DNA from: Minisyncoccota bacterium
GTDB taxonomy: Bacteria; Patescibacteriota; Minisyncoccia; Phycocordibacterales; PALSA-1337
Length of the DNA: 64,000 nt
Assembly (NCBI GenBank): GCA_041663145.1
Contig: JBAZRG010000001.1
Location: forward strand, 74,467 to 138,466
Direction: 5' to 3'
In this document: piece after piece, positions 1 through 64,000 of the stretch
Position numbering within the stretch: the stretch's first letter is position 1
Layout of the letters: each line of letters begins with the position of its first letter
Position numbers and translations under genes: made by a program
The notes under the pieces: model-generated
The model's database searches: none
The model's input: the letters and a program-made list of their open reading frames with translations, nothing else
Told to the model about the DNA's origin: nothing

Positions 1-421
1 TATCCAGACGATCGGTCGTGCGGCTCGAAATGCCGCCGGTCGCGTGATCTTATATGCCGATAGATTGACTGGTTCTATAAAATTCGCCATAGCGGAGACA
101 GATAGACGTCGTGCCATCCAGGTTGCATACAATAGGGAGCATGGTATTACTCCAAAAACAATAATAAAAAAGATTCACGATATTACCGATCAGTTGAGGA
201 CTGATCATGATAAGGCTGTCAATGCTCTTGTGGAAATAGATAGTGTATTGGCAGAGACCAATCCTCAATTATTGATAAAACAAAAGGAACAAGCTATGGC
301 AGAGGCAGTGAAAACCCTCGATTTTGAGACGGCCGCTTTGGTTCGGGATGAGATATCGGCTTTAGAAAAGAAATTCGGTCTAATTGTTGATAAAAAGAAA
401 GCACGTTCTAAGAGGATATGA
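1..421 (+). CDS. uvrB: Excinuclease ABC subunit B, C-terminal fragment (5' end lies outside the window)
   Basis: The frame is open from the window edge. The translation ends with a UVR domain ('LDFETAALVRDEISALEKK'), preceded by the UvrB-typical '...NREHGITPKTI' segment. Confidence 0.75.
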   Translation, partial: IQTIGRAARNAAGRVILYADRLTGSIKFAIAETDRRRAIQVAYNREHGITPKTIIKKIHDITDQLRTDHDKAVNALVEIDSVLAETNPQLLIKQKEQAMAEAVKTLDFETAALVRDEISALEKKFGLIVDKKKARSKRI

Positions 422-1251
422 TAGAATATGACAGCGACATTATGACTGAAACAAAAAAAATAAAAAAGGAGAAAATATTGGTTATAGCAGGTGATGGAGC
501 ATTCGGAGAAAAACTGACTGATCTCTTGAAAAAGGACGGATATCAGGAAGTGTTTTTGATGAAGAATGGTTCAGAAGGATTGAAACAAATTTATGATTTA
601 TTGCCACATCTTGTGATCATGGATGTAACTTTGCCTGGGATGAGTGGTTATGAGATCTTGGCTAAAAAGCTTGCTGAACCGTTATTGGCAAAGATTCCAG
701 TTTTTCTCTTGTCGACGCAAGGTTTACCGATCGATATTCGCAGTGTTCCAGCTGGAGCGGTAACCGAATATATCATGGCTTTGCACGCCGATCCTGTAGA
801 GATAGTTACGAAAGTTAATAGACATTTTTCATACGAGTCGGTAACGTCAGGCTCTCTCGAATCGGACGCCGCAGTCGAAAGGACAGGGAAGAAAAAGTTA
901 TTATGGGTCGAGGATGATAAGCTGATCGGCAATATTTTATCAAAGAAGCTAACTGCTTCAGGATTTGAACTTTTTCATGCACAAAATGGTGAAGGAGCTT
1001 TGGAAATATTAAAAACCGTTATGCCAAATGTGATTGTCGTTGACCTCATCTTGCCGGGTATGAGCGGTTTTGAGATTCTCCAAAAGATCAATGCTGATAT
1101 GAGTTTCCAAAAAATCCCGAAGATGGTTTTATCGAATTTGTCAAAGCCGTCAGACATAGAAAAAGCTCATGCTTTGGGTGCCACAAAGTTCTTGGTCAAA
1201 GCCGCTACGTCTCTGGATCAGATAGTGGCTGAAGTCAAAGCGATGTGTTAA
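418..1251 (+). CDS. Response regulator with two tandem receiver (REC) domains and no output domain
   Basis: Two CheY-like blocks are present: 'KILVIAGDG...LVIMDVTLPGMSGYEIL' and 'KLLWVEDD...VIVVDLILPGMSGFEIL'. Each has the phospho-acceptor Asp context. The start overlaps the uvrB stop (ATGA). Confidence 0.7.
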   Translation: MIEYDSDIMTETKKIKKEKILVIAGDGAFGEKLTDLLKKDGYQEVFLMKNGSEGLKQIYDLLPHLVIMDVTLPGMSGYEILAKKLAEPLLAKIPVFLLSTQGLPIDIRSVPAGAVTEYIMALHADPVEIVTKVNRHFSYESVTSGSLESDAAVERTGKKKLLWVEDDKLIGNILSKKLTASGFELFHAQNGEGALEILKTVMPNVIVVDLILPGMSGFEILQKINADMSFQKIPKMVLSNLSKPSDIEKAHALGATKFLVKAATSLDQIVAEVKAMC

Positions 1252-1309
1252 AGTTATTTTGCTCTAAAATAGCGTTATTGGAGTCATGTAACATATAGGT
1301 GGAATATAA

Positions 1310-1393
1310 GCGCAGGTGGCAGAGCGGTCAATTGCAATGGACTGTAAATCCATCGCCCTATGGGCTACGAAGGTTCAAATCCTTCCCTGCGCA
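1310..1393 (+). tRNA. tRNA-Tyr (GTA), type II with a long variable arm
   Basis: Hand-folded. Acceptor GCGCAGG/CCTGCGC. Anticodon stem ATGGA/TCCAT with loop CTGTAAA. Variable arm GCCC-TAT-GGGC. T-arm GAAGG-TTCAAAT-CCTTC. Confidence 0.8.
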
Positions 1394-1536
1394 CACGAAA
1401 AAACCGAGCTTTGCTCGGTTTTTGAGTGGGAGCAGAGCGACGCGACTGCTCGCGTCGCGAGGAAGGATTTGAAGAGTCTGAGCATGCGGCGCGAAGCGAA
1501 GCGAGCACAGCGCGAAGACTGTACCGAAGCTGTAAG

Positions 1537-1559
1537 CTTCAAATCCTTCCCTGCGCACT
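1537..1559 (+). repeat. Direct repeat duplicating the tRNA-Tyr 3' end (TTCAAATCCTTCCCTGCGCAC)
   Basis: A 21-22 bp identical copy of the tRNA-Tyr T-arm and acceptor 3' strand lies about 165 bp downstream of the gene. GC-rich hairpins lie between the two copies. Confidence 0.7.
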
Positions 1560-1699
1560 ACTTCGCAACTCGGCTAATCGCCGAGTTGCTTCGTAGTGGA
1601 GACCACACGAGAATATATTAGACAATCCATTTACATAAAAAAGACGCGGTTCTGATGTCCGCGTCGGTGTGTTTTTGTTGTCGTACAAAATCGTACGAA

Positions 1700-2080
1700 T
1701 TAGTTGCGATACATATCAATGTCGGCGAGTTCGTGTTCGAAATATGGATGAAGAAGTACTCCGTCTTTAGCATCGCACAACGACATCCATGAACCCACTT
1801 CTAAGTAGAGCAATTCTTGATAATATCGACGTTCTTCTTCCGTGATCGGACCCATAGGGTGATCGTCCCGCCACATTTTGATTTTGGCTCTGCTGTCTTG
1901 CCAATCGTACGTCAGTTCCTCGATTCTGGTCGATGGTTGTTTTTTACGAAGTATGAGTTTACTACGGATGGATGCGACAATGAACATGACGAGGCTAAAT
2001 ACAGAAAGCAAGATCAGTATCGTGAAAGAGAGTAAACAGCAATAAGTTATGAGGCTATTAACATCTGTCAACGTTTTCAT
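1700..2080 (-). CDS. Hypothetical small membrane protein (one N-terminal TM helix)
   Basis: ORF with a hydrophobic N-terminus. No recognisable family. Confidence 0.4.
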   Translation of the reverse strand: MKTLTDVNSLITYCCLLSFTILILLSVFSLVMFIVASIRSKLILRKKQPSTRIEELTYDWQDSRAKIKMWRDDHPMGPITEEERRYYQELLYLEVGSWMSLCDAKDGVLLHPYFEHELADIDMYRN

Positions 2081-2150
2081 AATCTGCTGAAATGCTACGC
2101 CCTTATGAAATACACGTCAAGATACGTGTGTGGATTGATTAGCACTTTAT

Positions 2151-3326
2151 TCAGTCGACAATAACTCTTTTCAATTCAGTCGGTATATGAACAACGATTT
2201 CATAAGGTATGGTTCCGCATAATTTGGCGATAGAATTGATCGAATTTTTGGCAGTTGGATCAGAACTGATAACTGTAACTGGTGTACCAATACTCACTTC
2301 ATTCATGTGTGATATGTCTATGGTTGTTATATTCATACTGACTCGGCCAATGATAGGGCAGGGAGTGTTCAGATCACCGACACCGATATATCCTTTATTG
2401 GAAAGTCGTCTATCGATACCTTCATAATAACCAGCGGGTATGTTTGCAATTCTCATATCTCGTGTTGCCTTGAATGTATTGTCGTATCCGACAGTTTCGT
2501 CACGTCTAAGTGTCTTTATGCCGGATATCAGAGTCTTCATCTCTAGTATGGGCTTGAGTGCCATTCCTCTCATATTTCCCAGACCATATAGACCCAATCC
2601 GAGTCTCGAACAATTGGCATCAAGATCGTGATCGATCCAATGTCCGTCCGTAGCAGATATATGGAAGTACTTTATATTTGAAAATTGAGATTTGAAATAT
2701 TCAACTGTTTTTTTCCATACATTGATTTGTGATTCGAGAGAAGTAGAATTTATATCACTGGTGTTGGAAAAATGAGACATTATTCCACAGAGTCTGATCA
2801 GGGGATTTTTGGATAATAGATCTACGGCGATACTTTCTTCTGCTGGCAATATTCCTTGTCGACGCATACCCGTATCGATTTTGAGATGAATTGAAATCAC
2901 CGAATCTGTATCTTCGATGCCACGGAGAGTTTCGACAGAACTAATTGTGAATATTATGTCGCGAAGTCTGTTTCCAAGAATTGTTTCGGGACGAGAATAA
3001 CCGATTATCAGGATTTTATCGCGTATACCAAATGATCGGAGAGCTACTGCTTCAAAAAATGAATCAACGACTATAAACGGTAGATTTTTCTCTCCTCTTA
3101 GTATATGAGCTACTTCGCGCAAACCGTGTCCATAAGCGTTACTTTTTAGTACTGGAGCAACATTATTTTGTGGTGCCAGTTTTCGGAATAGTGCGAGATT
3201 GTTCAATAGTCTGGAACGAGATATTTCGACGGTTATGAGTGGTTCATAGGGAAATCGACGTCGAGATAGCCATGTGAGGGGATTCATCATGCTTTTATTG
3301 TACTTTTTTGAGCATGTTGACGCCAC
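2151..3326 (-). CDS. alr: Alanine racemase (PLP-dependent)
   Basis: The PLP-lysine motif 'VAPVLKSNAYGHGL' is present. Length (391 aa) and overall pattern fit Alr. Confidence 0.8.
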   Translation of the reverse strand: MASTCSKKYNKSMMNPLTWLSRRRFPYEPLITVEISRSRLLNNLALFRKLAPQNNVAPVLKSNAYGHGLREVAHILRGEKNLPFIVVDSFFEAVALRSFGIRDKILIIGYSRPETILGNRLRDIIFTISSVETLRGIEDTDSVISIHLKIDTGMRRQGILPAEESIAVDLLSKNPLIRLCGIMSHFSNTSDINSTSLESQINVWKKTVEYFKSQFSNIKYFHISATDGHWIDHDLDANCSRLGLGLYGLGNMRGMALKPILEMKTLISGIKTLRRDETVGYDNTFKATRDMRIANIPAGYYEGIDRRLSNKGYIGVGDLNTPCPIIGRVSMNITTIDISHMNEVSIGTPVTVISSDPTAKNSINSIAKLCGTIPYEIVVHIPTELKRVIVD

Positions 3327-3786
3327 TTGACATATTATGTATATATGCTATAATAGCAAAGTACGAGGCTGTAGAGCCTCAATTTTGTTCCTTAAAACCA
3401 CATATGCTTGAGTAAAGCTTATTTCGCCTGTGGCGAGATTACATGTGTTTGAGGAAAACTGATAGGAAGAATATGAAAAATCGCAGGGTTACGTGGTATC
3501 ACTTTTGGGTCTTGTTGACAGTTGGCTTTCTGCTCATCATTGCGTCGAGACCATCGACGCCGATAATGACGCCGGAGCCGACGCCAGCTTCGCTTTCTCC
3601 CGAAGTGGGAGAAGTAAAGATGGTTGAGGAAGTTACAGTCCCTCAAGAAGGGATTGTGCCAACTTCGACAACGGAAACTCAAATTGTCAGCGTGATCTAT
3701 CACGCTGAACCGCAGATTCGGTGATTCAGTATTTGGTAAAATCAAACGCAGTAAAAACAAAAACAAACAAGAAAGGTAAAGGATAG

Positions 3787-4971
3787 ATGAAAATTAGAAA
3801 TCTGTTAGCGATTATTTCAGTCATTGCAATGTCGGTCTCCGGCCCAGTTGGTTACTCTCAATCGGTGCCAAGTGGCGGCGATGATACCAATGGTGGGAAT
3901 GAGCAGACCGGAAATCAGACCGGCGGTTCCGATGACTCCAGTGGTGGCTCCAATGGTGGGAATGGTCAGGTGGAGTGCCCTCCGGGGTTCATCTGCACGG
4001 ACACGGTACCTTCTGCCGTGCCATTGGCCTCTCCAGCGACACTGAAAGCCTATGCGCTGACACTTGTCAAACCAATCTCCGTACAGGTGTACGGGATGAG
4101 CGTTTCCGGCGACAATTATCGGTCGGTAGAATATACATCCGCAGACGCCGACCCTGCCAAAATGGCAGCGTTGGCTAGATCTCAACAATTGTCTTTCAAG
4201 GCAGCGGTTGGAGATCAGTTGTGGTCATATGTGAGTTACGACAGTCGGCCGATTCCTCTTATGGAGTCTAACGGCCAGTTGGTGAATTACACCTTCAACC
4301 TGTTCTCCGGTTCGAAAGCGTTCAAGCTCGAACCACAAAAGGGTGGTTGGGGCATTCCAGAGACCGCCTATAAGGTGGAACTCGACATGTCCTACGTCCC
4401 ATTCGTGGTGCCGGGCATGCAAGATGCTGTCATCGTAACGACCGATGAAAACGGGAATCAGACCGGTTGGTATAGTTTCCGCGAATCTTACGGAAACTAT
4501 GTTGACAGGGGTGTTCTCCTTTTAACCGAGGAGATGACTGGTCACAGAGGCCAGCTCATCATCACCATGAAGAATGGTGAGAAAATATCTTATAACCTCA
4601 AGAACGAACAACGGCAAGAGTCTGTCTCATTGCAGTTTACCGAAGTTCAGGCCACGATCAAGGGAGTGCGGTCGGTGCCGGCCACGGAAAATATTATGTA
4701 TGTGGCCGGTGATGAGATCATCCGCACTTCCGCAAAGGAAGATATGTGGTCATCGATCACGTTTCCTCCCGGACTCGATCGATACCCAGTCAAAGTCGCC
4801 GTCATTGAGACGGAGACACTGGGTCTCAACTGGAGCGCAGAATGGCTGGAGTTTAACCCTTATGTGGAGCCGGTCCGGTTCCTGATAAAGGCGAGTCAAC
4901 CTATTCTCATTCGCTTCGAGTATGAGACAGATCCAGAGCCACTGAACGGTGGCGGTATCGGAAAAAGCTAG
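3787..4971 (+). CDS. Secreted hypothetical protein with signal peptide and a Gly/Asn/Ser-rich low-complexity linker
   Basis: N-terminal 'MKIRNLLAIISVIAMSVSG' is signal-peptide-like, followed by a GGDDTNGGNEQTGNQTGGSDDSSGG linker. Confidence 0.5.
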   Translation: MKIRNLLAIISVIAMSVSGPVGYSQSVPSGGDDTNGGNEQTGNQTGGSDDSSGGSNGGNGQVECPPGFICTDTVPSAVPLASPATLKAYALTLVKPISVQVYGMSVSGDNYRSVEYTSADADPAKMAALARSQQLSFKAAVGDQLWSYVSYDSRPIPLMESNGQLVNYTFNLFSGSKAFKLEPQKGGWGIPETAYKVELDMSYVPFVVPGMQDAVIVTTDENGNQTGWYSFRESYGNYVDRGVLLLTEEMTGHRGQLIITMKNGEKISYNLKNEQRQESVSLQFTEVQATIKGVRSVPATENIMYVAGDEIIRTSAKEDMWSSITFPPGLDRYPVKVAVIETETLGLNWSAEWLEFNPYVEPVRFLIKASQPILIRFEYETDPEPLNGGGIGKS

Positions 4972-5146
4972 GCTCAAGCATATAGATTCACGAACCGCGG
5001 TTGCGCTAAGCATTCCGCGGTTCTTTTTATTTAGAATCAGATTTATATGTCAGATATAATCAATGCATATCTAGACCCACGAATCGCCCATTTGAATTTG
5101 CATTTTCATGTCAAATACGCTATATTGAGCCAACTAAATCAAAATC

Positions 5147-5305
5147 ATGGCCAAACAAACTCAACTTATACAGATCAAAAACAAATCTACCGGAGAGGTC
5201 TATTGGACGCGCAAAAACAAGAAGAAAGTCGAGCGCAAGGTAGAACTCAAGAAATACAGTGCCAAGCTCAGGAAACACGTCGTCTTCAAGGAGGCCAAAA
5301 AATAA
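5147..5305 (+). CDS. rpmG: 50S ribosomal protein L33
   Basis: A 53-codon ORF, too short for the ORF track, translates to MAKQTQLIQIKNKSTGEVYWTRKNKKKVERKVELKKYSAKLRKHVVFKEAKK, an L33 pattern. A Rho-independent terminator hairpin lies at about 5329-5365. The overlapping 90-aa track ORF 5047..5319 is in another frame. Confidence 0.8.
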   Translation: MAKQTQLIQIKNKSTGEVYWTRKNKKKVERKVELKKYSAKLRKHVVFKEAKK

Positions 5306-5437
5306 TCATTTCGTTATAGACTATTTTGTATGCGGACAAAGACATTGCGTTCTGTCCGCATTATTCGTACAATCTACTGGTGATTCTGTTAATTGATTAG
5401 CGTGTTAATCTGATCTTTGATGTGAACAAATGAGAAT

Positions 5438-5508
5438 GGGCGATTAGTTAAGTGGTATAACTGCGGTCTCCAAAACCGCTGTCGGAGGTCCGATTCCTCC
5501 ATCGCCCG
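5438..5508 (+). tRNA. tRNA-Trp (CCA)
   Basis: Acceptor GGGCGAT/ATCGCCC. Anticodon stem GCGGT/ACCGC with loop CTCCAAA. T-arm GGAGG-TCCGATT-CCTCC. The rpmG followed by tRNA-Trp arrangement is a common bacterial synteny. Confidence 0.8.
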
Positions 5509-5530
5509 CTGATGATCTGTACCCCATAAA

Positions 5531-6691
5531 GTGTATAATGCCCCCATGGAACCACTTGCCTCAAAAATCAGGCCGAAGTCGCTCGGAGAATTTGTCGGTC
5601 AAGAACATTTGGTCGGTAAAGATAAACCTTTGCGTACTGCCATAGAAGGTAAGCATCTATTCTCGTTCATTCTCTGGGGACCACCGGGAACCGGCAAGAC
5701 TACATTGGCTAGAATATACGCCGAATCTCTGAATGCACGATTGTATGAACTCTCGGCTGTTTCTGCCGGTAAAGACGATATACGTTCTATTGTAAATGAT
5801 CCAATATTACTCGACCAACGTCCCAAGCTATTATTCTTGGATGAAATACACAGATTCAATAAAGCACAACAAGATTTCCTCTTACCATTCGTAGAAAATG
5901 GTCAGCTAACTCTCATCGGCGCAACTACAGAAAATCCCAGTTTCGAGGTCATTCCCGCCTTGCTATCGAGATGTAGATTGTTTGTTTTGAAAAGTCTGTC
6001 GGATGAAGATCTGAAGAAAATAATCAAGAGAACAAAAATAAAACTGGATAAATCATCTGTCGATTGGCTTGCTTCGCTTGCGAATGGTGATGCTAGGATC
6101 GCCATAACTGCTCTCGAAAACACAAAGAGACTGTATGGTGCGGTTAATAGAGAAAATCTCAAAAACACATTTGAACATGCTTTCATACGATTCGATAAAA
6201 AAGGTGAGGAGCATTTCGATACGATTTCCGCCTATATCAAGAGTATGAGAGCGGGCGATGTTGATGCGGCCATTTATTATCTGGCCAGAATGGTAGAAGG
6301 CGGTCAAGATCCAAAATTTATTGCCAGAAGAATGGTTATCTTCGCCAGTGAAGATATAGGCTTGGCACAACCGACCGCTTTGGTCGTGGCCAATGAAGTG
6401 TTTCGCGCAGTAGAAACAATCGGCCTGCCTGAAGCAGGTATCAATCTCGCTCACGGCACGGCATATCTCGCTCTAGCCAAGAAAAACAGGGAAGCATACG
6501 ATGCCTATTTCGAAGCTCTCAGTGATGTACGCAAAACAGGCAATCTGCCTATACCACTTGAGATCAGGAATGCACCGACAAAGCTCATGAAAGAATTGAA
6601 TTATGGAAAAGGGTATGAGAAGTATCCTAAAAATAAATCATATTTGCCGGATAAGATAAAGGGGAAGAGGTATTTTAAGGATAAAGAATAA
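5531..6691 (+). CDS. rarA: Replication-associated recombination protein A (AAA+ ATPase, MgsA/RarA)
   Basis: Walker A 'GPPGTGKTTLA', Walker B 'LFLDEIHRFNKAQQD', and a RarA C-terminal domain ('YYLARMVEGGQDP'). Confidence 0.85.
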   Translation: MYNAPMEPLASKIRPKSLGEFVGQEHLVGKDKPLRTAIEGKHLFSFILWGPPGTGKTTLARIYAESLNARLYELSAVSAGKDDIRSIVNDPILLDQRPKLLFLDEIHRFNKAQQDFLLPFVENGQLTLIGATTENPSFEVIPALLSRCRLFVLKSLSDEDLKKIIKRTKIKLDKSSVDWLASLANGDARIAITALENTKRLYGAVNRENLKNTFEHAFIRFDKKGEEHFDTISAYIKSMRAGDVDAAIYYLARMVEGGQDPKFIARRMVIFASEDIGLAQPTALVVANEVFRAVETIGLPEAGINLAHGTAYLALAKKNREAYDAYFEALSDVRKTGNLPIPLEIRNAPTKLMKELNYGKGYEKYPKNKSYLPDKIKGKRYFKDKE

Positions 6692-6775
6692 ATTGCTCCA
6701 CATCGAGACTTAGAATATTTATCTTGAAGGAGAATAAAGTAATGCCAGCACGTCTATTACGTACTGGCATTGTGT

Positions 6776-7606
6776 TTATTTGTTTCTGTTCAGGAGATTC
6801 GTTACGACACTTATGGTCTCCCGGGCGTAGCCGTTTTGACAAAAACTGAAATGTCCGCCCCTGACCCGTATGTGTTCTTTGACTCCAAGAAGTTGGACTG
6901 TTTCCATTTGTGTATCGAATGGAACGAAGCCATCATCGCAGGTCACTATCATTGCTACGTGACAGCTGAGTGTGTTAACTTTCGGAGCCGGAATGCCGAG
7001 ACTCACTTCTCGTAATATGTGTCCCGACTCGGCCTGGATCTCAGCGTTTGACCCATCTTTCACCAAGATGGCATCGTCGGCCAATAGTCTGAATGGATGC
7101 CCGAATAATGCCCTCAAATAGTACGGCTTCACCATCCTTTTTACCAGACTCTTTGGCAACCCTACTCCTTTAGGGGGAGCCGCCGCGATCATACAGACGA
7201 ATTTCACTTTGTCCGGGCATTGTCTCGCTACTTCTAGGGCTACGAGTGAACCCAAAGAGTGTCCGACGATCGACACTTTTCCAAGTGAAGATCTGACTTC
7301 TTCGACTATTGATCTGACGAAGTCGCGAAAATGGACATCCGCCAGATTCATGGATAGATTATTGCTGTGGCCGGGGTATTCCGGATAATAAGCTCTGAAG
7401 CCGTCAAGAGGAAATCGGTTTCCCCATTGTCTCTTGTTTAGGCTGAACATTCCACCAAGGAAGAGAACTTCCTCTTTTCTAGTTACAACTCTAAACCTTT
7501 GAGGATTGAAATCCAGGTATTTCCTGGATTCCCGCAGGTTTAATGGCCGCGGGAGAAGCGGTATATTGGTTTTCATAGTGCAAATTTTCTCTTGCGATGA
7601 TAGCAT
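6776..7606 (-). CDS. Alpha/beta-fold hydrolase
   Basis: Nucleophile elbow 'IVGHSLGS'. Length and pattern are typical of the fold. Confidence 0.6.
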   Translation of the reverse strand: MLSSQEKICTMKTNIPLLPRPLNLRESRKYLDFNPQRFRVVTRKEEVLFLGGMFSLNKRQWGNRFPLDGFRAYYPEYPGHSNNLSMNLADVHFRDFVRSIVEEVRSSLGKVSIVGHSLGSLVALEVARQCPDKVKFVCMIAAAPPKGVGLPKSLVKRMVKPYYLRALFGHPFRLLADDAILVKDGSNAEIQAESGHILREVSLGIPAPKVNTLSCHVAMIVTCDDGFVPFDTQMETVQLLGVKEHIRVRGGHFSFCQNGYARETISVVTNLLNRNK

Positions 7607-7648
7607 CTATAGATAACTTTGTCAAATTAGCTATTTGACAACTATGCA

Positions 7649-7984
7649 TTGGTTGTGATACCATATATGAAGATAACCATGAAAACTCTAAGTGTATTTG
7701 CGGGAATGAGCAATTATTTTGCCATTCCCGCCAGCTTATCTCCAGAAGAAGAGAAAATCTTTATGAGAGAGGCTGAAAAAATCAACACCTTGATTGAGAA
7801 TGACATTTTCCGATCAAGAGAAGAAACATTCTCAGAGATTCTTGACGAATCAGGGGTGTCTGAGGAAGTCTTGAGGAAACTCCAGCATTTGGTCGAACTG
7901 ACCGGTCTCAGTTTCTATTATAGTCGAGACAATGGTAAGTGGCTTATCGGGATAAGCGCCCCGATTTACCAATGCTCGCAATAA
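7649..7984 (+). CDS. Hypothetical protein
   Basis: ORF followed by a strong terminator hairpin at about 7986-8025 (AGTCCGTGGAT...ATTCACGGACT plus T-run). Confidence 0.4.
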   Translation: MVVIPYMKITMKTLSVFAGMSNYFAIPASLSPEEEKIFMREAEKINTLIENDIFRSREETFSEILDESGVSEEVLRKLQHLVELTGLSFYYSRDNGKWLIGISAPIYQCSQ

Positions 7985-8078
7985 CACGAGTCCGTGGATT
8001 TGAAAAAGATTCACGGACTTTTTGTTTATCTATTTATCATAACGCAACCATACATATCCTTTTTCTTCCGAGAATATT

Positions 8079-8654
8079 TTGCGAACAATATGCCAGTATA
8101 TGAGCTTGACTACATACCTACTACACTGTAGATTTTCAATGGAGAAAGGACAAAAGATGTTTGATAATAACCATAAAATCCTATCAGACAATAGTTTCGT
8201 CAATATCACGGGCCTTTCGACGCAAGTTGCGACCGATGGTCCGGAAGGCTTTGTAAAAGCGTATATCAGACCGGAATCGTCCTGGATGGGTAAATGGACG
8301 ATAATCAGGGTATTTAATCGTAACTACATTGTTCTGGTCACCGATACAGGACAAATCTGGATCCGACCGAAATTTGAAAATGAAGATATTTCTGAGATAG
8401 AATATCTTCTCTGTGAGATCTGTCTGTGTGGTTACGATGAGAATATGGTCGAAAGATATTTCGATAAATTCTTTTCTGGATACCCTGGACATCCCGTCAT
8501 GAATGTTTCAGGTGTATTCGAGAGATTAGTTGATCCATACTGGTCCGAGCTCACAGTCAACACCAAAAGCAGTGCTCAGATTGAGAAAGAGGTTGCTGTT
8601 TGGCGCTACAATAACTCCGGTATGGAGCAATGGCCAAGGATTTGGATGATGTAA
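8079..8654 (+). CDS. Hypothetical protein
   Basis: ORF only. The true start may be the internal Met 'MEKGQKMF'. Confidence 0.35.
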   Translation: MRTICQYMSLTTYLLHCRFSMEKGQKMFDNNHKILSDNSFVNITGLSTQVATDGPEGFVKAYIRPESSWMGKWTIIRVFNRNYIVLVTDTGQIWIRPKFENEDISEIEYLLCEICLCGYDENMVERYFDKFFSGYPGHPVMNVSGVFERLVDPYWSELTVNTKSSAQIEKEVAVWRYNNSGMEQWPRIWMM

Positions 8655-8709
8655 ATACATTCAAATGGTGGGTGTAAATACATTTTTGATCAAACACAAA
8701 GCCCGTTCT

Positions 8710-9615
8710 TCACAAGGAGACGGGCTTAACTTTTTTCCATCTCTCAATGATTTCAAAAACTGGTTTTACATCATTTGCATCCATCCATACAATTTCTTTA
8801 TCTCTCTTGAACCAAGTCATTTGTCTCTTTGCGTACTGGCCGATCTTCACAGATAATTCCTTGATCATGCCAGCTTCGTCCAGCTCTCCTTTAAGGAGTT
8901 TTGCCAGGTATCTATATTCGAGACCCAATTCATCCATCCTTTCAAATGAAAGTCCGTTTTCATGGAGTCGGCGTGCTTCATCTATCATCCCAGATTCAAG
9001 TCGCTTTTTTAGTCTAATATAAATTCTATTTCGTAATTCAGTCGGTGGTAAGGTAAGGCCGATCTTTAGAGTATCGTATATCTTTTCACTTGGTTTTATC
9101 TCCGGCACTTTACCCAATGCTCTAGCAATGATGATGGCACGCACTATTCGTCTTTTGTTATTTCTATCAATATTTTTTGCTCGGTTAGGATCGATCGTCT
9201 CTAGAATAGTCACAAGCTCGGTCGGAGAAATTTTTTCGAGTGAAGCTTGTTCATCCTGGTCAGTTATGACTTCTGGAAAATCCATCCCATCTATAAGTGA
9301 AGAGATATAAAAACCAGTTCCACCGCAAATGATCGGTAATTTTCCTTTTGCAGAAATTTCTCGCACTACTTTCAGAGCCATATCCTTCCATTGTTTTGCA
9401 CTAAATCGCTCGGCAGGATCGACTATGTCGAGAAGATGATGTGGTACTCCTCGCATTTCTGAAGGAGTAATTTTACCCGTACCTATATCAAGACCCTTAT
9501 AGACCTGTCTTGAATCAGCGGAGATTATTTCACCATCGAATTTGAGAGCGCACTCTACTGCAAGGTCGCTTTTACCCGTGGCGGTGGGGCCGAGAATGGT
9601 GAGGACTTTGGTCAT
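8710..9615 (-). CDS. miaA: tRNA dimethylallyltransferase
   Basis: P-loop 'ILGPTATGKSDLA' and 'ISADSRQVYKGLDIGTGK'. Confidence 0.85.
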   Translation of the reverse strand: MTKVLTILGPTATGKSDLAVECALKFDGEIISADSRQVYKGLDIGTGKITPSEMRGVPHHLLDIVDPAERFSAKQWKDMALKVVREISAKGKLPIICGGTGFYISSLIDGMDFPEVITDQDEQASLEKISPTELVTILETIDPNRAKNIDRNNKRRIVRAIIIARALGKVPEIKPSEKIYDTLKIGLTLPPTELRNRIYIRLKKRLESGMIDEARRLHENGLSFERMDELGLEYRYLAKLLKGELDEAGMIKELSVKIGQYAKRQMTWFKRDKEIVWMDANDVKPVFEIIERWKKVKPVSL

Positions 9616-9616
9616 T

Positions 9617-10165
9617 TTAGGATTTGAACTTCATATCGTACCAATCAAGATTGTATATATCCTGTATGAGTATTCTCTCTCCTTTTGCCCATGTTTTGTT
9701 GTTTTCCATTTTGAGGAGTTTCATTGCTTTTTTAATGCTTGGCTCACTTGGACCCTCTATCTCTACAAATGCTGGCATGCCTGGATATTGATCTATATCG
9801 AACCTCCAATCATTTAATAAAAATGAAATGCGGATTTTCTCTTGGTGTGCGTATTTTTCTAAACCGATTTCCTGGAACAAATCGGATAATTGCTCTGGTG
9901 AATCGATATTAAAATTGATCTCTTTATGCTTTCGTACACCACTACGTATTTTTGATTTTGCTTTCCATGTCACCTCATGCCTTCCTTCAGAGTTAGATCT
10001 TATTCGAAGAAACCAAAGATCCTCACCTTCCTTTGTACCAATGGGTCGATACCAATCAACTGTTAATGTCGTTTCTTGAATCTTTTTGGCTTTTAATGAA
10101 ATAAGTAACCTGATTACCTGGTCCTTGTCGATATCTAATACCTTTGTTTCTATTTCTATAGCCAT
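9617..10165 (-). CDS. CYTH-domain protein (CyaB/thiamine-triphosphatase-like)
   Basis: N-terminal 'EIETKV' (an ExExK motif) and size about 180 aa. Confidence 0.5.
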   Translation of the reverse strand: MAIEIETKVLDIDKDQVIRLLISLKAKKIQETTLTVDWYRPIGTKEGEDLWFLRIRSNSEGRHEVTWKAKSKIRSGVRKHKEINFNIDSPEQLSDLFQEIGLEKYAHQEKIRISFLLNDWRFDIDQYPGMPAFVEIEGPSEPSIKKAMKLLKMENNKTWAKGERILIQDIYNLDWYDMKFKS

Positions 10166-10171
10166 AAAAAA

Positions 10172-10615
10172 TCAGATTTCGTTTCTTATAAGCTTTGCAA
10201 CTGCATGCAGTTCTTGCTCTGGGCTAGATTCTCTACTACCAGGTCGGTATAGGAATTTTCTTGGTTCATACTCGGTAATTCCATCATCGCCTTTTTTTCG
10301 AGGTAACATATGTAAATGAAAATGGGGAACAGATTGGCCTGCTATGTCGTTTTCATTCCAAGCATAATTGAATCCTTCTGCTTGAAATATCTTGATCAGT
10401 GCTTTCTTCATCTTATTACGAATATCGAAAATAGCAGACTTTTCCTCGTCTGTGAGATCTTCAAATAAAGCCACACAGCGTTTTGGTGCTATGAGGACAT
10501 GACCGGGTACTATTGGAATATTTGTGGGAAATGCCCATGCAAGATCGTTTTCACAAATCAGGCGTTTTTTGATCTCGGGAATCTCACAATAAACACAGCG
10601 AATTTTGTTACTCAT
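10172..10615 (-). CDS. HIT-family hydrolase
   Basis: Histidine triad 'VPHFHLHMLPR'. N-terminal Cys pair 'CVYC'. Confidence 0.6.
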   Translation of the reverse strand: MSNKIRCVYCEIPEIKKRLICENDLAWAFPTNIPIVPGHVLIAPKRCVALFEDLTDEEKSAIFDIRNKMKKALIKIFQAEGFNYAWNENDIAGQSVPHFHLHMLPRKKGDDGITEYEPRKFLYRPGSRESSPEQELHAVAKLIRNEI

Positions 10616-10698
10616 GTTTAGACTATATCAAAATGTTAATAGTTTATCTACTAAAAAAGGCGGCACGAATGGGATATGTGCCACCTGAAGATGATGCA

Positions 10699-11217
10699 TT
10701 ACTCGATGAATTCCGAGAATACCGTCATGTCGCGTTCGACCTCACCACGACTGGGAACATGAATGAAGTTATCGAAGGTGGTGATCTGTGATCTGCAGTT
10801 TGCATCTAGCAGAGTCATTGTGCGGTAACCAATCATTCTTGCAATACGGTACCTCCATGTGCTTTCATCACATAAAGTTGGATCATTGTGCGCTCCTTTG
10901 AACAAGTTAACTCTATCGATAGCATTTTCACCGTTTACTATCCAGAAACCTAGCTCCATATGTGCAAAGCAAGCGATCAAGGAGTTGAGGATGACCACTG
11001 GCAGATGTGGATACAGACGAATGAGATCCGATTCGCCGAGTTTTACCGGTTGTAAACCGGATTCAAACCATAGCCGTTTCGTTTCTTTAGGTCTGGTGGG
11101 TGCAAGCTGAAGGCTTAGTCCATCTTCAAGAATTGATTCTGATACCATGTTCACCACATAATCGAAGCGATTGTGATATGTGGGCAGTTTGAGTAGGACA
11201 GGAATTGTTTCATTCAT
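10699..11217 (-). CDS. Hypothetical protein
   Basis: ORF with no recognisable motifs. Confidence 0.35.
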   Translation of the reverse strand: MNETIPVLLKLPTYHNRFDYVVNMVSESILEDGLSLQLAPTRPKETKRLWFESGLQPVKLGESDLIRLYPHLPVVILNSLIACFAHMELGFWIVNGENAIDRVNLFKGAHNDPTLCDESTWRYRIARMIGYRTMTLLDANCRSQITTFDNFIHVPSRGEVERDMTVFSEFIE

Positions 11218-11404
11218 TTAGAGAGTCTTTCTTGGTTTGCTAATCAGGTGAGCTGAGTTGTCAATCTGTGTGTATATTGACACATCCTATCAAAGCCGTC
11301 AATCTTTTGATTGACAAATATTCTGTGCTTGCACTGCGTAGCTCGCGATTAGCGAGCGAAGTAGTCCTCCTTCGCTCGTAGGACACGAGCTTCGGAGGGA
11401 CAAG

Positions 11405-11486
11405 TGCCGGGAGGGAGAATCGAACTCCCATGGATTACTCCGCACGATTTTGAGTCGTGTGCGTCTACCAATTCCGCCATCCCGGC
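11405..11486 (-). tRNA. tRNA-Leu (CAA), type II
   Basis: Minus-strand reading GCCGGGA...TCCCGGC-A. Anticodon loop CTCAAAA, long variable arm, T-loop TTCGATT. Confidence 0.8.
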
Positions 11487-11546
11487 TATGCATACCAGTC
11501 TACTAGAAATCGCTTGAAAATCAAATATGATATATAATATTTCATT

Positions 11547-12521
11547 ATGACAAGCCAATATGTTAATGACGCTATTTTCTGGATTGAAATAGACAAAATC
11601 GCTCCAAATCCCTATCAACCTAGACGAGAATTTGATCCGCTGGCGCTCAAAGCTCTATCGGAATCGATTCGTATGTATGGTGTTTTGCAACCATTGGTTG
11701 TTACTCGAAAAGAGGTTTTTCGTGATGAGGGGGGAATGACGGTCGAGTATGAACTCATTTCCGGCGAGAGAAGATTGCGTGCCTCTAAGCTGGCTGGACT
11801 TCAGGCAGTGCCGGCCCTCATCAGAAATGGTGAAGAGAATGCTCAGGTCAAACTCGAAATGGCAATCATTGAGAATCTTCAAAGAGAGGATCTAAATCCA
11901 GTCGAAAGAGCGCGTTCATTCGAACGATTGTCAAAAGAGTTTGGTCTCAAACAATCCCAGATCGCAGATAAGATGGGTAAGAGTCGCGAATATGTTTCAA
12001 ATTCGATGCGCATACTTTCACTACCTGATGCCATGATCAATGCCTTGGAACAGGGTCGGATCTCCGAAGGGCATACCAGACCACTACTCATGCTCATCGA
12101 TCGTCCGGAAGAACAACAGGTATTGTTCATGGAAATCATGACGAAGAAATTGACCGTTCGCGAAGCCGAGTCTATGTCTCGACGAGTTGCCACCGAGAAG
12201 ATTCGCAATAAGAACAAATATCTCGATCCACAGATAATGGAAATGGAGAAAAATTTTACTCAGTCCTTGGGTACCAGAGTCAGGATAGAAAAGAATAAAG
12301 ACGGCGGAACCGTTACAATCGATTTCTTCAGTCCCGATGATCTGCGTGGTCTTCTTGAACGTTTGAGTAATGAGAAAAGTGAAGTTACGAAAACTGAAAA
12401 TAAGAGTTCAGATAAAAGCGATGTTCTTGGTGGCGAAAATGCTATCGATGATCGTGCTCCTCTCGAAGTGGAGAAAGAAGAAAATGAAGAGATCTATTCA
12501 TTAAAGAACTTCTCGATCTAG
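11547..12521 (+). CDS. parB: Chromosome partitioning protein ParB/Spo0J
   Basis: ParB box 'ISGERRLRASKLAGL' and an HTH region. The acidic/Lys-rich C-terminal tail is atypical. Confidence 0.8.
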   Translation: MTSQYVNDAIFWIEIDKIAPNPYQPRREFDPLALKALSESIRMYGVLQPLVVTRKEVFRDEGGMTVEYELISGERRLRASKLAGLQAVPALIRNGEENAQVKLEMAIIENLQREDLNPVERARSFERLSKEFGLKQSQIADKMGKSREYVSNSMRILSLPDAMINALEQGRISEGHTRPLLMLIDRPEEQQVLFMEIMTKKLTVREAESMSRRVATEKIRNKNKYLDPQIMEMEKNFTQSLGTRVRIEKNKDGGTVTIDFFSPDDLRGLLERLSNEKSEVTKTENKSSDKSDVLGGENAIDDRAPLEVEKEENEEIYSLKNFSI

Positions 12522-14842
12522 ATCTTTTCAACGACTTTCTTTTTTGCAAAACCTCTTTGCTTTTTCGGTTGAGCTAATATTTCCAACGCTCTCTCGAATG
12601 ACAATGAATAGATATCGTCAGGCGCTTTTACGGATCTAAAATCTGCATCATTTCTGACATACGGACCAAAACGTCCGATAGAGGCGACGATAGGATTGCC
12701 TGTTTTCGGATCAGTGCCGAGAGTTTTTGGCAGACTGAGATATTTGAGAGCGTCCGCTACTGTAACCTTCGAAGGATCCATCGTTTTTGGAATCGAAGCC
12801 ATTCTCGGTTTGATCGCTTTTACTATTTTTACTGGCTCTGTATCAATTCCGACGTCACCAGTTACTCCTATTGCACCTGTCACACTTGCTGATACAGCTT
12901 TTTTCGGCTTTTTTGCACGAGGTTTTTTGACTTTCGGCTCACGAATGCCTAGTTGTACATATGGACCGTATTTGCCATTCAATACAAATATCGGAAGGCT
13001 TGATTCCGGATCTACTCCGATCGGTTCGTCTTTTTTGAATTCGGTACCGTCCAACGTGAGCGCTCCATCGCAATCCGGATATTTTGAGCAGGAGAGGAAT
13101 TTGCCATTTTTACCCAACTTGATTTCCATCGGTGTGTTGCCACATTTCGGACATTTGTATTTCGGGTCTGCTGAGCCAAGATTGGTGATCTTTTCTATTT
13201 TGTCTTTTGATTTTACATCTTTATGAAATGGTCCATAAAAATCAGTCAGAGTTTTCAAATATGTTCGTGTTCCAGTCGCTATATCATCGAGCTTATCTTC
13301 CATCTCCGCGGTAAAAGAGTCGCTGATATAGGTAGGGAAATTTTGTTCTATGAATGAAGATACGACATCGCCGGTATCGGTCGGATGAAGTGATTTGTTT
13401 TCTTTGGAAACATAACCACGATCTTCGATGGTCTTCGATATCGATGCGTATGTCGAAGGACGACCGATGCCACGTTTTTCCAGTTCTTTGATAAGTCCGG
13501 CCTCGGTATATCTCGAAGGCGGTTCGGTCTGTTTTTCTTCTTTATCTACGCGCAGAAGATCGAGTTTTTCGTCCTTATTACATTTCGGCAATATATTTTG
13601 TTCGCCGACTGATTCTGGATCGGCTTTGAGCCAACCGTCGAAAATGACACGTGAGCCAGTGGCTTCAAAATCAGGAATGGTTGATTGACCAGCTTGAATA
13701 TTTGCGATTATTTTTGTTCTGGCAAGTTTGGCATCGGCCATTTGTGAAGCTACGGCACGTTGCCAGATCAGACGGTAAAGCTTTTTTTGCTCATCATTGT
13801 GACCGGCTGATTCTTTTACAAAATGAGAAGGACGAATAGCTTCGTGTGCTTCCTGGGCATTTTTACTTTTTGCTGCGTATTTTTGAAATTGGATGTAATT
13901 CTTACCATAAGTTTTCTCGATGACCGCACCGATCTGATCTAGAGCTTGTTGACCGAGATTTGTCGAATCCGTTCGCATGTAGGTGATATAACCGGACTCG
14001 TAGAGTTTCTGAGCGATGCCCATAGTACGTGATGGAGAAAAACCGAGTCGTGAACTGGCGGCTTGCTGGAGTGTGGATGTTATAAATGGAGCACGGGAAG
14101 AACGTTTCTGTTCTGATTCCTCTATATTTACAATATGCCACGGTTCCTTTCGGGCAATCTCAAGTATCGATTCGACTTCTTTGGAGTCGCGTGGTTCCTT
14201 GGAACAAAAAAGTTCTACTTCATCGCCGGAGACAGTTTTCCACATGCCGGAGATTCTCCAATAGGTTTCTGGAACGAATGCTCGGATCTCTCTTTCACGT
14301 TCCATGATGATGCGTAGTGCCGGAGATTGGACACGCCCGGCTGATAGGCCGTAACGGACTTTTTTCCAGATCAATCCGGAGAGATCATAACCGAACAGTC
14401 GGTCTAGGACGCGTCTGGCTTCTTGAGCTTCACGGAGATGTTCATCGATGTCGCGTGGCTGTTTCAAGGCTTCCATAACGGCATCTTTTGTGATCTCATG
14501 ATATGTGACACGCTTCATCTTCTTGGCGATGCCTGCACCGAGTCTTTCCTTCAGAACTTCGGCAATATGCCAAGCTATTGCTTCTCCTTCACGGTCGGGG
14601 TCTGTAGCGAGAATGATCTCATCGGCTTTGGCGGCATTCATGGCTATGTCAGCAATGACATTTTCTTTTTTAGCCACAACTTCATAGTGGGGAATAAAAC
14701 CACCTTCGATGTCTATAGCTTTCTTACTAGACTTTGGTAGGTCACGGACATGTCCAACTGAAGCACGTACCACAAATTCGTCTCCGAGATATTTGGAGAT
14801 TGTTTTTGATTTTGAAGGTGACTCGACGATCATCAATTTCAT
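12518..14842 (-). CDS. topA: DNA topoisomerase I
   Basis: TOPRIM N-terminus 'LMIVESPSKSKTISKYLG', active-site Tyr region, C-terminal Zn ribbons (CPKCG...C..C) and a Lys-rich tail. 774 aa. Confidence 0.9.
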   Translation of the reverse strand: MKLMIVESPSKSKTISKYLGDEFVVRASVGHVRDLPKSSKKAIDIEGGFIPHYEVVAKKENVIADIAMNAAKADEIILATDPDREGEAIAWHIAEVLKERLGAGIAKKMKRVTYHEITKDAVMEALKQPRDIDEHLREAQEARRVLDRLFGYDLSGLIWKKVRYGLSAGRVQSPALRIIMEREREIRAFVPETYWRISGMWKTVSGDEVELFCSKEPRDSKEVESILEIARKEPWHIVNIEESEQKRSSRAPFITSTLQQAASSRLGFSPSRTMGIAQKLYESGYITYMRTDSTNLGQQALDQIGAVIEKTYGKNYIQFQKYAAKSKNAQEAHEAIRPSHFVKESAGHNDEQKKLYRLIWQRAVASQMADAKLARTKIIANIQAGQSTIPDFEATGSRVIFDGWLKADPESVGEQNILPKCNKDEKLDLLRVDKEEKQTEPPSRYTEAGLIKELEKRGIGRPSTYASISKTIEDRGYVSKENKSLHPTDTGDVVSSFIEQNFPTYISDSFTAEMEDKLDDIATGTRTYLKTLTDFYGPFHKDVKSKDKIEKITNLGSADPKYKCPKCGNTPMEIKLGKNGKFLSCSKYPDCDGALTLDGTEFKKDEPIGVDPESSLPIFVLNGKYGPYVQLGIREPKVKKPRAKKPKKAVSASVTGAIGVTGDVGIDTEPVKIVKAIKPRMASIPKTMDPSKVTVADALKYLSLPKTLGTDPKTGNPIVASIGRFGPYVRNDADFRSVKAPDDIYSLSFERALEILAQPKKQRGFAKKKVVEKI

Positions 14843-14883
14843 ATGTTGAGTAAGTATTGCATGATAATTATTTTTTGCAAAAT

Positions 14884-15780
14884 CTATATAGACGTATTGA
14901 TCCTGTATTTACCTTCATCTTCGGTCACAAGATCTAGGAGTTCTAGCTGTGAGATCTCAATATTTAGAGCTGGAGATGAGATCTGGATCTTGTCCAGAAG
15001 TTCTGAGGAGTTTTGTGGAGCGTACCGGAGAATTTGAAGTATCTTCTTTTGTTCATCGGACAGGGACGCGGGTATTATAATCTCGGTTTGAGCGTCATCT
15101 TTTTTCATGGAGTTTTTGGGAATATCAAAACCGAGTGCATCTAGTATATCTTTGGCTGAGAACACCGGTATAGCGCCTTCTTTGAATAGATTGTGAGGAC
15201 CGACTGACAGATCGGAAAATATAGATCCTGGTACGACTAATACGTCCCGATTGAACTCCAGAGCGTGTTTGGCAGTGATGAGTGTACCCGAATCATGCCG
15301 ACCTTCGATAATGAGGGTTGCGTGAGAGATCCCGGCCATCAGACAATTTCTGACAGGGAATGTCCACATAGTCGCTCCCTGTTCGTATTCAAATGGAGAG
15401 AGCAATGTCTGACCTTCACGTATCATCTTATCAGCTAGTGATAGTCGAGTTCTGGGGTACAAAACTTCACGAGATAGACCAGAGCCTGGTATGCCGATCA
15501 CTCTCATGCCAACCTTGAGAGCTTCGGCATGGGCGATCGAATCTATGCCGATAGCCAGACCGGAGACAATGACGATCGGGTAGTCTTTTAGTCTACGAAT
15601 GAGTCTTACGCAAACATCATGCCCATATTTGCTATAATTGCGCGCGCCGACAACGCAAAGATATCGAAATTCTTCTTGGGACGGCGGTAAAGAGCCCGCA
15701 CAATACAGAGTTTTTGGAGGTTTATCTATTTCCAAAAGTAATCTAGGATATTGTGATTTGTTGAGCAATATGGTTTTCAT
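14884..15780 (-). CDS. dprA: DNA processing protein DprA/Smf
   Basis: Rossmann-like 'VVGARNYSKYGHDV...IVSGLAIGIDSIAHAEAL'. The dprA-topA pair is a conserved synteny. Confidence 0.75.
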   Translation of the reverse strand: MKTILLNKSQYPRLLLEIDKPPKTLYCAGSLPPSQEEFRYLCVVGARNYSKYGHDVCVRLIRRLKDYPIVIVSGLAIGIDSIAHAEALKVGMRVIGIPGSGLSREVLYPRTRLSLADKMIREGQTLLSPFEYEQGATMWTFPVRNCLMAGISHATLIIEGRHDSGTLITAKHALEFNRDVLVVPGSIFSDLSVGPHNLFKEGAIPVFSAKDILDALGFDIPKNSMKKDDAQTEIIIPASLSDEQKKILQILRYAPQNSSELLDKIQISSPALNIEISQLELLDLVTEDEGKYRINTSI

Positions 15781-15891
15781 CTATTTATTCGGTATGGAAT
15801 GTAATATCTTAACAGGTGTGATATGAAGAGATGTTCAAAAAAGTATAAAATTATGATAAAATCACTACTATATTAATACACGAACACGAAT

Positions 15892-17154
15892 ATGCTCGAC
15901 ATAAAATTTATCAGGGAAAATAAGGATCTGATTGCGCTTGCGGCAAAAAAGAAACATATCGAATTTGACGTAGAACAACTCATGGTTGTCGATGATAACA
16001 GGCGGACTCTCCAGATGAGTGTCGAGAAAAATCGCGCTTTACAAAATGTCGCTAGCGATAAGATAGCTAGCGCGACCACTCCTGATTTGCGTGCCACGAT
16101 CATAACCGAGATGAAGGAAGTCAAAAAGACTCTCGAAAAAGACGAAGAAGATCTGAAAAAAGTCATGATTGAATGGCAAGCTCTGATGTTAAAGGTTCCG
16201 AATATTCCAGATATGTCGGTACCAGATGGAGTAGATGATGCAGAGAACAAAGAGATCAAGACCTGGGGCGAACAAACAAAGTTTGATTTCGAAGCACGCG
16301 GTCACGAAGAAATCATGAATGGTTTGAAAATGATAGATCTCGAGAGAGGTGCAAAAGTCCACGGTTTCAGAGGATATTTTTTGACTGGTGATGGTGTTCG
16401 ACTTTGTTTTGCTATTTGGAATTATGCTTTGAAGTTTTTTGGCGATAAAAAGTTTACACCAGTTATTCCGCCTATCATTGTCCGCAGGATCAATCTTTTT
16501 GGAACAGGATATTTACCACAAGGTGAGGATGATCTATATAAGACGCAGGATGGGGATTTTCTGGCGGGAACAGCCGAAGTTCCGCTCATGGGTCTGCATG
16601 CCGATGAAGTTTTCAAAGCTGAAGAATTGCCAAAACGATATCTCGGTTTTTCGCCCTGTTACAGGAGGGAGGCTGGTTCACATGGCAAGGACGTCAGTGG
16701 TCTTATTCGAGTCCATGAATTTTATAAATTTGAACAAGTTGTTCTTTGTGAAGCCAATCATGAGACCTCGGTTACTTTCCATGATGAACTAAATCGTAAT
16801 ACGGAGGAATTCATCGAATCATTGGGTATACCATATAGAACCGTTATCAATTGCGGTGGTGATCTAGGTCTTGGTCAAGTCAAGAAATACGATATTGAAC
16901 TATGGGTGCCGAAAGAAGGCAAATATAGAGAAATTTCATCGGCTTCATATTTTCACGATTTCCAAACACGAAGACTAAATATCCGTTATCGTGATGCTGA
17001 GGGTGTGTCACGTTATGCTCACTCCCTAAATTCTACTGCAATACCGACACCGCGCATCCTGGTATCACTAATCGAAAATTATCAGCAAGCCGACGGCACC
17101 GTGCGAATTCCTGATGTTTTGATTCCTTATTATGGTGCAAATAAGATCGGTTGA
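15892..17154 (+). CDS. serS: Seryl-tRNA synthetase
   Basis: N-terminal coiled coil 'MLDIKFIREN', class II motifs ('FRREAGSHGKD', 'GLGQ'). 420 aa. Confidence 0.9.
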   Translation: MLDIKFIRENKDLIALAAKKKHIEFDVEQLMVVDDNRRTLQMSVEKNRALQNVASDKIASATTPDLRATIITEMKEVKKTLEKDEEDLKKVMIEWQALMLKVPNIPDMSVPDGVDDAENKEIKTWGEQTKFDFEARGHEEIMNGLKMIDLERGAKVHGFRGYFLTGDGVRLCFAIWNYALKFFGDKKFTPVIPPIIVRRINLFGTGYLPQGEDDLYKTQDGDFLAGTAEVPLMGLHADEVFKAEELPKRYLGFSPCYRREAGSHGKDVSGLIRVHEFYKFEQVVLCEANHETSVTFHDELNRNTEEFIESLGIPYRTVINCGGDLGLGQVKKYDIELWVPKEGKYREISSASYFHDFQTRRLNIRYRDAEGVSRYAHSLNSTAIPTPRILVSLIENYQQADGTVRIPDVLIPYYGANKIG

Positions 17155-18068
17155 TACAAAATATGCATTCGAGATCACGATTAACAGGTAAACAATCGAA
17201 ACGTTTTATAGAACGTAAACAATCACGATTGATCATCACGACGTTGCTCGTGATGATTAGTCTTGGAACTATCATATTTTCGATTTCTAGATTTTCGAGT
17301 CTGAATGCCTTGGCGATAAATTCTATTACAGTTTCTGGAGCAGATTCGGAAATAGACGGGATACTTAGCGCGGCCGCATACGACGCTTTGGATGGAAAAT
17401 ATCTAGGTCTATTTTCTAAATCAAATATTTTGATATATCCCAAAAAAGCGATACGAGAATCCGTCGAAAAGATCTCTTCCAGAATCGAATCAGTTTCGGT
17501 TTCGAGAGGTGAAGATAGGACACTAAACGTATCCGTAACTCTAAAACAGGCGGCGGCTCTGGTTTGCGCGAACCTACCGGACTTCTCGGACGATTCTACA
17601 GGCTGTTATCTCGCTGATTCTACAGGTCTTATCTTCAAACAATTTAGCGCATCTTCGACTCCGTTTATTAACAAATATTATATTCCTTGGATTTCAGAAA
17701 AGTACGGTGCGGATGGGGATGCTGTTGGTACTTTTGCAACTTCGACGGAATTGTTTTTGGAATTGCAAGAGATTTACAGTGTCATAAAAGAAGCTGGGAT
17801 CAACCTGTCCGGAATATTGGTTGATAAGGACGGCTACGAATTGTACGTTCAAGATTCAAATGATGACATGGAGACTATTTCGCCAAACGATACTTCTGTG
17901 ACCGTCATATATATGAATAATAGTGAAACACTTGCAAATCAGACTGTGAATCTGATTTCATTTTGGAAAAATATGATGGATGATGCCAAACATAACGGTG
18001 TTGTCAAAAAATTTGAATATATCGACGTTCGTTATGGGTCCAATGTATTTTATCGTCTGATAGAGTAA
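17151..18068 (+). CDS. Membrane protein with a POTRA-like domain, possible FtsQ/DivIB homologue
   Basis: One TM helix, then 'INSITVSGADSEIDGILSAA...VSVSRGEDRTLNVSVTLKQAAAL', which resembles the FtsQ POTRA pattern. Overlaps serS by ATGA. Confidence 0.4.
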   Translation: MIQNMHSRSRLTGKQSKRFIERKQSRLIITTLLVMISLGTIIFSISRFSSLNALAINSITVSGADSEIDGILSAAAYDALDGKYLGLFSKSNILIYPKKAIRESVEKISSRIESVSVSRGEDRTLNVSVTLKQAAALVCANLPDFSDDSTGCYLADSTGLIFKQFSASSTPFINKYYIPWISEKYGADGDAVGTFATSTELFLELQEIYSVIKEAGINLSGILVDKDGYELYVQDSNDDMETISPNDTSVTVIYMNNSETLANQTVNLISFWKNMMDDAKHNGVVKKFEYIDVRYGSNVFYRLIE

Positions 18069-18082
18069 AATGAACCTAAAAT

Positions 18083-19003
18083 ATGAGGAATTTCTTTACT
18101 ACAGTATTCGGTGGTTTGGCAGTCGTGGGTATCTTTATGATTTTGGTATCCGTGATCGGTCCTATCGTACAAAATATCAGCTCATGGACCGGTCATGCGG
18201 CTGATTTTTCTGATTCTGGTTGGGCACGCGTCATCAGATTTAGTGCGCTAGAAGAGGAAGATCCTCTGGAATCAGCAGTCCTCAGTATTTCTGATGGTTC
18301 ACTTGCAAAGATGACGGCGGAGGCGTACACCATTCGCGATCTGACTACTTCGAAGACGATTGTGACTAAAAACGTCGATCAATTACGTCCGATGGCTTCT
18401 CTCACAAAACTGGTAACGGCCGTGGTTGCCCGCAAACTTATATTACCAAATGAAAGGGTTACTATTACAAATGAGGTACTGGCGACATATGGAAATACGG
18501 CTGGTCTCAAAAATGGCGAGACATTTCAAGCTGAAGATCTGCAATATCCGTTACTTATGGTTTCGTCGAATGACGCGGCTGAGGCATTGGCTAGAAGCTA
18601 CGGACGGAGAAACTTCATCAAAGCCATGAATGAATTTACCCAGTCGATCGGCGCATACAGAACATACATGGTGGACCCTTCCGGACTTTCTCCGAAGAAT
18701 GTTTCGACTGCCAATGATCTTACAATCATCTTGGATTGGATAAGAAAAAACGACCCTTCCGTATTGCAGATGACGACATTGAAATCTAAAACAATCCGTG
18801 ATCATAGCTGGATAAATCCGACACATTTCCTATCGTGGTCGGACTATATAGGTGGTAAGAACGGTTATTTGCCGGAATCAGATCGCACCTCGGCGTCTCT
18901 GTTCAGTCTGGGTGATAATAAACATGTATATGCAATAGTCTTGCTTGGAAGTGAGACACGCGATGCTGATTGGGTTAGATTAGTTAGACAGGTGACGAAA
19001 TAG
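18083..19003 (+). CDS. Serine-type D-Ala-D-Ala carboxypeptidase (S11/PBP5-like)
   Basis: SxxK 'ASLTK', SxN 'SSND', and a KTG-like 'KNGY' box after the N-terminal TM/signal. Confidence 0.6.
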   Translation: MRNFFTTVFGGLAVVGIFMILVSVIGPIVQNISSWTGHAADFSDSGWARVIRFSALEEEDPLESAVLSISDGSLAKMTAEAYTIRDLTTSKTIVTKNVDQLRPMASLTKLVTAVVARKLILPNERVTITNEVLATYGNTAGLKNGETFQAEDLQYPLLMVSSNDAAEALARSYGRRNFIKAMNEFTQSIGAYRTYMVDPSGLSPKNVSTANDLTIILDWIRKNDPSVLQMTTLKSKTIRDHSWINPTHFLSWSDYIGGKNGYLPESDRTSASLFSLGDNKHVYAIVLLGSETRDADWVRLVRQVTK

Positions 19004-19023
19004 ATAGAGCTTGGTATAGTCAC

Positions 19024-20070
19024 TTGATGAAGAAAAAAGCGGTAAAGGCGCATATGGCTCCGAAAAAGCAGTCATTTTGGAATAAGCTTTGGAATAAGCT
19101 CGGGAGGCCTTTTTTCGTCTTGGCTCCTATGGCAAATGTGACTGATCTGGCATTTCGATCAATGATCGCCAAGTACGGTAAACCTGATGTGATGTGGACA
19201 GAGTTTGTCTCGGCCGATGGACTAGTCTCAGAAGGGAAAGTAAAATTGTTGATCGATCTTAAATTTAACAAAAAAGAAAGACCGATTGTTGCGCAATTGT
19301 TCACGGGTCATCCGGAAGTGATGAACAAAGCGGCGATGATCGTTCAAGATCTAAAGTTTGATGGTTTGGATATCAATATGGGTTGTCCAGATAGAAGTGT
19401 TGAGAAACAGGGAGGCGGCGCGGCTCTAATGAAAAATCCTCAAAAGGCGATTGAAGTGTTGAATGCTGCCAGAGAAGGTGCTCCCAAAATTCCAGTATCC
19501 GTAAAGACAAGGATCGGATATAACGCAATTGATATGGACTGGATTTGTACACTTTTGGAACAAAAATTACCGGTTCTGACTGTGCATTTGAGAACACGCA
19601 AAGAAATGTCGGATGTGCCCGCGCATTGGGATCTGATGCCGGAAATCATAAAGATGCGCGATTCTATCAGTCCGGATACTCTCATTATCGGTAATGGTGA
19701 TGTGGATTCTGTAGAAGATGGAATGAATAAATGTAAAGAAACTGGTTGTGATGGTGTGATGGTTGGTCGAGGTATATTTGGCAAACCCTGGTATTTTAGT
19801 TCGATTAAGAATCACAAAAAAACGATAAAATCAGAAAATCTTACAGAAGAGCGAAGTCCAGAATTTCGAATGAAATTGCTTTTAGAACACGCTATATTAT
19901 TTGAAAAAGCGTTTTGTGGCAAGAAGCGTCTAAAAAGTTTTGATGTAATGAAAAAACACTTCAAAGCTTATGTCTCTGGTTGGGATGGAGCAAAAGAGAT
20001 TCGGGTGGAATTGATGAATGCAGAAAATGCTGGTGATGTGAAAGTGGTAATTAGAAGATATCTGAAATAG
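19024..20070 (+). CDS. tRNA-dihydrouridine synthase
   Basis: TIM-barrel Dus motifs 'LAPMANVTDLAFR' and 'GLDINMGCP', with the catalytic Cys context. Confidence 0.8.
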   Translation: MMKKKAVKAHMAPKKQSFWNKLWNKLGRPFFVLAPMANVTDLAFRSMIAKYGKPDVMWTEFVSADGLVSEGKVKLLIDLKFNKKERPIVAQLFTGHPEVMNKAAMIVQDLKFDGLDINMGCPDRSVEKQGGGAALMKNPQKAIEVLNAAREGAPKIPVSVKTRIGYNAIDMDWICTLLEQKLPVLTVHLRTRKEMSDVPAHWDLMPEIIKMRDSISPDTLIIGNGDVDSVEDGMNKCKETGCDGVMVGRGIFGKPWYFSSIKNHKKTIKSENLTEERSPEFRMKLLLEHAILFEKAFCGKKRLKSFDVMKKHFKAYVSGWDGAKEIRVELMNAENAGDVKVVIRRYLK

Positions 20071-20118
20071 AGATAATGGGGAGTTGAAAAACAATTATCT
20101 CATGAATATTTTCTAAGA

Positions 20119-20268
20119 AGCTCGGCAAATACTGTCCTAAAATAACTCACAAGGTCACCCGCTCCAAATTGCAACCGTATTAGAGCAGATGGAACTACTC
20201 TAATACGGGCAATTTGTTCGGGGTTCAAATCGCATTGTGAGTTATTTTAGGACAGTATTTGCCGAGCT
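20119..20268. repeat. Perfect 34-bp inverted repeat (AGCTCGGCAAATACTGTCCTAAAATAACTCACAA) flanking an 82-bp core that contains an 11-bp-stem hairpin
   Basis: Arms at 20119-20152 and 20235-20268 are exact reverse complements. The inner hairpin CCGTATTAGAG...CTCTAATACGG is at 20175-20208. It sits between convergent genes. Confidence 0.85.
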
Positions 20269-20270
20269 CC

Positions 20271-21539
20271 CTAATATCTTGAGTACCAGACATCATTTCT
20301 CCAGACCCAGTTAGAATCCATACCGCCGAAGACGAATATTTTATCTTTGAATAGAAGTACAGAATGATCTTCACGACCAGTCCACTCTGGATCGATTTCT
20401 GTTTTTTTCCAGATCTTACCATCATCGGAATACCAGATATCGTTCACACCCTTGAGATCGGAATCATCTAGTCTACCTACTGTCCATAATTTATCTTTGT
20501 ATCCTATAAGCGAATATCCTTGTCGAGCCTGCCATGGCGGATTGTTTGTGACGAGTTCCCAGTCCATGCCGTCTGTCGAAGACCAAATATCGTCGAATGT
20601 ATCGCCAGATAGATTCATTCCGCCAGACAAATATATTTTATCTTTGAAAATTGCTGTATCGTGATCCCAGCGTGGTTTCCAAGGTGTAGGAGTTTTGACT
20701 TCTTTCCAAGTGATACCGTCTTCTGAATACCAGATGTCATTTTTGACTGATCTAGCATCATAATTCACACCTCCAAACATCCACAATTTATCTTGAAAGA
20801 CTTCCAGTGTCTGACCTTCACGAGCAGGCCAGTCGGCATTTGCTACGACTTTTTTCCAGTTTATACCATCAGTTGATTGCCATATATCGTTGGTGTATCC
20901 ACTCTTCACTCCGTATCCGCCGAGCATCCATAGTTTATCCTTGAAAAATGCAACCGACATGGATCTGCGAGCCGACCAGTCCGCGCTTTTACGTACCAAT
21001 TTCCAGTTTATACCATCATCGCTGTTCCAAATATCGTTGAAATGAGGAGCATCCCAATAGTGAACATTATGATTCTTATCGACTTCGGTATTTCCATTGA
21101 GACCTCCCATAGTCCACATCTTGTCTTTAAAGACAAAGCTGACCGCGGAATCTCGTGGTTGCCACTTTGCTTCGGCTGTAGCCATAGACCAGTCTAGTTT
21201 GGCTGGATCGAAAATGTTGGATTGGATTTGGGTTGCTTTGATTTCTGGAGTAGCATTGATTACAGGCGTTATAAGGGGAGTAACTATAGGCGTAACTCTG
21301 GCTCTAGGAGTAATGAGGGGTGTCATCGTGACTGCTGGTGTAGCCATAGGTGTGGTTCTAGGTAGAGGAGTGGCGAGCGCTAAGACCAAAGGAGTTTCGG
21401 TAGGATTTGATGGAGAAATGTTTTGGGCAGAAGCTTTTTTGTACAACTTTGCATTGTTATCTACCAGATAGTTTATGAGATAATCTGAGCCGAACTTGGT
21501 GCAGATGACAAGGATGAGGAGGAAAATCATTCCTTTCAT
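20271..21539 (-). CDS. Secreted Kelch-repeat beta-propeller protein with a Pro/Thr-rich linker
   Basis: Six repeats of '(N/D)DIW.S.DG..W' followed by 'W..R..H....FKDK(L/I)W..GG'. N-terminal signal 'MKGMIFLLILVICT'. PT-rich linker. The start at 21539 is chosen to avoid overlap with the dnaX start; the track ORF extends to 21671. Confidence 0.6.
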   Translation of the reverse strand: MKGMIFLLILVICTKFGSDYLINYLVDNNAKLYKKASAQNISPSNPTETPLVLALATPLPRTTPMATPAVTMTPLITPRARVTPIVTPLITPVINATPEIKATQIQSNIFDPAKLDWSMATAEAKWQPRDSAVSFVFKDKMWTMGGLNGNTEVDKNHNVHYWDAPHFNDIWNSDDGINWKLVRKSADWSARRSMSVAFFKDKLWMLGGYGVKSGYTNDIWQSTDGINWKKVVANADWPAREGQTLEVFQDKLWMFGGVNYDARSVKNDIWYSEDGITWKEVKTPTPWKPRWDHDTAIFKDKIYLSGGMNLSGDTFDDIWSSTDGMDWELVTNNPPWQARQGYSLIGYKDKLWTVGRLDDSDLKGVNDIWYSDDGKIWKKTEIDPEWTGREDHSVLLFKDKIFVFGGMDSNWVWRNDVWYSRY

Positions 21540-21643
21540 AAAAAAGATCAAACCTCTCTTATCAAACCGAGAATTATCCTCATTCATATGCGTACATAAT
21601 AACACAAGGCACAATCGTAAAATTTTTCGTTTTACGGTAAACT

Positions 21644-22684
21644 GTGGACATGGCAGTATTATATAGAACACACCGTCCTTCAGTCTGGAATGAAGTCGTC
21701 GGACAAGATCAGGTTACAGACTCGCTTAGAGATGCCGTAGACAGTGGACGTGTGGCACATGCCTATCTGTTTTCCGGATCACGTGGTACTGGCAAAACAT
21801 CGGTGGCTCGCATATTGGCTGGTGCTCTCTTAACATCTGGTGAAGATGTCTATGAGATCGACGCGGCCTCGAATCGTGGTATAGATGATATACGCGAACT
21901 CAGGGAACATGTTTCGATCTTACCTTTTAGCTCCAAATACAAAGTCTACATCATAGACGAAGTCCACATGCTCTCAAAAGAAGCTTGGAATGCGCTTCTG
22001 AAAACTCTGGAAGAACCGCCGGTACATGTTATCTTTATCCTTGCTACGACTGATTTGGACAAAGTTCCTGATACTATCATCTCCCGTTGTCAGACTTTTG
22101 TCTTTCGTAAGCCATCGAGAGAGATCTTGCGCAAGGAAGTGACGAGAATAGCAAAAAAGGAAGGTTATGATCTGGATCTCGGTGCCGCGGATCTCATAGC
22201 ACTACTTGGTGACGGCTCATTTCGAGATGCGCTCGGAATGTTGGAAAAAGTGATCTCTGCATCAGGGGACCAAAGTTCAAAGACAAGCAAGCAGATCAGT
22301 CGTGAAAAAGTCGAATCTATCACAGGTGCGCCTAGAGCAGAGCTGGTGAACTCTTTTATCGAAGGACTTATGGCAAAGAAGAGCGACGATACCCTTGGTG
22401 TTATATGCGAAGCGGAAAAAGCTGGTATCTCGATGAATATTTTTGTGACTCTGATATTGGAAAAATTACGTTTCATCCTGATCATGACACATTCAAAGTC
22501 ATCTGAGGTGAATATTAAAGATCGCCTCTCGCCGGATGATCTAGAATTCGTAAAAAAGCAGGCAGAAACCAAACTTCTGACTCCATCCATGCTCTACGCC
22601 ATGCTCGAAGCGGCTGAAGGCGTTTCTCGAGCAAAAATCGAGCAATTGCCCCTAGAGTTGGCTGTCGTGAAGATTTGTGGTTAA
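21644..22684 (+). CDS. dnaX: DNA polymerase III subunit gamma (short form, no tau extension)
   Basis: 'YRTHRPSVWNEVVGQD', Walker A 'GSRGTGKTS', 'DEVHML', and sensor 'SRCQ'. Confidence 0.8.
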   Translation: MDMAVLYRTHRPSVWNEVVGQDQVTDSLRDAVDSGRVAHAYLFSGSRGTGKTSVARILAGALLTSGEDVYEIDAASNRGIDDIRELREHVSILPFSSKYKVYIIDEVHMLSKEAWNALLKTLEEPPVHVIFILATTDLDKVPDTIISRCQTFVFRKPSREILRKEVTRIAKKEGYDLDLGAADLIALLGDGSFRDALGMLEKVISASGDQSSKTSKQISREKVESITGAPRAELVNSFIEGLMAKKSDDTLGVICEAEKAGISMNIFVTLILEKLRFILIMTHSKSSEVNIKDRLSPDDLEFVKKQAETKLLTPSMLYAMLEAAEGVSRAKIEQLPLELAVVKICG

Positions 22685-22865
22685 ATTGTGAAGATGCGAT
22701 AGTGTGTAGTAACATTTACAATCTTGCGGGCTCCTCCTTCGCTCTTGCAGAGCTACGGAGGACACAGTCGTCTAATGGGTGGGTCGCCTACGCTTGCTGT
22801 CGCAAGCTTCGGCGGACCGAAGTCGTCTTGGTGATCGTTATACTGTGTAGTTACATTTACAACTT

Positions 22866-22936
22866 TGCGGGCTCGTCTAATGGTAGGACTCCTCCCTTTG
22901 AAGGAGGCTATTGGGGTTCGAATCCCTGGCCCGCAG
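22866..22936 (+). tRNA. tRNA-Gln (TTG)
   Basis: Acceptor TGCGGGC/GCCCGCA. Anticodon stem CCTCC/GGAGG with loop CTTTGAA. T-loop TTCGAAT. Confidence 0.75.
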
Positions 22937-23081
22937 CAAATAAATTACATAAAACAATAATATGAAAAATAAAACTCAAGTATTCATGATTCACGGAGGA
23001 ATGACTTTCAAAAACAAGAGAGATTATTTACATTTAGAATCAATAAATTAAATAATATGGCAACAATATCATATAATATCT

Positions 23082-23597
23082 ATGAGTAAAAAATATATAT
23101 GTGACGGAACAAAATATGAGATTGGTGGCCCGAAGGCTGATACAATAGGTTTACCAGTTTCTATTATGGGTCAACCTTTAAAGATAAGTGTAGAAGGCTA
23201 TGAATTACAGTTAAAATCATCATTCCACATTAGTCTCGTTTGTATCGGTAAGATGATTGAGAAGCATAAGATATCTATTCCTGATTTTGTAAATAAAGTC
23301 ATTGAAGACTTCTGTAGCTATGTTAGTACTACGGAAATAAATTTTTTGAAATATCGTAATGAATTTAGATTCGTCTCACAAAATGAAAGGCGAACCATTG
23401 TTGCAATGTGTGATATTTCTAATCTAAAAGAGTTTTTTGACTTGATTAACAAAAAGTATTCCTTGAAAGTTGAATATCAACCTACACATGTAACTATCTA
23501 TACCTTGCAACCAGAATTAGGCATCTTTCTATCTGACAGTAATGATTTACGGGAGCTTACAAAGGTAATTCCTAAGCCTGAAGGTGTGAATATATAG
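23082..23597 (+). CDS. Possible 2H-phosphoesterase (LigT-like) family protein
   Basis: Two H-x-S/T-x motifs ('FHISLV' and 'THVTIY') spaced about 90 aa apart. A 29-codon ORF upstream (about 22985-23075, 'MKNKTQVFMIHGGMTF...') looks like a gene fragment. Confidence 0.35.
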   Translation: MSKKYICDGTKYEIGGPKADTIGLPVSIMGQPLKISVEGYELQLKSSFHISLVCIGKMIEKHKISIPDFVNKVIEDFCSYVSTTEINFLKYRNEFRFVSQNERRTIVAMCDISNLKEFFDLINKKYSLKVEYQPTHVTIYTLQPELGIFLSDSNDLRELTKVIPKPEGVNI

Positions 23598-23675
23598 TTG
23601 TTCCAGCAGCGTCCCATCCGGCCAGCAAAATGATCTGTACCTCATAAAGCAGAATTTTTTGGGCACTAGTGAGCT

Positions 23676-25031
23676 TTATGCTATTCTTTTTAGTGGCATA
23701 GAAGCCTCAAGTAATTTTTGGGCTTTGCCATTCTTAAAATTTGTGAACACTGCCTCTTCATCGTACGAACCGTAAACGTATTTGGATTTCATTACGAAAG
23801 TGTGTGGTGACGAAGTGGGAATAAATCTATGAGCGCCCTTTAAGGGATTATTAGTCTTAGGACCATAGCTTATCAGGATATCTTTGATTCTAGATATCAC
23901 ACTGTCTCCCCAAACGCTTCGATATATACCTTCATATTTCGCATAAGATATTTTTGAGTGACTGGAATAATCCTTAGATTTATTTATGATCATGTCTATA
24001 GAATCCAGTAATCCATCTGTTATCCGGCTTGCATTTGAATCCAGGGTATTTGTAAGGACGACAACGCCGATATCATTTTTTGTGTCAAAGGCGGTACGCG
24101 TAATAAAACCATTGAAACCACCTCCGTGCCCGATAATCTTCCGGCCATTAAGATAATTGATATCTAGACCCAACCCGTATTCATCACCGTCTTCTGTCTT
24201 GGCGTGTGGTCTGCTCATCTCTTTAACAGATTCTCGGTTGATGACATGCAGTGGGTTGTGATTTAGCGAAAGAGACGAAATGAATTTTATCAGATCAGTT
24301 GCATTTGAAACGAAGCCTGTGGCTGGCGCATAGGCATTTGTGGCGTAATGGTTAAACACTATTCTATTTTGATCCGGTGTTTCAGAACCATACCCAGTAG
24401 CTATGTGCTTTATTTCTTTCTTGTAATCTACATATGTATTCTTCATGCCGAGCGGTTTGAGAATCATTTTTATCACATATTCCTCATACGACATTCCAGA
24501 GGCCTTTTCAATCACTAATCCCAGAAGTGAATAGCCGTAATTGGTATATTTGAACGTAGTCAGGTTTTCAATGACTAATGACTTGGAAGAAAAAGATTTC
24601 TTCAAATCTTTTGGAAATTTACCATTTTCCCAATGTGGCGTATCTCCATCACGGAAAACACCCGCTGTATGTGATAACAATTGACGAACAGTGATATGAG
24701 AAGCGTCACTATGTTTAGTTTTGGCCTTAAACCAGTCTATATAGTCAGAAACATGATCATCGAGCCTGAGGTTACCTTCCTCGACAAGCTTCATAATAGC
24801 AACCGCCGTAAACATTTTTGAATGCGAGGCGATATGATACAAAGTATCGGCGCCTGCTTTTTGCTTATGTTCAACATCTGCAAAACCAAAACCCTTTGCG
24901 TAAATGATTTTACCGCCATGAGAAATAGCGATCGAAATTCCTGGTGTCTTATCGTATTTAATTTTCATGGGAATCCATGCGTCTACGATATGACCGATCT
25001 GTTGTATTGCCGTTGAGATTTGGTTATTCAT
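23676..25031 (-). CDS. Beta-lactamase-family serine hydrolase (class C / PBP-like)
   Basis: SxxK 'SHSK', Y-x-N 'YTNYGY', and a C-terminal KTG-like region. 451 aa. Confidence 0.6.
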   Translation of the reverse strand: MNNQISTAIQQIGHIVDAWIPMKIKYDKTPGISIAISHGGKIIYAKGFGFADVEHKQKAGADTLYHIASHSKMFTAVAIMKLVEEGNLRLDDHVSDYIDWFKAKTKHSDASHITVRQLLSHTAGVFRDGDTPHWENGKFPKDLKKSFSSKSLVIENLTTFKYTNYGYSLLGLVIEKASGMSYEEYVIKMILKPLGMKNTYVDYKKEIKHIATGYGSETPDQNRIVFNHYATNAYAPATGFVSNATDLIKFISSLSLNHNPLHVINRESVKEMSRPHAKTEDGDEYGLGLDINYLNGRKIIGHGGGFNGFITRTAFDTKNDIGVVVLTNTLDSNASRITDGLLDSIDMIINKSKDYSSHSKISYAKYEGIYRSVWGDSVISRIKDILISYGPKTNNPLKGAHRFIPTSSPHTFVMKSKYVYGSYDEEAVFTNFKNGKAQKLLEASMPLKRIA

Positions 25032-25138
25032 AACGTATTTAATCTACATCCACCTGAGCTCTAAGTCAAAAGAATGTAGAGAAGTCGGCAACGGAAACAA
25101 AATATCTAATATGTCGAAATGCGTGCTACTATAATGTA

Positions 25139-25804
25139 ATGCAAAATAAAATAGATAAAAATATCAAGAAAGTCGTCTATTTTATTAGACACGGACAAAG
25201 TGAACATAATATTGCGCCAGTTTTTCAGTCTCCAGATTCACCACTAAATGAACTTGGTAGGAAGCAGGCCTTGTCAATTGCAAAGCGAGTATCCAAGATA
25301 CCATTTGAAGCTCTGATTTCTAGTCCATTTGCGAGAACAAAAGAAACTGCTGATATTATTTCCAAAGCGACAGGTAAGGAATATGAACTTTCTGATTTGT
25401 TTGTCGAGCGTGTGAAGCCGACTATTGTAAATGGTAAACCCTATGAAGACAAGGAGGCAAATGAAATCTGGAAAGAATGGGAAAAGAGTCTTTACACCCG
25501 GGGTGTGCGCGTTGCTGACGGTGAAAATTTTGATGATCTAGTAACTCGTGCTGATAAGGCTCTTAAATTTCTTCAGGATAGACCGGAAAAATCTTTAGTA
25601 GTGGTAACGCACGGCTTTTTTCTGCGAACATTGATTGCTAGAATACTTATTGGTGACTTTTTATCCGGAGAAGCATTCTTCAGATTTCAAAAGAGTGCAT
25701 CCATGGAAAATACCGGCATAACGGTCATACGCTATCAATCAAGTTTCGAACAGACAGATAATTGGCGTCTATGGATCTATAACGACCACGCTCATCTAGG
25801 ATAA
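25139..25804 (+). CDS. Histidine phosphatase family protein (phosphoglycerate-mutase-like)
   Basis: The 'VYFIRHGQSEHN' RHG motif and a second His region 'VVVTHGFF'. Confidence 0.7.
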   Translation: MQNKIDKNIKKVVYFIRHGQSEHNIAPVFQSPDSPLNELGRKQALSIAKRVSKIPFEALISSPFARTKETADIISKATGKEYELSDLFVERVKPTIVNGKPYEDKEANEIWKEWEKSLYTRGVRVADGENFDDLVTRADKALKFLQDRPEKSLVVVTHGFFLRTLIARILIGDFLSGEAFFRFQKSASMENTGITVIRYQSSFEQTDNWRLWIYNDHAHLG

Positions 25805-25977
25805 AGTATCAATAACGGCTTAAATCCCTTCGGATAACATCCCCACGACCAGCAGTCAACATAGTATTGGGAGTCCGGGGAGTTAATTTTACTTGTAATT
25901 TTCTGCGGTTATGATAGTGTATAGATACAAACGGCTTCGGCCCGACTCTACCGCAAGGTAGAGGTAACAAGAAGGAT

Positions 25978-26172
25978 TCAGGGTAGCAATGCCTTGAATT
26001 TTTTATAAATGATAACAGGACGGAGATAGTCTTCACCTCCGCCATCTTGCTCAAATCCAACATTCACTCCAAGAGTACACCACCAAATTTCTCCTTCATG
26101 GAAAAAGGGGCGCTTTTCGATCTGGTCAATTACGAATTTCTTATCATGCCACTTTTGAAAGTCTTTTTTCAT
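25978..26172 (-). pseudogene. Truncated paralogue of the MazF/PemK-like toxin at 28447..29082
   Basis: The 64-aa product 'KDFQKWHDKK...EGEIWWCTLGVNVGFEQDGGGEDYLRPVIIY' aligns to residues about 85-150 of the 211-aa copy and then terminates. It shares the upstream 'ATTTCCAAATAAAT..AATTTTGTTA' promoter-like block and the downstream hairpin block. Confidence 0.6.
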
Positions 26173-26443
26173 TGATTTATATTATACTTGTAATTACCAT
26201 GTCTTAACAATCCTGAATCAGTTGAGGTCAGAAATGCTCATTTACATTTCCAAATAAATTTAATTTTGTTAAAATACTGAAAGTTCTTGTAAATAGAAGG
26301 GGGTGAGGGGGAGGACTCCCCAATAAAGGTTGGCGCTGAGGAGGTCCGTAAATGCGCCGTAAACCCTTGTCCCCTTATGTTTATAAGATTTTGAACAGAG
26401 TCTGATCATTTGCCATTAATTGTTGATTTGAGTTAGTATTCAC

Positions 26444-26860
26444 GTGAATACCATAAATAGCACTACTATGAAATCCGTAACAATATGTTCAAGCAATAAG
26501 TTTGCAAAAGAAGCACTGGCCTTTGCTGAAGAATTAAAGAAGCTTGGCGTTACCGTCCTTGCTCCACATTATTATGCTTATAATTACGGGGATGTGGACA
26601 AGGTTGAGGGTCACAATAAGAAATTCATAGCTATGGGGCTCACGCATGATCATTTCAATAAAATCAAGAAAGGGGATGTCATATTCATCTTCAATAAGGA
26701 CGGCTATAGTGGCAACAGTGTCACACTTGAACTTGGCTATGCAACGGCTTTGGGGAAAATTATTTATGCTCTTTCTGATAAGGATCCTGAGACATGCAGA
26801 GATATATTATTTACCGGGTATGCAGATACACCGGAGAAGCTAGCTAAATTACTCAAATGA
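26444..26860 (+). CDS. Nucleoside 2-deoxyribosyltransferase-like (NDT/Rcl fold) protein
   Basis: C-terminal 'SVTLELGYATALGKIIYAL' contains the catalytic-Glu motif of the NDT family. The likely start is Met 'MKSVTIC'. Confidence 0.55.
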   Translation: MNTINSTTMKSVTICSSNKFAKEALAFAEELKKLGVTVLAPHYYAYNYGDVDKVEGHNKKFIAMGLTHDHFNKIKKGDVIFIFNKDGYSGNSVTLELGYATALGKIIYALSDKDPETCRDILFTGYADTPEKLAKLLK

Positions 26861-27306
26861 AATCAAAAGTAAAAATTTACGTACTTGGAAGTAGTCATTT
26901 CCAAGAAGAAATGGTTAAGTGTTCTGAACAATTGCGTACCTTGGGGCACGGTGGATGGATCCATCCAGATTATGAGGCCTTTGTGCGAGGTGAGAAACAA
27001 GACATTGTTAGTCGTTGGTTAAGTGGTGAACATGCCGCAGTTAAACGAGAGAATAATTATCTAAAGGAACATTACGAGCATATCTTGGAAAGTGATGCGA
27101 TCCTCATAGTAAATGCCGAAAAGAATGGCGTTAAAAACTATATCGGTGGAAATGTGCTAATTGAAATGGGACAAGCTTTTGTCAATAACAAGAAAATCTT
27201 CTTCCTCTATGGTATGCCTACAAAGTCTGCATATCTAGATGAAATTGAGTGTATGGATCCTATTTGTCTAAACGGAAAATTGGCGGATATTAAGAAGTAT
27301 TTATAG
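26857..27306 (+). CDS. Nucleoside 2-deoxyribosyltransferase-like protein, second paralogue
   Basis: 'KIYVLGSS' N-terminus and 'GGNVLIEMGQAFVNNKKIFFL' Glu motif. Overlaps the upstream gene by ATGA. Confidence 0.55.
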   Translation: MKSKVKIYVLGSSHFQEEMVKCSEQLRTLGHGGWIHPDYEAFVRGEKQDIVSRWLSGEHAAVKRENNYLKEHYEHILESDAILIVNAEKNGVKNYIGGNVLIEMGQAFVNNKKIFFLYGMPTKSAYLDEIECMDPICLNGKLADIKKYL

Positions 27307-27309
27307 ATA

Positions 27310-28050
27310 ATGGCTTAACAAAGCCAGATTTAGCATATCCTATTGGACAAAGTGTCAAAATGCTTGACAAATGCTGTGGGTATGCTATACTTGTCGTGTC
27401 AGGATAAGGTATTGGATACAATCTTGATGTGCTTAGTAGGCACTTTCTTCAGTACATTGTAAGTCAAGTCAGTTTCGAGGGCGCGAAGCATTTCTTCTTC
27501 GCCCTCGTCTTTGCGGTTTGGCGCTTCGGGGGTTCGTCCCACGTGCTACCGGCCGCATGTAAAAGGGCAGTTCTGGCTATAGCCTCTCTATCAGAAAGAG
27601 CCAGATAAGTGAAATTGGGTTGCAGGTATTTGTGAGAAACAAATACCACGCATGCGTTTCACTTAAGGAGATTCATTTCTCTTACCTCCATGCTTTGGCA
27701 CAAAAAGTGGAGGCGGACAACAGTTAGAATGTGTCTTGCTCGATACCCCTGAAAGAGAAAATCTGAAAGCAATATTTCAGGAAGGGGATTGAGGACAGAA
27801 TCATCTCGCGAGGATTCTATGTGGGGGTAGTAAGTGGCAAGTCGCCCACCTTCATGACCCGTCAAGCTTTCATGCGAACAAGGTTTGCCGCATGAGCCAC
27901 CCAGCATCATCTGGTGTTGGTTACAAAAGAATTTCCGAGTGGAAGTTCTGCAAACCATTAGTTACCTGCCCCTGAGCTGCGCCACATTTTGGCGATGGCT
28001 CGGGGGTTTTCTTTTTATACTAATCATAGTGGTGGAATGAAAGCTGTACA
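27310..28050. other. About 740 bp non-coding, GC-enriched, hairpin-rich region (candidate structured RNA or decayed foreign DNA)
   Basis: No ORF longer than 99 aa in any frame. GC is roughly 50% against about 38% in flanking genes. There are strong hairpins, for example CGAGGGCGCGAAG...CTTCGCCCTCG at 27477-27510, and a GGGGGTTTTCTTTTT terminator-like run at 28003-28017. Confidence 0.4.
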
Positions 28051-28055
28051 AAAAA

Positions 28056-28355
28056 GTGTTAAATTTAGTGTTACATAGGAACGAGATAATACGCCCAATG
28101 ATATATTACACTTACATTCTCAGATGTGCCGATGATTCTCTGTATGTTGGGTGTACGAACGATCTTGAAAAACGTCTTTTTCAACATAACAATTCTAAGC
28201 GAGGCGCGCACTACACGAAGATCAGAAGACCTGTAATATTGGTATACCACGAGAAATTCGTCACTCTGAGGAAAGCTCGAGGAAGGGAAGCAGAGCTCAA
28301 AAGTTGGAGAAGAGAACAAAAATTGGCGTTGGTGGGTACTAAGAAAAAGGCATAA
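28056..28355 (+). CDS. GIY-YIG nuclease superfamily protein (YhbQ/UPF0213-like, about 90-100 aa)
   Basis: 'YYTYILRCADDSLYVGCTNDLEKRLFQHN...GAHYT' GIY-YIG core. The start is probably the Met at about 28098. Confidence 0.65.
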   Translation: MLNLVLHRNEIIRPMIYYTYILRCADDSLYVGCTNDLEKRLFQHNNSKRGAHYTKIRRPVILVYHEKFVTLRKARGREAELKSWRREQKLALVGTKKKA

Positions 28356-28446
28356 CGAAATTGCTTTTTATTCATTAATTTGCTATTGTATGGACACAAG
28401 TGGCTTCGGCCTCACCTCCGAAAGGAGGAGAACAGGTGGAAAAATG

Positions 28447-29082
28447 TCAGAATAAATTTCTGGCATTTTTTCTTAATTCCTCAAATTTTTCTTTATCAAG
28501 AAAGCCTATTTTTTCGACATGACGTCGAGTATCGATTGATCGTATTTGAGAAAGAAGAGCTGACGCATGCTTTGTGTCGACTAGTCCAACAGGTATACGT
28601 AGATGATGTTTGTTGGGAGATGATGTTAGGGGGATAACCATGCATATTCTTGGTCCAAATTCTCGAATGATTACACATGGACGTAGAAATTCTTCACCAC
28701 TTCCGTCTTGTTCAAAACCAATATTGACTCCTAATCTACACCACCATATCTCTCTTGTTGTATATAGACGCTTCTCTTCAAGTTCTGCTTTTTTCTTTTT
28801 TGAATTCCATTTATCAAAATCTTTAGAATCAAGGTCTTTGTCAATCAAAGAAAATCTTATCCCATATTCTACTTCATATTCCAGATCTTTAATATGATTT
28901 TCAGCTTTATCTATTGCCAATCTTATAAAGTTAAAATCGCCGAGATGTTGTATATCCAAATCACTTTCATAATCTTTCTCAGAAACCCTAAATTTATCTA
29001 AGGAAATTTCTTCGATTTTTATATAATTGTTTGCACTCATAATAATTTGGGATAATTTTATTCTTAATTTTAGAAATAGCAA
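28447..29082 (-). CDS. MazF/PemK-family toxin fused to an acidic N-terminal extension of about 100 aa
   Basis: C-terminal 'REIWWCRLGVNIGFEQDGSGEEFLRPCVIIREFG...ICMVIPLTSS...HLRIPVG' matches the MazF/Kid pattern. The N-terminal 100 aa are D/E-rich. No separate antitoxin ORF is adjacent. Confidence 0.65.
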   Translation of the reverse strand: MLFLKLRIKLSQIIMSANNYIKIEEISLDKFRVSEKDYESDLDIQHLGDFNFIRLAIDKAENHIKDLEYEVEYGIRFSLIDKDLDSKDFDKWNSKKKKAELEEKRLYTTREIWWCRLGVNIGFEQDGSGEEFLRPCVIIREFGPRICMVIPLTSSPNKHHLRIPVGLVDTKHASALLSQIRSIDTRRHVEKIGFLDKEKFEELRKNARNLF

Positions 29083-29120
29083 GACAGACTTATATTTACC
29101 ATTTCCAAATAAATATAATT

Positions 29121-29438
29121 TTGTTAGAATACAAAATCATGACAAAAAACCCTTACCTCAACGCACTCATTGCTTCGCTTTACATCGTCTTTGTCGTACT
29201 CCTTATAACTTACGGTCCCATGTTTGTCAGAGAAAAACCGGATACAATTCTCGCTCCTATGGCGATGCTTAGCTTATTAGTTCTATCGGTTGCTTTTATG
29301 GGTTACACTTTCATCTTTCGACCGGCACTCATGTATATGGATGGACAAAAAAGTGAGGCGATAGGGCTTTTCACTAGGACATTACTTACGTTTTCTATTA
29401 TAACCGCTGTGATAGTTATTGTTGCCTTTTCCGTCTAG
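29121..29438 (+). CDS. Small membrane protein (3 predicted TM helices)
   Basis: Hydrophobic segments 'LIASLYIVFVVLLITY', 'LAPMAMLSLLVLSVAFMGY' and 'LTFSIITAVIVIVAF'. Confidence 0.45.
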   Translation: MLEYKIMTKNPYLNALIASLYIVFVVLLITYGPMFVREKPDTILAPMAMLSLLVLSVAFMGYTFIFRPALMYMDGQKSEAIGLFTRTLLTFSIITAVIVIVAFSV

Positions 29439-30355
29439 TCGAATATATTCACGAGATACTCATCAATCTTGCGTTGATCGAGATCGTAAAAAGTCTTATC
29501 TTGATTTCGAATGTCGGTTGCTAGTTTGACACCGACGAATCGCCAATGCCACGGTTCGTAGACATAGTAGCCGTTGTTTTTTGGATATGACAGGACGAAA
29601 CCATACTTATAGGCATTCCTTTGCATCCATTCGAAAGCCGGAGTGCTTTCGAAGCCGTCAATATTACCACCCAGACCGGAAGTGATCATGTCTAGAGTTG
29701 TGCCGAGTTGATGTTCGGAGTAACCCTGATCGGCTGAAAATGAATTGGCGGTGCCAGCTCCATAGGTTAGGGAGTAATTGCCTTTTAGAGCTTTTTGCTC
29801 GGCGAATGACCTATAAGCGGAAGAAACATAGAGATTGATTTTGGAAGAAGAGGCGTTCTTTAGCATGTCTATCAAATGAGGCAGAATATCGGAGTGGATG
29901 AGCATCTGCTTGCTTTCACTGTATTGATAGGTGAGCGGTATCTCCGAGAGGCGTGCTGGCACGTAATTTTCATTTAGGAAATAAGCTTTGGAATATTTTT
30001 TAAGAAGTTCCGGATCAGTTTGAGCTAGCTTCTGAAGATTGGTGAGTGTGCCTGATAGTGTGCCATATTGATTTTGGACACCGCCGAGCTGTTCCGTGAT
30101 AGCACCGACTTTTTTCTGTTCTATCGATAAGGCATTGAAAAGTGAATTGTTCGTGTCTTTTATCGAAGCTTGTAAAACTTCAGTCGTAGATGATAAAGCT
30201 GTGGAAAGAGTCAAAATATTTGCATTCAAATCCGAAACTTTGAGAGAAAGCGAATTCATCCGAAAATGAGAATATATTAGTGTAAAGACTAGGACTATAG
30301 AGACAGAAGCGAATAAGAAAGTATTTGATTTTGGTGTGAAATTTAATGGTGTCAT
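29435..30355 (-). CDS. D-alanyl-D-alanine carboxypeptidase, peptidase M15 (VanY-like)
   Basis: 'SAYRS...EQ', 'SEHQLGTTLD' and 'EPWHWR' zinc-ligand motifs. N-terminal TM. Confidence 0.7.
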   Translation of the reverse strand: MTPLNFTPKSNTFLFASVSIVLVFTLIYSHFRMNSLSLKVSDLNANILTLSTALSSTTEVLQASIKDTNNSLFNALSIEQKKVGAITEQLGGVQNQYGTLSGTLTNLQKLAQTDPELLKKYSKAYFLNENYVPARLSEIPLTYQYSESKQMLIHSDILPHLIDMLKNASSSKINLYVSSAYRSFAEQKALKGNYSLTYGAGTANSFSADQGYSEHQLGTTLDMITSGLGGNIDGFESTPAFEWMQRNAYKYGFVLSYPKNNGYYVYEPWHWRFVGVKLATDIRNQDKTFYDLDQRKIDEYLVNIFD

Positions 30356-30431
30356 GGTTATAATCTATACGATTATCACTTTACACACAAATCATGAGAT
30401 GTGAGTAATTTTCTTAGAACATTTGTAATGT

Positions 30432-30935
30432 CTATATAGTGCTTGCGAAAGTTCCGACAATGAGACCGAGAATGATAGCGATGCCACCAATCACAACGAC
30501 GCGGATTCCATTCAATAAAAGATTTCCTTTGGAGATCTTTGCTCCGACCAGACCGAGAACAAAAAGGGCGATTGTCGAGAATAGTATGGAATAGTATAGA
30601 GCTTGGCCAACTGGCAAAAATAGATATGAAGAAAGAGGAATGAACCCGGAGATAAAATACGAAATGAACATGACTAATCCCGAAAAGATGTTTTTGAGAG
30701 TCACTTTTTCTTTACCGGTCGTAAATTCGTCCGCTGAAGATTCGGCGATAAATGAACCGGCACCCATTGAGAATGCTTCAACGAAGATAAGGACTATGCC
30801 AGTAAGGAAGATGTCCTCTTTTGACATTCCAGCGACGGCAATTCCAGACAAGAGACCGACTGTCGATACCAGACTGTCTTCTACGCCGAAAATGAAATTC
30901 CTAAAATACGAAACCGGATATTTGTGTTTGAACAT
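30432..30935 (-). CDS. VIT1/CCC1-family membrane protein
   Basis: 'FGVEDSLVSTVGLLSGIAVAG' VIT signature and multiple TM helices. Confidence 0.6.
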   Translation of the reverse strand: MFKHKYPVSYFRNFIFGVEDSLVSTVGLLSGIAVAGMSKEDIFLTGIVLIFVEAFSMGAGSFIAESSADEFTTGKEKVTLKNIFSGLVMFISYFISGFIPLSSYLFLPVGQALYYSILFSTIALFVLGLVGAKISKGNLLLNGIRVVVIGGIAIILGLIVGTFASTI

Positions 30936-30983
30936 GTCTATAGTTTAACACACTCCATAACGATATCGATTTAGGGTGTCTAT

Positions 30984-31379
30984 CTATTCAGTTGTTTTTC
31001 CTTCGAATTTGTCTGTTGTATCAGCTTCACCCAGAACTTTGGTCTTATGAACAACTCCGTCACGATGATGGGGTGGCATGTAGAGAGTATAGAGCTTCAT
31101 TGGCTCGGATCCAGTATTTACAATATTATGCTTTGTTCCGAGTGGCACGATAACGACACTACCATTTTCAAGAGGGTGAGAAATGCCATTTACGATTGCC
31201 TTGCCAGTACCTTTTTCGATTCGAAAGAACTGATCGACAGTGTGAGTCTCCTCGCCGATGTCTTCGTTTGGGAGAAGAGACATCAAAACAAGCTGACTAT
31301 TCTTCGCAGTATAAAGAACCTTTCTGAAGTTATCATTTTCTAGAGTGAGTTTTTCTATATTAGTGGTATATCCTTTCAT
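30984..31379 (-). CDS. Cupin-domain protein
   Basis: Two cupin motifs: 'HTVDQFFRIEKGTGKAIVNG' and 'PLGTKHNIVNTGSEP'. Confidence 0.6.
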   Translation of the reverse strand: MKGYTTNIEKLTLENDNFRKVLYTAKNSQLVLMSLLPNEDIGEETHTVDQFFRIEKGTGKAIVNGISHPLENGSVVIVPLGTKHNIVNTGSEPMKLYTLYMPPHHRDGVVHKTKVLGEADTTDKFEGKTTE

Positions 31380-31430
31380 GGGTGTATTATCTCATATTTC
31401 AATCGAGTATTCAAATATAAAAAGACCACC

Positions 31431-31862
31431 TCAAAACCGAAATTCTGAGGTGGGTCGAAGCTCAATCAATACTTTGTGCGATTCTTCGAATATATCAGGA
31501 AGTCTGTTTGTCCCACCATTTTTTTCTAATTTTATAGTACCAGTCCGGTGCACCGAATTGTATATAGCGGTGAACTGAAACCTGTCATCAGACATAGGAT
31601 CAATGACATGTCCCTCTAATGACCAAAGCGATGTGAGGGAGGTTGGATGACGTTTGACCGAATCAATCACCGTTGCCACTCGCATGACGAGAGTTGCGGC
31701 AACGGTGGCTGATGCTTCGAAAATGCAAGCAGTCACAAACTCAGCTTTATTTCGCGAAATTTCCCGGACATTGCAATTGGGCCTAAATAGGGAAAACATG
31801 ATGTCTTTTTCGCCCGGGCCTCTTATGATTTCAAGCCTATCGGTCCCATCTTTTTTGAGTGC
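31431..31862 (-). CDS. Hypothetical protein
   Basis: ORF with likely start 'MALKKDG'. No motif recognised. Confidence 0.35.
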   Translation of the reverse strand, partial: ALKKDGTDRLEIIRGPGEKDIMFSLFRPNCNVREISRNKAEFVTACIFEASATVAATLVMRVATVIDSVKRHPTSLTSLWSLEGHVIDPMSDDRFQFTAIYNSVHRTGTIKLEKNGGTNRLPDIFEESHKVLIELRPTSEFRF

Positions 31863-32049
31863 CATACAACACCTTTCTGTATCGAACAAGGATTATTAGA
31901 TGAATCCCACACATCCATATTTCTCATCTTATGATGCAAGAAACGACTTAACCATACAGTTAAGGATCTGAGTATAAATTACCATGTGATTATTGTTGTG
32001 TCAAACATCCAGTTCCGTATTCAATCGTTGACCATGATGACATTCTTTC

Positions 32050-32523
32050 TCATGAGTTTAGTATCCAAATCATAAAGTTCAGATATCCAGCGAAGCTGAC
32101 CCAGAGTATGTAGGGAAGAAGTAGCCACATCGCAGGTTTTGATATTTTGTAGAAGAGAAACATCGTCCAGATGATCGTAAACCACATGAAAGCGATATCG
32201 ACAAATGCCCAGAGGGGGCTATGCAAACCAAAGAAAATGATTGACCATGCGGCATTGAGAACAAGTTGAAGTCCAAAGACAGCAAGAGCTTTTCGTACGT
32301 CTTTACGATCCAAACCTTTATTCCAGACTAGGAATGCTGCGATACCCATAAGGAGATAAAGTGTCGTCCAGACTGGACCGAATAACCAACTAGGTGGATT
32401 GAGAGCGGGTCTAGTGAGTGTGGCGTACCATGTAGGGATCGCAGAGATAGTAAAGACTGAACCGATGATGCCGGCAAGCTCTGAGACGATGATTGCAACT
32501 GCGAGTTTTATAGATTTATGCAT
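32050..32523 (-). CDS. tspO: TspO/MBR tryptophan-rich sensory protein
   Basis: 'WYATLTRPALNPPSWLFGPVWTTLYLLMG', five TM helices, Trp-rich. Confidence 0.8.
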   Translation of the reverse strand: MHKSIKLAVAIIVSELAGIIGSVFTISAIPTWYATLTRPALNPPSWLFGPVWTTLYLLMGIAAFLVWNKGLDRKDVRKALAVFGLQLVLNAAWSIIFFGLHSPLWAFVDIAFMWFTIIWTMFLFYKISKPAMWLLLPYILWVSFAGYLNFMIWILNS

Positions 32524-32643
32524 GTGTATATATTATCTCATATTTACATTACTTACTATGTATATAAAAAAGACCACTTCAGAACACTCGTCTTGAAGTG
32601 GTTGACTGTTGACTGTCCCGTAGATAGTCACGAAGTGATAAAG

Positions 32644-32862
32644 CTAGTCTTTGTTCGCTTGAACATGAGGCCTTGTGAGCATTACGATCGCTCTGATGGG
32701 GATGTAATTTCTGCCTATCTTGTCAATCTGGATGCAATCCAGACCGACGGAGATAATCGTCACTTTGATTTTGTCTCCGGACGATAAACTTAGGCAAACT
32801 TCTTTGTTAACGTTGCGTTCCAGAATTTCATGGAACGTTCTCGATGGATCCATTCGTATCAT
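32644..32862 (-). CDS. Small hypothetical protein (beta-rich, Sm/DUF2642-like pattern)
   Basis: 72-aa ORF with the pattern 'KVTIISVGLDCIQIDKIGRNYIPIRAIVML'. Confidence 0.35.
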   Translation of the reverse strand: MIRMDPSRTFHEILERNVNKEVCLSLSSGDKIKVTIISVGLDCIQIDKIGRNYIPIRAIVMLTRPHVQANKD

Positions 32863-32895
32863 TTAAACACCCTTCTTTGTGTTAGCAGTGCGTCG

Positions 32896-33300
32896 CTAGT
32901 CCTCCTCACGCGGTTCCGTGCGGCGCGGGAGATAGCGGAGGTTGCGACTGTTTCCTCCTTGTTCGCACCTGGTCGCCACACTACTAAAGATTTCGCGTGC
33001 AGTGAGGTCAGTGAGAGCTTCGTCGATCTGCTCATCAGTGACCTCAATTCGATCCTGATAGGCCACATCCCATCGGTCGGCACGATCCGGATTTGGACCG
33101 ATAAAGATAACTTCCTTCCCATTTGGTAATGTGATTACCTCATTTGGGTGTGGTAAGTGACTATTAACAGTAATGCAACTGGTTTGCACTGCGGTATGTA
33201 GCGTTCGTGCTGCATATCGACCGTCATCCATACATTCGAAGACAACGAGGGAAGTCTTGCCTTCACGTGGAATACGCTGCCCTACATCGTATTTGTTCAT
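32896..33300 (-). CDS. Hypothetical protein (GC-rich ORF)
   Basis: A 134-aa ORF in a locally GC-rich stretch with no motif. It may be foreign or may be spurious. Confidence 0.3.
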   Translation of the reverse strand: MNKYDVGQRIPREGKTSLVVFECMDDGRYAARTLHTAVQTSCITVNSHLPHPNEVITLPNGKEVIFIGPNPDRADRWDVAYQDRIEVTDEQIDEALTDLTAREIFSSVATRCEQGGNSRNLRYLPRRTEPREED

Positions 33301-33395
33301 AAAGTCCTTTGATTTTTAGTTGTGCAAGTTGACTATATGAAATCTTATCACAGTTAAAGTCAGATGTCAACTCTATCGTGGACAAGTTCAGAACC

Positions 33396-33995
33396 CTACT
33401 TTAGTAATGTAGGCTGGATTTTTTCAAAGTCAAAAAGCTCAGAGTTCCTTATTAGAATGGTTTTATTTGTTGTAAATGATATTCCCTTATTAGGATTGTC
33501 TTCAAAGCCTAAATATATGCAACTTACAGTCCTATCACGGATTTCCTTAATGGCAGGCTGTAAATCAGAATCAGAACTCGCCAATATAATTTCTTTTACC
33601 TTTTTATCGCAAGAATAACTGACCATATCCACCGCAATCTTCACGTCAACACCTTTTTCTTTGAATACCAGTACTTTTTTACCGTTAAAGCCATCTTCCA
33701 TCTGTCCTCTAACCCTACCGCTTAATATAACCTCGAATCCCTGAGCTTCGAGATGTGTTTTTAGTAAACGCTGTTCCTCAATTAGCTCTTGGGATTTGTC
33801 GTGGCTATCTTGGTGTGCCTTTATGCGGGCAAAATAAAATACTTTTCTATCTATATTTATATCTTTCAGGACTTTATCAAAAAGCCCTTTGAAGTTGTAT
33901 TCATTCCAGACGATTTTCTTTTTACGAGCGTCCTTGAAAACAGTTCGAATTTTGCCTTTGAAGTTTTCGCCGTCAATGAATAGCACTGTTTGCAT
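33396..33995 (-). CDS. NYN-domain (LabA-like) protein
   Basis: 'MQTVLFIDGENF' N-terminus and '...KGVDVKIAVDMV...ILASSDSDLQPAI', which is the NYN/PIN-like Asp constellation. The start is moved to the Met at 33995; the track ORF extends to 34133. Confidence 0.6.
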   Translation of the reverse strand: MQTVLFIDGENFKGKIRTVFKDARKKKIVWNEYNFKGLFDKVLKDINIDRKVFYFARIKAHQDSHDKSQELIEEQRLLKTHLEAQGFEVILSGRVRGQMEDGFNGKKVLVFKEKGVDVKIAVDMVSYSCDKKVKEIILASSDSDLQPAIKEIRDRTVSCIYLGFEDNPNKGISFTTNKTILIRNSELFDFEKIQPTLLK

Positions 33996-34339
33996 AATAA
34001 GGCCTATTTTAGCAGAAAATGGCTCAGCAACGCAAAACCCCAGCGGACCGTTAGGCTGGCTGGGGCGTGTATATAGACACTTTACTCTTTTTGACATTAA
34101 AGTCAATCGAGTAACTGTGGATACCTGAAGCACCCATTTGTAAGACGATTGCTTGAATGGTTTGCTGCACTTACTTGTTGAACTTACTGAGTTCTAGACT
34201 GAAGCTCGTAAATTCAATTCCTATCTCCAGTTACGAAATTAACCCATACTATGATCAGCACAAATCCGCCAAATGATGTATAGTAACGCAGCTAATGGCA
34301 AAATAGTCCAAAAAATGATTAAAAACATAAAACAAATTA

Positions 34340-34789
34340 ATGAGAGAATTCAATAAAAATTTCGGAGGAAGGCAGAATTTCGGTAAGAGGCCGGAGAATT
34401 TTAAAATGTTCACGACTACTTGTGCAGAATGCGGCAAGTCGTGTGAAGTGCCATTTAAGCCAAATGGATCGAGGCCGGTATATTGCAAGGAATGTTTCGG
34501 AAAACAAGGCGGATCACATAATGTATCTCATAGCCGAAATTCATTTAGGGACGCATCTACTCGTGATCCACAAGGTGGAAATGGCCCCTTGAATGATATA
34601 AAAACTGCACTTTCCATGATTAACATAAAATTGGATAAAGTGCTTTCTGCAATAGAAAGTGCAACTGACGAAATCGAAGAAGCAGATTCTGGTGAATTTC
34701 ATGCAGTTCCAGAAGAAGTGGTCAAAGAAGTTGTAACAGAGAAACCCTTAAAGCCAACAAAAAAGAAGTCTTCGAAAAAGAGGGATTGA
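34340..34789 (+). CDS. CxxC-x17-CxxC zinc-ribbon protein with an acidic/Lys-rich tail
   Basis: 'CAECGKSCEVPFKPNGSRPVYCKEC', a small zinc-ribbon family that is common in many bacteria. Confidence 0.55.
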   Translation: MREFNKNFGGRQNFGKRPENFKMFTTTCAECGKSCEVPFKPNGSRPVYCKECFGKQGGSHNVSHSRNSFRDASTRDPQGGNGPLNDIKTALSMINIKLDKVLSAIESATDEIEEADSGEFHAVPEEVVKEVVTEKPLKPTKKKSSKKRD

Positions 34790-35020
34790 TAACAAAAGGT
34801 TCAACAATATGTTTAGAGTCGTGCGTCTGGTTCCCTCTAGTGGACGAGTTCAGAACTGTGAATTGGAAGGAAATTGAAAGGGAATTGGTCTTTTTTTACA
34901 ATTATTCAATCGAGTATATAAAATGCCACTTCAGAACTTCCTGAAAAATCGAGATACAGATTAATTATCCTAAAAGAAAAAAAGCGCACATCATCGAAGA
35001 TGTACGCTCCGTGCACATAA

Positions 35021-35833
35021 TCACCTACGTACAGCGAGAAAGAGAGTGTTTGTTCCGCTGGGCAGCTCATGCGACGGCGTGTTCAGTCTTATTATCGGTC
35101 CGGACGAAACAATACCATCGGCTGCATTGGGGCCGAACTCACCTGAAAACTCGAAGAGTCTCCATTTAGGACCGTCCTTTGACGGCACCAAACCGAGGAA
35201 GTAGATGGAATTTCTGTTCACAACTGCTTCCTGCGTGGCAATGACGACATTCCAACTCAAAAAATGGTGATCTAAAACGTGACTTTGTTTTTTGAGCTGG
35301 CACAAATCCCAGATGCTTCCAGGTGTATAACCTGCTGACTTGAAGTTGCTTTCAACCTCTTGAAGCTGTACACCAGGATTGTTCCTCATGAGGAATGAAA
35401 GCTCAACGCGGCGCACCTCCTTGGGCCTTTCGGGGCGGTAGAAGGGCGTGAGAGTAATCCTTATTCCATCGTTCCAGACACCGGTCATTAGATAGGTGAA
35501 TGGATCTGAGTAATCGACGACTGCCTGCAGAACTGCTCCAGAGGGGTTAAACTCGCCAGCGGTCGTGTGAATCTGTTCAGTTCTGTCAACCCAATTTACC
35601 CACTTCTTCGAAAATACTGGTAAACCGAGATGTAGCCTCATTTGGTCGATTACTTCTGAGTCTTCGAGATCGAGGCTAGAAAATTTTACCGCATCCAGCA
35701 CCGAACTGAACAGCTTGTTCTCAATCAATCTTCTCTGAAGTTCATTACAATCTAGCTGCTTTTGCAGGATCAGGTTAAGCACCTGATTCCCTTGTGCTAG
35801 GGTTGTGTCTTTCACACAATTCCTTTCTTTCAA
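35021..35833 (-). CDS. Hypothetical protein
   Basis: A 270-aa ORF inside the repeat-bounded islet. No motif recognised. Confidence 0.4.
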   Translation of the reverse strand: MKERNCVKDTTLAQGNQVLNLILQKQLDCNELQRRLIENKLFSSVLDAVKFSSLDLEDSEVIDQMRLHLGLPVFSKKWVNWVDRTEQIHTTAGEFNPSGAVLQAVVDYSDPFTYLMTGVWNDGIRITLTPFYRPERPKEVRRVELSFLMRNNPGVQLQEVESNFKSAGYTPGSIWDLCQLKKQSHVLDHHFLSWNVVIATQEAVVNRNSIYFLGLVPSKDGPKWRLFEFSGEFGPNAADGIVSSGPIIRLNTPSHELPSGTNTLFLAVRR

Positions 35834-36005
35834 TTTTTAGGAACAGATGTCAGGGAAATCCCTGGTTCCAGAATTACAATACCATTTAAACAAAGATGGT
35901 GTCAATATTGTACAACCCGACATTGAAAATTAATTATGTTTAGAACATATATAAAAGAAAGAACCCGCCAGCGAACTGAGCGAGTCTCTCATGTTCGGGC
36001 GGGTG

Positions 36006-36416
36006 CTATTTGATTCTACGCAATGATTTGACAATGATCTTGGTGGCGTCTGCAATCGAGACGATTTCGACTGTTCCTGCTTTATTTATCTTGATTACCC
36101 ACTCACCGTTGAGTCGTTCGATTGTGAATGAGTATTCTGAGAGTGGTACAGATACAAGATTTACATCCAGTTCAATATCGTCCGAAACAAAGTCGATCGC
36201 TCTGCATTGTTTGCAGAGGAAGACATTGATTTCGATGATCGTCTCTTCTGGTCTGTTAGTGTAGTATCCTTGGCCGTACTTGGACCTTACAGACCAGATG
36301 AGTTCCCGGGCGTGAGATTTGGTCTTTAATGTTTGACCAAGGTACATGTTTAAATCCAGCAGGATAGCGAAAAGCTTGCCTGCTTCAGGGTGATGCACAA
36401 ATATCTTTGCTTTCAT
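36006..36416 (-). CDS. Hypothetical protein
   Basis: A 136-aa ORF inside the islet. Confidence 0.4.
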   Translation of the reverse strand: MKAKIFVHHPEAGKLFAILLDLNMYLGQTLKTKSHARELIWSVRSKYGQGYYTNRPEETIIEINVFLCKQCRAIDFVSDDIELDVNLVSVPLSEYSFTIERLNGEWVIKINKAGTVEIVSIADATKIIVKSLRRIK

Positions 36417-36605
36417 AGAACAGAACTGATAGTTGTTGTTTGTTTCATTTCAAAGACTGCTACACTGTAGCATGGCATACTACAATCGATTTGTCAAACT
36501 CACGAACGCACTGGCTAGAGGACGTTCGAACCTATTTTAAGGAGTCTCTGCCCATCTATTCTGTGTTGTTTCCTAATCCAAAATTAATTCTGTTATAATT
36601 GAATT

Positions 36606-37204
36606 ATGAAAAAGAAGATCATCAAAAAAGAAGTAGTTATCTATCAAGCAAAGAACGGAGCGATCGAGTTGCGGGGTGATTTTACACATGAGACCGTGTG
36701 GGCAAATCGTATGCAAATGGCACTGATGTTCGATGTAAATCCACAAGCAATTTCGAAGCATATTCAAAATATTTATAATGAGAAGGAATTAGAGAGAAAA
36801 GCAACTAGTTCCAAAATGGAACTAGTTCAAAAAGAGGCCGGAAGGCAAGTGCACCGAGATGTAGATATGTAGATATTTTTGGAATAGAAAGAAGTCAAGG
36901 ATCTATAGCTGGAATTGTTGGCAATGTAATGCAGTCTTTCGAAGGTAAAGATCTCTATGAAAGTGCTGAAGAAAAAGCTTCGCACTTGTTGTACTTCATG
37001 GTAAAAAATCATCCATTCACTGATGGAAATAAAAGGAGTGGTGCTTTCGCTTTTGTATGGTTCTTGAAACAAGCCAATATTTTGGATGTATCCAAGCTTA
37101 CACCTTCGGCACTTACCGCACTCACGATCCTCGTTGCAAGTAGTAACCCGAAAGATAAAGATAAGGTTGTGGCTTTGATTCTGAATTTGATTGCTAGAAA
37201 ATAA
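36606..37204 (+). pseudogene. rhuM: Fragmented rhuM-like virulence/Fic-Doc family gene (two ORF pieces)
   Basis: Piece 1 (36606..36872): 'VIYQAKNGAIELRGDFTHETVWANRMQMALMFDVNPQAISKHIQNIY' matches the RhuM N-terminal domain. Piece 2 (36929..37204): 'EKASHLLYFMVKNHPFTDGNKRSGAFAFVWFL' matches the Fic/Doc HPFx(D/E)GNKR motif. Normally these are one protein of about 330 aa; here the middle is missing and the frames differ. Confidence 0.6.
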
Positions 37205-37465
37205 CTGCTCTCGTTCGTGGACGTGTTCAGAACTGCCAACTGGCGCAAAATCAATTGTTATTTGTATATATTTTGTAATATATGCTAGTATTATCGTTAC
37301 AAATGAAAAAGACAGTCGTTAGACTAAATAATTGGCACCATAACCACGTTTTTAACGAAGGGGTTTATTGGCATGTCTCAAACTAACTACTAATCAGTAT
37401 TTCTAGAGACAAAAACACCCTTCAGAATTGTTGGGTGTTTTTGTTTTACTAACTAAATAACTATT

Positions 37466-38593
37466 ATGAAAAAATTAACAAAGAGCGAATTTGTAGGAGA
37501 TTTATCAAAATTGGTGTCGATTGAGACACTTACTTCTGATATCGAGCAAAATACAAAAGCCTTAGATTATATAGAATCTAAGATCGACAAAAGGACGAAC
37601 ATCAAGCGTATTAAAAATGGTAAGGCAGAATGTCTCATTGCTTGCAATATAGATACACGTACGCCAGATATTTGCTATTTAGCACACATTGATGTGGTTG
37701 CTGGGAGGTCAGATCAATTCAATATGATAGTGAAAGGAAGCATTGCATATGGTCGTGGCGTAAGTGACATGAAATTCTCGATTCCAATAGGTTATACACT
37801 TCTCAATAATCTGATCGATAGTAAGTCAAAACTATCATTCGCTTTTGTTGTTACCACAGACGAAGAAACTGGTGGCTATGATGGTTGTGCGTACTTGGTC
37901 AATGAATACGGGTTCAAACCAAAGGTACTTATCGTACCTGATGGCGGCGACAATCTCATATTTGTTAATAAGTCGAAAGGAGTTTGTGCTCTGAGAATAG
38001 ATTCGATTGGAAAGCCGGTACACTCTTCCAGAATATGGGATGGTAAAAATGCTTTAGAACCGCTGATTAAACTCTGTGGAGAAATACTTAGAAGATACGA
38101 GAAAAATAATAAAAAGGAATCGTGGAAGACGATGATAAATATCGGAAAATTACAAGGGGGTACATTTGTCAACCAAGTTTGTCCTGAGGCTTATGTAACT
38201 CTCGACTTTAGATTTCCTGAGACAACGACTTCAGATGCGATTATTGATGAAGTCTCTGCTATTGCCAAGAAAATTGATTCTTCACTAAAAATATCAAAAA
38301 GTTCAGTCGGTAAGCCGACATTCGTCGATATGAAGAATCTAATAGTAAAACTCTTTATTGAGAGTCTTGAGAAAACTTTTGATCAAAAGATCAAAATCAA
38401 AGGGACATATGGTGCTTCTGATGCCAGACACTTTGCTGATCTAAATATTCCAATACTGATGATAAAACCAATTGGCGGTGAAATACATGGTGAAAATGAG
38501 AATATTGATATTGATTCATGCCTTTTATTCTATTCTGCTCTAAATAATTTTCTAATCGAATTTGAAGAGAAAAAATTACAATTGCATCGGTAA
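37466..38593 (+). CDS. M20-family metallopeptidase (ArgE/DapE-like)
   Basis: 'AHIDVV', 'GVSDMKFSI' and 'TTDEETGG' motifs. Terminator hairpin at 38606-38645. Confidence 0.7.
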   Translation: MKKLTKSEFVGDLSKLVSIETLTSDIEQNTKALDYIESKIDKRTNIKRIKNGKAECLIACNIDTRTPDICYLAHIDVVAGRSDQFNMIVKGSIAYGRGVSDMKFSIPIGYTLLNNLIDSKSKLSFAFVVTTDEETGGYDGCAYLVNEYGFKPKVLIVPDGGDNLIFVNKSKGVCALRIDSIGKPVHSSRIWDGKNALEPLIKLCGEILRRYEKNNKKESWKTMINIGKLQGGTFVNQVCPEAYVTLDFRFPETTTSDAIIDEVSAIAKKIDSSLKISKSSVGKPTFVDMKNLIVKLFIESLEKTFDQKIKIKGTYGASDARHFADLNIPILMIKPIGGEIHGENENIDIDSCLLFYSALNNFLIEFEEKKLQLHR

Positions 38594-38601
38594 ATATTGA
38601 T

Positions 38602-38865
38602 CTAAAACAACCCCGTCCGCTTGCGGCGGGGTTGTTGATTTTTTCTGATAATGAAGACAATACCACCGAGTACCAAAGCCCAAATGATAATTTTACCGAT
38701 TATACTTCCTAGATTACCCGATGAGACTGCGGATATGGAGCTTAGTAATATGAAAGCAAGACCTAAAATAAATATAGCCATGATTGGTTGAAAAGGATCA
38801 CGGTATCCTCCACGGCGACGGTGATGATAGTAGTATGGTTTTCGATAGTTGCGGTAGTAGCTCAT
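38602..38865 (-). CDS. Small hypothetical membrane protein (Tyr/Arg-rich N-terminus, 2 TM helices)
   Basis: ORF. The C-terminal end overlaps the M20 terminator hairpin. Confidence 0.3.
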   Translation of the reverse strand: MSYYRNYRKPYYYHHRRRGGYRDPFQPIMAIFILGLAFILLSSISAVSSGNLGSIIGKIIIWALVLGGIVFIIRKNQQPRRKRTGLF

Positions 38866-39158
38866 TGATATGGGTTCGATTATACCTCTAGTCCTTAAGT
38901 GAAATTACTTGAAGTCCTTTTTCCTCAATATCTTTTCGTGGCCAAAACTTGATTAGATCATTTATTTTCCATATCCCGACATAGCCAACTTGTTTTTCCA
39001 ACTCCCGTCCAGTGTAATCTTTTGTTGCAGGATTCCATTCTTTTAACACTATTGAATTTATGTTAAATGGGAGCTAAACATTTTCAATATTATGCAAATG
39101 AAAAACCCGCTGCGACGAGTCCTTCAGTGAAGACTGTTGCGAGCGGGTGAACACCTGT

Positions 39159-39878
39159 CTAGATGACAATTTCTCCCGGATTGAATACGTGGAACCCGGA
39201 TTCAGCGGTTCTTCCGCCATCGTTGGAATTCCGATAGCTTCCTTGTCCCACAATAGTACCGGATTTTTGTGCTCTTATGAGAACAGTAGGACCATAAGGT
39301 CCCTCAACCCAATCACCTGAGTTTCCGTCCTCACTTAGACGGAATGTGCTGATTTTGTTGTTTCCTATTGAGTCTGAATCATCCTTCTTCTCAATTTTAC
39401 ACCCCAATTTTCTGCCAAGTTGGAATTGGCACCAGACTGTTCGTGCTTCCTGCCATCCAGGCGGTAAGCTTTTCCTCTTATATTTCCACTCCACCACTCT
39501 CGTAGTAAGAGATGTGTTATTGGCGAAGCGGAATACCCAATCGTCGGTGTTAAATGCAGAGTGTCCTACAAATACACCACTACCGGCCACTGGTCGTATC
39601 TCCGGCTTTTTCTCGCTAACTTCTGTTGCCTCTGGTACGAGTTGCAGATGCGCGAGCCCATCTCCATTTTTGGTGAAGATGTGGAAAGTTTCAGGCAATC
39701 GATAAAAGTCGTTAGCGATCATCTCTTTTGCCTCGCTACTGCATTGCACAAACCGTGTTGCCTCTTCAAATTTGGCGCGAAAGTTTGTGTCATCAGCGCG
39801 GAATTCGGTCCTTTGAAGACCATTTTCTAATACATAACACACCCTGAATTTCATTTGTTTCCTTTTTTTAATGAGCAT
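39159..39878 (-). CDS. Hypothetical protein (GC-rich ORF)
   Basis: A 239-aa ORF with locally elevated GC. No motif recognised. Confidence 0.35.
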   Translation of the reverse strand: MLIKKRKQMKFRVCYVLENGLQRTEFRADDTNFRAKFEEATRFVQCSSEAKEMIANDFYRLPETFHIFTKNGDGLAHLQLVPEATEVSEKKPEIRPVAGSGVFVGHSAFNTDDWVFRFANNTSLTTRVVEWKYKRKSLPPGWQEARTVWCQFQLGRKLGCKIEKKDDSDSIGNNKISTFRLSEDGNSGDWVEGPYGPTVLIRAQKSGTIVGQGSYRNSNDGGRTAESGFHVFNPGEIVI

Positions 39879-40162
39879 TTGCGGTTGCTCGTCTTACCGT
39901 CCAGTCATCATAGTCGAAGTCTCTGGAAGACTTTGGGTGCACGCATCTCTTCATGAGCGCATGCACTAACGAGTCGAAACGAACAGTTTCAACCCAACGT
40001 CCCAATTAGGGAAATGTTTACTATACTCTTAGAGTGTAGCTTTACAGGAACTATTAAAAGTGCCCATAAAGCTACACAAGAAAAGTTGTGTGTATACTTG
40101 TTATAATATGTCAAAAAACTATATGCTAACATCATAGCATATTCGATATATAATGTCAAGTG

Positions 40163-40235
40163 CTCCGCGGGTAGGATTCGAACCTACGACCAATCCCTTA
40201 ACAGGGGACCGCTCTACCAACTGAGCTACCGCGGA
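40163..40235 (-). tRNA. tRNA-Asn (GTT)
   Basis: Minus-strand reading TCCGCGG...CCGCGGA-G. Anticodon loop CTGTTAA. T-arm GGTTCGAATCC. Confidence 0.8.
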
Positions 40236-40478
40236 ATGTTGTATCTATATGGTTTTAAATATTTCGTGATGTGTCTACTTGTCCTTCGTAGCTCCGAGTT
40301 TTACGAGGAGCGAAGGAGGACCAAGACAGCTACCGCGGAATATGTTTTACACTGGAACGATCTTCACTATCAAATGTCAAGCTATGTTTCTCGCGCTCGA
40401 CATGAGAGAATGTACCATATAGTCATGACGAAATCAAAATCATCGAACTGGATTAGTGTCATAATAGAAGACTAGGAT

Positions 40479-40691
40479 ATGTTGATCAAAGTAAAAGTAA
40501 TAACAGAGGCCAAGAGGGAATCTATAAAGGAGGTGACTCACGATAGTTTCCGAGTATCTTTGACTGAAGCGGCGGAGCAAGGTCGGGCCAATGGACGTTT
40601 ATTGGAAATAATGAGAAAATTGTACGCAAAGAGATCAATTAAAATAATAAAAGGTCATCATTCGAGGAGTAAGATTTTGGAAATTGTATAG
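40479..40691 (+). CDS. DUF167/YggU-family protein
   Basis: The 70-aa sequence 'IKVKVITEAKRESI...AAEQGRANGRLLEIMRKL...IIKGHHSRSKILEI' fits the UPF0235 pattern. Confidence 0.55.
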   Translation: MLIKVKVITEAKRESIKEVTHDSFRVSLTEAAEQGRANGRLLEIMRKLYAKRSIKIIKGHHSRSKILEIV

Positions 40692-40767
40692 AAAGCAGTA
40701 TAGTAGATATAGGAGTAGTTCCTTTGTTCATTAATAGCAAGTCGCCGCGTAATACATAAAAACAAAC

Positions 40768-41151
40768 ATGAACATAAACATCAAGACTACATCGATCACT
40801 CTCACTCCGGCAATTTCAGAATACGTTGCAAAGCGCCTAGATAAGATCGGTAAATTGCTGGGTAACGATCCTTCGATTCAGTGCGATGTTGAATTGGCTA
40901 GGACAACTGAACATCATCAGAAAGGTAATATATTTCGCGCCGAGATTCACATAGTAGGTTCAGCCAAAAATGCTTATGCCAGTTCAGAGGAGACCGATCT
41001 ATATTCCGCTATTGATACCGTCCGTGATGAAATCCTGCAGGAGATTCGAGTCGGTAAAGGTAAAAAAATATCTCTGATTCGACGCAGTGGAGCCAGATTG
41101 AAAAATATGGTAAAGGGTCTTTGGTCTTGGAGACGATCAAAGTCATTGTAA
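40768..41151 (+). CDS. hpf: Ribosome hibernation promoting factor / RaiA family
   Basis: 'MNINIKTTSITLTPAISEYVAKRLDKIGKLL' is typical of the S30AE/HPF N-terminal domain. Confidence 0.7.
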   Translation: MNINIKTTSITLTPAISEYVAKRLDKIGKLLGNDPSIQCDVELARTTEHHQKGNIFRAEIHIVGSAKNAYASSEETDLYSAIDTVRDEILQEIRVGKGKKISLIRRSGARLKNMVKGLWSWRRSKSL

Positions 41152-41392
41152 AAAGTTCGCGTGATGGACTAAAGAGTCTTATCGCATTATAATATTCTTA
41201 TATGAATAAAACTTTTTTTAGTGCGAGTGAGATGAAACAACCAGTCAATCAGTGGATATGCATAGCTTTTATGTTGGTATTTTGTTTTTGGACAGTACTA
41301 TTTTATTCCGTAGAAAAAGCCAAAGATATTGGCAATGAATTTATTGCTCAAGGAGCATCGATCGATCTTGCGAATTAACAAGTAAAGATATA

Positions 41393-42247
41393 TCAGGAAG
41401 GCAATGTGATCCCATAGCCATTCTGAAAGTCGGCAAAAGACATTATTTTTGCGCCCTCAGGCAATACTTTTTCTATAATAAGTTTATCGTTTTTATATGA
41501 AGCCTCGATGATCTTGACCCGAATACTTCGGCCATCTCTTTTGTAGATGAAATATGCCTGTGGCCATGAATGATATGCTTGAATTTTTCGAAAATTGGTA
41601 TATGGATTTGCAGAAAGATCTATGAGACCGTCTTCTTTGGTGACCTTTTTGGTGTAAGTGGCATATTCATGTTTTTGTGGAAGAGCGGTAACACTGCCGT
41701 CCATCCATTTTGGTAATATTTCTACCAATAGACGAGCTCCTTCTCGAGCCATCATTTCTTCGAATTTCTCATAGGTCGGCCATTCGGTAACGATTACATT
41801 TTTTTGGGCAACGATCGGACCATGGTCCATTTCCGAATCGAGTACCATGATAGACACTCCCGTTTCTTTCACATCATCAATCATCATGGTTGGCAGTGGT
41901 GAAGGACCTCGATATTCTGGAAGAAGGGAGGGGTGAATATTCAGTGTCTGTTTTTTGGGTATATCAAGCAAAGATTTTGGCAAGATGCGTCCATAGGATG
42001 CAACAATGAATACATCTACATTCAAGTTTGCAAGTTCCGGACCTAGCTCCTTTGGTGAAGAATCAAAAACTTTTATATTTCTTTCCACCCCCCATTGTTT
42101 CGTGACATTAGGTGTTAGTATTTGTTTTCTTCCAACTGGCTTATCCTTAGTCGTCACGATACATTTAGGTAACATATGTGCTTTCTCCAATTCGTCCAAG
42201 ACGATGATTGAAAATCTCGATGAACCGAAGAAGGCAAAATTAATCAT
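41393..42247 (-). CDS. fmt: Methionyl-tRNA formyltransferase
   Basis: N-terminal formyltransferase fold ('FFGSSRFS', 'HPSLLPEYRGPSP') plus a C-terminal domain. Overlaps def. Confidence 0.8.
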   Translation of the reverse strand: MINFAFFGSSRFSIIVLDELEKAHMLPKCIVTTKDKPVGRKQILTPNVTKQWGVERNIKVFDSSPKELGPELANLNVDVFIVASYGRILPKSLLDIPKKQTLNIHPSLLPEYRGPSPLPTMMIDDVKETGVSIMVLDSEMDHGPIVAQKNVIVTEWPTYEKFEEMMAREGARLLVEILPKWMDGSVTALPQKHEYATYTKKVTKEDGLIDLSANPYTNFRKIQAYHSWPQAYFIYKRDGRSIRVKIIEASYKNDKLIIEKVLPEGAKIMSFADFQNGYGITLPS

Positions 42248-42779
42248 GATTTTGTGTCTGTAACTCCTCGATTTCTTCGGGAGTCATTTCCCAGACTTCC
42301 TTGGCATTGTCTATGAATAATACGCCTTTCAAATGATCTATCTCATGTTGAAAAACTTGAGCCAAAATACCGCTTGCTCCACGCTCGATCTTTTTTCCAG
42401 TTTCATCATAAGCGCTTATGATGACTCTTTTTGCTCGACGAACCTTGCCATAGAACCAACGCACGGATAGGCATCCTTCTTCGACATCATGTTTTTCTTT
42501 TGAGATTTTGAGTAAAACAGGATTGATGAAAATAAGATCCGATCCATCGCCTCGATATGAAGGGTCGGCTTGCTTCAAGACTGTTCCGGAAACTACAAAA
42601 ATTTGCAGGTCAACACCGATCTGAGGAGCTGCGATAGCGATGCCGTCTTTTTGTTTACCCATCGCGGTACGCATCTTGGCGATTACAGAATTGATAGCTG
42701 GACTGCCAATATCTGAAATGGGTACAGGTCTCGCTGTCTGTCTCAATATGGGATGATCTTTGTCGACGATTTCGTTCAT
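42240..42779 (-). CDS. def: Peptide deformylase
   Basis: 'GIAIAAPQIG', 'EGCLS' and 'QHEIDHLKG' motifs. Confidence 0.9.
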   Translation of the reverse strand: MNEIVDKDHPILRQTARPVPISDIGSPAINSVIAKMRTAMGKQKDGIAIAAPQIGVDLQIFVVSGTVLKQADPSYRGDGSDLIFINPVLLKISKEKHDVEEGCLSVRWFYGKVRRAKRVIISAYDETGKKIERGASGILAQVFQHEIDHLKGVLFIDNAKEVWEMTPEEIEELQTQNHD

Positions 42780-42814
42780 TTATATACTATAACAGTGTTA
42801 TGATGATTAGTAAA

Positions 42815-43070
42815 ATTACATCTGCAACCTCTCACACATCATTACATATGTATAGACCCCAACATAATGTTCCCGCCACAATCCTGCGTAATCGCTTCTC
42901 AAATTACAACCGTGTTTGGTTCCAAGGCTTCACCAAACACGGGTAATTTTTCGAAGCTCAATCGCATACTCGGATTGTTTCGGGAACATTATGTTGGGGG
43001 TCATGACATAAGCATAAGTTCGCAAAATGTTCTCGGAAGACAAAAATGATGTGTGAGGGGTTGCAGATGG
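42815..43070. repeat. Composite palindromic MITE-like element, copy 1 (inner TIR element 42855-43004 nested in an outer 27-bp inverted repeat)
   Basis: Inner TIRs GACCCCAACATAATGTTCCCG / CGGGAACATTATGTTGGGGGTC. Outer IR ACATCTGCAACCTCTCACACATCATT / AATGATGTGTGAGGGGTTGCAGATG. An internal hairpin CCGTGTTTGGT...ACCAAACACGG is also present. A second copy lies at 55355-55536. Confidence 0.8.
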
Positions 43071-43089
43071 GTTACAACTCAAATTACGA

Positions 43090-45015
43090 CTAGAGTAAAC
43101 TTTCTGGATTTATCTTGACACTGACATCTGGTGGCATTTGGCGGATCTTATCGATCAGTACTGGATCAGGCCATGAATGAGATTCTATAGATAAGAGTCC
43201 GTGGATCACAGATTTACCTCTGACTGTTGAAGTAAAAGCTGGAAAGATATTTAGATCGGCCGGGTCTAAGATTTTTTGGATCACAGCCATCTGTTTTGAG
43301 ATCTTTTCTTTTTCACCTTCTATCGTGATTTTGACCAAGACAGTATATGGCGGATATTGAAATTGCTTTCGTTCGGCGAGAGCTGATCGATAAAAATCGG
43401 ACAGATTGCCTTTTAGACCGTATTCAAATACTTTTTCGGATATATGACGCGTTTGGACCATGATCGTACGCGAAGCCATGCCACGAAGACGTACTAGTGT
43501 ATGCATGATTTTTTCTTGGATTCGAAAATCCGGTAGAGCAAAAAGGGAATCCAATGAAGCTATTGCTACATGATCGATCCGATCTAACAAATACAATGCC
43601 GCCATATCAGTTCCGAGTAATATACTACCGGGGTGGCTCTTAAATTTATCTAATGTATCATTTACTTTTTTATCGGTTTCAGTCAGGTCCTTGTCGATCT
43701 GGAATAAATCTATGTCTGGAAATTTAGTTTTGATTTCCAGAGCAACCTTGTCTATACCGATACCTAGTGGAGTCAATCTCCAACTTCCACATGATATGCA
43801 ATTTTCTTCGGCATCACATCTCTCACCACATTTGTGACACATAAAGAAATTTCTACCACTTTCTGTTGAAGTATGGAGTACGACTGGCGCAGAACAGTTT
43901 TTGCACATTACGATAGTCTCACAATCATCACATACGGTGAGAGGCGAATGTCCACGACGCAAAGTCAAGATGAATAAATGAGTGTTTTGTTCTTGATTGG
44001 CGCGAATCAACTCCTCAAGTTCTTTTGAAAGTATCCGAAAACCGTCGGCTTTAGCTGTTTTTATCTTCATATCAACCAATTTATCCTGTGCGGTCGATAT
44101 TGATCTCCATTTGAAAGGTGATCCTTCTTCGATATTTTCAGTCTCCAATCTATGCAAAGTCTCGATTGAAAGCAGACTGTCAGCTAGATATATACTCTGT
44201 TTTGATTGTAAACCGATAGTTTCCAAAGCGTGTCTTATATCCAAATAAGGCGCTTTCAAAGTTCGCCAATTTCTAGAATTTTCTCTTTCAATAATGATTG
44301 TGTCGATATCGTCTCGTGGCAAGATGGGGAATGATCCGGTTGCGATGACGACGATGGGGTGCAGAGTCTCAGAGATTTTAGTCCATGTTTCGACAATCTG
44401 TTTTTTTGTTAGATCACCATTCAACTTGAATATATAACCCTCTATTCCTTTTTCCAGTACTTTATAAAAATATTCAGAGTCGGCTATGGTTGGAGTGTAT
44501 ATGACTATAGATCGCTTACGGGCAAATTCCTGACGGATGAGACTGCGCCATGAACTGATCCTGTCGAGATCATTTGCCTGTATCGCAAAAATATTATTCT
44601 TGGCCATGATCGGATCGGAATTTTTCGGCTTTGCAGTTTCAAATGAGTTTTGCCTAGGCAAAGGAGGTCTGATCTTGTCTGATTGATCTAAGATAGTTCT
44701 AGCAACCATAGTGTCGATGATGGCACCGATCGTTGTGGCATAGTGTATAGACAATTTATTTGAGGCTGCTATAAATGCTGGAGGGAAGAACATCACAGCT
44801 TTGATCTTGCCTAGTTTGCGGATAATGAATCCAGCTTTTTTGATATCCATCTTTTGATCGACAGCATCTTCGCTTTTCGTAACTACGGCGTGAATGCTCT
44901 TTGATCGAAGTGGAACGGTTACGATAGCGCCTATTGGGACATCGGTAGAAGTGAAATATGACAGTTCTCCGGATATCTTCGAATTTGAAAGCGGTATGAC
45001 CGTAATGATGTTCAT
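43090..45015 (-). CDS. priA: Primosomal protein N' (PriA-like) with a Cys-rich zinc-binding insert; helicase motifs look degenerate
   Basis: N-terminal 3'-DNA-binding-domain-like segment, Cys cluster 'CDDCETIVMCKNC...CHKCGERCDAEENCISCGS', and a PriA C-terminal region. I could not find a GxGKT Walker A or a DExH box by eye. Confidence 0.65.
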   Translation of the reverse strand: MNIITVIPLSNSKISGELSYFTSTDVPIGAIVTVPLRSKSIHAVVTKSEDAVDQKMDIKKAGFIIRKLGKIKAVMFFPPAFIAASNKLSIHYATTIGAIIDTMVARTILDQSDKIRPPLPRQNSFETAKPKNSDPIMAKNNIFAIQANDLDRISSWRSLIRQEFARKRSIVIYTPTIADSEYFYKVLEKGIEGYIFKLNGDLTKKQIVETWTKISETLHPIVVIATGSFPILPRDDIDTIIIERENSRNWRTLKAPYLDIRHALETIGLQSKQSIYLADSLLSIETLHRLETENIEEGSPFKWRSISTAQDKLVDMKIKTAKADGFRILSKELEELIRANQEQNTHLFILTLRRGHSPLTVCDDCETIVMCKNCSAPVVLHTSTESGRNFFMCHKCGERCDAEENCISCGSWRLTPLGIGIDKVALEIKTKFPDIDLFQIDKDLTETDKKVNDTLDKFKSHPGSILLGTDMAALYLLDRIDHVAIASLDSLFALPDFRIQEKIMHTLVRLRGMASRTIMVQTRHISEKVFEYGLKGNLSDFYRSALAERKQFQYPPYTVLVKITIEGEKEKISKQMAVIQKILDPADLNIFPAFTSTVRGKSVIHGLLSIESHSWPDPVLIDKIRQMPPDVSVKINPESLL

Positions 45016-45093
45016 GGTCTATTTATACCTCATTTATTTGTTAATTCCCACAGGAGCGTTTACAATGAGACAACAAACTATAATATCAAAAAC

Positions 45094-46401
45094 ATGAAAA
45101 ATAAAAGTGCAATATTAGAAATTGAAGGTATTGGTCAGGAAAAATCATTAAAAGGATCGATAAAAATCAACGGAGCCAAGAATGCGGCCTTGAAAGCCAT
45201 GGCCGCGGCTATCCTTTTCGATGGACCGGTAACTCTCAATAATATACCTGATAATGAAGACGTAAAGACTATGTCAGATATTCTGTCGAAGCTGGGGGCA
45301 AAGGTGATTAACGACGGTAAGCATTGTCTCAAGATCGACACGTCAAAGATACATTCGACAGCTATAGATCCGAAATTGGCAAGTAGTATGCGTGCCTCGA
45401 TAGTGTTGTCAGGTCCGATGCTCGGTCGTTTTGGTAAATTGACATTTCCAGCTCCAGGTGGCTGTGTGATCGGTTCGAGACCGATAGATCTATTCATCGA
45501 TGGATATGAAAAGCTCGGCGCTTCGACTACAGAAACCGAATGTATATATGAGATGAATGCTCCAAAGGGTCTAACTGGATCGGAAATCACTTTCAAGAAA
45601 ATATCGGTCGGAGCTACCGAAACGCTCATGATGGCGGCAGTTATGGCAAAGGGTACAACGACTTTGAATAATTGCGCCAAGGAGCCGGAAATCGTAAATG
45701 TAGCGGACTGGCTCAATGCTTGTGGTGCCAAAATAATGGGTCAGGGAACATCGACGATTACTATCGAAGGAAATGCTGGCCGCTTGCTTACCCCTAAAGT
45801 GCCATATACCGCGATTCCGGATCGTATCGAAGCCGGAAGTTATCTATTATTAGGAGCGATGCTCGCAAGTGACATTCGTATCGAAAATTGTAGGCCAGAT
45901 CATCTCGGGGCAGTTATCGATCTACTTCGTAAGTCTGGAGTTGAAATTAAGACCGGAGATGGTTTCGTACATATAGTGAATAATAAACCGAATAAAAATT
46001 ATGTAAGTGTCGACATAGAGACTCGAGAATACCCGGGATTTCCGACTGATCTACAAGCACAAGCAGTCACATTTCTGACACAGGTAACAGGAACAAGTAC
46101 TGTTACTGAAACGATTTTCGAAGGAAGATTCAAATACGTGCAAGATTTGATCAGTCTCGGTGCTAGGATCGATCAAGTTTCGGCTCATGAAATAAAAGTC
46201 CACGGTCCTACACCGTTCACACTTTCACCGTTGGATCAAATATTCAAAGCACATGATATTCGTGCTGGATTCGCATTGATCATGGCTTTGATCGCCGGAA
46301 AAGGAAAGTATTCGATAAAGGATATTCATCTAGTCGATCGCGGATACGAGCATATTGAAAATCGCTTGAAAGAGCTTGGTGTAAATGTAAAGAGAGTTTG
46401 A
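45094..46401 (+). CDS. murA: UDP-N-acetylglucosamine 1-carboxyvinyltransferase
   Basis: 'KINGAKNAALKAMAAAIL' N-terminus, catalytic Cys region, and an EPSP-synthase fold pattern across the protein. 435 aa. Confidence 0.9.
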   Translation: MKNKSAILEIEGIGQEKSLKGSIKINGAKNAALKAMAAAILFDGPVTLNNIPDNEDVKTMSDILSKLGAKVINDGKHCLKIDTSKIHSTAIDPKLASSMRASIVLSGPMLGRFGKLTFPAPGGCVIGSRPIDLFIDGYEKLGASTTETECIYEMNAPKGLTGSEITFKKISVGATETLMMAAVMAKGTTTLNNCAKEPEIVNVADWLNACGAKIMGQGTSTITIEGNAGRLLTPKVPYTAIPDRIEAGSYLLLGAMLASDIRIENCRPDHLGAVIDLLRKSGVEIKTGDGFVHIVNNKPNKNYVSVDIETREYPGFPTDLQAQAVTFLTQVTGTSTVTETIFEGRFKYVQDLISLGARIDQVSAHEIKVHGPTPFTLSPLDQIFKAHDIRAGFALIMALIAGKGKYSIKDIHLVDRGYEHIENRLKELGVNVKRV

Positions 46402-46423
46402 CGCGTTCGAACCTTCCAGAAGG

Positions 46424-46508
46424 AACTTCCCTCCCGTGCTCCGAGGACGGGTAGCTAGCGATTAGCGCCCGCAGGAGACGGGAGGGAAGTTCCTTCTGGA
46501 AGGTTCCT
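46424..46508. repeat. GC-rich 26-bp perfect inverted repeat with a 30-nt loop (intergenic murA-mreB)
   Basis: CCTTCCAGAAGGAACTTCCCTCCCGT ... ACGGGAGGGAAGTTCCTTCTGGAAGG. The loop carries 'GCGATTAGCG'. Confidence 0.8.
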
Positions 46509-46548
46509 GGATCGCTATCTTTTATAAATTTTGTGTTATAGTGCAAAT

Positions 46549-47562
46549 ATGAGTTTTTTTTCGCCAAAATTGGGAATAGATCTCGGTACTGCCAATACCC
46601 TAGTATTCGTGCCGAAAAAGGGAATAGTCTTGAATGAACCGTCGGTTGTGGCTGTTTCTGAGGTTGATAAAAAGGTCATGGCTGTGGGTTTTGAAGCCAA
46701 AGAAATGATCGGCCGCACTCCGGACGGTATCGTTGCCTATAGACCGATGCGTGATGGTGTAATCGCTGACTATAAAGTGACTGAGGCAATGCTTCGATAT
46801 TTTATCGATAAAGCATTGGGTAGATTTGCACTGTTAAAACCGGAGGTGATGCTATCTGTACCAGCCAATATAAGTTCGACTGAAAGACGTGCGGTGATCG
46901 AGGCAGCACTTCGGGCAGGTGCTCGAGCGGCATTCGTTGTCAAAGAACCAGTCTTGGCGGCAATCGGTGCAGGTATTCCTATTCATGAAGCCAAAGGTCA
47001 TATGGTTGTTGATATTGGTGGTGGTACTACTGACGTAGCAGTCATATCGCTCGGAGGTATAGTTTCCTCGACATCAGTAAAATGTGCCGGTACAAAGATC
47101 GATGCCGCCATAGCCGAATATGTAAAAAGGACTTTCAATCTAGCTGTTGGAGATCATATGGCAGAGATCATCAAGATCAATATTGGATCCGCCGTGCCTC
47201 TCGATCAGGAACTTTCTATGATAGTAAAGGGTCGTGACTATATCTCCGGATTGCCTAGATCTACGGAGATAAAGACAAATGAGATAGTCAAAGCTATTTC
47301 GATCGAACTTCGAGACATGATAAAAGCGATAAAGGATGTATTGCAGGAAACCCCACCAGAATTGGCGGCTGATATTATCGATCAGGGAATCATGATGACT
47401 GGCGGCTCATCACTGCTTCGAAACCTGCCCGAGCTAGTCTTTCGCCGTACCGGAGTCAAAGCTCAATTGGCGGAAGAACCGCTTCTCTGTGTCGTGAAGG
47501 GCACCGGCATCGCTCTCGATCATTTGGATCTGTATAAGAAATCGATCATTACAAAGAGGTAA
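46549..47562 (+). CDS. mreB: Rod shape-determining protein MreB
   Basis: 'LGIDLGTANTLVFV', 'VVDIGGGTTDVAV' and 'IMMTGGSSLLRNL' actin-fold motifs. The start is moved to Met 'MSFFSPK'. Confidence 0.9.
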   Translation: MSFFSPKLGIDLGTANTLVFVPKKGIVLNEPSVVAVSEVDKKVMAVGFEAKEMIGRTPDGIVAYRPMRDGVIADYKVTEAMLRYFIDKALGRFALLKPEVMLSVPANISSTERRAVIEAALRAGARAAFVVKEPVLAAIGAGIPIHEAKGHMVVDIGGGTTDVAVISLGGIVSSTSVKCAGTKIDAAIAEYVKRTFNLAVGDHMAEIIKINIGSAVPLDQELSMIVKGRDYISGLPRSTEIKTNEIVKAISIELRDMIKAIKDVLQETPPELAADIIDQGIMMTGGSSLLRNLPELVFRRTGVKAQLAEEPLLCVVKGTGIALDHLDLYKKSIITKR

Positions 47563-47568
47563 TGACTT

Positions 47569-48291
47569 ATGTATAATTGTGGAATGGATACCACGAATGA
47601 ATTAAAGAATCTGTCCCATCACTCTTTTTGTTTGATTGGCGGAGATGCGATATGGGATGAACTTAGACTATTTCTCGATAAGGAACATAGTTTGAAGATG
47701 ATCGGCAATCCTGATTATTTTTACAGGCATTATGAGAGTTTGTCGATAGATGATGCTCGCGAGATAAAAACAGCACACTCTATGCGGCCGACTTCTATGC
47801 TAGGGAAGAAGGTTTTTGTTATAAAAATGAATGCCATAACAATCGAAGCCCAGAATGCTCTACTCAAATTACTTGAAGAACCGGCTGAATATGCCTATTT
47901 CTTCCTCATCATTCCCGGAGAACATTTATTGTTACCTACGGTAAAATCTAGACTCTCATTTATTCGATCGAAAATATCAAGAAGACAGGACGAAGGAGAC
48001 AACTCGACTGCTTCTGATACTTCATCATTGGAAATAAAAAACTTTGTGAAAGGAACATATGTCAAACGTCTGGATATCGTAAAAAAATTGTTAGATCAGA
48101 TCACCAAAGAAAAAAAGACCAAACAAGATGCTATAGATTTTCTAGATGGAGTGCAATCGTTCATTTACAATGAAAAAAATGATAAAAAACGAAACGAATC
48201 ATTGACGATCATAGAAAACGCAAGAAAATATATGAACGATCGATCTCCGTCAATCAAAATTCTACTCGAGTACGTTGCTGTCAATTTGTGA
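47569..48291 (+). CDS. holB: DNA polymerase III delta-prime-like clamp-loader subunit
   Basis: 'AQNALLKLLEEP' and 'TVKSRL' clamp-loader motifs with no Walker A. Overlaps/abuts mreB. Confidence 0.55.
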   Translation: MYNCGMDTTNELKNLSHHSFCLIGGDAIWDELRLFLDKEHSLKMIGNPDYFYRHYESLSIDDAREIKTAHSMRPTSMLGKKVFVIKMNAITIEAQNALLKLLEEPAEYAYFFLIIPGEHLLLPTVKSRLSFIRSKISRRQDEGDNSTASDTSSLEIKNFVKGTYVKRLDIVKKLLDQITKEKKTKQDAIDFLDGVQSFIYNEKNDKKRNESLTIIENARKYMNDRSPSIKILLEYVAVNL

Positions 48292-48350
48292 TATAATCGA
48301 CAGTAATAGAGTATTAGTGGCCGGATTCTTATTCATCTAAATATAAAAAT

Positions 48351-48902
48351 ATGGCATACGATTTCAATCCGCTAAAAAAACAATTATCCGGTGTCGATGA
48401 ATGGCTGAAAAAGGAATTTTCGACTATTAGAACCGGTATGGCTTCTCCACAGATCTTGGACGGTGTTCGAGTAGAGATTTATGGTGCCCCAATGTCTATA
48501 AAAGAGCTCGGCAGTGTCATGATCGAAGGTGCTCGAACTCTTCGAGTTACACCTTGGGACAAAAGTCAGGTGAAAAGTATTGAAAAAGCTATCACAGTCG
48601 CCAATCTCGGAGTTTCCGTAATCGTTGATGATCAGGGACTTCGAGTGATTTTCCCAGAACTGACCGAGGATAGACGAAAAGATATCGTAAAGGTTGCCAA
48701 GGAAAAAGTTGAAGAAGGTAAAAAACAGATTCGCCAACATCGTGAAGCTGTGATCAGAGATCTAGATAGTCAGGAAAAAACCGGTGGCATGGGTAAGGAT
48801 GATGTCTTTCGTTTGAAACATGAAACTCAAAAAATCGTTGATGAGGCCGTCAAAAAAACCGATGAAACATTTACTAGAAAGGAAAAAGAAATACTCGGTT
48901 AA
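48351..48902 (+). CDS. frr: Ribosome recycling factor
   Basis: 'LKKEFSTIRTGMASPQILDGVRVEIYG' and 'TEDRRKDIVK' are typical of Frr. 183 aa. Confidence 0.9.
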   Translation: MAYDFNPLKKQLSGVDEWLKKEFSTIRTGMASPQILDGVRVEIYGAPMSIKELGSVMIEGARTLRVTPWDKSQVKSIEKAITVANLGVSVIVDDQGLRVIFPELTEDRRKDIVKVAKEKVEEGKKQIRQHREAVIRDLDSQEKTGGMGKDDVFRLKHETQKIVDEAVKKTDETFTRKEKEILG

Positions 48903-48911
48903 TATAAATAA

Positions 48912-50021
48912 ATGATAACAGTTGTAATATTCCTTGCTGTCCTCGCAATACTTATATTTGTTCATGAATTGGGCCATTTTCTATTGGCTAGGATGAACGG
49001 TATCAGGGTAGATGCATTCAAGATCGGCTTTGGTCCGAGAATACTTTCCTGGGTGCGAGGAGAAACAGAATACGGTCTAAATCTCATACCATTTGGTGGA
49101 TATGTGAAGATTCATGGAGAGGATCCGGATGAGGAGTCGCTGACTGGTGTGGATAAAGAACGCAGTTTTGCAAATAAAAATCGCTTGCGTCAGGCGACGG
49201 TACTCGTTGCTGGAGTTTTCTTTAATTTTATTTTTGCTTGTCTACTGTACATCATCATATTCGCTTCAGGTGTGACTGTTGCTGGTGACGTATTCCCAAA
49301 TTATGCTGAGCATCAATATGACCCCAGAGTACTCATCACTCACATAGAACCAGGATCACCAGCTGAAGATTCAGGTCTTATAGTAGGCGATACTATTGTA
49401 GGTGTTGGAAATCTAAATAAAGAGCCAGCCGAAAATATTTCAAAAATAGAAACTATTCAAAATAATATAAATGACAGTGCTGGTAAAGATACACAATTTA
49501 CATATAGTCGTAATGGACAGGATTATTCCGTAAATGTGATACCGATAAACAGTATAGTCGAAGGAAAATACGCAATCGGCATCACCATGAGTGATGTTGT
49601 AGATATGCGATTGCCGATATTATCGTCTATTTATGAAGGATTCCGTTATACCGGTATTATGATTTGGCAGACAACTGTCGGACTCATTTCATTTTTCGCT
49701 GACATATTCCGTGGACAAGCCGACTTTGCAACTGTCACAGGTCCTATAGGTATTGCAGGCATCGTTGGCGATGCCGCTTCGATGGGAATCATAGAGCTTC
49801 TAATGATCACGGCTATCATCTCCATAAATCTCGGTGTGATAAATCTATTGCCATTTCCGGCATTGGATGGTGGGAGACTACTATTTGTCATTATCGAAGG
49901 TGTCATACGCCGACGAATACCATCTAAGTTCACAAATATCGTAAACACGGTTGGCTTTGTACTCCTTATGATACTTATGCTCATAGTTACTTATAAGGAT
50001 ATATTCAAATTGTTGAAATAG
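48912..50021 (+). CDS. rseP: RIP metalloprotease RseP (site-2 protease, with PDZ)
   Basis: HExxH 'FVHELGHFLLAR', a PDZ region, 'NLLPFPALDGGRLLF' (LDG motif), and TM helices. Confidence 0.85.
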   Translation: MITVVIFLAVLAILIFVHELGHFLLARMNGIRVDAFKIGFGPRILSWVRGETEYGLNLIPFGGYVKIHGEDPDEESLTGVDKERSFANKNRLRQATVLVAGVFFNFIFACLLYIIIFASGVTVAGDVFPNYAEHQYDPRVLITHIEPGSPAEDSGLIVGDTIVGVGNLNKEPAENISKIETIQNNINDSAGKDTQFTYSRNGQDYSVNVIPINSIVEGKYAIGITMSDVVDMRLPILSSIYEGFRYTGIMIWQTTVGLISFFADIFRGQADFATVTGPIGIAGIVGDAASMGIIELLMITAIISINLGVINLLPFPALDGGRLLFVIIEGVIRRRIPSKFTNIVNTVGFVLLMILMLIVTYKDIFKLLK

Positions 50022-50071
50022 TGAGAAGACCAGGCATTGATTAAGAGGGTGTTTATCGGTAATATATTGTC

Positions 50072-51310
50072 ATGAAGCAAACAGAATTATTCACAAAAAC
50101 TCGCCGGGAAGCACCGAGCGATGAAGTTGCCAAGAATGCGCAATTGTTGATCCGAGCCGGTTTTATCCACAAGGAGATGGCTGGTGTGTATTCTTATTTA
50201 CCTCTAGGTTTACGTACGTTAAATAAGATCATCGGCATTATACGTGAAGAGATGAATGCTATCGGAGGACAAGAAGTTCACCTATCCGCTCTTCAAGACA
50301 AAAAATCATGGGATGCCTCGGGCAGATGGGATGATTCTGTCATCGATATTTGGTTCAAGACAAAACTCCGAAATGGCAGTGAGGTTGGTCTGAGTTTTAC
50401 TCATGAAGAACCTCTAACAGCTCTTATGCGAGATCATATAAGTTCATTTAGAGATTTACCGCGAGCCGTATATCAATTTCAAACAAAATTTCGAAATGAA
50501 GAACGAGCCAAGTCCGGCATACTTCGCGGTCGGGAGTTTTTGATGAAGGATTTGTATTCATTCAATGTCGATGAAGAAAGTCATCAGAAGTTTTATGAAA
50601 AAGCCAAACAGGCTTATATACGCATATTCGACAGAGTCGGTCTCGGCAATGAAACATATCCAACTTTTGCAAGTGGTGGATCGTTCTCAAAATATTCACA
50701 TGAATTTCAAACTCTGACTGGTGCGGGAGAAGATACTATATTTGTAGATGAAAAAAAGAAGATCGCGGTCAATAAAGAAGTGATGAATGATCAAGTTCTA
50801 GCCGATCTGGGTATTTCTAGAGAAGATCTTGTCGAAAAGAAAGCTGTTGAAGTCGGTAATATATTTAGTCTGGGAACTAAATTTTCCGAACCATTGCATC
50901 TGACATACAAAGACGCATCCGGTGTTGTCGTACCGGTAGTTATGGGTAGCTATGGTATCGGACCGGGCAGAGTGATGGGTACGATCGCCGAGATCAAAGC
51001 TGATGAGCGAGGTCTAGTCTGGCCGGAATCAGTTGCTCCATTTGCGATTCATCTTGTGGCATTGTTTGGCGACAATGAAGAGGTTCGAAATACGGCAAAT
51101 AAACTCTACGAATCTCTGATCGCCAAAGGGAAGGACGTTCTCTATGATGACAGGGAAACCAGTGCCGGTGATAAGTTTGGCGATTCGGACCTGATCGGAA
51201 TACCAACTCGCTATGTTATCAGTGCAAAAACTTTAAAAAATGCTGAGATCGAAGTCAAAGATAGGTTGACTGGCAATGTGACGATGAATCCTATTTCGGA
51301 GGTTATGTAA
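50072..51310 (+). CDS. proS: Prolyl-tRNA synthetase (short form without the editing insertion)
   Basis: 'YSYLPLGLRTLNKI', class II motif 2 'FRNEERAKSGILRGREF', motif 3 'GSYGIGPGRVMG', and a C-terminal anticodon-binding domain. Confidence 0.85.
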   Translation: MKQTELFTKTRREAPSDEVAKNAQLLIRAGFIHKEMAGVYSYLPLGLRTLNKIIGIIREEMNAIGGQEVHLSALQDKKSWDASGRWDDSVIDIWFKTKLRNGSEVGLSFTHEEPLTALMRDHISSFRDLPRAVYQFQTKFRNEERAKSGILRGREFLMKDLYSFNVDEESHQKFYEKAKQAYIRIFDRVGLGNETYPTFASGGSFSKYSHEFQTLTGAGEDTIFVDEKKKIAVNKEVMNDQVLADLGISREDLVEKKAVEVGNIFSLGTKFSEPLHLTYKDASGVVVPVVMGSYGIGPGRVMGTIAEIKADERGLVWPESVAPFAIHLVALFGDNEEVRNTANKLYESLIAKGKDVLYDDRETSAGDKFGDSDLIGIPTRYVISAKTLKNAEIEVKDRLTGNVTMNPISEVM

Positions 51311-51397
51311 TAATTTCTAATTAATATTCGTGGATGCTTAAGTGGCGCAATTGATTGTTGAACTCTGGAACTACCATGTTGACTGTTTGACAAAGTC

Positions 51398-52510
51398 ATG
51401 ATAGTACAGTTATGGTCATTAGCTCTTCGAAATAACTCGACAGAGCCGATCTATAATACAGAAAGGTTAGTCGTCATGAAGATAACAAGTAAGACAAGAC
51501 GGATACTGGCCCCCCTGTCAATTCACAGGAGTCAGTTAATGAACAAATGTGCCACTCCGGCGAAGATGAACATTGGTGGTGGATGGTCAGGTGATCCAAA
51601 CACACCAATAATATCGCACGCCGACTTCGTTGCTGACGCAGTATTGCCAGCACTTGAAGCGGCCTGTACACGTTTTGGTCAGGAACAAGTCGCGGCTGAA
51701 ATTGTAGATGTGACACTTCCTATATACGAACGGGAAGTGCTATATGTACATGGCAAGGCCGAGATGCCGAGCGGTGAAGCTGCCGCCTTTCTGTCATGTA
51801 CATTGCGTGGTGGAGACGAACGGGGAAACATATCAGCGAATGTTGTAAATCCCTTGCTTGCAAAGAAATACGGCATCAAGCGTGTTTTTGGACCGATCTC
51901 AGAGTTAGGGATTGTCCATCAAACAACAAGGGTCTTTGAACCGGCAAAGTTTTTCCATCACCACGCCTGTAGAATGGGTGAAGTGGTCGATAACTTCAGT
52001 GAAGCTGACTATCTCGCCTACATTAAAGTGTGCGAGAATCTTCTCAAGCACGGCGTTTACGACTGGAGCATTGAAAATAATCCCGAGCAATGGGGAATGC
52101 TTCGTCCATCGATTCGACTTTACGGCATGTCGGCCGTACTTACACCAATTGCACAGGCGATGATCGATATCGCTCATCTACCTGGCACAAAGGAAGTGAA
52201 GTATCAATACTCCATGATGTGTTTGACGATTTATGGTCTGTACCCGATCATGATGCCTAGGGTTCGAAAAAACGGCGTCGATGAGATCAGCAAAATGCTC
52301 CAACCCATTACCGATTTCGTCCTGGGGTTGTCAAAAGAAGGTGTATTCATGGATAAGGACAGAAATAACTTTTACGAAGAACGCCAGTTCTTCAGATCGC
52401 TCGGGAACGATTACATCGACGACATCAGAGAGAAGGGTATTCAACAGGCTCTCAAAGAGTTACGATGTTATTGGCTCAAACGGTTGACAAAAAATAAGAA
52501 CAAGTCGTAG
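51398..52510 (+). CDS. Hypothetical protein (GC-rich relative to neighbours)
   Basis: A 370-aa ORF with no motif recognised. Terminator hairpin CGGTTACCAATAATGGTAACCG plus T-run at 52541-52572. The likely start is an internal Met. Confidence 0.4.
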   Translation: MIVQLWSLALRNNSTEPIYNTERLVVMKITSKTRRILAPLSIHRSQLMNKCATPAKMNIGGGWSGDPNTPIISHADFVADAVLPALEAACTRFGQEQVAAEIVDVTLPIYEREVLYVHGKAEMPSGEAAAFLSCTLRGGDERGNISANVVNPLLAKKYGIKRVFGPISELGIVHQTTRVFEPAKFFHHHACRMGEVVDNFSEADYLAYIKVCENLLKHGVYDWSIENNPEQWGMLRPSIRLYGMSAVLTPIAQAMIDIAHLPGTKEVKYQYSMMCLTIYGLYPIMMPRVRKNGVDEISKMLQPITDFVLGLSKEGVFMDKDRNNFYEERQFFRSLGNDYIDDIREKGIQQALKELRCYWLKRLTKNKNKS

Positions 52511-52653
52511 GCTTTGCAACAGTTCAGTATCGTTTCAAACACGGTTACCAATAATGGTAACCGCGTTTTTATTCTGTGTCGACCGTTTTATTTTGGTGAA
52601 AAATTACAATGCATACATTGACTGAATCTTCGTTTTCGTAGTACAATACCGCC

Positions 52654-55332
52654 ATGCCTCCACTTCAGAAACTAACTACAAAAGCTAGAGAAGCCTTGCG
52701 CAGAGCCCATGAATTGGCTATTGAACGCGGACAAAATCACGTAAATCCGGTGCATTTATTGTGCGCCCTTATTTTGCAAGAAGAGAGTATGGTTGCTTCT
52801 ATTCTAGATCGAATGGAAGTCGACACTCCGATGCTCACAGATGTCGTATTGGAGCATATCGAAGCTCCTGAAGGCTCTAACGTCCTTTCACCATCGTATC
52901 AGATATACCTCACACCTGACCTTGCCCAGATTCTCGATAATTCAGTAAAAGTAGCGGCAAGTCTCAAAGATGAATTTATTTCTACAGAACATTTATTCTT
53001 GTCCATTTTTGATATACCATGCATGGCTCGTGATATTTTGGCTCGATTTAAGATAGAGAAGGAAGCTGTGACAAAAATCATTACCGAATTGAAATCAAAT
53101 CCACCATCGAAAGACGCAGAACCAAAGAAGTTTAGGACTCTGCTCAAATACGCCAGATCTCTCACCAAACTTGCTCGTGAAAATAAGCTGGATCCGGTGA
53201 TAGGACGTGATGCAGAAATCATGCGCATCATCCAGATTCTTTCCAGACGCACAAAAAACAATCCGATTCTGATCGGTGAAGCCGGTGTCGGTAAAACGGC
53301 GATCGTCGAAGGTTTGGCTTTGCGAATGGCTCAAGGCGATATTCCGGAATCGTTACGCGACAAAGAACTAGTCTCACTTGATCTAGGTTCGCTTATTGCT
53401 GGTACGAAATATCGTGGTGAATTTGAGGAAAGACTGAAAAATATTTTGAAAGAAGTAGAACGTTCTGATGGCAAAATCATTCTATTCGTTGATGAGATAC
53501 ACACTCTAGTTGGAGCCGGAGCATCGGAAGGATCAATGGACGCCTCGAATATGCTCAAACCTGCCTTGGCCAGAGGTGAACTCCGAGCCATAGGAGCAAC
53601 AACCATAAAGGAGTATCAAAAATACATCGAAAAAGATCCGGCTTTGACACGAAGGTTCCAACCGGTGTTTGTGAATGAACCTTCTCAAGATGACGCTGTT
53701 TCCATTTTACGTGGACTGAAAGAAAAATATGAACTATTTCATGGTGTGCGAATCACTGACGATGCGATCATGGCCGCGGTCAATCTTTCCAGTCGTTACA
53801 TAGCGGACAGATTCCTGCCTGACAAAGTCGTCGATCTCATAGATGAAGCTTCGTCTTCGTTGCGCATTTCACTTGAAAATATGCCTCCGGAACTCGAGGA
53901 GACGAGGAGAAAGATCATGCGACTAGAGATCGAACGTGAGGCTCTCAAAAAAGAGACTGATAAAGTTGCAAAACAACGTCTGAGTAAGATCGAAGAAGAA
54001 ATAGCAAATCTCAAAGAAGGTACTTCCGAACTCGAACTCAAATGGAAAAATGAAAAAGAAACCATTGCCGATATCAAACGTCTAAAAACGGAGATCGAGG
54101 CATTGCGCATTGAAGGTGAAGGAGCCGAGGCGCGTGCTGATCTAGCAAAAGCCGCCGAGATTCGCTATGGCAAATTACCTCAAATCGAAAAAGAGCTGGA
54201 ACAGAAAAATCGCCGACTAAAGAAACTGCAATCTTCTAGGCGCATCTTGAAGGAAGAGATCAATTCTGAAGACATAGCAGGTGTTGTATCGCGCTGGACA
54301 GGTATACCAGTCTCGCGCATGTTGGAGTCTGAAGCAAAGAAATTGACTCGCATGGAAGAAGAATTGGAAAAGAGAATAGTTGGTCAAAGTGAAGCAGTAA
54401 AGAAGATTTCGGATACGATCAGGAGATCGAGAGCCGGCGTAGCTGATCCAAATCGTCCGATCGGTTCATTCATCTTTCTTGGACCTACTGGTGTCGGAAA
54501 AACCGAGCTCACCAAGGCTTTGGCTGAATTCCTATTCAACGACGAACGATCTCTCATACGAGTCGATATGTCGGAGTTCATGGAAAAACATTCTGTATCA
54601 AAACTTATTGGCGCGCCTCCTGGCTATGTCGGTTACGACGAATCTGGAGGTCTTACAGAATCCGTAAGACATCGACCGTACTCCGTAATACTTTTTGATG
54701 AAATCGAAAAGGCGCATCCAGAAGTATTCAACGTGCTTTTACAAGTTCTGGACAATGGCCGACTCACGGATTCGAAGGGGCGTGTGGTAAATTTCAGAAA
54801 TACAGTCATAATCATGACATCGAATATCGGTGCTCAACATATCGAACGAATGGAGAAATTTGGTTTCTCCCGCAATAGCGACGATCATGACCGAGAGAAC
54901 TATGTCGAAGCCAAAAATAAGATCAATAACACGCTTAAGGACTACTTCCGTCCGGAATTTTTGAATCGCCTCGACGACATCATCATCTTTGATATTTTGT
55001 CCGAAGAGGCAATAAGAAAGATTGTTGATATTCAGGTTACTCAAGTCACGAAGCGTCTCTCCGATAAACAGATCGAACTTTCTCTCATGCCGGCTGTTTA
55101 CGAATATCTAAGCAAACAAGGTTACAATCCACAGTATGGAGCACGTCCACTCAAACGCTTGATACAAAATATGATTCTAAATCCTGTAGCTAATATGCTC
55201 ATCGGTCAAGAAGTGGCTAAAGGCGGACAGATCGTAGTCGATTATCGAAATGAAAAATTCACTTTTGAGGTTCGCAAGAAGAAGCGCGGTGAGAGTCCTA
55301 TTATTGTCCGCGACATAATGATGCAGAAGTAG
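52654..55332 (+). CDS. clpB: ATP-dependent chaperone ClpB
   Basis: Two AAA+ modules ('[15 protein letters not shown]' and '[15 protein letters not shown]'), a long middle coiled coil, and a Clp N-domain. 892 aa. Confidence 0.95.
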
Positions 55333-55354
55333 TCTAAGGAATTCATCTTTAGTG

Positions 55355-55536
55355 CACGTGACCCCCAACATAATGTTCCCGCCACAATCCTGCCCAGTAG
55401 GCGATCGTGCTCGATCGCGTAATCGCTTCTCAAATTACAACCGTGTTTGGTTCCAAGGCTTCACCAAACACGGGTAATTTATCGAAGCTCAATCGCATAC
55501 TCGGATTGTTCTGGGAACATTATGTTGGGGGTCACG
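55355..55536. repeat. MITE-like element, copy 2 (26-bp perfect TIR CACGTGACCCCCAACATAATGTTCCC)
   Basis: Same core as 42855-43004, about 90% identical, with a roughly 30-bp internal insertion (CCAGTAGGCGATCGTGCTCGATCGC). Confidence 0.85.
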
Positions 55537-55555
55537 TGTAGCACGAAAAGAGCGT

Positions 55556-55715
55556 GATTTACACAGACAAGACCTAACATCTGTCTTTTTCTTCCGAGAA
55601 TAATCTGCGAAACAATATACCAATACATTTTCCAAAGGACTCGCGAATCCTTGTAGCGAGTCCTTTGTGAAAATGTTGGTATATTGTGAGCAGAGTTCGA
55701 GGATGAAAAAGACAG
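55556..55715. repeat. Second nested palindromic element (28-bp IR ACAGACAAGACCTAACATCTGTCTTTTT), containing a 12-bp-stem hairpin
   Basis: IR arms at 55556-55585 and 55685-55715. Inner hairpin CAAAGGACTCGC...GCGAGTCCTTTG. A 40-bp block inside ('CTTTTTCTTCCGAGAATA.T.TGCGAA.CAATAT.CCA.TA') is repeated at 8047-8090. Confidence 0.8.
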
Positions 55716-55725
55716 ATGTTAGGTC

Positions 55726-58446
55726 TTGTCTGTAAATTTACTTGTCGAATTAGTAAAATTGTGCTACTATCCGCCCACTATGTCCGGACAAAAGCGTCAT
55801 CAAATAGAGGTTAAAGAGAACTCTCGTATAGGTCACGACAAAATCGTGGTCAAGGGAGCGCGTACCCACAATCTCCGAAATATCACAGTAGAGATGCCTA
55901 GAAATGCAATGATTGCAGTTACCGGACTCTCTGGTTCCGGAAAATCATCATTGGCATTCGATACCATATTTGCTGAAGGACAGAGACGTTACGTCGAATC
56001 ACTTTCCGCATATGCTCGTCAATTTCTCCATAAGATGCAAAAGCCGGATGTCGATGAGATCATTGGACTGTCGCCGGCTATTTCCATCGATCAAAAATCG
56101 AGATCAAACAATCCTCGATCGACAGTAGCAACTATCACTGAGATATACGACTATATGCGCGTGCTTTTTGCTCGAGTCGGAAAACCACACTGTCTCGTAT
56201 GTGGTCGCGCCATACATCGCATATCGAAAGAAGAAATCCTGAATACTATTCTAAATACGGTAAATACAAAAACTGGTAAAGCAAAAAAAGTGTTCGGTGT
56301 GGAGATACGTCAAGCTAAAATTCAGATTTATGCGCCGATCGTAGTCGGTCGAAAGGGTGAATACTATCAGATGCTATACGATCTATTGGGTAAAGGTTAT
56401 GATCGTGTGCGAATCGATGGAGTTGGATACAGACTGCGCGACCGAATTATTCTAGAAAAGAATCACAAACATGATATAGATATTTTAGTCGATGAAATAT
56501 TCCTGTCAGAATTTGAGGGAGCCGGAAAAGAAAACGCCAAAGAAAGATTGTCAGAATCGTTGGAGCAGGCGATAAGAGAGGCTGACGGTCTGATCAAGAT
56601 AGAATATCCAAAATCAGCACAGTCAGATGGTGGAAATAGCAAATCCTCATCCACTGAAGTAGATGGAAAACTGATGTCGGTCAAATTCATGTGCCCGTAC
56701 GATGGATTTTCATATCCGGAAGTTGAACCTCGACTGTTTTCTTTCAATTCTCCGTACGGAGCATGTCCTGAATGTAATGGTCTAGGCACGGAAAGTATTT
56801 TTTCCGAAAAACCTTGTCCGAAATGCAAAGGCGCTCGTCTGCGCGAAGAAGCTCTCAAGGTTATGATAGACAACAAAAATATTGTGGACATAACAAATAT
56901 GTCCATAGAAAAAGCCATTGTTTATTTTAAGGATATCTCTCTTTCCGATACTGAAAAAGAGATTGCCAAAGTCGTACTAAAGGAAATTTCATCCAGACTG
57001 TCATTTATGGTAAACGTCGGTATCGAATATCTGACTCTGGATCGGAGAGCCCATACACTTTCTGGAGGTGAAGCACAGCGCATCAGACTGGCATCTCAGC
57101 TTGGTTCAGGCCTGGTTGGCGCTCTCTATGTACTCGATGAACCGACGATCGGTCTCCACCAAAGAGACAATGATCGATTGATCCAGACATTGCTTCGTCT
57201 CCGAGATCTGGGCAATACTATAATAGTAGTGGAACACGATGAAGATACGATGTTTTCATCCGACTATATCATCGACATTGGTCCTGGCGCCGGAGTGGCA
57301 GGCGGTCGAGTGGTAGTTTCTGGTTATCTAGATGAATTGCTCACAGCCAAAACAAATCCTTCCAAATCGCTGACTTTGGCATATTTGCGCGGCGAAGAAT
57401 CTATCCCAGTACCTGTAAGAAGACGTGAACCAAAAGGAAAGATATCTATTCGAAACGGAAATGTTTTCAACATCAAAGATATGAATGTCGACATTCCATT
57501 GTCATCGTTGAATGTTATCACGGGTGTTTCCGGATCTGGTAAATCGTCTCTGATGTATGAAATTCTGTATAGAAATCTTGAAGCTCGTTTTGAACGCAGA
57601 AATAGAAGTGATGAGACGATAAATTGTAAAAGTTTTACTGGATCGGAGTATGTTGGAAGAGTGATTCTCATCGATCAGTCGCCGATCGGTAGAACACCGC
57701 GTTCAAATCCCGCCACCTATACCGGTGCTTGGACGCATATCCGTGATCTATTCGCCGCCGAATCAGAATCGAGAGCTAGAGGGTGGGGTGCCGGCAGATT
57801 TTCATTCAATAGACCCGGTGGCCGATGTGAGGCCTGTGAAGGTAATGGGGAAATAGCTGTTGAAATGCATTTTTTGCCGACCGTCTATGTGACGTGTGAT
57901 GTCTGTGGCGGTACTAGATTTACAAAAGAAACTCTCGATATCAAATTCCGAGGAAAAAATATTCACGAAGTTTTGGAATTGACTATAGAAGAAGGACTAA
58001 GTTTCTTTGCGGATATTCCGGCTGTTGAAGATAGATTGAAGACCCTGATCGATGTGGGACTAGGATATGTTCGACTGGGTCAATCCGCAACGACACTTTC
58101 GGGTGGTGAAGCGCAACGTGTAAAGATATCATCCGAGCTCTACAGAGCGCATTTGCAAAAAACCATATATCTTCTGGACGAACCAACAGTTGGACTTCAT
58201 TATGAAGATGTTCGAAAATTGATCGATATCCTTCAACAGTTGGTGAATAAGGGTAATACTGTAGTTGTTATAGAACACAATCTGGACCTGATAAAAAATG
58301 CCGATTACGTTATCGATATCGGACCTGAAGGAGGCGATCGAGGTGGAAAGATCGTGGCAAAAGGCACGCCCGAAGATGTTGCAAAAAGCGAGCTTAGTTA
58401 CACTGGAAAATATTTGAAGAAGTCACTGAAGACAAAAAAGCCATAG
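55726..58446 (+). CDS. uvrA: Excinuclease ABC subunit A
   Basis: Two ABC modules ('[14 protein letters not shown]', '[13 protein letters not shown]'), Zn fingers ([10 protein letters not shown]; CEACEGNG), and signature 'LSGGEAQR' twice. The probable start is Met 'MSGQKRHQ' at about 55780. Confidence 0.95.
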
Positions 58447-58716
58447 CGTAAGCTAAGGCATTGCAACTAGCAATAATAGGCCAAACTTGATCATAAGTGA
58501 CGAATTCTGTGAATGTAGCGTCGAGGCGGTCTAGTTAAAACAGTCAGAAGTTGAAATGTTCCAAGTATTAGGCAGCCTATTATGGTTACTATGAATGTGG
58601 CAATAAGTAGGAATGGGCCGACAAATTCTTTGTTCTTTAGCCTAGAATTACATTGTTCCAAAATAACATATTCGTTCATATTTCCTTGTATGTTGGCAGT
58701 TTGAATCGAAAGATCA

Positions 58717-59991
58717 TTGCGTTATTTCCATAATTACAATACTCTTAAAATAATGAAGCGTCAACAAATCGTAAAACAGAATATGCCTGATTCACCGGGG
58801 ATTTATATTTTTCGGGATTACAGAAAACGTCCCATGTATATCGGCAGAGCCACCTCTCTTAACGATCGTGTTAAGAGTTATTTTAGCTATGATCTCATCG
58901 AAACACGCGGTCCGAGAATCGTCGATATGGTCACAAAAGCAAAGTCTTTGACTTGGCAAGTTACAGGTTCTGTTTTGGAAGCAATTCTTTTGGAGAGCAA
59001 TCTGATCAAGCGATATCAGCCTTTTTATAATGTAGATGAAAGAGATGATAAGAGTTCTCAATATGTAGTGATAACCGACGAGCCGTGGCCTAGAATATTT
59101 TTGGAACGTGTTAGGACATTTGATCAGACAAAAGATCAGAATCAATTACCGTATAAGGTGCTCCGATATTTCGGCCCATTCACGGAGATCGGTCTCATAA
59201 AAGAAGCGATGAGAATAATGCGCAAATTGTTTCCGTTTAGGGATAGAAAATCTCGCGATCCGAGACATGAAGAATTTTATAGATCTATAGGCAGATCTCC
59301 GCAAAACACCGATGAAAAATCACATGAAGAATATCTAAAAACCATCAAACATCTCATCTTATTTTTCGAGAGTAAAAGTGACAAACTTATCAAGACTATT
59401 GAAAAGGAAATGAATGCTAATGCCAAACTATTACGATTTGAAAAGGCGGAAGAGAATAGGCGGCTTCTATTTGCTTTGAAACACATAAATGACATGGCTT
59501 TATTGAAACGTCATGCCAATAATTCAGATGGAGTGAATGATCCGTCGAGATCTTTTCGGATTGAATGTTTCGATATAGCCCATCTCTCCGGAACAAATGT
59601 AGTTGGTGTAATGGCGGTCAATATAAATGGAGAGTCAGCAAAATCAGAATATCGGAAATTTTACCTATCGAAACAGGTTAATGATGATCTTCTGGGGCTC
59701 ATGGAAATTGTTTCTAGACGTCTCAATCATTCGGAATGGGCATATCCAGATCTTATAGTTGTTGATGGGAGCGAAAATCATGTCAAAGTGGTGGAATCGA
59801 TATTAAAATCGAGGAGAATCAATATTCCTGTTGTGGCGGTTACAAAAGATGATAGGCACAAGGCTTCACGATTTATCGGGTCAGCGGACTTAATAGAGAA
59901 ATACAAAAATGAAATAATTGCAGTCAACGCTGAAGCGCATCGATTTGCTATAACTTATCATCGACAGAAGAGAAAAATAAAAATCACATAA
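58717..59991 (+). CDS. uvrC: Excinuclease ABC subunit C-like (GIY-YIG plus RNase-H-like endonuclease domains, no C-terminal HhH)
   Basis: GIY-YIG 'PGIYIFRDYRKRPMYIGRATSLNDRVKSYF', a UvrB-interacting region, and 'FRIECFDIAHLSGTNVVGVMAV' endonuclease domain. Only 424 aa. Confidence 0.7.
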   Translation: MRYFHNYNTLKIMKRQQIVKQNMPDSPGIYIFRDYRKRPMYIGRATSLNDRVKSYFSYDLIETRGPRIVDMVTKAKSLTWQVTGSVLEAILLESNLIKRYQPFYNVDERDDKSSQYVVITDEPWPRIFLERVRTFDQTKDQNQLPYKVLRYFGPFTEIGLIKEAMRIMRKLFPFRDRKSRDPRHEEFYRSIGRSPQNTDEKSHEEYLKTIKHLILFFESKSDKLIKTIEKEMNANAKLLRFEKAEENRRLLFALKHINDMALLKRHANNSDGVNDPSRSFRIECFDIAHLSGTNVVGVMAVNINGESAKSEYRKFYLSKQVNDDLLGLMEIVSRRLNHSEWAYPDLIVVDGSENHVKVVESILKSRRINIPVVAVTKDDRHKASRFIGSADLIEKYKNEIIAVNAEAHRFAITYHRQKRKIKIT

Positions 59992-60084
59992 AAAATCCCG
60001 AACAACTCACACCTGTCCCTAATAAGCACGTGAATTGCTCTGCAGAGCAATTCACTCTGTCCTCAGTACATCTATACACTATGA

Positions 60085-61107
60085 ATGGTTGGATTGCTAA
60101 TGTACAATATGGTCATGAATCATCGTCTACGAGTCGGAGTATTGCGTGGTGGTCCTTCCAACGAGTATGAGGTATCTCTCAATTCGGGCTCAGCTGTATT
60201 GTCCGCACTGAATAAACATTTTGAAGATCGATACAAACCTCATGACATATTCATCGATCGTGCCGGAACGTGGCATATGGAAGGTTTGGTAATAAAACCC
60301 GAAAATGTAACTCATAAAGTTGATGTGATAGTGAATGCTCTTCATGGTAACTATGGCGAGGACGGCAAAATACAGTCATTCTTGGAATCTCACGGCATAC
60401 CTTTTACTGGTTCAGGTTCTTTGGGATCGGCTATCGGTATGAATAAGAGTTTGACTAAAAAAATACTCAAAGATCACGGAATAAAAAGTCCTTATGGTAT
60501 CGAAATACCATCAAACCGAATACGAGATAATGTTTCAAGTGTTAGAGATGAACTATTTCGATCTTTTTCAATGCCGGCAGTTGTAAAACCAACATCTAGT
60601 GGTTCATCCGTCGGTGTATCGATCGTCAAATATTATGATAGTTTAGTACCAGCTCTCGAGGAAGCGGCCAAACATTCAGGATCTGTTCTAGTTGAAGAAT
60701 TTATCCCTGGTATTGAAGCAACGTGCGGTGTTATCGAGGGATTTAGAGGCAGTGATCTATACGCTTTGCCACCGATAGAGATTCGACCGCAAACTCATTT
60801 CTTTGATTATGAAGCAAAATATTCTGGCAAATCACAGGAAATAGTCCCGGCAACATTTTCTCAAAAGATAAAATCAGCTATTGAGGATATAACAAAAAAG
60901 ATCCACAGCGCTCTGGGTCTCCGTCATTATTCGAGATCCGACTTCATCATTCATCCGAGACGCGGAATCATCTTACTTGAAGTGAATACGTTACCGGGAC
61001 TTACGAACGAATCATTGATACCAAAATCACTGAGAGCCATTGGCAGTGACACGCATGAATTCGTAGATCATCTGATTGGATTGGCGATGGGGAAGAGGAG
61101 GGTGTAG
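60085..61107 (+). CDS. ddl: D-alanine--D-alanine ligase
   Basis: 'RVGVLRGGPSNEYEVSLNSG', 'VNALHGNYGEDGKIQSFLE' and ATP-grasp motifs. The probable start is Met 'MNHRLRV'. Confidence 0.85.
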   Translation: MVGLLMYNMVMNHRLRVGVLRGGPSNEYEVSLNSGSAVLSALNKHFEDRYKPHDIFIDRAGTWHMEGLVIKPENVTHKVDVIVNALHGNYGEDGKIQSFLESHGIPFTGSGSLGSAIGMNKSLTKKILKDHGIKSPYGIEIPSNRIRDNVSSVRDELFRSFSMPAVVKPTSSGSSVGVSIVKYYDSLVPALEEAAKHSGSVLVEEFIPGIEATCGVIEGFRGSDLYALPPIEIRPQTHFFDYEAKYSGKSQEIVPATFSQKIKSAIEDITKKIHSALGLRHYSRSDFIIHPRRGIILLEVNTLPGLTNESLIPKSLRAIGSDTHEFVDHLIGLAMGKRRV

Positions 61108-61224
61108 TCGCTCACTGCGTTCGCTCCTTATTTTCGGGTGTTTGTTTGAAAAAATCAAAACCCATTTTGCGGAAAACCCTGACCGAATTAGAGATAATGT
61201 TTTAGGATTTTTTTGTTCATAAAT

Positions 61225-62166
61225 TTACTTTTGAATACAATGTTGGATGAATACCATTACCAGATTTAAGACTAAGCGAGCATTTTTTTCGTTCGCGTAC
61301 TCTTGTTTAGGATGAGCGTCTCCGCTTTTTCCTCGTTCTCGCATAAGAACGGCATCTAAATTTTTAAATATTTCAGAAGAAAATTTGTCCGCTGGTATGG
61401 CGTCTTTTTCTTGTGCTTTTTTTACCAAACTTATAATTCCTTCCGAGCTACCGGATTTACCATCCACGATAATTTGCAAAAAAGCCTGCAGAGCAGTTAC
61501 TGCATGGGTGATTGAATTGCTATAACCCTGGTCGGTTTTTTCTTGATATGCCTTAAATGCGTCTCGCAGGTCACGGTTTACAGGTGCCCATTGTTCTGCT
61601 GACAGAAACTGCAAAACTGGTATATAAATTTCTTTCGTTATCTTTTCATCTTGACGTGGGATAAACTCTTGTCGGGTTAACAATACATTTACACCGTAAT
61701 GCTCGAACACGTCATTTAATCTTTCTGCAAATTTATCAAAATCCTTGTATCGATATTCATTTAGTCTATTTTCAAATTCTTCGTCCGTTTCATTACTTGA
61801 TCTGTATAATGCCTTATCAGCTCTTTCCGCTAAAATTGCTTGGCAAAAACACGAGAACAATTCGAGAAGAACATTTTGCGATTCATTTCTAAAGATGTGT
61901 TCGAAATCCATCCGAGCACTTTGCTCTGTTTGTTCATGTAAAAAATGTTTTCCATACGATCGGTATTTATGATTTTCGTTTAGATAATGAATAGCAAAAA
62001 ATGTCCTTAAATTCTCATCCGAAAAATAATTTTTCAAGTAATGCCAAACATTGTCTTTTTCTTGAATTGAAAGCTCATCCCAGCTTCTGTGGCCAAGTGT
62101 TGGATGTAACTCTTTAAGAGCTTCTGATTGTGTCGCACTCCAAAATTTAAAAATTGAATTACTCAT
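61225..62166 (-). CDS. Hypothetical protein with a C-terminal HEPN-like Rx4-6H motif
   Basis: A 313-aa helical protein. 'RGKSGDAH' (R-x6-H) lies about 30 aa before the C-terminus, as in HEPN nucleases. It is immediately downstream of, and translationally coupled to, an XRE-HTH gene. Confidence 0.4.
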   Translation of the reverse strand: MSNSIFKFWSATQSEALKELHPTLGHRSWDELSIQEKDNVWHYLKNYFSDENLRTFFAIHYLNENHKYRSYGKHFLHEQTEQSARMDFEHIFRNESQNVLLELFSCFCQAILAERADKALYRSSNETDEEFENRLNEYRYKDFDKFAERLNDVFEHYGVNVLLTRQEFIPRQDEKITKEIYIPVLQFLSAEQWAPVNRDLRDAFKAYQEKTDQGYSNSITHAVTALQAFLQIIVDGKSGSSEGIISLVKKAQEKDAIPADKFSSEIFKNLDAVLMRERGKSGDAHPKQEYANEKNARLVLNLVMVFIQHCIQK

Positions 62167-62168
62167 AA

Positions 62169-62369
62169 CTATTTCTTCAGTAAATCATCAACCGATACAT
62201 CAAGGGCTTTCGCAATCCTTTGAATCGTCTCAATGGTAGGGTTAGGACTTTCGTCTAACTCTATCTTAACAATCGTATTGAGCGACAAATCGGCAAGTTT
62301 AGAGAGTTTATCTTGCGAAAGCCCTTTATCTAGCCTGTATCGTTTGATGTTTTTGCCTATTGTGGACAT
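62169..62369 (-). CDS. XRE-family helix-turn-helix transcriptional regulator
   Basis: 'IKRYRLDKGLSQDKLSKLADLSLNTIVKIE' is a Cro/C1-type HTH. 66 aa. Confidence 0.75.
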   Translation of the reverse strand: MSTIGKNIKRYRLDKGLSQDKLSKLADLSLNTIVKIELDESPNPTIETIQRIAKALDVSVDDLLKK

Positions 62370-62491
62370 AGTAGATTATAATATATGGAAAGTGATATAA
62401 TACTTTTATCACTTGCAAATCAATAATATCAATTCTCCATTCTTTTTTCAATGTAGCCGCCGGGTTTTTTCGCCGAAAATCTGAAATTTTG

Positions 62492-62562
62492 TGGACCCAG
62501 GGAGAATCGGACTCCCGTCTCGGCAATGCGAATGCCGTGTCATACCACTAGACCATAGGCCC
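62492..62562 (-). tRNA. tRNA-Ala (CGC) with a G3:U70 pair
   Basis: Minus-strand reading GGGCCTA...TGGGTCC-A. Anticodon stem CGGCA/TGCCG with loop TTCGCAT. T-arm GGGAG-TCCGATT-CTCCC. The G3:U70 identity pair is present. Confidence 0.65.
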
Positions 62563-62615
62563 CCATAGTTATTTTATTTAACATAACTATCTTAGCTCAA
62601 TTCTAACCTAAAATG

Positions 62616-62686
62616 TCGGGCTGCCGGGAATCGAACCCGGACCTCACACTCCCGAAGCGTGTATACTACCACTATACTACAGCCCG
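62616..62686 (-). tRNA. tRNA-Pro (CGG); anticodon-stem register is ambiguous and a TCG (Arg) reading is not fully excluded
   Basis: Minus-strand reading CGGGCTG...CAGCCCG-A. D-stem GTAT/ATAC. Anticodon stem CACGC/GTGTG with loop TTCGGGA. T-arm CCGGG-TTCGATT-CCCGG. Confidence 0.6.
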
Positions 62687-62743
62687 ATTCGTAAAATGAG
62701 AATATCAGTTATTGGATGATTAGTCCATGAATAATTTGCAGTC

Positions 62744-63208
62744 TTAAATTATATTCAATTCCTTGAACCATTCATACATCACCACTTCTAAACCTGGTGA
62801 TTTTTGCCACTCATCTTCGGAGATTTTTCCTTTTAAATATTCTTCTGTTTTTTCAGCCAGAGCTTTGATTTGTTTTTGGTCATACCATCCTGCTTGTTTT
62901 GTCTCATCTTGGCTTCTATTTAATTCACCAGTTGTCTGAATCTCGTATATCTTCCAGAGGTGCCATGAGCCATCTTCTCTCCTGCATTTATTTTCTTTTC
63001 TGCCTTCTATTATCAATTTCAAATTTTTCGCATCCAGACCAACCTCTTCATTGAGTTCACGTATGGCGGCATCTTCAAAACTAGAATCACCGTCAACATG
63101 ACCTGCTGGAATAGCGAATCCATACGGTTCTCTTCCTCGTTCAATGAGAAGAATCTTATCACCATTTTTAACTATCATTCCAACGCTTTTATGATCACAG
63201 ATTTTCGT
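62744..63208 (-). CDS. NUDIX hydrolase
   Basis: Nudix box 'GHVDGDSSFEDAAIRELNEEVGL'. The start is moved to Met 'MTKICDHK'; the track ORF extends to 63325. Confidence 0.7.
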   Translation of the reverse strand, partial: TKICDHKSVGMIVKNGDKILLIERGREPYGFAIPAGHVDGDSSFEDAAIRELNEEVGLDAKNLKLIIEGRKENKCRREDGSWHLWKIYEIQTTGELNRSQDETKQAGWYDQKQIKALAEKTEEYLKGKISEDEWQKSPGLEVVMYEWFKELNII

Positions 63209-63363
63209 CATGTTTATATTGTATTTAAGTCTGACTCGTTCGTTTGAATGATAACTAAAGAAATTTGTTTTCGCAATAAAATTTGCTCTTTGAATTTTTG
63301 TAAAAAAGAAAATGGTGAGAATCATACTGAATTCTCACCACAGTGAACTTATGTTGACGCGAT

Positions 63364-63963
63364 CTAGTTTTGACTGTTTTCGACGTGAAAAGTCATTGCC
63401 TCTTCGACTGATGTGATGTCAAAATCAGCGATTAGCCACAGACCGTCTGGGTCCGCGCTGGAATCGTAGCCGACGATGAGCGGATCGCCCTTCGGAAGTG
63501 GGGTAACCTCATTGAGTGTGAAGCTCCCTGGTTCGGCGATGATGAAAATCATATCGCCGAACAGCTCTCGCGCTTTCTTGATTTTCTCGCGAACTTCACA
63601 CGGAATCAAACCTTTGAACTGGCAGATCAGCTCCAGTCCTTTCCGCGCTGGGCGTTTGGCCGCGAGAAGTTGCAGAACATCCTTGTACTGCTTCGCGATG
63701 TTCCTGGGTAAGTCTGGTTCGATTTTGAAGTCATTACCAGGCATTGCCACCAGACGGCAGGTTGAAGAAGTTAGACTGAAGACCACTAGTCTTGGGAACC
63801 CCTGTGCATCTCTCCATGTCAATGGTTCGAGGCTGAGATGCTGATAGACACTACAAATCCTATTGAGCTTTTGGAGCTGTTCACCCTTTTCTGCGAGAGT
63901 ACGGTGATGATTTTGTACGTCGTGAAGATGAGATGTGAGTGTTCGACTCGCTTCGGCCTCCAC
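63364..63963 (-). CDS. Hypothetical protein (GC-rich ORF; may extend past the window end)
   Basis: A 199-aa ORF with about 50% GC and no motif recognised. Confidence 0.3.
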   Translation of the reverse strand: MEAEASRTLTSHLHDVQNHHRTLAEKGEQLQKLNRICSVYQHLSLEPLTWRDAQGFPRLVVFSLTSSTCRLVAMPGNDFKIEPDLPRNIAKQYKDVLQLLAAKRPARKGLELICQFKGLIPCEVREKIKKARELFGDMIFIIAEPGSFTLNEVTPLPKGDPLIVGYDSSADPDGLWLIADFDITSVEEAMTFHVENSQN

Positions 63964-64000
63964 ACCAAGAAGACCCTCGAGCAGACCTTCGGTGTGGTTA

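Follow-up and report, generated by a model that had tools for sequence, protein, structure and literature searches.

The tRNA-Tyr locus

The window is the whole stretch of DNA that was analysed, 64,000 nt (64 kb) long. It contains a tRNA-Tyr gene that is followed by a second copy of its own 3' end. The features of the locus are listed here in order.

1310-1393, plus strand: tRNA-Tyr (GTA), class II with a long variable arm (ARAGORN; Rfam tRNA model, 62.4 bits)
1374-1394, plus strand: DR1, the T-loop, T-stem 3' strand, acceptor 3' strand and A73 + C (exact 21-nt repeat)
1399-1423, plus strand: linker hairpin AAAAAACCGAGC-TTT-GCTCGGTTTTT (inverted repeat with 23-nt arms, 83% complementary; folding)
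1413-1562, plus strand: extent of the module by the family covariance model R1, full length (model positions 1-149; 124.4 bits, E = 2e-29; this sequence belonged to the R1 seed, and its score resembles those of independent copies, 102-141 bits)
1424-1435, plus strand: degenerate anti-acceptor GAGTGGGAGCAG, antisense of the tRNA acceptor 3' strand (inverted repeat; relatives)
1437-1458, plus strand: hairpin 1, GCGACGCGA-CTGC-TCGCGTCGC, with a 9-bp stem and a CTGC loop (inverted repeat; covariation)
1461-1474, plus strand: anti-T strand (P2 5' strand) GGAAGGATTTGAAG, antisense of the T-stem 3' strand and T-loop (inverted repeats)
1475-1520, plus strand: core arm, with P3 formed by AGTCT 1475-1479 and AGACT 1516-1520 (alignment; covariation; RNAalifold)
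1521-1540, plus strand: junction GTAC(C) 1521-1525 and hairpin P4, GAAGC-TGTAA-GCTTC 1526-1540 (alignment; covariation; RNAalifold)
1538-1558, plus strand: DR2, the second copy of the tRNA-Tyr 3' end, of which 1540-1550 is the P2 3' strand (exact repeat; covariation)
1559-1606, plus strand: a second, small module, TACTTCGC-[GCAACTCGG CTAATCG CCGAGTTGC]-TTCGTAGTG-GAGAC-CAC (recurs elsewhere)
1637-1676, no strand assigned: bidirectional terminator-like hairpin, A-run, GACGCGG...CCGCGTC, T-run (sequence)

The tRNA gene does not encode CCA; its discriminator is A1393 and C1394 follows. DR1 is part of this functional tRNA and spans the T-loop to one base beyond the discriminator. The 21 nt of the repeat (TTCAAATCCTTCCCTGCGCAC) have exactly two exact copies in the window and no third match at up to 3 mismatches across the 64 kb. 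There were 0 matches in 100 shuffles and the chance expectation is 0. If one mismatch is allowed the repeat grows to 25 nt, with starts at 1370 and 1534. The original prediction was right about this duplication, except for a leading G that differs between the copies (G1373 vs. C1537). Its copy ends and 165-bp spacing need correction, since the copies end at 1394 and 1558 and lie 164 nt apart from start to start. The 143 bp it placed between them are there (1395-1537), and they are indeed GC-rich: 1400-1600 has 55-58% G+C compared to 41% in the window. The three hairpins it described are all present, but the stem around CTGC has 9 bp rather than 8.

The tRNA segment also has an inverted copy here, which had been overlooked. 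This copy lies at 1456-1474 (CGCGAGGAAGGATTTGAAG), is 89% complementary to each of the two direct copies, and pairs with 1537-1555. The region folds far more stably than shuffled sequence (z = -7.4). Neither ARAGORN nor the Rfam tRNA model finds a second tRNA behind tRNA-Tyr; only 1310-1393/4 is detected.

The linker hairpin contains CCGAGC-TTT-GCTCGG, which is terminator-like in either direction. Its imperfect stem reaches 1387-1409/1413-1435, which allows 1424-1435 to pair with the acceptor 3' strand. A homologous hairpin stands behind tRNA-Tyr in the closest relative, L130, and the linker type recurs in L001, L095 and L117. The anti-acceptor is perfect, GTGCGCA(G), in L130, L109 and L105. 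Within the core arm there is a tandem G·A (1480-81 with 1514-15), a helix P3a (1482-83 and 1486-89 with 1508-1513), an invariant AT bulge (1484-85) and a GCGAAGC-type tip. The good intrinsic-terminator-like hairpin of the linker separates the tRNA from the module and no plus-strand promoter is predicted near it, so this copy is possibly poorly expressed.

A family of tRNA-trailer modules

The segment 1395-1558 is one intact copy of an uncatalogued family of "tRNA-trailer modules" of ~150 nt in the Paceibacterota (CPR). The family has more than 60 copies in Paceibacterota DNA, directly 3' of tRNA or tmRNA genes. The hosts cover at least 17 tRNA specificities plus tmRNA (L083 and L089), and the architecture is identical behind more than 20 different host genes. 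A metagenome pattern scan gave 49 loci with 51 elements. R1 gave 59 and 6 matches among the loci examined and exactly one in the window, where the full-length match comes with the antisense and a direct copy of the adjoining tRNA tail. Neither blastn nor the covariance model finds a further copy in the 64 kb. Among relatives, L001, L014 and L019 have homologous copies behind tRNA-Tyr. Literature searches for a prior description of the family in CPR gave nothing relevant.

Each copy has a linker hairpin, a 9-bp hairpin, an internal antisense to the T-loop and T-stem of the host tRNA, a three-way junction and a direct copy of the host 3' end that pairs with the antisense. Within the junction, conservation falls on a tandem G·A, an AU bulge, GUAC and the loop C-UGUAA-G. 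Two motifs of the core, CTGTAC and CTGTAAG, are invariant even behind Leu, Arg, Ser and tmRNA genes, so they are not relics of the Tyr anticodon. The flanking repeat (8-30 nt) is specific to the host tRNA, DR2 and the antisense match the local tRNA in every copy, and a single core subtype can be found behind different tRNAs, its guide strands differing considerably between them. In about a third of the copies DR2 is decayed in its acceptor part. The antisense pairing runs through N73 and C74, which means the terminal helix is not a precise mimic of the acceptor stem.

The distribution is patchy. Among loci not chosen for the element about 6 of 29 tRNAs have a module, and 6 of the 7 tRNAs in the window have none. 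One copy (L126b) lies away from any tRNA. Some 26 of 35 linkers have no terminator. By eye, terminator-like hairpins can be seen after DR2 at several loci.

Covariation supports the structure

The proposed helices are paired in 92% of 1569 cells, compared to 31-42% in slid controls, and 373 cells have double changes against 111 in shuffles. RNAalifold independently arrives at the same helices, with compensatory changes in 21 of 29 pairs. Hairpin 1 is 93% paired and has compensatory changes at all 9 of its pairs across 45 copies; RNAalifold recovers 8 of the 9. The core arm is 99.4% paired, with covariation. P4 is 100% paired, 3 of its 4 pairs covary, and its C-UGUAA-G loop is invariant, as are the junction nucleotides across the family. 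For the family helix P2, pairing in the core reaches 91%. On the tRNA strand G·U outnumbers A·C by 13 to 3.

A reading of the second tRNA-Tyr tail as an inert leftover is not supported. The tail works within the module, where it supplies the 3' strand of a long closing helix. The 5' strand of that helix is the internal antisense (1456-1474), and the helix encloses the conserved three-way junction.

The parallel with E. coli RtT

The design of tail, antisense and tail is known from RtT RNA, the rttR repeats of E. coli (Rfam RF00391). RtT consists of 178-bp units in which an antisense, GGGGAAGGAT, is paired to a 19-nt copy of the tRNA-Tyr tail, and which carry a GAGCGAAGCGAG motif. The likenesses are many. 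In both cases a tRNA gene immediately precedes the unit on its strand, and that gene is tRNA-Tyr in E. coli tyrT/tyrV as well as in the window. Each unit ends with a copy of the last 19-21 nt of the tRNA, an internal antisense pairs with that copy and closes the unit, and a motif of the GAGCGAAGCGAG type lies within. Both occur in tandem with variable copy number, which ranges from 1 to 10 among E. coli genomes. The window copy has this same plan: it follows a tRNA gene, its last part repeats the tail (1538-1558 = 1374-1394), and it is closed by a helix of internal antisense and tail copy.

There are also differences. The internal core is not shared, that of the CPR family being a three-way junction marked by its tandem G·A, AU bulge, GUAC and C-UGUAA-G loop. 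All E. coli places examined are at the tyrT/tyrV tRNA-Tyr locus, whereas the CPR family covers at least 17 tRNA specificities and tmRNA with the antisense retargeted each time. E. coli units include CCA, while CPR copies usually end at N73 + C. RF00391 (gathering score 45 bits) has no match at E<=10 in 1250-1720 of the window and none at E<=5 in 12 other family loci, while the positive control gave 4 E. coli matches at 133-138 bits. In the other direction R1 scores E. coli RtT at 3 bits, which is not significant. We would call the link to RtT architectural, with homology not demonstrated, and RtT itself is of still unexplained function.

Empty sites, arrays and cargo

Three sites are empty, with the native trailer directly after the tRNA: L030, L003 (compared to the filled L002) and L131 (compared to the filled L112). 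In L096 there are 2 copies in tandem, joined with a hybrid repeat, where L101 has 1 copy, and L085 has an array of at least 4 modules. In arrays the distal copies are older and decayed. Three copies carry cargo genes with the module at the right end (L002, L093 and L126). The cargo of L002 is a polyprenyl synthetase, and that of L093 is an NTPase with what looks by eye like a SWIM-type cysteine/histidine pattern.

It is worth considering whether an enzyme travels with these elements. A phmmer search of the window ORFs with an Xer-like query finds no tyrosine recombinase in the 64 kb. A scan for tyrosine-recombinase motifs near copies turns up nothing but Xer-like genes, in 2 unrelated loci. 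Out to 4 kb around 47 copies there is no recurrent recombinase, reverse transcriptase or transposase, and none is found in the window. Clustering the ORFs within 4 kb of copies yields housekeeping neighbours only and no recurrent family. Viral contigs gave 0 matches to a strict pattern and 1 and 43 matches to two loose ones, which is about the estimated chance rate; none was confirmed by the covariance model.

These results split the original prediction. Its attL/attR signature is sound insofar as the repeat marks an insertion, given the empty sites in relatives, but the classic integrase reading is not supported, as no tyrosine recombinase was found in the 64-kb window and none recurs near the 47 copies. 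Its miniature non-autonomous element agrees with a unit that is small, recurrent and encodes no mobilising enzyme. The deletion remnant must be abandoned, since the 143 bp represent, at full length, a conserved and covarying module with more than 60 copies.

What kind of element is it?

We argue for an RtT-like tRNA-trailer RNA module whose gain, loss and duplication come about when the repeated tRNA end recombines, and give this about an even chance of being correct. The module would be transcribed on the tRNA strand within the tRNA 3' trailer, which in the window needs read-through of the hairpin terminator. Co-transcription with the tRNA is favoured by the terminator-free majority of linkers together with the terminator-like hairpins after DR2. 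The enzymes that process tRNA ends would then cut the module free, and it may persist as a compact small RNA or RNP with the conserved junction as its functional surface. At the DNA level the tRNA-tail repeat would be the handle for gain, loss, duplication and stacking of modules, by unequal or site-specific recombination. The tandem of L096 with its hybrid repeat, set against the single copy of L101, and the L085 array favour recombination. The antisense arm probably stays matched to the tail through selection for the helix, perhaps helped by template switching between the arms.

The cargo in three copies and the reuse of one core subtype with different guide strands give the family the look of a mobile element. 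One can imagine a miniature non-autonomous integrative cassette for the T-loops of tRNA and tmRNA genes that is mobilised in trans, and we regard this as possible but improbable. A single strand, DNA or RNA, would fold so that the antisense pairs with the tRNA-tail copy. This pairing would recreate an attachment site, as in integron attC and CTX-phage attP, or guide the choice of target, as in IS110 bridge RNAs. The conserved junction would be a scaffold for binding a recombinase, and the linker terminator would restore termination of the tRNA. The direct repeats start in the T-loop, the classic sublocation of tRNA and tmRNA integration sites, and extend to the end of the gene. Pairs of empty and filled sites, tmRNA genes among the targets, arrays with decayed distal copies and the patchy distribution all fit, as do the GCGNAGC mini-hairpins that recur in the family. 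Such mini-hairpins are extremely stable and known from single-stranded DNA. The lack of a recurring enzyme and of confirmed viral copies speaks against the cassette, as does an excised form that is so far unobserved. Unpaired junction bases so strongly conserved are a trait of functional RNAs rather more than of folded att sites, and each retargeting must alter the guide and the carried tRNA tail together. A bolder version, which seems rather unlikely to us, is a programmable self-targeting element that is integrase-independent or mobilised in trans. It would be an RNA or ssDNA of ~130 nt with a split guide (anti-acceptor and anti-T, with hairpin 1 between them) that specifies, within the tRNA or tmRNA gene chosen, the segment from the T-loop to the 3' end. 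The three-way junction would recruit the insertion catalyst or would itself be that catalyst. The logic would be analogous to bridge RNAs, integron attC and the EBS/IBS pairing of group II introns, and if this were true E. coli RtT would be a domesticated or fossil relative.

The remaining alternatives do without mobility or without function. A cis-acting element of the tRNA 3' trailer would never be released as a stable RNA and would act on termination, 3' processing or folding of the tRNA upstream, for instance by masking the duplicated tail or through an RNase III-type duplex in which the acceptor 3' strand takes part. Rfam does class RtT as Cis-reg, and many copies have a long hairpin linking the acceptor 3' strand and the anti-acceptor, which is kept even in L130 where core and DR2 are missing. 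We still consider it quite unlikely, because most tRNAs manage without the module, a simple processing hairpin needs no conserved three-way-junction core, and L126b is not next to any tRNA. A decayed prophage or genomic island of the integrase type, with attL and attR left at tRNA-Tyr by an internal deletion, would account for the direct repeat and for G+C-rich DNA that looks foreign in this genome. However, the 143 bp match the family model at full length with covariation, independent deletions cannot give the same architecture behind more than 20 host genes, and the searches found no integrase. The family data effectively refute this scenario and we hold it very improbable. That part of tRNA-Tyr was duplicated without function (a pseudo-tRNA), or that this is an odd second tRNA, is hardly credible, and the family data refute it. 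It is true that the insert repeats some short words of the tRNA, GCAGAGCG at 1319 and 1432 and, seen in the sequence, GACTGTA at 1341 and 1517. But ARAGORN and Rfam detect only one tRNA, and CTGTAC and CTGTAAG are host-independent core motifs.

Comparison with other systems

The tRNA/tmRNA integrative elements (those with tyrosine integrases and their CIME-like integrase-less derivatives) resemble the module in that a repeat from T-loop to gene end flanks an insert, both gene types are used, and there is tandem accretion and occasional cargo. Unlike them the module is only ~150 bp, without an integrase found, and it has a conserved covarying fold and an internal antisense to its target that are absent from tRNA-integrase att sites. 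Integron attC and CTX-phage attP share a conserved structure with covarying stems in which one strand could rebuild a duplex recombination site. The family also has integron-like, cassette-like arrays, some with a single promoter-proximal gene. Unlike attC, there are no R/L boxes, IntI or attI and the target is a tRNA gene; unlike attC and attP, the core shows strong sequence conservation at its unpaired bases. The archaeal pre-tRNA box C/D guides (for example the tRNA-Trp intron), taken with guide RNAs more generally, also place an antisense to the tRNA in cis beside a CUGA...GA tandem G·A, and the fifth base upstream of the module's CUGA would face U54. The module, unlike those guides, lacks both a C box (RUGAUGA) and the 3-nt bulge of a k-turn, and DR2 occupies the antisense in cis. 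Fibrillarin and Nop5 are not known from Bacteria.

Several identities were rejected on details of sequence. A box C/D motif or k-turn has its CUGA, but the partner strand is GAAG and both the 3-nt bulge and the C box are missing; the sole match of snoRNA models in the family loci has E = 2.4. A hammerhead (CUGA..GAA..) lacks the NGA, its CUGA runs straight into a helix, and there is a G at the would-be H17/cleavage site. Rfam gives no match at E<=10 for hammerhead, twister, pistol, hatchet or HDV-like ribozymes, and at a permissive threshold nothing beyond the tRNA is significant. It is not a MITE, since the inverted repeat is internal (the target antisense) rather than terminal and there is no short target-site duplication of fixed length. 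Nor is the inner arm a target-site duplication of a palindromic T-loop TTCGAA, since the non-palindromic TTCAAAT, TTCAAGT and TTCGAGT give a true complement. The four bases preceding DR2 vary, which rejects an IS91-type GTTC target. A retroviral-type primer-binding site is missing the complement of CCA.

Since 1978 RtT has stood as a peculiarity of a single E. coli operon. The retargeted family in these very small bacteria (CPR) was previously uncatalogued. It places an RtT-like design in a very distant phylum as a large family in which nearly every tRNA, and tmRNA as well, is targeted. What was a curiosity of one locus can now be approached by comparison, with dozens of variants supplied by nature and with defined helices and invariant bases to mutate. 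It raises the question of whether we are looking at an RNA from the tRNA-processing machinery or at a mobile element addressed by tRNA tails. For annotation, duplicated tRNA ends in CPR genomes should not automatically be called scars of prophages or islands.

The small module and the end of the unit

Behind DR2 the GCAACTCGG-CTAATCG-CCGAGTTGC hairpin (1565-1589) of the small module is lengthened by CACTAC/GTAGTG (1556-1561/1593-1598). Its motif is found directly behind tRNAs in L030, L014 (twice), L094 and L080, and once more in the window at about 11325-11363 on the minus strand. A short repeat pair, CACACGAAAA at 1392-1401 vs. CACACGAGAA at 1604-1613, is present as well. The native-type trailer ACGAGAA picks up again after the small module, and the hairpin at 1637-1676 closes both the tRNA unit and a convergent gene of 126 aa (1700-2080, minus strand).

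The tRNA-Tyr locus and its relatives

The second tRNA tail downstream of tRNA-Tyr is not a scar of integration. It is a structural strand of a conserved folded module, one of a large family whose targets are tRNA and tmRNA genes. The original prediction allowed the insert to be the deletion remnant of an integrated element, a reading that falls with the role of the second tail. The locus contains these features.

418-1251: double-receiver response regulator, flanking tRNA-Tyr
1310-1393/4, + strand: tRNA-Tyr(GTA), found by ARAGORN and Rfam
1559-1606, + strand: small recurrent H-module, TACTTCGC-hairpin-TTCGTAGTG-GAGAC-CAC

The duplication itself was borne out. The 21-mer TTCAAATCCTTCCCTGCGCAC comprises the T-loop, the 3' strands of the T-stem and acceptor, A73 and the next C. 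Exact copies lie at 1374-1394 (DR1) and 1538-1558 (DR2); the 64 kb has no other match with up to 3 mismatches allowed, and 100 shuffles gave none. The repeat reaches 25 nt if one mismatch is allowed. The three hairpins first described are all in the window, and the insert is indeed GC-rich (55-58% G+C across 1400-1600 vs 41% for the window). This region has a folding z of -7.4 against shuffles. An inverted third copy of the tail, CGCGAGGAAGGATTTGAAG at 1456-1474, was overlooked; it is 89% complementary to both direct copies. Rfam at E<=10 returned nothing on the region except tRNA, and the 64-kb window has no second copy of the insert. The regulator is 100% identical to a protein encoded in a Candidatus Paceibacterota MAG, which identifies the window as CPR/Patescibacteria DNA. 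Inspected translations of the neighboring ORFs look like ordinary housekeeping genes: the uvrB C-terminal end upstream of the regulator, a membrane-like protein of 126 aa and a protein resembling alanine racemase. Two ORFs overlap the tRNA and module, of 101 aa (1316-1621, +) and 66 aa (1358-1558, -). They are almost certainly spurious, because the length of helix P3a changes by non-multiples of 3 across the family.

The prediction proposed comparing the tRNA-Tyr locus among relatives, and there the supposed insert proves to be conserved. We took 80 syntenic loci from GTDB species genomes by aligning homologs of the regulator; tRNA-Tyr adjoins the regulator in 12. L001 has the layout of the window and its differences are compensatory. 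L014 has the same layout placed after two small hairpin units, and L019 has a degenerate copy. The module is absent from L003, L004, L030, L032, L068 and L071. In L030 TACTTCGC-hairpin-GCTTCGTAGT is directly behind the tRNA, while in the window the same sequence comes after DR2, which makes L030 an empty site. Behind tRNA-Leu(TAG) in L027 is a homologous element whose terminal repeat and antisense fit tRNA-Leu rather than tRNA-Tyr. Of the relatives found, L130 is the closest (regulator 74% identical), and it is without the module core and DR2. It has a homologous linker hairpin and a perfect anti-acceptor GTGCGCA (1150-1190), and the long hairpin, which includes the tRNA's own 3' strand, may have its own role.

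Architecture and fold

Order of elements, 5' to 3' on the tRNA strand
1. tRNA ending in DR1
2. Linker hairpin: terminator-like in about 9 of 35 copies, otherwise short and often with a GCGNAGC mini-hairpin
3. Anti-acceptor: present in many copies
4. Hairpin 1: 9 bp and a tetraloop
5. Anti-T strand: ends CGAAAAG
6. P3, tandem G·A, P3a: AU bulge invariant, tip length variable
7. Junction GUAC
8. P4: C-UGUAA-G loop invariant
9. DR2

Our search pattern itself imposed the invariance of CTGAG.AT, GAAG.CTGTAC and CTGTAAG, though not the helices or the remaining junction bases. Our hand-drawn structure pairs 92% of 1569 cells in a 45-sequence alignment, compared to 31-42% when it is slid by 1-3 columns. 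Double-change cells number 373, compared to 111±11 in shuffles, and compensatory changes are seen in 26 of the 35 pairs. Pairing is 99.4% in P3/P3a and 100% in P4. RNAalifold, given the alignment as sole input, recovered the same helices including the AU bulge, with compensatory changes in 21 of 29 pairs. G·U outnumbers A·C by 13 to 3 when hairpin 1, P3, P3a and P4 are pooled, an excess which indicates that folding takes place on the tRNA-sense strand.

The GUA of the P4 loop might conceivably pair with the UAC of the adjoining GUAC junction (the two together at 1521-1536, family columns 135-150). All these bases are invariant. Variants found by R1, the covariance model made from the 45-sequence alignment, still have GUA in the loop and UAC in the junction (GUAUAC with AUGUAAU, for example, or GUAC with CCGUAGG). 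The C-UGUAA-G loop also resembles an anticodon loop (U33-G34-U35), GUA being the Tyr anticodon.

Distribution across tRNA and tmRNA genes

A metagenome scan with the motif CTGAGYAT N20-50 GAAGNCTGTAC N5 CTGTAAG found 51 elements at 49 loci. The same strict motif had 0 matches in a viral collection; looser scans of viral contigs matched at about the estimated chance rate, and R1 confirmed none. We analyzed 47 distinct elements. A same-strand ARAGORN tRNA is upstream of 35, and 33 of these are directly behind it; the exceptions, L014 and the second L096 copy, sit behind other modules. Two (L083, L089) are directly 3' of tmRNA (ssrA) genes. The remainder are cut by contig ends or lie behind other modules. 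The hosts, counting extra copies found by R1, are tRNA-Tyr, Leu (4 anticodons), Ala, Val (2), Ser (3), Arg (3), Gly (2), Pro, Asp, Cys, Trp, Glu, Met, Asn, Ile(TAT) and a tRNA with anticodon TTA. This last (L128, ~1308-1381, on a metagenome contig) is called tRNA-Stop by ARAGORN and may serve in suppression or recoding.

The terminal repeat always reproduces the local tRNA, starting near position 56 and running to N73 plus C, and the true complement of that tail forms the inner arm. Proof comes from those T-loops that are not palindromic (ATTTGAA/TTCAAAT, ACTTGAA/TTCAAGT, ACTCGAA/TTCGAGT). At tmRNA sites the antisense and repeat fit the tmRNA tail (L083 5326-5868, L089 3180-3729, also L104).

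R1 finds exactly one copy in the 64-kb window, full length at 1413-1562 with 124 bits, and no module at the other six window tRNAs. In the loci collected independently of the element, it accompanies about 6 of 29 tRNAs. Extra copies were found in L002, L085, L092, L093, L094 (three in 1.6 kb), L115 and L129.

Gain, loss and arrays

L096 and L101 are near-identical except that they have two and one tandem copies. In L096 the internal repeat combines the tRNA copy with the decayed distal copy, the hybrid form expected from unequal crossing-over. L085 has at least 4 successive modules behind tRNA-Leu(CAA) (oriented 2797-3355). Their cores differ, each closes with the tRNA tail, and decay increases distally. 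Of these, R1 matches the first and third alone (39.5 bits for the third), but the others follow the same antisense-core-tail logic, so the class may be broader than the family we modeled.

Modules can also carry cargo. In L002 a 1.4-kb segment with an antisense polyprenyl-synthetase gene lies behind tRNA-Tyr, and after it come the module core, DR2 and the native trailer ACGAGAA...gyrB; in L003, unlike L002, the ACGAGAA trailer is directly behind tRNA-Tyr. In both L093 and L126 one antisense ORF lies between two copies that are about 0.9 kb apart. The trailer AGAGTTAAAATAT is common to a filled site (L112) and an empty one (L131). The same core subtype (<=95% identical) is found behind different tRNAs, where the guide strands are unrelated and hairpin 1 also differs.

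Three unrelated loci (L090, L120 and the second copy of L126) have CCTGATT(T/G)AG(C/T)A(A/C)AATC(ACCTAC) just after the T-stem part of a truncated DR2. In L126 it is a 24-nt insertion separating DR2 from the rest of the tRNA-Asn tail. This sequence may be the end of another inserted element.

The H-module follows the pattern (T/C)ACTTCGC-[covarying stem-loop]-GCTWCGNAGTG-N5-CAC directly behind tRNAs. It occurs in the window at 1559-1606 (+) and ~11325-11363 (-), and in L030, L014, L094 and L080. It begins after ...CAC, holds GTG(C), which is antisense to the tRNA end, and finishes GCAC or CCAC. Possibly it is related to the large module, as a minimal or deleted form. After 1606 the ACGAGAA trailer of empty tRNA-Tyr sites resumes, which makes the window locus a two-module array. 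Between tRNA-Leu(CAA) and its H-module is a hairpin (11364-11403, -), TTGTCCCTCCGAAGCTCGT GTCC TACGAGCGAAGGAGGAC, with GAAG/GAAG internal loops and no R1 match.

Trailer RNA or mobile cassette

E. coli tyrT-tyrV has four RtT units (Rfam RF00391), and different E. coli genomes have between 1 and 10 copies. Like a module ending in DR2, each unit closes with the last 19 nt of tRNA-Tyr, AATCCTTCCCCCACCACCA. The antisense GGGGAAGGAT is about 100 nt upstream of each tail copy, and the Rfam consensus structure pairs the two as a closing helix. RtT also has the GAGCG(A)AGCGAG motif seen at the CPR P3a tip and in many CPR linkers. A small ORF, tpr, is annotated inside RtT and is similar to the ORFs over the window module. 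The 178-bp units are reportedly co-transcribed with the tRNA and processed to a 171-nt rtT RNA (Egan & Landy 1978; Rossi et al. 1981; Bösl & Kersten 1991). A 2024 preprint still calls the mode of action of rtT RNA unknown. RF00391 matched neither the window nor 12 CPR loci, and R1 scores 3 bits against E. coli. The CPR modules share the design of RtT but are not members of its family.

An RtT-like trailer RNA would be the most economical mechanism, though the chances are about even. The module would be transcribed with the tRNA, tRNA end processing would free it, and the repeated tail would also act as a recombination handle. Three points favor this reading: most linkers are without a terminator, the sense strand carries the structure, and the junction bases show the kind of conservation seen in RNA families. 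The window copy in particular speaks against it, as its hairpin at 1399-1423 resembles a good terminator and no plus-strand promoter was predicted beyond it. One can imagine instead a mini-cassette mobilized in trans, whose folded strand rebuilds, or guides to, an att site. This main rival better accounts for the cargo, arrays, tmRNA targeting and guide swapping. However, neither an enzyme nor an excised form was found, and we consider it rather unlikely. No protein family recurs within 4 kb of modules besides syntenic housekeeping genes. A tyrosine-recombinase motif scan gave only Xer-like genes in two lineages, and the integrase whose presence was to be checked is not among the window ORFs by phmmer with one Xer-like query. 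It must be noted that the trailer RNA and the cassette do not exclude each other.

Selection for the helix could keep the antisense matched to the tail, helped by template switching between the arms, which is known for quasi-palindromes. GCGNAGC / GAGCGAAGCGAG mini-hairpins recur in linkers, at the P3a tip (window 1495-1507) and in E. coli RtT; as DNA, the GCGNAGC heptamer forms an unusually stable hairpin.

Follow-up and report, generated by a model that had tools for sequence, protein, structure and literature searches.

Introduction

The tiny genomes of CPR bacteria carry their tRNA genes in single copy, and mobile DNA that targets such genes must therefore spare their function. In tyrosine-integrase integration at tRNA genes (attL/attR), the 3' part of the tRNA is duplicated, and the inserted DNA carries the integrase and is kilobases long. 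REP/REPIN sequences are repetitive extragenic palindromes mobilised by RAYT Y1 transposases; the RAYT gene (PF01797) is usually flanked by REPs, and a conserved GTAG/GTGG head lies next to the REP palindrome. Rickettsia palindromic elements (RPE) measure about 100-150 bp and are restricted to Rickettsia. Homing endonuclease genes offer a further comparison. SegB of phage T4 is encoded by a free-standing GIY-YIG homing endonuclease gene within a tRNA gene cluster (PMC2330249; PMC13096335), and in fungal mitochondria homing endonuclease genes separate a gene from a partial copy of its own end (PMC6279837).

Here, we analysed a stretch of 64,000 nucleotides from Minisyncoccota bacterium (GCA_041663145.1 JBAZRG010000001.1:74467-138466), hereafter the window, in which a tRNA-Gln gene is preceded by a partial copy of itself broken up by GC-rich hairpins. 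This feature is real and non-random; what it represents is no new gene but a scar of the pseudogene type. On our best reading, the locus records repeated attack by mobile DNA on a tRNA gene that was rescued by a promoter-bearing duplication, the cause of which we infer below. Together with its relatives, the locus shows one way out for a host whose tRNA genes are under attack: promoter and 5' end are duplicated, and the decaying stub then gathers palindromic insertions. The recurrent pattern is one in which mobile DNA targets the tRNA genes of CPR bacteria; we found no description of it, of the hairpin element or of tRNA stubs in CPR when the literature was searched by concept and by hairpin sequence. 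The comparison also yields a hairpin family with clear covariation that is absent from Rfam, a strong and unexplained linkage of a conserved 85-aa GIY-YIG nuclease with tRNA-Gln, and a clade with the stop codon of dnaX placed within the D-loop of tRNA-Gln. Annotation faces a practical risk, as stubs and hairpins of this kind could pass for new small RNAs, for introns or for errors of assembly.

Results and Discussion

A direct repeat lies between dnaX and tRNA-Gln

The window encodes a dnaX product for which a 100% identical Paceibacterota protein exists, named DNA polymerase III subunit gamma/tau (exact-protein look-up of the GTG-start version returned no match, the ATG-start protein being reached through a homologue search). 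The host is an uncultivated Candidatus Paceibacterota (CPR/Parcubacteria) bacterium. The ORFs flanking the tRNA-Gln locus are dnaX, an ORF without a Pfam match and one for a beta-lactamase-fold protein. The features of the locus are as follows, hairpin scores being those of a covariance model (R1) described below:

21644-22684, plus strand: dnaX (DNA polymerase III gamma/tau), by translation, ending ...GTG AAG ATT TGT GGT TAA (VKICG*)
22699-22724, plus strand: leader copy A, beginning at the -10-like hexamer GATAGT
22725-22733, plus strand: tRNA-Gln stub nt 1-9 (TGCGGGCTC), identical to 22866-22874
22731-22768, plus strand: hairpin unit 1 (core 22734-22761, tail ACACAG); 48.4 bits, E = 2.4e-10; a training member of R1
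22768-22778, plus strand: tRNA-Gln stub nt 8-18 (TCGTCTAATGG, D-arm), an exact 11-mer repeat of 22873-22883
22782-22822, plus strand: hairpin unit 2 (GGTCGCC-TACG-CTTGC-TGTC-GCAAG-CTTCG-GCGGACC-GAAG); 21.6 bits, E = 0.0021; outside the R1 training set
22840-22865, plus strand: leader copy B, the repeat of copy A, beginning at the -10-like hexamer TATACT
22866-22937, plus strand: intact tRNA-Gln(UUG), found by ARAGORN and by Rfam (RF00005, 54.7 bits)
28098-28355, plus strand: gene for an 85-aa GIY-YIG nuclease (Pfam PF01541, E = 3.3e-16)

A first-pass annotation had proposed that a 33-bp block at 22701-22733 is about 90% identical to the leader and first 9 nt of tRNA-Gln, and the repeat was indeed found there, at 87-89% identity over 35-38 nt. 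A repeat search paired 22699-22736 with 22840-22877 (38 nt, 87% identity, spacing 141), and an ungapped scan returned 35 nt with 4 mismatches (22699-22733 vs 22840-22874). A 31-nt degenerate pattern spanning both copies had only these two sites in 64 kb and no matches in 100 shuffles. The repeat runs from the -10-like hexamer through the leader to tRNA-Gln nt 1-9; both hexamers were read from the sequence alone, and a sigma-70 promoter and terminator scan returned nothing in leader A or leader B.

The 108-bp spacer is a mosaic, comprising unit 1, tRNA nt 8-18, unit 2, about 17 nt and then leader copy B. Unit 1, whose hairpin CTCC-TTC-GCTC-TTGCA-GAGC-TAC-GGAG had been noted earlier as opening the spacer, was located at 22734-22760 and is present in the predicted fold. 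It sits between tRNA nt 9 and nt 8, with TC (tRNA nt 8-9) duplicated at its flanks. Unit 2 differs from unit 1 in both stems but retains the UWCG...CUWCG loop letters. Of the D-arm-like sequence previously ascribed to the spacer, TCGTCTAATGG is an exact copy of tRNA nt 8-18, whereas GGGTCGCC is the 5' arm of hairpin unit 2. Two long patterns covering the insert were each unique in the window, in which only the hairpin modules repeat. The spacer is therefore not a single 108-bp element that regenerated the tRNA 5' end, as the first-pass annotation had suggested; its alternative, a fragmented earlier copy of tRNA-Gln, describes the upstream block correctly, with small elements inserted into that copy. 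Since the hairpin units make target duplications of only 0-2 bp and contain no tRNA sequence, they cannot themselves have regenerated the 5' end, and a separate duplication of roughly -26 to +20 must be assumed.

Directly 3' of tRNA-Gln lies a very AT-rich stretch (22950-23600, 18-33% GC) with a 171-aa ORF (23082-23597) that has no Pfam match. This stretch may be foreign DNA between tRNA-Gln and the GIY-YIG gene, which are neighbours in one relative (L177).

Partial tRNA direct repeats around foreign DNA, with the tRNA gene regenerated, are the classic signature of integration, and could be explained by an integrase-type element or prophage that had its attachment site in tRNA-Gln and has since been nearly all deleted. 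A 3' fragment of tRNA-Tyr 140 nt downstream of its gene, and the low GC content and unmatched ORF of 22950-23600, would be in keeping with such an origin. We nevertheless consider it very improbable. The duplication took in the promoter and 5' end instead of the 3' end, the repeats are just 141 nt apart rather than kilobases, and Pfam searches of 30 window ORFs, including the neighbours of the four affected tRNAs, found no integrase, transposase or Y1 transposase (PF01797). Among about 90 loci, moreover, none held an integrase-bearing element bounded by the same 5' repeats.

The upstream copy is a dead stub at the ancestral position

Positions 22699-22839 hold the dead stub of a tRNA-Gln gene, in the place that the gene originally had just 3' of dnaX. 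ARAGORN and Rfam detected no tRNA or other RNA family in 22690-22865, and the upstream copy retains only nt 1-9 and 8-18, the 3' acceptor strand being absent. We gathered the dnaX loci of relatives from reference genomes, by exact-protein look-up and from metagenomes. The gene order dnaX to tRNA-Gln(UUG) was nearly universal (about 75 related loci), and the gap between the two genes was -15 to +36 nt in the clade whose dnaX ends in VKICG. Empty sites, which the first-pass annotation had recommended looking for, were found in at least 20 Paceibacterota loci with the tRNA 13-36 nt past the dnaX stop and no duplication, including members of the VKICG* clade (L085, L086, L089-L092, L102). Relatives gave no sign of a leader duplication conserved as promoter architecture. 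In the window, the stub begins 40 nt and the live tRNA-Gln 182 nt from the dnaX stop; given the short gap of the relatives, it is the stub that holds the ancestral position, and the working gene is a displaced copy. The stub is tolerated because the downstream tRNA-Gln gene does the work.

Other identities were considered for the upstream block. An SRP RNA, 6S RNA, tRNA-like RNA or riboswitch in the spacer (117 nt) was rejected, as Rfam was empty and the stretch folded no better than shuffled sequence (z = -0.61); an Rfam search of 22000-23600 at E <= 10 returned chance-level matches only for the stub and hairpins. An intron-bearing, split or permuted tRNA was ruled out by the lack of a 3' acceptor strand and by the duplication of the leader as well.

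In four relatives, dnaX and tRNA-Gln overlap, such that the end codons TGC GGG ATC GTC TAA are tRNA nt 1-15 and the stop lies in the D-loop (L082, 3509-3523; L083, 3509-3523; L084, about 1822; L115, about 256). In these relatives, 5' cleavage by RNase P would strip the stop codon from the dnaX mRNA. At the dnaX end in the window, TGTGGTTAA may by its resemblance be a still older decayed stub. Several Paceibacterota have a conserved non-coding block of about 95 nt directly 5' of tRNA-Gln (CTTGTATA..CTTTTACGGGTTAATATAAG..CAAGTTCAGATTTGAATCG.AAGATTACAGGCTGGATCAAAGGTAT), located at about 1850-1950 in L088, 1865-1960 in L124, 2515-2605 in L120 and 2455-2565 in L129, and also present in L126, L122 and L160. 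It opens with a promoter-like pair (TTGTAT-17-TAATAT) and has no Rfam match.

The hairpins form a structured family found at tRNA genes

The motif CTCCTWCGCTC...GAGCTWCGGAG was found again in the window beside tRNA-Leu and tRNA-Asn, and in the relatives L113, L127 and L116. In an alignment of 24 units, whose arms were picked by sequence pattern so that arm conservation is partly by construction, standard pairs filled 88.7% of cells compared to 81.1% in shuffles, and 8 pairs had changed on both sides. Such pairing values were reached by none of 500 shuffles, and partners slid by 1-3 columns scored far lower. The pair just outside the search pattern covaries freely (CG 12, UA 8, GC 1). Family features are a fixed asymmetric internal loop (UWC on both strands) between two stems, and an RCAAG-like tail after the hairpin. 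Rfam had no match for the family, nor any beyond chance in a viral locus holding two units, and BLAST of the hairpin consensus against annotated phage and plasmid collections returned chance matches only.

The covariance model R1, run over the window with filters off, identified six units at E <= about 0.002 (one at tRNA-Tyr, two at tRNA-Leu, two at tRNA-Gln and one at tRNA-Asn), of which those starting at 1555 and 22782 were outside the training set. Each of the six touches a tRNA gene or a fragment of one. Apart from the tRNA-Gln locus, the features concerned are:

1310-1394, plus strand: intact tRNA-Tyr
1534-1558, plus strand: tRNA-Tyr 3' fragment (nt 61-85), 140 nt downstream of intact tRNA-Tyr
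1555-1604, plus strand: hairpin unit abutting the tRNA-Tyr fragment (R1 22.6 bits, E = 0.0012; outside the training set)
11326-11367, minus strand, and 11364-11405, plus strand: two hairpin units (R1) in opposite orientation, abutting the 3' end of tRNA-Leu(CAA)
11404-11486, minus strand: tRNA-Leu(CAA), with the two inverted units at its 3' end
40341-40321, minus strand: tRNA-Asn 5' stub (ATTCCGCGGTAGCT, then a decayed D-loop), in the same layout of stub, hairpin and intact gene as tRNA-Gln
40321-40276, minus strand: hairpin unit (R1 47.7 bits), about 45 nt upstream of intact tRNA-Asn
40162-40235, minus strand: intact tRNA-Asn, downstream of the stub and hairpin unit

It would be very unlikely for four independent loci all to fall by chance at tRNA genes and their flanks, which make up about 2% of the window. 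In the tRNA-Tyr region (1310-1604), the gene is succeeded by a terminator, about 110 nt of GC-rich spacer, a second copy of the gene's own 3' end and a hairpin unit, an arrangement that mirrors the Gln and Asn stubs on the 3' side. A leader module shared 5' of the Gln and Asn stubs (GTGAAGAT..CG..AGTGT) was considered and dismissed, as it rested on a weak similarity (p about 0.02) and an 8-mer with 13 occurrences in the window. The stretches compared, 22676-22724 and 40340-40392 (minus strand), have ATWGTGAAGAT.CG..AGTGT in common (p about 0.02 vs random windows). Two identical 33-nt hairpins (CCGTGTTTGGTTCCAAGGCTTCACCAAACACGG) at 42910-42942 and 55441-55473, 12.5 kb apart, are unrelated to the tRNA-associated family.

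The units resemble REP/REPIN sequences in being short (about 30-45 nt), GC-rich, imperfect palindromes, several per genome (six units in 64 kb), with the structure kept, as the covariation shows, and the stems variable. Inverted doublets occur in both (the tRNA-Leu site in the window, and L165, L166 and L170), and in both the hairpins could stabilise upstream mRNA. No RAYT gene was seen among the 30 ORFs scanned in the 64-kb window. On the complementary strand, GTAG occurs only in TAC-variant units, TTC variants being about equally common. The present family differs from REP/REPIN in having a fixed 5'-UWC/5'-UWC loop and an RCAAG tail common to unrelated, even high-GC genomes, in lying only at tRNA genes in the window, and in also occurring in-frame inside an ORF.

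This in-frame case shows that the hairpin element is mobile. In L081, whose dnaX is 75% identical to that of the window, units lie in-frame in the Dus gene as an insertion of about 60 aa, which is absent from three orthologues (L082, L083 and the window). The insertion is comparable to those of RPE; the present units, by contrast, are 30-50 nt long, belong to another phylum and are tied to tRNA D-arms. The motif was also found in 13 unrelated IMG/VR contigs (51-68% GC), where the units were near neither tRNAs nor GIY-YIG genes. At the insertion points 0-2 bp of target are duplicated: L127 and the window have TC, L087 and L156 no duplication. The tRNA-Gln stubs of L087 and L156 are broken by a second palindrome family (CCTGCCTG..CAGGCAGG), as is the dnaX ORF of L013, a reference Paceibacterota genome in which the palindrome lies within the dnaX coding region at 4864-4881.

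One feature counts against reading the locus as a scar: its order of stub, hairpin and D-arm is matched in detail by the distant L127, whose dnaX C-terminus is 45% identical and which has nt 1-9, hairpin, ACAG and TCGTCTAAT in succession. Selection for the arrangement could explain such a match, the stub and hairpins then forming a leader or insulator between dnaX and tRNA-Gln that serves as tandem promoters, as a stabiliser of the dnaX mRNA 3' end after RNase P, or as a small regulatory RNA. The covarying hairpin structure, the -10-like hexamer kept in each repeat copy, and the hairpins between the dnaX stop and the tRNA in L116, L092 and L087 would agree with this. We regard it as distinctly unlikely, however, because most relatives have nothing at the site, because stub extent, spacing and hairpin family vary by lineage as in a pseudogene, and because the 117-nt stretch showed neither a fold better than shuffled sequence nor an Rfam match. 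Moreover, units from unrelated high-GC contigs come at least as close to the window unit as the L127 unit does, so that there is no special orthology signal; the identical insertion point in the two genomes may reflect common descent or target preference. If the locus is a scar, any present function would be secondary at best, for example the shielding of the dnaX mRNA 3' end by a stable hairpin after RNase P excision of the tRNA.

tRNA-Gln stubs recur across Paceibacterota

A scan for partial tRNA copies, followed by inspection, found about eleven further Paceibacterota loci with 5' tRNA-Gln stubs:

L127: stub nt 1-9, the same hairpin at the same nt 9/8 site, nt 8-18; short spacer to the intact gene
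L113: stub nt 1-18, hairpin, decayed rest of the tRNA; a few nt to the intact gene
L087: stub nt 1-12, palindrome, nt 13-23; 12 nt to an "intact" gene with a poor acceptor stem, an example to be taken with caution
L001: stub nt 1-29, then nt 35-45; about 45 nt to the intact gene
L149: stub nt 1-23; about 120 nt to the intact gene
L182-184: stub nt 1 to about 26; 8 nt to the intact gene
L156: stub nt 1-10, palindrome, nt 11-27; GIY-YIG ORF before the intact gene
L145: stub nt 1-12, hairpin, nt 12-46; GIY-YIG ORF before the intact gene
L139-142: stub nt 1-16; then a GIY-YIG ORF and the full tRNA, with an inverted repeat on either side, and a 3' fragment (nt 18-72)

Most of the stubs break off on their 3' side within nt 16-29, and this clustering of end-points hints at a preferred break site. 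Two relatives, L113 (1700-2260) and L127 (1850-2420), have between dnaX and the tRNA-Gln stub a pair of toxin-antitoxin-like genes that share a promoter region, a reading from sequence inspection only.

A palindrome interrupts the D-arm of nearly every stub (Gln and Asn in the window, L127, L113, L087, L145 and L156), which raises the question of whether the hairpin itself triggers the duplication. A palindrome in the D-arm of the sole tRNA-Gln might stall or break replication, and template switching or unequal exchange would then leave a stub beside a restored gene, with no nuclease cassette involved. This would suit the tRNA fragments that abut a unit at three of the four unit-bearing tRNA loci of the window, and the several stubs that leave no room for an ORF (the window, L087, L113 and L127). 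Even so, we find it rather unlikely. The target duplication made by the units themselves is only 0-2 bp, units come without duplication at tRNA-Leu, in L116 and in the Dus gene of L081, and stubs without such a hairpin exist (L001, L149 and L182). An allele that is already interrupted, furthermore, cannot template an intact 5' end.

A GIY-YIG nuclease is linked to tRNA-Gln

GIY-YIG ORFs lie between stub and intact tRNA in L145, L156 and L139-142 (Pfam, E = 5e-15 to 8e-12), in the order native tRNA promoter and stub, ORF, and ORF end at or inside the intact tRNA. From this order, the nuclease gene would appear to be transcribed from the tRNA promoter, with the tRNA later excised from the transcript. 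Homologues of the GIY-YIG protein of the window, 70-80% identical to it, are widespread in Paceibacterota, and tRNA-Gln was found 100-270 nt upstream of the homologue in four of five contexts looked up. L177 has dnaX, tRNA-Gln and GIY-YIG in succession, L179-181 have tRNA-Gln(CUG) by the GIY-YIG gene, and L182-184 have tRNA-Gln with its stub by it, while the homologue of L185/186 has no neighbouring tRNA-Gln. Two more cases of GIY-YIG with tRNA-Gln are L006 and L155, the ORF of the latter being frameshifted. No significant hairpin units or tRNA fragments were found near the GIY-YIG homologues of L177-L181.

The cassettes of the relatives resemble homing genes in having a GIY-YIG ORF beside or inside tRNA genes, and in a host gene that stays functional through partial duplication, at the price of a dead fragment; the ORF between the duplicates has often degenerated or been lost. 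They differ in that the 5' end and promoter are duplicated here rather than the 3' end, and in that the relatives' proteins are predicted catalytic domains of 80-90 aa. The ORF that lies between the duplicated segments in L145, L156 and L139-142 has no counterpart at the tRNA-Gln locus of the window, where the 108-nt spacer contains no GIY-YIG ORF or recognisable remnant of one and about 17 nt are unaccounted for after hairpins and leader. The GIY-YIG protein encoded 5.2 kb from the stub, with no tRNA fragment beside its gene, is a candidate trans-acting partner, its putative tie to the stub being drawn from relatives.

We consider it most probable (roughly 0.55) that the stub was left by a duplication into which hairpins then landed, and that the duplication was driven by GIY-YIG homing-type cutting and repair. 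In a first step, some 50 nt spanning the -10 box to the D-arm (about -26 to +20) would have been duplicated locally, giving a tRNA-Gln gene downstream that was intact and had its own promoter, and leaving a truncated copy upstream. In a second step, two REP/RPE-like, mobile, GC-rich hairpin units would have entered the D-arm of the stub, where the anatomy shows them, one between nt 9 and nt 8 and the other after nt 18. The duplication would thus have come first and the hairpins later, into a dead copy. As insertions in a live tRNA gene would be lethal, units are visible only in stubs and flanks. The duplication itself belongs to a recurrent class of Paceibacterota tRNA-Gln rearrangements, whose fullest form is a cassette of tRNA promoter, 5' stub, GIY-YIG nuclease ORF and intact tRNA. 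Its likeliest driver would be homing-type cutting and repair of the tRNA gene; the GIY-YIG nuclease linked to tRNA-Gln would make the cut, and at the present locus the ORF would have been lost or never captured. Against this driver stand the spacer without an ORF remnant, the distance of 5.2 kb to the gene, and a nuclease that is predicted only and is a bare conserved domain. GIY-YIG proteins of 80-90 aa consist of the catalytic domain with no recognisable DNA-binding domain, and together with 70-80% identity across the phylum this would suit a conserved host gene better than a homing endonuclease with fast turnover.

A bolder conjecture, which we offer as improbable, is that the hairpins are an undescribed, cross-phyla family of structured palindromic mobile elements that became tRNA-homing in Paceibacterota, moved by or co-operating with the GIY-YIG nuclease at the side of tRNA-Gln. 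The tRNA stubs, including the one that uncoupled tRNA-Gln from its overlap with dnaX, would then be by-products of cutting and repair. If this were true, the family would amount to a REP/RAYT-like system built on a GIY-YIG nuclease.

Some minor observations concern the surroundings of the GIY-YIG genes. In the window, a GC-rich block with a terminator-like hairpin and no Rfam match lies upstream of the gene (27780-28030). Just downstream are a truncated hairpin resembling the outer stem of the family (28408-28430; R1 E = 1.4) and, on the opposite strand, an ORF with a MazF/PemK-type toxin domain (28447-29082). In L155, the frameshifted GIY-YIG ORF lies upstream of two extra tRNA-Gln-like copies situated 3' of tRNA-Gln (2186-2470), both with CCG in the anticodon loop and one of them called tRNA-Arg by ARAGORN.

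Follow-up and report, generated by a model that had tools for sequence, protein, structure and literature searches.

Features of the locus

The window, meaning the whole 64-kb stretch of DNA that was analysed, carries two paralogous toxin modules, each with a convergent small RNA (sRNA), and several further genes and candidate RNAs between them. The features are listed below by position in the window; all promoters are predicted.

25927-26006, + strand: sRNA copy 1 (covariance model R1, 36.3 bits, E 3.8e-5)
25978-26172, - strand: toxin copy 1 remnant, 64-aa ORF (tblastn: residues 73-141 of toxin 2, 48.6% identity)
26201-26244, + strand: 42-nt conserved block between toxin 1 and D2a (blastn)
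26240-26277, + strand: repeat block D2a, outward-facing promoter (TTTCCA-17-TAAAAT with upstream TG)
26282-26395, + strand: RNA-X, putative structured RNA or leader of about 115 nt from D2a (MFE z -2.9)
26444-27306, + strand: nucleoside-deoxyribosyltransferase-like (NDT-like) pair, 138 and 149 aa (Pfam PF05014)
27364-28016, + strand: large non-coding RNA candidate of about 620 nt (promoter TTGACA-16-TATACT at 27364-27391)
28098-28355, + strand: small GIY-YIG nuclease-family gene, 85 aa from the ATG at 28098 (Pfam E 2.9e-16)
28361-28389, + strand: promoter of sRNA copy 2, read from the sequence (TTGCTT, 17 nt, TATTGT; ends 6 nt before the ACA start)
28396-28474, + strand: sRNA copy 2, in the intact module (R1, 90.4 bits, E 1.7e-15)
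28447-29040, - strand: toxin copy 2, 197-aa MazF/PemK-fold protein (Pfam PF02452, E 2.2e-13)
29055-29082, - strand: promoter of toxin copy 2 (TTGCTA-16-TAAAAT; 14 nt before the ATG)
29094-29132, + strand: repeat block D2b, same promoter as D2a (TTTCCA-17-TAGAAT)

Three repeated blocks described in an earlier note on this DNA were recovered by blastn against the 64-kb window, each where it had been placed. Block (a) is identical at 36 of 39 positions between 26240-26277 and 29094-29132 (E 3.7e-9). Block (b) covers toxin coding sequence (26008-26093 versus 28666-28754; 76-78% identical, E 2e-12), and block (c), on the 3' side, is 81% identical between 25912-25942 and 28381-28411 (E 0.04). Block (c) corresponds to two copies of one structured RNA (90.4 and 36.3 bits with R1), which are the only two plausible R1 matches in the window. 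The view of two paralogous toxin modules, one of them decayed, was likewise borne out, as toxin copy 2 is an intact gene of 197 aa and copy 1 is a 64-aa ORF. The roles given to the outer blocks had to be revised. The block of about 40 bp, taken for the toxin promoter, reads as a plus-strand promoter facing away from the toxins, which have their own promoters beside the ATG, and the presumed 3' RNA element lies outside the toxin transcript, as an sRNA gene of the other strand that converges on the toxin.

The toxin subfamily

Toxin copy 2 was aligned with B. subtilis EndoA/MazF by PDB profile search (E 1e-6), with correspondence of the RP(V) and (I/L)T motifs, and its structural model (pLDDT 74) was matched by Foldseek to MazF-mt1 (E 1e-5, probability 1.00). 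A family-specific KDFDxWN helix lies N-terminal to the MazF domain, and this long form of the protein has an additional N-terminal beta3-alpha domain in residues 1-51. The toxins of the family are soluble MazF-fold proteins of 127-197 aa, and the NCBI annotation reads 'type II ... PemK/MazF family toxin'.

The promoter of toxin copy 2 is kept in four related loci (L001, L003, L004, and L084), and no Shine-Dalgarno motif is present before its ATG. The -10 box ends 3-16 nt before the ATG at 50 of 69 toxin starts (mode 6-7), compared with 20% of control ATGs, and a Shine-Dalgarno-like motif occurs at only 4 of the 69. The toxin mRNAs look leaderless or near-leaderless and monocistronic. Among the same-strand upstream ORFs at 76 loci, we found no MazE/PemI-like or other conserved protein partner; these ORFs are unrelated housekeeping genes, and in the window, a divergent promoter and a membrane ORF lie upstream of toxin 2.

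The convergent small RNA

sRNA copy 2 opens with a 5' ACAAGU tail, followed by two hairpins, GGC-UUCG-GCC and CCUCC-GAAA-GGAGG; an A-rich linker then leads to the terminator hairpin and its U-run. Its positions 28447-28474 overlap the toxin 2 gene at the stop codon and final codons. Its MFE z was -5.1 on the plus strand versus -3.0 on the minus strand. Copy 1, with values of -5.5 and -1.3, respectively, is a different subtype, GGCCCGACUCUACC-GCAA-GGUAGAGG, which is shared by loci L008 and L078 with compensatory changes; a promoter-like TTGTAA-16-TAGTGT precedes it at 25893-25920. Throughout the family, the promoter is conserved, with TANNNT at -12 to -7 in all 79 copies and a TTGnnn -35 element in 69 of them. 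The sRNA is, to judge from these elements, an independent gene with its own predicted promoter.

In the family alignment, 97.3% of the cells pair, and compensatory changes occur in 19 of 22 base pairs; none of 500 shuffles reached the observed level, and the slid controls gave 42-65%. MAFFT with RNAalifold, which is independent of R1, recovered hairpin 1 and the terminator, with compensatory changes in 14 of 17 pairs. Conservation is strongest in the 5' 35 nt outside the coding overlap (1.51 versus 1.22 bits per position), and alignment columns of this 5' domain are nearly invariant. In Rfam 15, only tRNAs reached the gathering score in the window, and a search at E <= 10 gave nothing meaningful in 25700-29300, 27380-28025, or 26270-26445.

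The decayed copy and the accessory status of the module

The 64-aa ORF of copy 1 has an in-frame internal deletion that fuses the first 59 residues (to ...RPVIIYKKF) with the last five (KALLP*), and its paralogue in L078 ends ...INKIKALLP*. The deletion takes out the conserved Thr region and the C-terminal half. We suggest that toxin 1 has lost its catalytic half, and its sRNA and promoter would survive as an orphan antitoxin. Decayed toxin copies exist elsewhere in the family.

The earlier note had proposed that a recent duplication of promoter, toxin, and 3' RNA built a compositionally foreign defence islet. Three collinear repeat blocks, the accessory nature of the module, and the D2 repeats, which flank the segment 2855 bp apart, speak for such an origin. 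Against it, toxin 1 is only about 49% identical to toxin 2 in protein, the two sRNAs belong to different subtypes, and D2 points outward and goes with another RNA. In G+C, the segment between the copies matches the window (0.413 versus 0.414), and its tetranucleotide distance, at the 92.6th percentile, is only mildly atypical. PADLOC-DB v2 returned no match for the toxin, the NDT-like pair, the GIY-YIG gene, the membrane ORF, or the 171-aa ORF. We regard this origin as largely refuted and give it very little credence; copy 1 (25927-26172) belongs to another subfamily and is an older module, not a recent duplicate.

The accessory part of the islet proposal held, and the defence part was left without a PADLOC match. 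Comparison with a syntenic relative, which the note had recommended, was informative: in L145-148, the GIY-YIG (73% identical) and VanY (62%) genes keep the same orientation and spacing, and the slot of the module holds unrelated ORFs and neither toxin nor sRNA. The module is accessory because this relative lacks it. The neighbours of the homologous loci are also unrelated.

Linkage of sRNA and toxin across relatives

R1 placed the sRNA convergent to the toxin in 89 of 89 homologous loci, comprising 80 of 80 GTDB loci and 9 of 9 further toxin contigs, almost all labelled as candidate-phyla (Patescibacteria) bacteria. Surplus R1 matches adjoin surplus toxin paralogues, and R1 gave no match in about 170 kb of candidate-phyla-radiation (CPR) loci picked for an unrelated gene. 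The sRNA subtypes follow the toxin subfamilies, and the toxin family has at least 588 matches among GTDB species representatives.

We considered whether the pair is a toxin-antitoxin system at all. The protein could lack toxicity and serve as a dedicated RNase or RNA-binding protein, with the sRNA as its substrate, cofactor, or co-regulated riboregulator, or the sRNA could be unrelated and simply share a bidirectional terminator. The very wide spread of the family in reduced CPR genomes, the housekeeping genes that often adjoin the loci, the absence of a defence model match, and the persistence of the sRNA without a toxin in L008 and in copy 1 of the window are compatible with such roles. However, copy number and position differ among relatives, the syntenic relative has no module, decayed toxin copies exist, and, with one orphan excepted, every sRNA has a toxin gene or the remnant of one beside it. 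Homologues also occur on plasmids and prophages of Campylobacterota, and a type I system has been reported from the plasmid pVir. We therefore judge a role outside toxin-antitoxin biology unlikely.

Comparison with known toxin-antitoxin systems

Taken from the genes alone, the type I definition fits, with a cis-encoded antisense RNA gene that has its own predicted promoter and overlaps the toxin end; the usual type I toxin is a small hydrophobic peptide, which is not the case here. SymE and RalR are nuclease toxins that form exceptions within type I. The B. subtilis pairs txpA/RatA, bsrG/SR4, and bsrE/SR5 are type I systems with 3'-overlapping antitoxin RNAs, in which the toxins are hydrophobic peptides of fewer than 60 aa and the overlaps span 75-120 nt. 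The CPR modules resemble them in the convergent RNA genes, the 3' overlap through terminator hairpins, and an antitoxin with its own promoter. They differ in the toxin, a MazF-fold RNase of 127-197 aa, in the overlap of about 30-40 nt, and in the strong conservation of the non-overlapping 5' domain of the sRNA.

With type II MazEF/PemIK, the modules share the toxin fold and the aligned Arg (RPV) and Thr motifs, whereas a MazE/PemI-like or other conserved partner gene is missing and the mRNA is predicted to be leaderless and monocistronic. As in type III ToxIN, CptIN, and TenpIN, an RNase toxin of related fold goes together with a small structured RNA, although the RNA gene is single, convergent, and downstream rather than a same-strand upstream tandem repeat.

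ToxN type III toxins have the Kid/MazF fold, and an RNA antitoxin acting on the protein, in a type III-like or decoy manner, was considered in this light. The 5' domain would sit as a pseudo-substrate in the RNA-binding groove of a MazF-like dimer, with the 3' overlap a by-product or of secondary importance. Conservation of the sRNA indeed peaks in this non-overlapping domain with its ACA tail and UUCG and GNRA hairpins, the sRNA subtypes match the toxin subfamilies, a leaderless toxin mRNA offers no 5' UTR as target, and MazF-fold proteins bind single-stranded RNA (for example, PDB 4mdx, which is among the matches). On the other hand, the type III architecture is absent, with a single convergent copy and no upstream same-strand tandem repeats; the stable UUCG and GNRA hairpins could merely shield the sRNA from decay; and a type I assignment is reported for the closest relative that has been studied. 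Action on the protein thus seems to us rather doubtful.

The closest studied counterpart to a type I-like module is on the Campylobacter jejuni 81-176 plasmid pVir. Its PemK-like protein CJJ81176_pVir0047 is 33% identical to the toxin over 103 aa, including FDxWN (BLASTP, E 3e-19), and tblastn found further toxin homologues on Campylobacterota plasmids and prophages. Shen et al. reportedly described a CjrA/toxin type I system in 2016. A type I system whose antitoxin is the antisense RNA CjrA resides on pVir (PMC10470494, PMC7826846), and a 77-nt sRNA detected by Northern blot, CJpv3, maps to 31119->31043 on the minus strand in the orientation ><> (PMC3656092 Table S12). CJpv3 converges on the PemK-like gene, and its end is about 5 nt from the stop of that gene; the two are probably, we infer, the CjrA/toxin system.

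The two loci agree in a homologous FDxWN toxin, in a convergent sRNA at its 3' end (79 nt in CPR, 77 nt in pVir) with its own promoter and three hairpins, and in having no adjacent protein antitoxin, none being annotated at the pVir gene. They differ in that CJpv3 ends just outside the coding sequence while the CPR terminator lies inside it, and in location, with plasmids and prophages carrying the Campylobacter genes and chromosomes carrying the CPR modules, which occur in hundreds of species. R1 scored 9.2 and 9.7 bits on the pVir and Nitratiruptor loci (L138 and L136), in the right place and on the right strand, but at E of about 0.8-0.9, which is too weak to show RNA homology.

Proposed mechanism

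We lean towards reading the modules as a MazF-type RNase with an RNA antitoxin of a type I-like kind. This reading builds on the architecture, strict linkage, covarying RNA structure, and promoter conservation established here, together with the MazF fold with its aligned Arg and Thr positions, the lack of a conserved protein partner, and the accessory status; we infer that the genes are transcribed in this organism, that the protein is toxic, and that the RNA works as an antisense. The toxin would be an endoribonuclease with the MazF/PemK fold, expressed from its own promoter and set apart as a distinct subfamily by its N-terminal KDFDxWN extension. An sRNA of about 79 nt would be transcribed toward the toxin gene from its conserved sigma-70-type promoter and end in a bidirectional intrinsic terminator, the stem-loop of which lies over the last codons and stop codon of the toxin. 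With the terminator shared over the toxin end, both RNAs would therefore carry perfectly complementary 3' hairpins. The sRNA may then base-pair with the toxin mRNA at the latter's 3' end, initially through contact between loops, as in the Bacillus type I systems, and pairing would lead to cleavage or decay, so that toxin synthesis stays low. If the sRNA were lost or no longer made, the RNase would build up and growth would arrest. Copy 2 (28396-29040) would be the intact module.

Several points count against the antisense reading: the coding overlap is short (28 nt at copy 2), convergent genes often share bidirectional terminators without regulatory meaning, the low R1 scores on the pVir and Nitratiruptor loci give no RNA homology to lean on, and the long-form toxin has its additional N-terminal domain. 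Pure cis-antisense action would also be insufficient because the most conserved part of the sRNA, the 5' 35 nt, is outside the coding overlap. A bolder proposal, which we hold only tentatively and think improbable as a whole, is a dual-mode antitoxin, in which the 3' hairpin pairs with the leaderless mRNA and the 5' domain binds the toxin or serves as a decoy. The modules would then form a type I/III hybrid class, widespread in Patescibacteria and systematically misannotated as 'type II', and RNA-X and the RNA candidate of about 620 nt would be two more undescribed structured RNAs within the same 3.3 kb.

To our knowledge, few small RNAs have been described for CPR bacteria, and in the literature that could be searched, none turned up with a connection to toxin-antitoxin systems. 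If the type I-like reading is true, a large, strongly structured sRNA family absent from Rfam accompanies the toxin gene at 588 or more loci in GTDB species representatives and accounts for the very common "orphan" MazF/PemK toxin without a protein antitoxin in reduced genomes. RNA-antitoxin control would extend, phylogenetically broadly, to a MazF-fold RNase and be tied to a scarcely studied Campylobacter plasmid system, and the FDxWN MazF subfamily would not be annotated as type II. R1 is usable now for genome annotation, and the conserved 5' domain offers an experimental handle for distinguishing antisense action from protein binding.

Other RNAs and genes in the segment

D2b stops 9 nt short of the ATG that opens a membrane ORF of 99 aa (29139-29438), and the mRNA of this ORF would therefore be leaderless. 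In L084, L139, and L143, the D2 block is predicted to drive a conserved 115-nt structured RNA. RNA-X, which follows D2a, is 90-92% identical to these three, with an invariant core, whereas the toxin genes there are only 79-84% identical; it had no Rfam match (26270-26445, E <= 10). The 42-nt block is 84-93% identical to L001, L003, and L081-83 (blastn) and also occurs upstream of long-form toxins in relatives; the region 26194-26245 is 81% identical to L140, and L143 has a visually similar stretch.

The RNA candidate of about 620 nt has the best promoter in the region (11/12), a predicted transcript from about 27398 to 28016 with a strong terminator at its end, an MFE z of -3.8, and a G+C of 0.477. 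It had no match in Rfam or Pfam and no homologue, and both it and RNA-X remain orphans.

The NDT-like proteins are distant paralogues (27% identity, E 2e-6), and NDT1 matches PF05014 at E 4.8e-5, under the curated cut-off. No sRNA was found in 51 loci with NDT2 homologues; the pair is cargo, outside the module. The GIY-YIG gene, also outside the module, has more than 2,585 homologues and adjoins VanY in the syntenic relative (L145-148) as well.

Repeat blocks and the convergent sRNA

The window belongs to a Candidatus Paceibacterota (Patescibacteria/CPR) genome, and its 197-aa toxin has a 100% identical counterpart among NCBI MAG proteins. For the repeat analysis, the window was compared with itself, and the three repeat blocks described in the earlier note were recovered. 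The D2 block (26240-26277 against 29094-29132) was identical at 36 of 39 positions (E 3.7e-9), the toxin coding block (26008-26093 against 28666-28754) showed 76-78% identity (E 2e-12), and the 3' block (25912-25942 against 28381-28411) reached 81%. The reduction of copy 1 to a 64-aa ORF was also upheld. The earlier observation is confirmed, and its interpretation was right in part.

Features of the module region in the window
25978-26172, minus strand: copy 1 toxin remnant, 64-aa ORF
26282-26395, + strand: RNA-X, a structured RNA of about 115 nt downstream of D2a, z -2.9
27364-28016, + strand: orphan ncRNA candidate of about 620 nt, promoter near consensus, strong terminator
28447-29040, minus strand: toxin copy 2, an intact PemK/MazF protein of 197 aa, Pfam E 2.2e-13
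29139-29438, + strand: membrane ORF of 99 aa, its ATG 9 nt after the D2b -10 box, no family match

The 3' blocks had been read as a 3' RNA element of the toxin module. On the + strand, both form a GGC-UUCG-GCC hairpin, a GNRA-capped hairpin in which compensatory changes separate copy 1 from copy 2, and a terminator hairpin with a U-run. Because folding favors the + strand (z-scores of -5.5 and -5.1, compared with -1.3 and -3.0 for the minus strand), each is a gene convergent with the toxin and not part of its 3' UTR.

We fetched 80 toxin-homologue loci from GTDB species representatives, out of at least 588 matches. The taxonomy labels placed 79 of the 80 in CPR/Patescibacteria lineages or unclassified MAGs, including Paceibacteria and Kaiser-, Taylor-, Lloyd-, Nomura-, Yanofsky-, Zambryski-, Vogel- and Adlerbacteria. 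All 80 loci carry a TTGACx-17-TAtaaT promoter on the opposite strand past the toxin stop, followed by an sRNA that starts with ACA(A/G)(G/U)UGGCUUCGGCC and continues with a GNRA hairpin, an A-rich linker and a terminator whose stem spans the toxin stop codon. The -10 hexamer lies at -12..-7 in 79/79 copies. The covariance model of the approximately 79-nt family, R1, matched the toxin 3' end in 80/80 loci and also nine further toxin contigs found by exact-protein look-up; additional matches adjoin additional toxin paralogues. In the window, R1 matched two sites only, 28396-28474 (90 bits) and 25927-26006 (36 bits), apart from a weak hit to the terminator on the reverse strand. A control set of 51 loci from CPR genomes, picked for an unrelated gene and totalling about 170 kb, gave zero matches.

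In the alignment fitted to the R1 model, 97.3% of cells are paired, with compensatory changes in 19/22 pairs; none of 500 shuffles was as good, and slid controls paired at 42-65%. An independent MAFFT/RNAalifold run recovered the terminator as well as hairpin 1, and compensatory changes were present in 14 of 17 pairs. The sRNA matched no Rfam family, and its identification as a tRNA or tmRNA was rejected for want of a match. There was no copy among the IMG/VR viral contigs, and our search of the literature found no prior description of a CPR toxin-linked sRNA family. We regard as the real finding a widespread, undescribed sRNA family of CPR bacteria, strictly coupled to a MazF subfamily that appears to have no protein antitoxin.

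A tRNA-linked island was rejected, as a tRNA-Gln abuts the sRNA in just 3 of 58 loci. In these three, a tRNA-Gln(CTG) lies immediately upstream on the same strand (L003 5718-5789, L004 5863-5934 and L039 5579-5652); in the window, 3 kb separate the tRNA-Gln(TTG) from sRNA copy 1. Additionally, one record labelled a complete chromosome, 'Bradyrhizobium sp. DASA03120 chromosome' (L055, NZ_CP182469.1 673315-683689), holds two CPR-type toxin and sRNA modules, with R1 scores of 100 and 56 bits. The G+C of the locus, 0.536, is low for Bradyrhizobium, which together with the CPR-type modules suggests horizontal transfer or contamination.

The toxin and the search for a protein partner

The toxin is distantly homologous to MazF/EndoA (E 1e-6 in a PDB profile search; Foldseek to MazF-mt1 E 1e-5), with the RP(V) arginine and (I/L)T threonine motifs conserved and aligned. 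A short form of 127 aa begins with M-x-KDFDxWN, and the long form of 197 aa, to which copy 2 belongs, has an additional beta3-alpha N-terminal domain. No recognizable antitoxin fold emerged in this domain, as every Foldseek match fell on the MazF domain. An upstream protein antitoxin was discarded; across 76 loci, the same-strand upstream ORFs were unrelated and encoded, among others, GAPDH, a LexA-like protein, uracil-DNA glycosylase and surface proteins.

The toxins have their own promoters, distinct from D2 and conserved in relatives. A -10 box ends 3-16 nt (mode 6-7) ahead of the ATG in 50 of 69 toxin starts, vs 20% of control ATGs, and an SD-like motif occurs at only 4 of 69; the toxin mRNA appears to be leaderless. 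Neither PADLOC nor NCBIfam gave a match, and the defence-type label of the earlier note thus has no support from PADLOC.

Comparison with known systems and proposed mechanism

By tblastn, toxin homologues on plasmids were restricted to Campylobacterota, and those in phages were mainly from Campylobacter prophages. A gene of the pVir plasmid of C. jejuni 81-176 (L138:1480-1884) is 33% identical to the toxin, FDxWN included (E 3e-19). Table S12 of Dugar et al. (2013, PMC3656092) lists CJpv3 of C. jejuni pVir, a Northern-detected RNA of 77 nt on the minus strand (31119->31043), placed as ><> between pVir0047 and pVir0048. These coordinates make it convergent with the pVir PemK-like gene, with about 5 nt between the end of the RNA and the stop codon of the gene. 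In the sequence, a TATAAT box precedes the listed start by 6 nt, and the RNA has three hairpins. Two papers (PMC10470494 and PMC7826846), citing Shen et al. (2016), state that the antisense sRNA CjrA is the antitoxin of a type I system on pVir of 81-176; we infer that CjrA corresponds to CJpv3 and the PemK-like gene to its toxin. R1 gave only about 9 bits on the pVir locus, though at the expected place and strand. On Helicobacter and Nitratiruptor plasmids, a hairpin-rich stretch is convergent with the 3' end of the toxin homologue, on the minus strand in both listed cases (L137 1870-1990, z -3.2; L136 1850-1960, z -1.0).

The CPR module differs from type II systems in the defining protein partner and from type III systems in architecture. 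Its architecture agrees with type I; only the toxin departs from the small peptide usual there. On balance, we lean towards an RNA-antitoxin system in which complementary 3' hairpins of the sRNA and the toxin mRNA would mediate the antitoxin action. However, the most conserved part of the sRNA is its 5' 35 nt (1.51 vs 1.22 bits per position), which lies outside the toxin overlap and is unaccounted for by 3' hairpin pairing; action by protein binding, or a hybrid of the two, therefore stays viable, albeit unlikely. A role outside toxin-antitoxin biology is less likely still. If the hairpin-pairing reading holds, the sRNA-MazF pairing would be a previously undescribed variant among RNA-antitoxin systems.

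Copy 1 and orphan sRNAs

A recent duplication as the origin of the two modules did not stand, as the copy 1 toxin belongs to a different subfamily from copy 2. The N-terminal 59 residues of its ORF resemble the subfamily of the second paralogue of locus L078 and of P0052. The ORF then skips, in frame, to its five terminal residues KALLP*, which are exactly those that close the L078 paralogue (...INKIKALLP*). This in-frame jump implies that about 65 codons were deleted, including the Thr region, without loss of the stop codon or of the sRNA terminator. The copy 1 sRNA is of a subtype, GGCCCGACUCUxxCGCAAGxxAGAGG, also found in L078 beside a frameshifted toxin (1750-2200, sRNA intact) and in L008 without any toxin or remnant (4836-4917, promoter present). 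In this sample of three, the sRNAs look like orphan antitoxin RNAs that survived their toxins.

The D2 block, RNA-X and the large non-coding region

The D2 block had been taken for the toxin promoter. This role, and that of an operator, were rejected: D2 looks like a + strand promoter (TTTCCA-17-TGnTAAAAT/TAGAAT) directed away from both toxins, and the first 80 loci had no match at up to seven mismatches. At D2b, the mRNA of the 99-aa membrane ORF would be leaderless because of the 9-nt distance to its ATG. In relatives, D2 occurs only together with RNA-X.

RNA-X in relatives
L084 4438-4548, minus strand in the locus
L139 2633-2740, minus strand in the locus
L143 288-400, minus strand in the locus

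In these three loci, D2 and RNA-X share 90-92% identity with the window vs 79-84% for the toxin genes, and the RNA-X core is invariant. They are always divergent from a long-form toxin, and the downstream genes differ from locus to locus. RNA-X had no Rfam match; it may act as an sRNA or serve as a promiscuous leader. The two D2 copies form direct repeats with a spacing of 2855 bp and flank RNA-X, the nucleoside-deoxyribosyltransferase-like pair (NDT1 and NDT2), the large ncRNA, the GIY-YIG gene, sRNA 2 and toxin 2; the arrangement may be a recombination scar. Additionally, a 42-nt non-coding block (window 26201-26244) recurs, with 81-93% identity, ahead of the long-form toxins of several relatives (L001 ~4900-4942, L003 ~3612-3656, L081/L082 9902-9943, L140 2784-2835), and in L140 and L143 it extends into further sequence common to those two loci.

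The large ncRNA candidate has the best promoter of the region (11/12 plus TG). Its G+C is 0.477, and its MFE z is -3.8. Both strands fold well, so folding alone does not fix its strand. Readings as a known RNA, a pseudogene or a conserved neighbor of NDT2 or GIY-YIG were rejected. There was no Rfam match, its ORFs had no Pfam match, tblastn against the 2,386 ORFs from related loci showed no similarity, and blastn and nhmmer found no match in 149 loci. Phages gave no match either.

Genomic context

The distinct composition claimed for the segment was not seen; its G+C is 0.413 vs 0.414 for the window, and its tetranucleotide distance lies at the 92.6th percentile. The accessory status held, supported by the synteny with L145-148, the setting of NDT2 in relatives and the surroundings of the module in L082. 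Of the syntenic stretch from the histidine phosphatase to VanY, the part from GIY-YIG (73%) to VanY (62%) was found in one relative (L145-148) with the orientation and spacing of the window, and the remainder was not found. The corresponding slot there holds unrelated ORFs of 85 and 175 aa, and neither toxin nor sRNA, which supports an accessory module. NDT2 homologues in relatives (L087-L091, L108) directly follow a NUDIX gene, with coding genes immediately after, whereas NDT2 (26857-27306) and the NUDIX homologue (62744-63325) of the window are 36 kb apart, an arrangement that indicates a local rearrangement.

Just past the tRNA-Gln of the window (22866-22937), a 171-aa ORF (23082-23597, + strand) has the lowest G+C of the neighborhood, 0.32, and no Pfam or PADLOC match. 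In L082 (10001-20594), a relative's locus whose toxin is 80% identical to that of the window, the module adjoins a block of phage-type integrase, serine recombinase, OLD-TOPRIM nuclease and N6/N4 methylase.

Follow-up and report, generated by a model that had tools for sequence, protein, structure and literature searches.

Two tandem NDT-like ORFs, ndtA and ndtB, lie upstream, and a GIY-YIG nuclease-family gene lies downstream, of an interval of about 790 bp without a credible ORF, which runs from the ndtB stop codon (27306) to the GIY-YIG ATG (28098). Positions refer throughout to the window, the whole 64-kb stretch of DNA that was analysed. The second NDT-like ORF, ndtB (26857–27306, + strand, 149 aa), has no Pfam match and owes its name to ndtA-type neighbours in related loci, to which it is ~30% similar by tblastn; ndtA itself gives a weak match to Pfam Nuc_deoxyrib_tr (E 4.8e-5), below the cut-off. 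The GIY-YIG gene (28098–28355, + strand) encodes 85 aa and matches PF01541 with an E-value of 1.7e-16. Both the ndtB and GIY-YIG proteins are 100% identical to NCBI entries from Candidatus Paceibacterota bacterium, the latter titled 'GIY-YIG nuclease family protein [Candidatus Paceibacterota bacterium]'. Homologues of ndtB number 480 at E ≤ 1e-40, mostly from CPR metagenomes, and nearly all of their loci are from CPR MAGs. In L001, an independent Logan assembly (SRR18595301), the sequence is 100% identical across 26080–28470, so the region is not an artefact of MAG assembly.

Composition sets the interval apart from its surroundings. GC content is 0.476 over 27398–28017, compared with 0.414 across the window and 0.35–0.43 in the flanking genes. 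In 200-nt windows it peaks at 0.495–0.515 (27400–27699 and 27800–27999), with a trough of 0.425 at 27600–27799. The GC-rich island described in an earlier reading made from the sequence alone (the sequence-only reading) is therefore real. No second copy of the element was found within the 64-kb window, and no meaningful internal, tandem (TRF) or terminal repeats were found within the element.

Coding potential of the interval

The region is non-coding by every test applied. Its longest ORF, on the − strand at 27659–27958, spans 99 aa, just as the sequence-only reading had it, and the others are at most 61 aa. No significant Pfam match was obtained for the ORFs of the region. All open stretches of at least 28 aa from the six frames were joined (963 aa) and compared with 5.8 billion proteins, a search designed to catch mis-called ORFs lying over homologous RNA loci; nothing was returned at E ≤ 1. 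Likewise, the 100-aa frame had no match among 1.84 billion representatives searched with full HMMER. Codon-usage log-odds of the internal ORFs (−0.08 to +0.02) resemble those of off-frames (−0.06 ± 0.06) and not those of genes (0.23 ± 0.07), their GC3 is 0.46–0.54 compared with 0.40 in genes, and period-3 power is low in the region. No SD-like sequence precedes any + strand ORF of at least 30 aa.

These data bear on the proposal that the interval holds a decayed protein gene or an orphan small-protein gene, represented by the 99-aa ORF on the − strand or a 59-aa ORF on the + strand. Such a gene could draw on a weak promoter-like site on the − strand (28050–28023) ahead of the 99-aa ORF and on a hydrophobic stretch in the 59-aa ORF, but the database and codon-level results above speak against it. 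Nor did tblastn with the proteins found at the equivalent position in relatives (a META-domain protein and others) detect any remnant within 27310–28050. We regard a coding origin as very improbable; the decayed foreign gene remnant offered as one option by the sequence-only reading gains no positive support from the Pfam, six-frame or syntenic-protein comparisons.

Predicted promoter, terminator and fold

A sigma-70-type promoter with an extended −10 element is predicted by motif match at 27364–27391 on the + strand (TTGACA-N16-TATACT, with TG before the −10; 11/12). Sites scoring at least 11/12 occur only four times in the 64 kb, all with the TG, where shuffled sequences lead one to expect 2.2; judged by its motif, this site is among the strongest promoter matches of the window. 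From its position, transcription is predicted to start at ~27398. The proteins encoded downstream of the four strongest promoters are unremarkable, which does not support reading these promoters as marks of high gene expression. The promoter at 3327 appears to drive an ORF of ~83 aa.

On the same strand, ~570 nt 3′ of the promoter, lies a predicted intrinsic terminator (27969–28017), comprising an 11 + 5-bp GC-rich hairpin (27969–28006, P 0.97–0.99) followed by UUUUCUUUUU. The G5T4CT5 run previously picked out as terminator-like is present at 28002–28016, forming the tail of this 16-bp hairpin, and the single Rfam match at the site is a generic terminator-like alignment. Three other ORFs of the window have similar but simpler sites, each a hairpin with a T-run, at their 3′ ends or just beyond, and the organism therefore appears to use intrinsic termination. 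A short hairpin, TGGCTTAACAAAGCCA, lies just past the ndtB stop codon (27311–27326); it is weakly terminator-like, and the scan assigned it to the − strand. Taken together, the promoter and the intrinsic terminator set the ends of a predicted non-coding transcript of ~620 nt (27398–28017, + strand).

Folding of 27398–28017 as + strand RNA gave a minimum free energy (MFE) of −225.9 kcal/mol, compared with −188.1 ± 5.7 kcal/mol for 100 dinucleotide shuffles (z −6.6; −7.2 with 20 dinucleotide shuffles). The predicted structure has 208 pairs, 25 of them G-U, and the partition function yields ~13 local hairpins with pair probabilities of 0.85–1.0. Near the 5′ end, a 12-bp GC-rich hairpin at 27476–27507 (+ strand, P 0.95–0.96) is built from an 8-bp helix (27476–27483/27500–27507) and a 4-bp helix (27485–27488/27494–27497) and is followed by UCUUUGCGGUUU. 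This is the feature first noticed by eye as an 11-bp stem at 27477–27510; the stem is real, with 8 + 4 bp and P ~0.96. As the hairpin looked terminator-like in the scan, it is possibly a weak early terminator or attenuator. A central multi-branch domain (27515–27868, + strand) is predicted to follow, closed by pairs between 27515–27558 and 27819–27868 and carrying hairpins at 27572–27605, 27606–27665, 27666–27683, 27685–27713, 27715–27736, 27739–27793 and 27797–27818. The confident hairpins include the first four of these, the last, and 27762–27781. The long-range helices that close the domain are uncertain (P 0.4–0.5), in contrast to the local hairpins inside it (P 0.85–1.0). Three successive hairpins of 8–9 bp complete the arrangement on the + strand (27869–27896, 27901–27920 and 27928–27949; P 0.8–0.97). 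Each of the three contains G-U pairs, which on the − strand become A-C mismatches. The G-U pairs in several confident hairpins, combined with the promoter and terminator, point to the + strand as the one that is transcribed.

The − strand also folds well (MFE −201.9 kcal/mol, z −5.0 to −6.5), 24 kcal/mol less stably than the + strand. Since it too lies well beyond its shuffles, the signal may partly reflect DNA-level palindromy or GC composition. Eight ORF-free gaps from related CPR loci, analysed by the same method, gave z from +1.3 to −3.7. Natural sequence is more variable than shuffled sequence. In a regression of MFE on GC over 620-nt windows from across the 64 kb, the + strand of the element falls at −2.0 SD (robust z −2.4). 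Of 410 strand-windows, 14 have lower values, placing the element in about the top 3.5%, and eight better-folding 620-nt positions occur elsewhere in the window, corresponding to six distinct places. The region is clearly structured, yet it is not the most extreme spot of the window.

Hairpins on both strands could also belong to an element that acts as DNA and not as RNA, for instance a site of recombination, one associated with replication, or several clustered palindromes bound by proteins. GC-rich palindromes of 6–10 nt do occur (CACGTG, CGGCCG, GGCTATAGCC, CGCATGCG and CTCGCGAG), and the window has other strongly palindromic spots, for example 55340–55740. The number of 8-nt palindromes, however, is about that expected by chance (an estimated ~2.4 per 620 nt), the hairpins all differ and form no repeat family, and no terminal inverted or direct repeats were found bordering the block. 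A DNA-level element would, moreover, leave the promoter and terminator unexplained, and we give this reading very little weight.

Relatives of the locus and its rearranged neighbourhood

Relatives were sought from both flanking genes. Loci anchored on ndtB comprised 34 from genomes (30–86% identity), a set that did not include the window's own genome, and the six closest metagenomic loci (84–90%). Fourteen loci were anchored on GIY-YIG (73–81% identity), in six different contexts. Besides the identical L001, the comparison set held 55 loci, amounting to 315 kb with L001 included. A search of these related loci with nhmmer --max returned only chance matches to the element, the best of which (E 0.97) falls inside a 392-aa ORF. 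In the phage and plasmid collections, blastn in a distant mode found no match. The large DNA collections were scanned with translated frames of the RNA, using six degenerate 24-nt patterns per run; scans of IMG/VR and the JGI metagenomes gave no homologue at the near-identity over 24 nt that they require. As the metagenome scan also failed to return the window's own sequence, this absence of homologues is weak evidence. As far as found, the family has one member. The sequence-only reading had named conservation in related metagenome-assembled genomes as a check on its proposal; no homologue was seen there, and the locus of the nearest relatives is without the element.

In those closest relatives, L002 and L051 (ndtB 86% and 90% identical, respectively), a protein-coding ORF overlaps the ndtB stop codon. 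The ORF straight after ndtB encodes 88 aa in L002 and is a called 51-aa gene reaching the contig end in L051. Because a protein gene occupies this position in relatives whose ndtB is 86–90% identical, the element appears dispensable and could be junk. On the other side, 2585 GIY-YIG homologues were found, and those across Paceibacterota share ~66–81% identity without the RNA element. In L042–L047 GIY-YIG is conserved, with VanY two genes on (62% identity to window 29435–30355), and a META-domain gene adjoins GIY-YIG with a gap of 20 nt. On sequence comparison, these arrangements show an element that is seemingly dispensable and located at a point of rearrangement, or synteny break.

The distribution of GIY-YIG genes also bears on whether the block might be a long cis-acting 5′ leader of this gene, similar to an attenuator or riboswitch, with transcription either stopping at 27969–28017 or reading through to 28098. 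GIY-YIG lies on the same strand and starts only 80 nt past the terminator, no convincing separate promoter was read for it in 28018–28097, and the terminator-like hairpin at 27476–27507 could serve as a second checkpoint. Against this stand the orthologues that lack such a leader: GIY-YIG homologues of 73–81% identity, in six contexts, have 2–219 nt upstream, none with the element or an nhmmer match to it. This disfavours a giant leader. Known riboswitch and attenuator leaders are several times shorter than 620 nt, none of the cis-regulatory families in Rfam matched, and inspection revealed no obvious antiterminator alternative. We consider the leader improbable.

A segmental duplication (25912–26277 and 28381–29132) carrying a MazF/PemK-like gene, recognised by Pfam, brackets ndtA, ndtB, the RNA and GIY-YIG, and the Logan contig ends exactly within the duplicated repeats. 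PADLOC and NCBIfam identified no defence-system or mobile-element protein among eight neighbouring proteins, and the proteins scanned from 23 to 29.4 kb included no integrase or transposase. The sequence-only reading had likened the region to RNAs found near tRNAs and mobile DNA. This description holds only loosely: the nearest tRNA (tRNA-Gln) is 4.4 kb away, the scan for an integrase or transposase was negative, and a duplicated MazF-like module flanks the block.

A position between duplication arms would fit the reading that the interval is foreign or rearranged DNA without a function, a higher-GC relic left at a recombination junction, in which the promoter and terminator are fortuitous or leftovers of lost neighbours and the hairpins have no selected role. 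None of the relatives examined has the element, which sits at a synteny break; its GC is unlike that of the host, both strands fold better than shuffles, and its folding is only in about the top 3.5% locally. All this is compatible with a relic, which would mark a recent rearrangement or acquisition junction. On the other hand, a near-perfect promoter and a textbook terminator enclosing a structured block would be an unlikely coincidence, the + strand has a folding advantage with G-U pairs, and no donor was found in the phages, plasmids, IMG/VR or JGI contigs searched. We treat the relic as the main rival to an RNA gene, albeit an unlikely one.

A candidate large RNA and its likeness to known systems

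The explanation we favour, with about even confidence, is that a large (~620 nt), structured, lineage-restricted ncRNA has a stand-alone gene in the interval, transcribed from the + strand within a rearranged, variable region. This is suggested by a promoter and terminator on the same strand that exactly enclose a GC-rich, strand-asymmetric, non-coding block. The large uncharacterised ncRNA proposed by the sequence-only reading is thus upheld in part: the region is non-coding and forms a well-folding 620-nt unit with a promoter and terminator, while no homologue has been found for it.

From these features we infer transcription, its exact ends, the long-range fold and whatever function the RNA may have. 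RNA polymerase would start at ~27398 from the extended −10 promoter (27364–27391), and the transcript would fold co-transcriptionally into its ~13 stable local hairpins, laid out as two 5′ hairpins, a multi-branch core of about seven and three 3′ hairpins. Transcription would then end at the intrinsic terminator (27969–28017). As the element is lineage-restricted and lies at a synteny break, within the block defined by the MazF-like duplication, the product is probably an accessory RNA, recently acquired or fast-evolving, and not a housekeeping one. Its size and multi-hairpin build resemble those of large structural or protein-binding RNAs, and our best guess by this analogy is a trans-acting RNA of that kind; a riboswitch, or an sRNA that acts by base pairing, seems less likely. 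In the tiny genomes of CPR/Patescibacteria, where little DNA is spare, a 620-nt RNA gene behind one of the window's strongest promoter matches would come at a real cost and would probably have a function.

A more ambitious interpretation, that an undescribed class of ~600-nt structured ncRNAs, carried on variable genome segments of Paceibacterota/CPR, is represented here by its first recognised member, seems to us doubtful on present evidence. In that case the pattern-based searches would have missed relatives of the element that are too divergent or too sparsely sampled. To our knowledge, no class of large ncRNA has been described as specific to CPR/Patescibacteria, and a literature search on structured RNAs in CPR returned general ncRNA-discovery papers only. 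For now, the element is one unvalidated predicted sequence, a reasonable candidate for follow-up and not a discovery.

Bacterial ncRNAs longer than 500 nt are rare. Several of the recognised ones, among them rRNAs, RNase P RNA, group II introns, OLE, ROOL and GOLLD, have unusual biochemistry or architecture. The sequence-only reading had found no RNase P, tmRNA, SRP, group I or group II signature by eye and had pointed to Rfam as the way to check. Rfam 15 and ARAGORN agree with it. At the gathering score, Rfam 15 identified tRNAs elsewhere in the 64-kb window and nothing in the region. With lax filters and E ≤ 10, searches of 27200–28500 and 27330–28030 added a generic terminator-like alignment and chance-level noise, with no family matched, and ARAGORN found no tRNA or tmRNA in the region.

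Like RNase P RNA, tmRNA, SRP RNA and 6S RNA, the element forms a GC-rich island within a reduced, AT-rich genome and has a strong predicted promoter and a predicted terminator. It is longer than all of these, however, has no covariance-model or ARAGORN match, and, being missing from the locus of relatives and apparently dispensable, is unlike a housekeeping RNA. A structured RNA of ~600 nt adjoining a GIY-YIG-domain gene is reminiscent of a group I intron or an ORF-less group II intron, but the element is intergenic and not within a host gene, has its own predicted promoter and terminator, and lacks an Rfam match. Moreover, the adjoining gene encodes an 85-aa single-domain GIY-YIG protein, unlike the homing endonucleases of group I introns with their DNA-binding domain; its match to TIGR01453 scores 18 bits against a cut-off of 56 bits. 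The MazF/PemK-like genes flanking the block led us to consider a type III toxin–antitoxin RNA, since ToxI-like antitoxins are likewise non-coding RNAs near endoribonuclease-toxin-like genes. This candidate was rejected: tandem repeats are absent, and the toxin gene is on the opposite strand and not adjacent, with GIY-YIG between.

The closest likeness in form is to ROOL, GOLLD, OLE and raiA, a size class of 500–800 nt. The element is of similar size, lies between genes, has a higher GC content than its AT-rich host and is rich in hairpins, with a predicted promoter and terminator, no coding capacity and an accessory genome context. It differs in matching no family of Rfam 15 even at E ≤ 10, a release that we take to hold models for ROOL, GOLLD, OLE, HEARO, raiA and introns. 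Those families have many representatives with covariation, whereas the element is a single sequence, and it occurs in a Paceibacterota (CPR) MAG with no prophage context seen and the nearest tRNA 4.4 kb off. Large bacterial ncRNAs with no assigned function have come from GC-rich or ornate intergenic regions, as in the GC-IGR candidates of the Breaker laboratory (PMC8632094, PMC2864571). The element belongs to no described family; its kind, an orphan GC-rich intergenic candidate for a large ncRNA, is familiar from such GC-IGR surveys (PMC8632094).

Duplicated flanks and paired sRNA-like elements

The segment comprising the tandem NDT-like ORFs ndtA and ndtB, the predicted 620-nt non-coding RNA and the GIY-YIG nuclease-family gene is bracketed by the two copies of a segmental duplication (25912-26277 and 28381-29132), which share 78-94% identity in blocks. 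Both copies carry a MazF-like gene, 64 aa long and truncated in one and 211 aa long, with an N-terminal extension, in the other. Each also contains an end of L001, a contig from an independent Logan assembly, and a 33-nt promoter-like block is likewise part of the duplication.

A pair of paralogous sRNA-like elements of ~85 nt lies on the + strand, at 25922-26005 and 28391-28475. Each is convergent with a - strand MazF/PemK-like gene, with which it overlaps at the gene's 3′ end. Common to both elements is a three-hairpin build, consisting of a UUCG hairpin, a GNRA hairpin and a long terminator hairpin with a U-run; the stems of the GNRA hairpins are wholly unlike (CUCUACC-GCAA-GGUAGAG versus CCUCC-GAAA-GGAGG). 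Folding z-scores were -4.8 and -4.1, promoter-like hexamers can be read from the sequence upstream, and neither element had a match in Rfam. The elements could act as cis-antisense regulators of the MazF/PemK-like toxin genes.

A structured leader upstream of ndtA

On the 5′ side of ndtA lies a GC-rich structured leader (26282-26425, + strand), which contains GGGGGUGAGGGGGAGGACUCCCC and folds with a z-score of -2.9. It is preceded by a promoter-like TTTCCA-N17-TGtTAAAAT at 26247-26275, of which a second copy is present at 29100-29132. The leader had no Rfam match at E ≤ 1, and could be a riboswitch-like element of the NDT-like operon.

tRNA-associated features

Copies of the tRNA 5′ end were found at 22725-22830 (+ strand), upstream of tRNA-Gln, and at about 40335-40270 (- strand), upstream of tRNA-Asn, each followed by the same hairpin motif, CCTCCTTCGCTC...GAGCTACGRAGGAC. 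Neither ARAGORN nor Rfam called a tRNA at these positions, which may hold tRNA-like pseudo-copies or else tRNA genes that are interrupted. Directly 3′ of tRNA-Asn, at 40159-39879 (- strand), an extended -10 promoter matching 11 of 12 consensus positions is followed by ~250 nt free of ORFs, which could be a leader or small RNA. The 239-aa gene downstream was assigned to no Pfam family.

Other structured stretches and a perfect promoter

Within the 64-kb window, structure is by far the strongest at 55340-55740, where a pair of very long and nearly perfect hairpins (palindromes) separates two ORFs of ~900 aa. Folding of the 620-nt stretch that begins at 55181 reached -281 kcal/mol, about -6 SD from the regression on GC, on both strands. 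Second in rank is an over-structured stretch at 42471-43400 (-3.2 to -3.6 SD on the + strand), which overlaps a 310-nt ORF-free gap (42780-43089). The only perfect (12/12) promoter match in the window, at 3327-3354, lies upstream of an ORF of ~83 aa (3474-3725, + strand), which is below the 110-aa threshold for ORF listing and has a predicted membrane segment.
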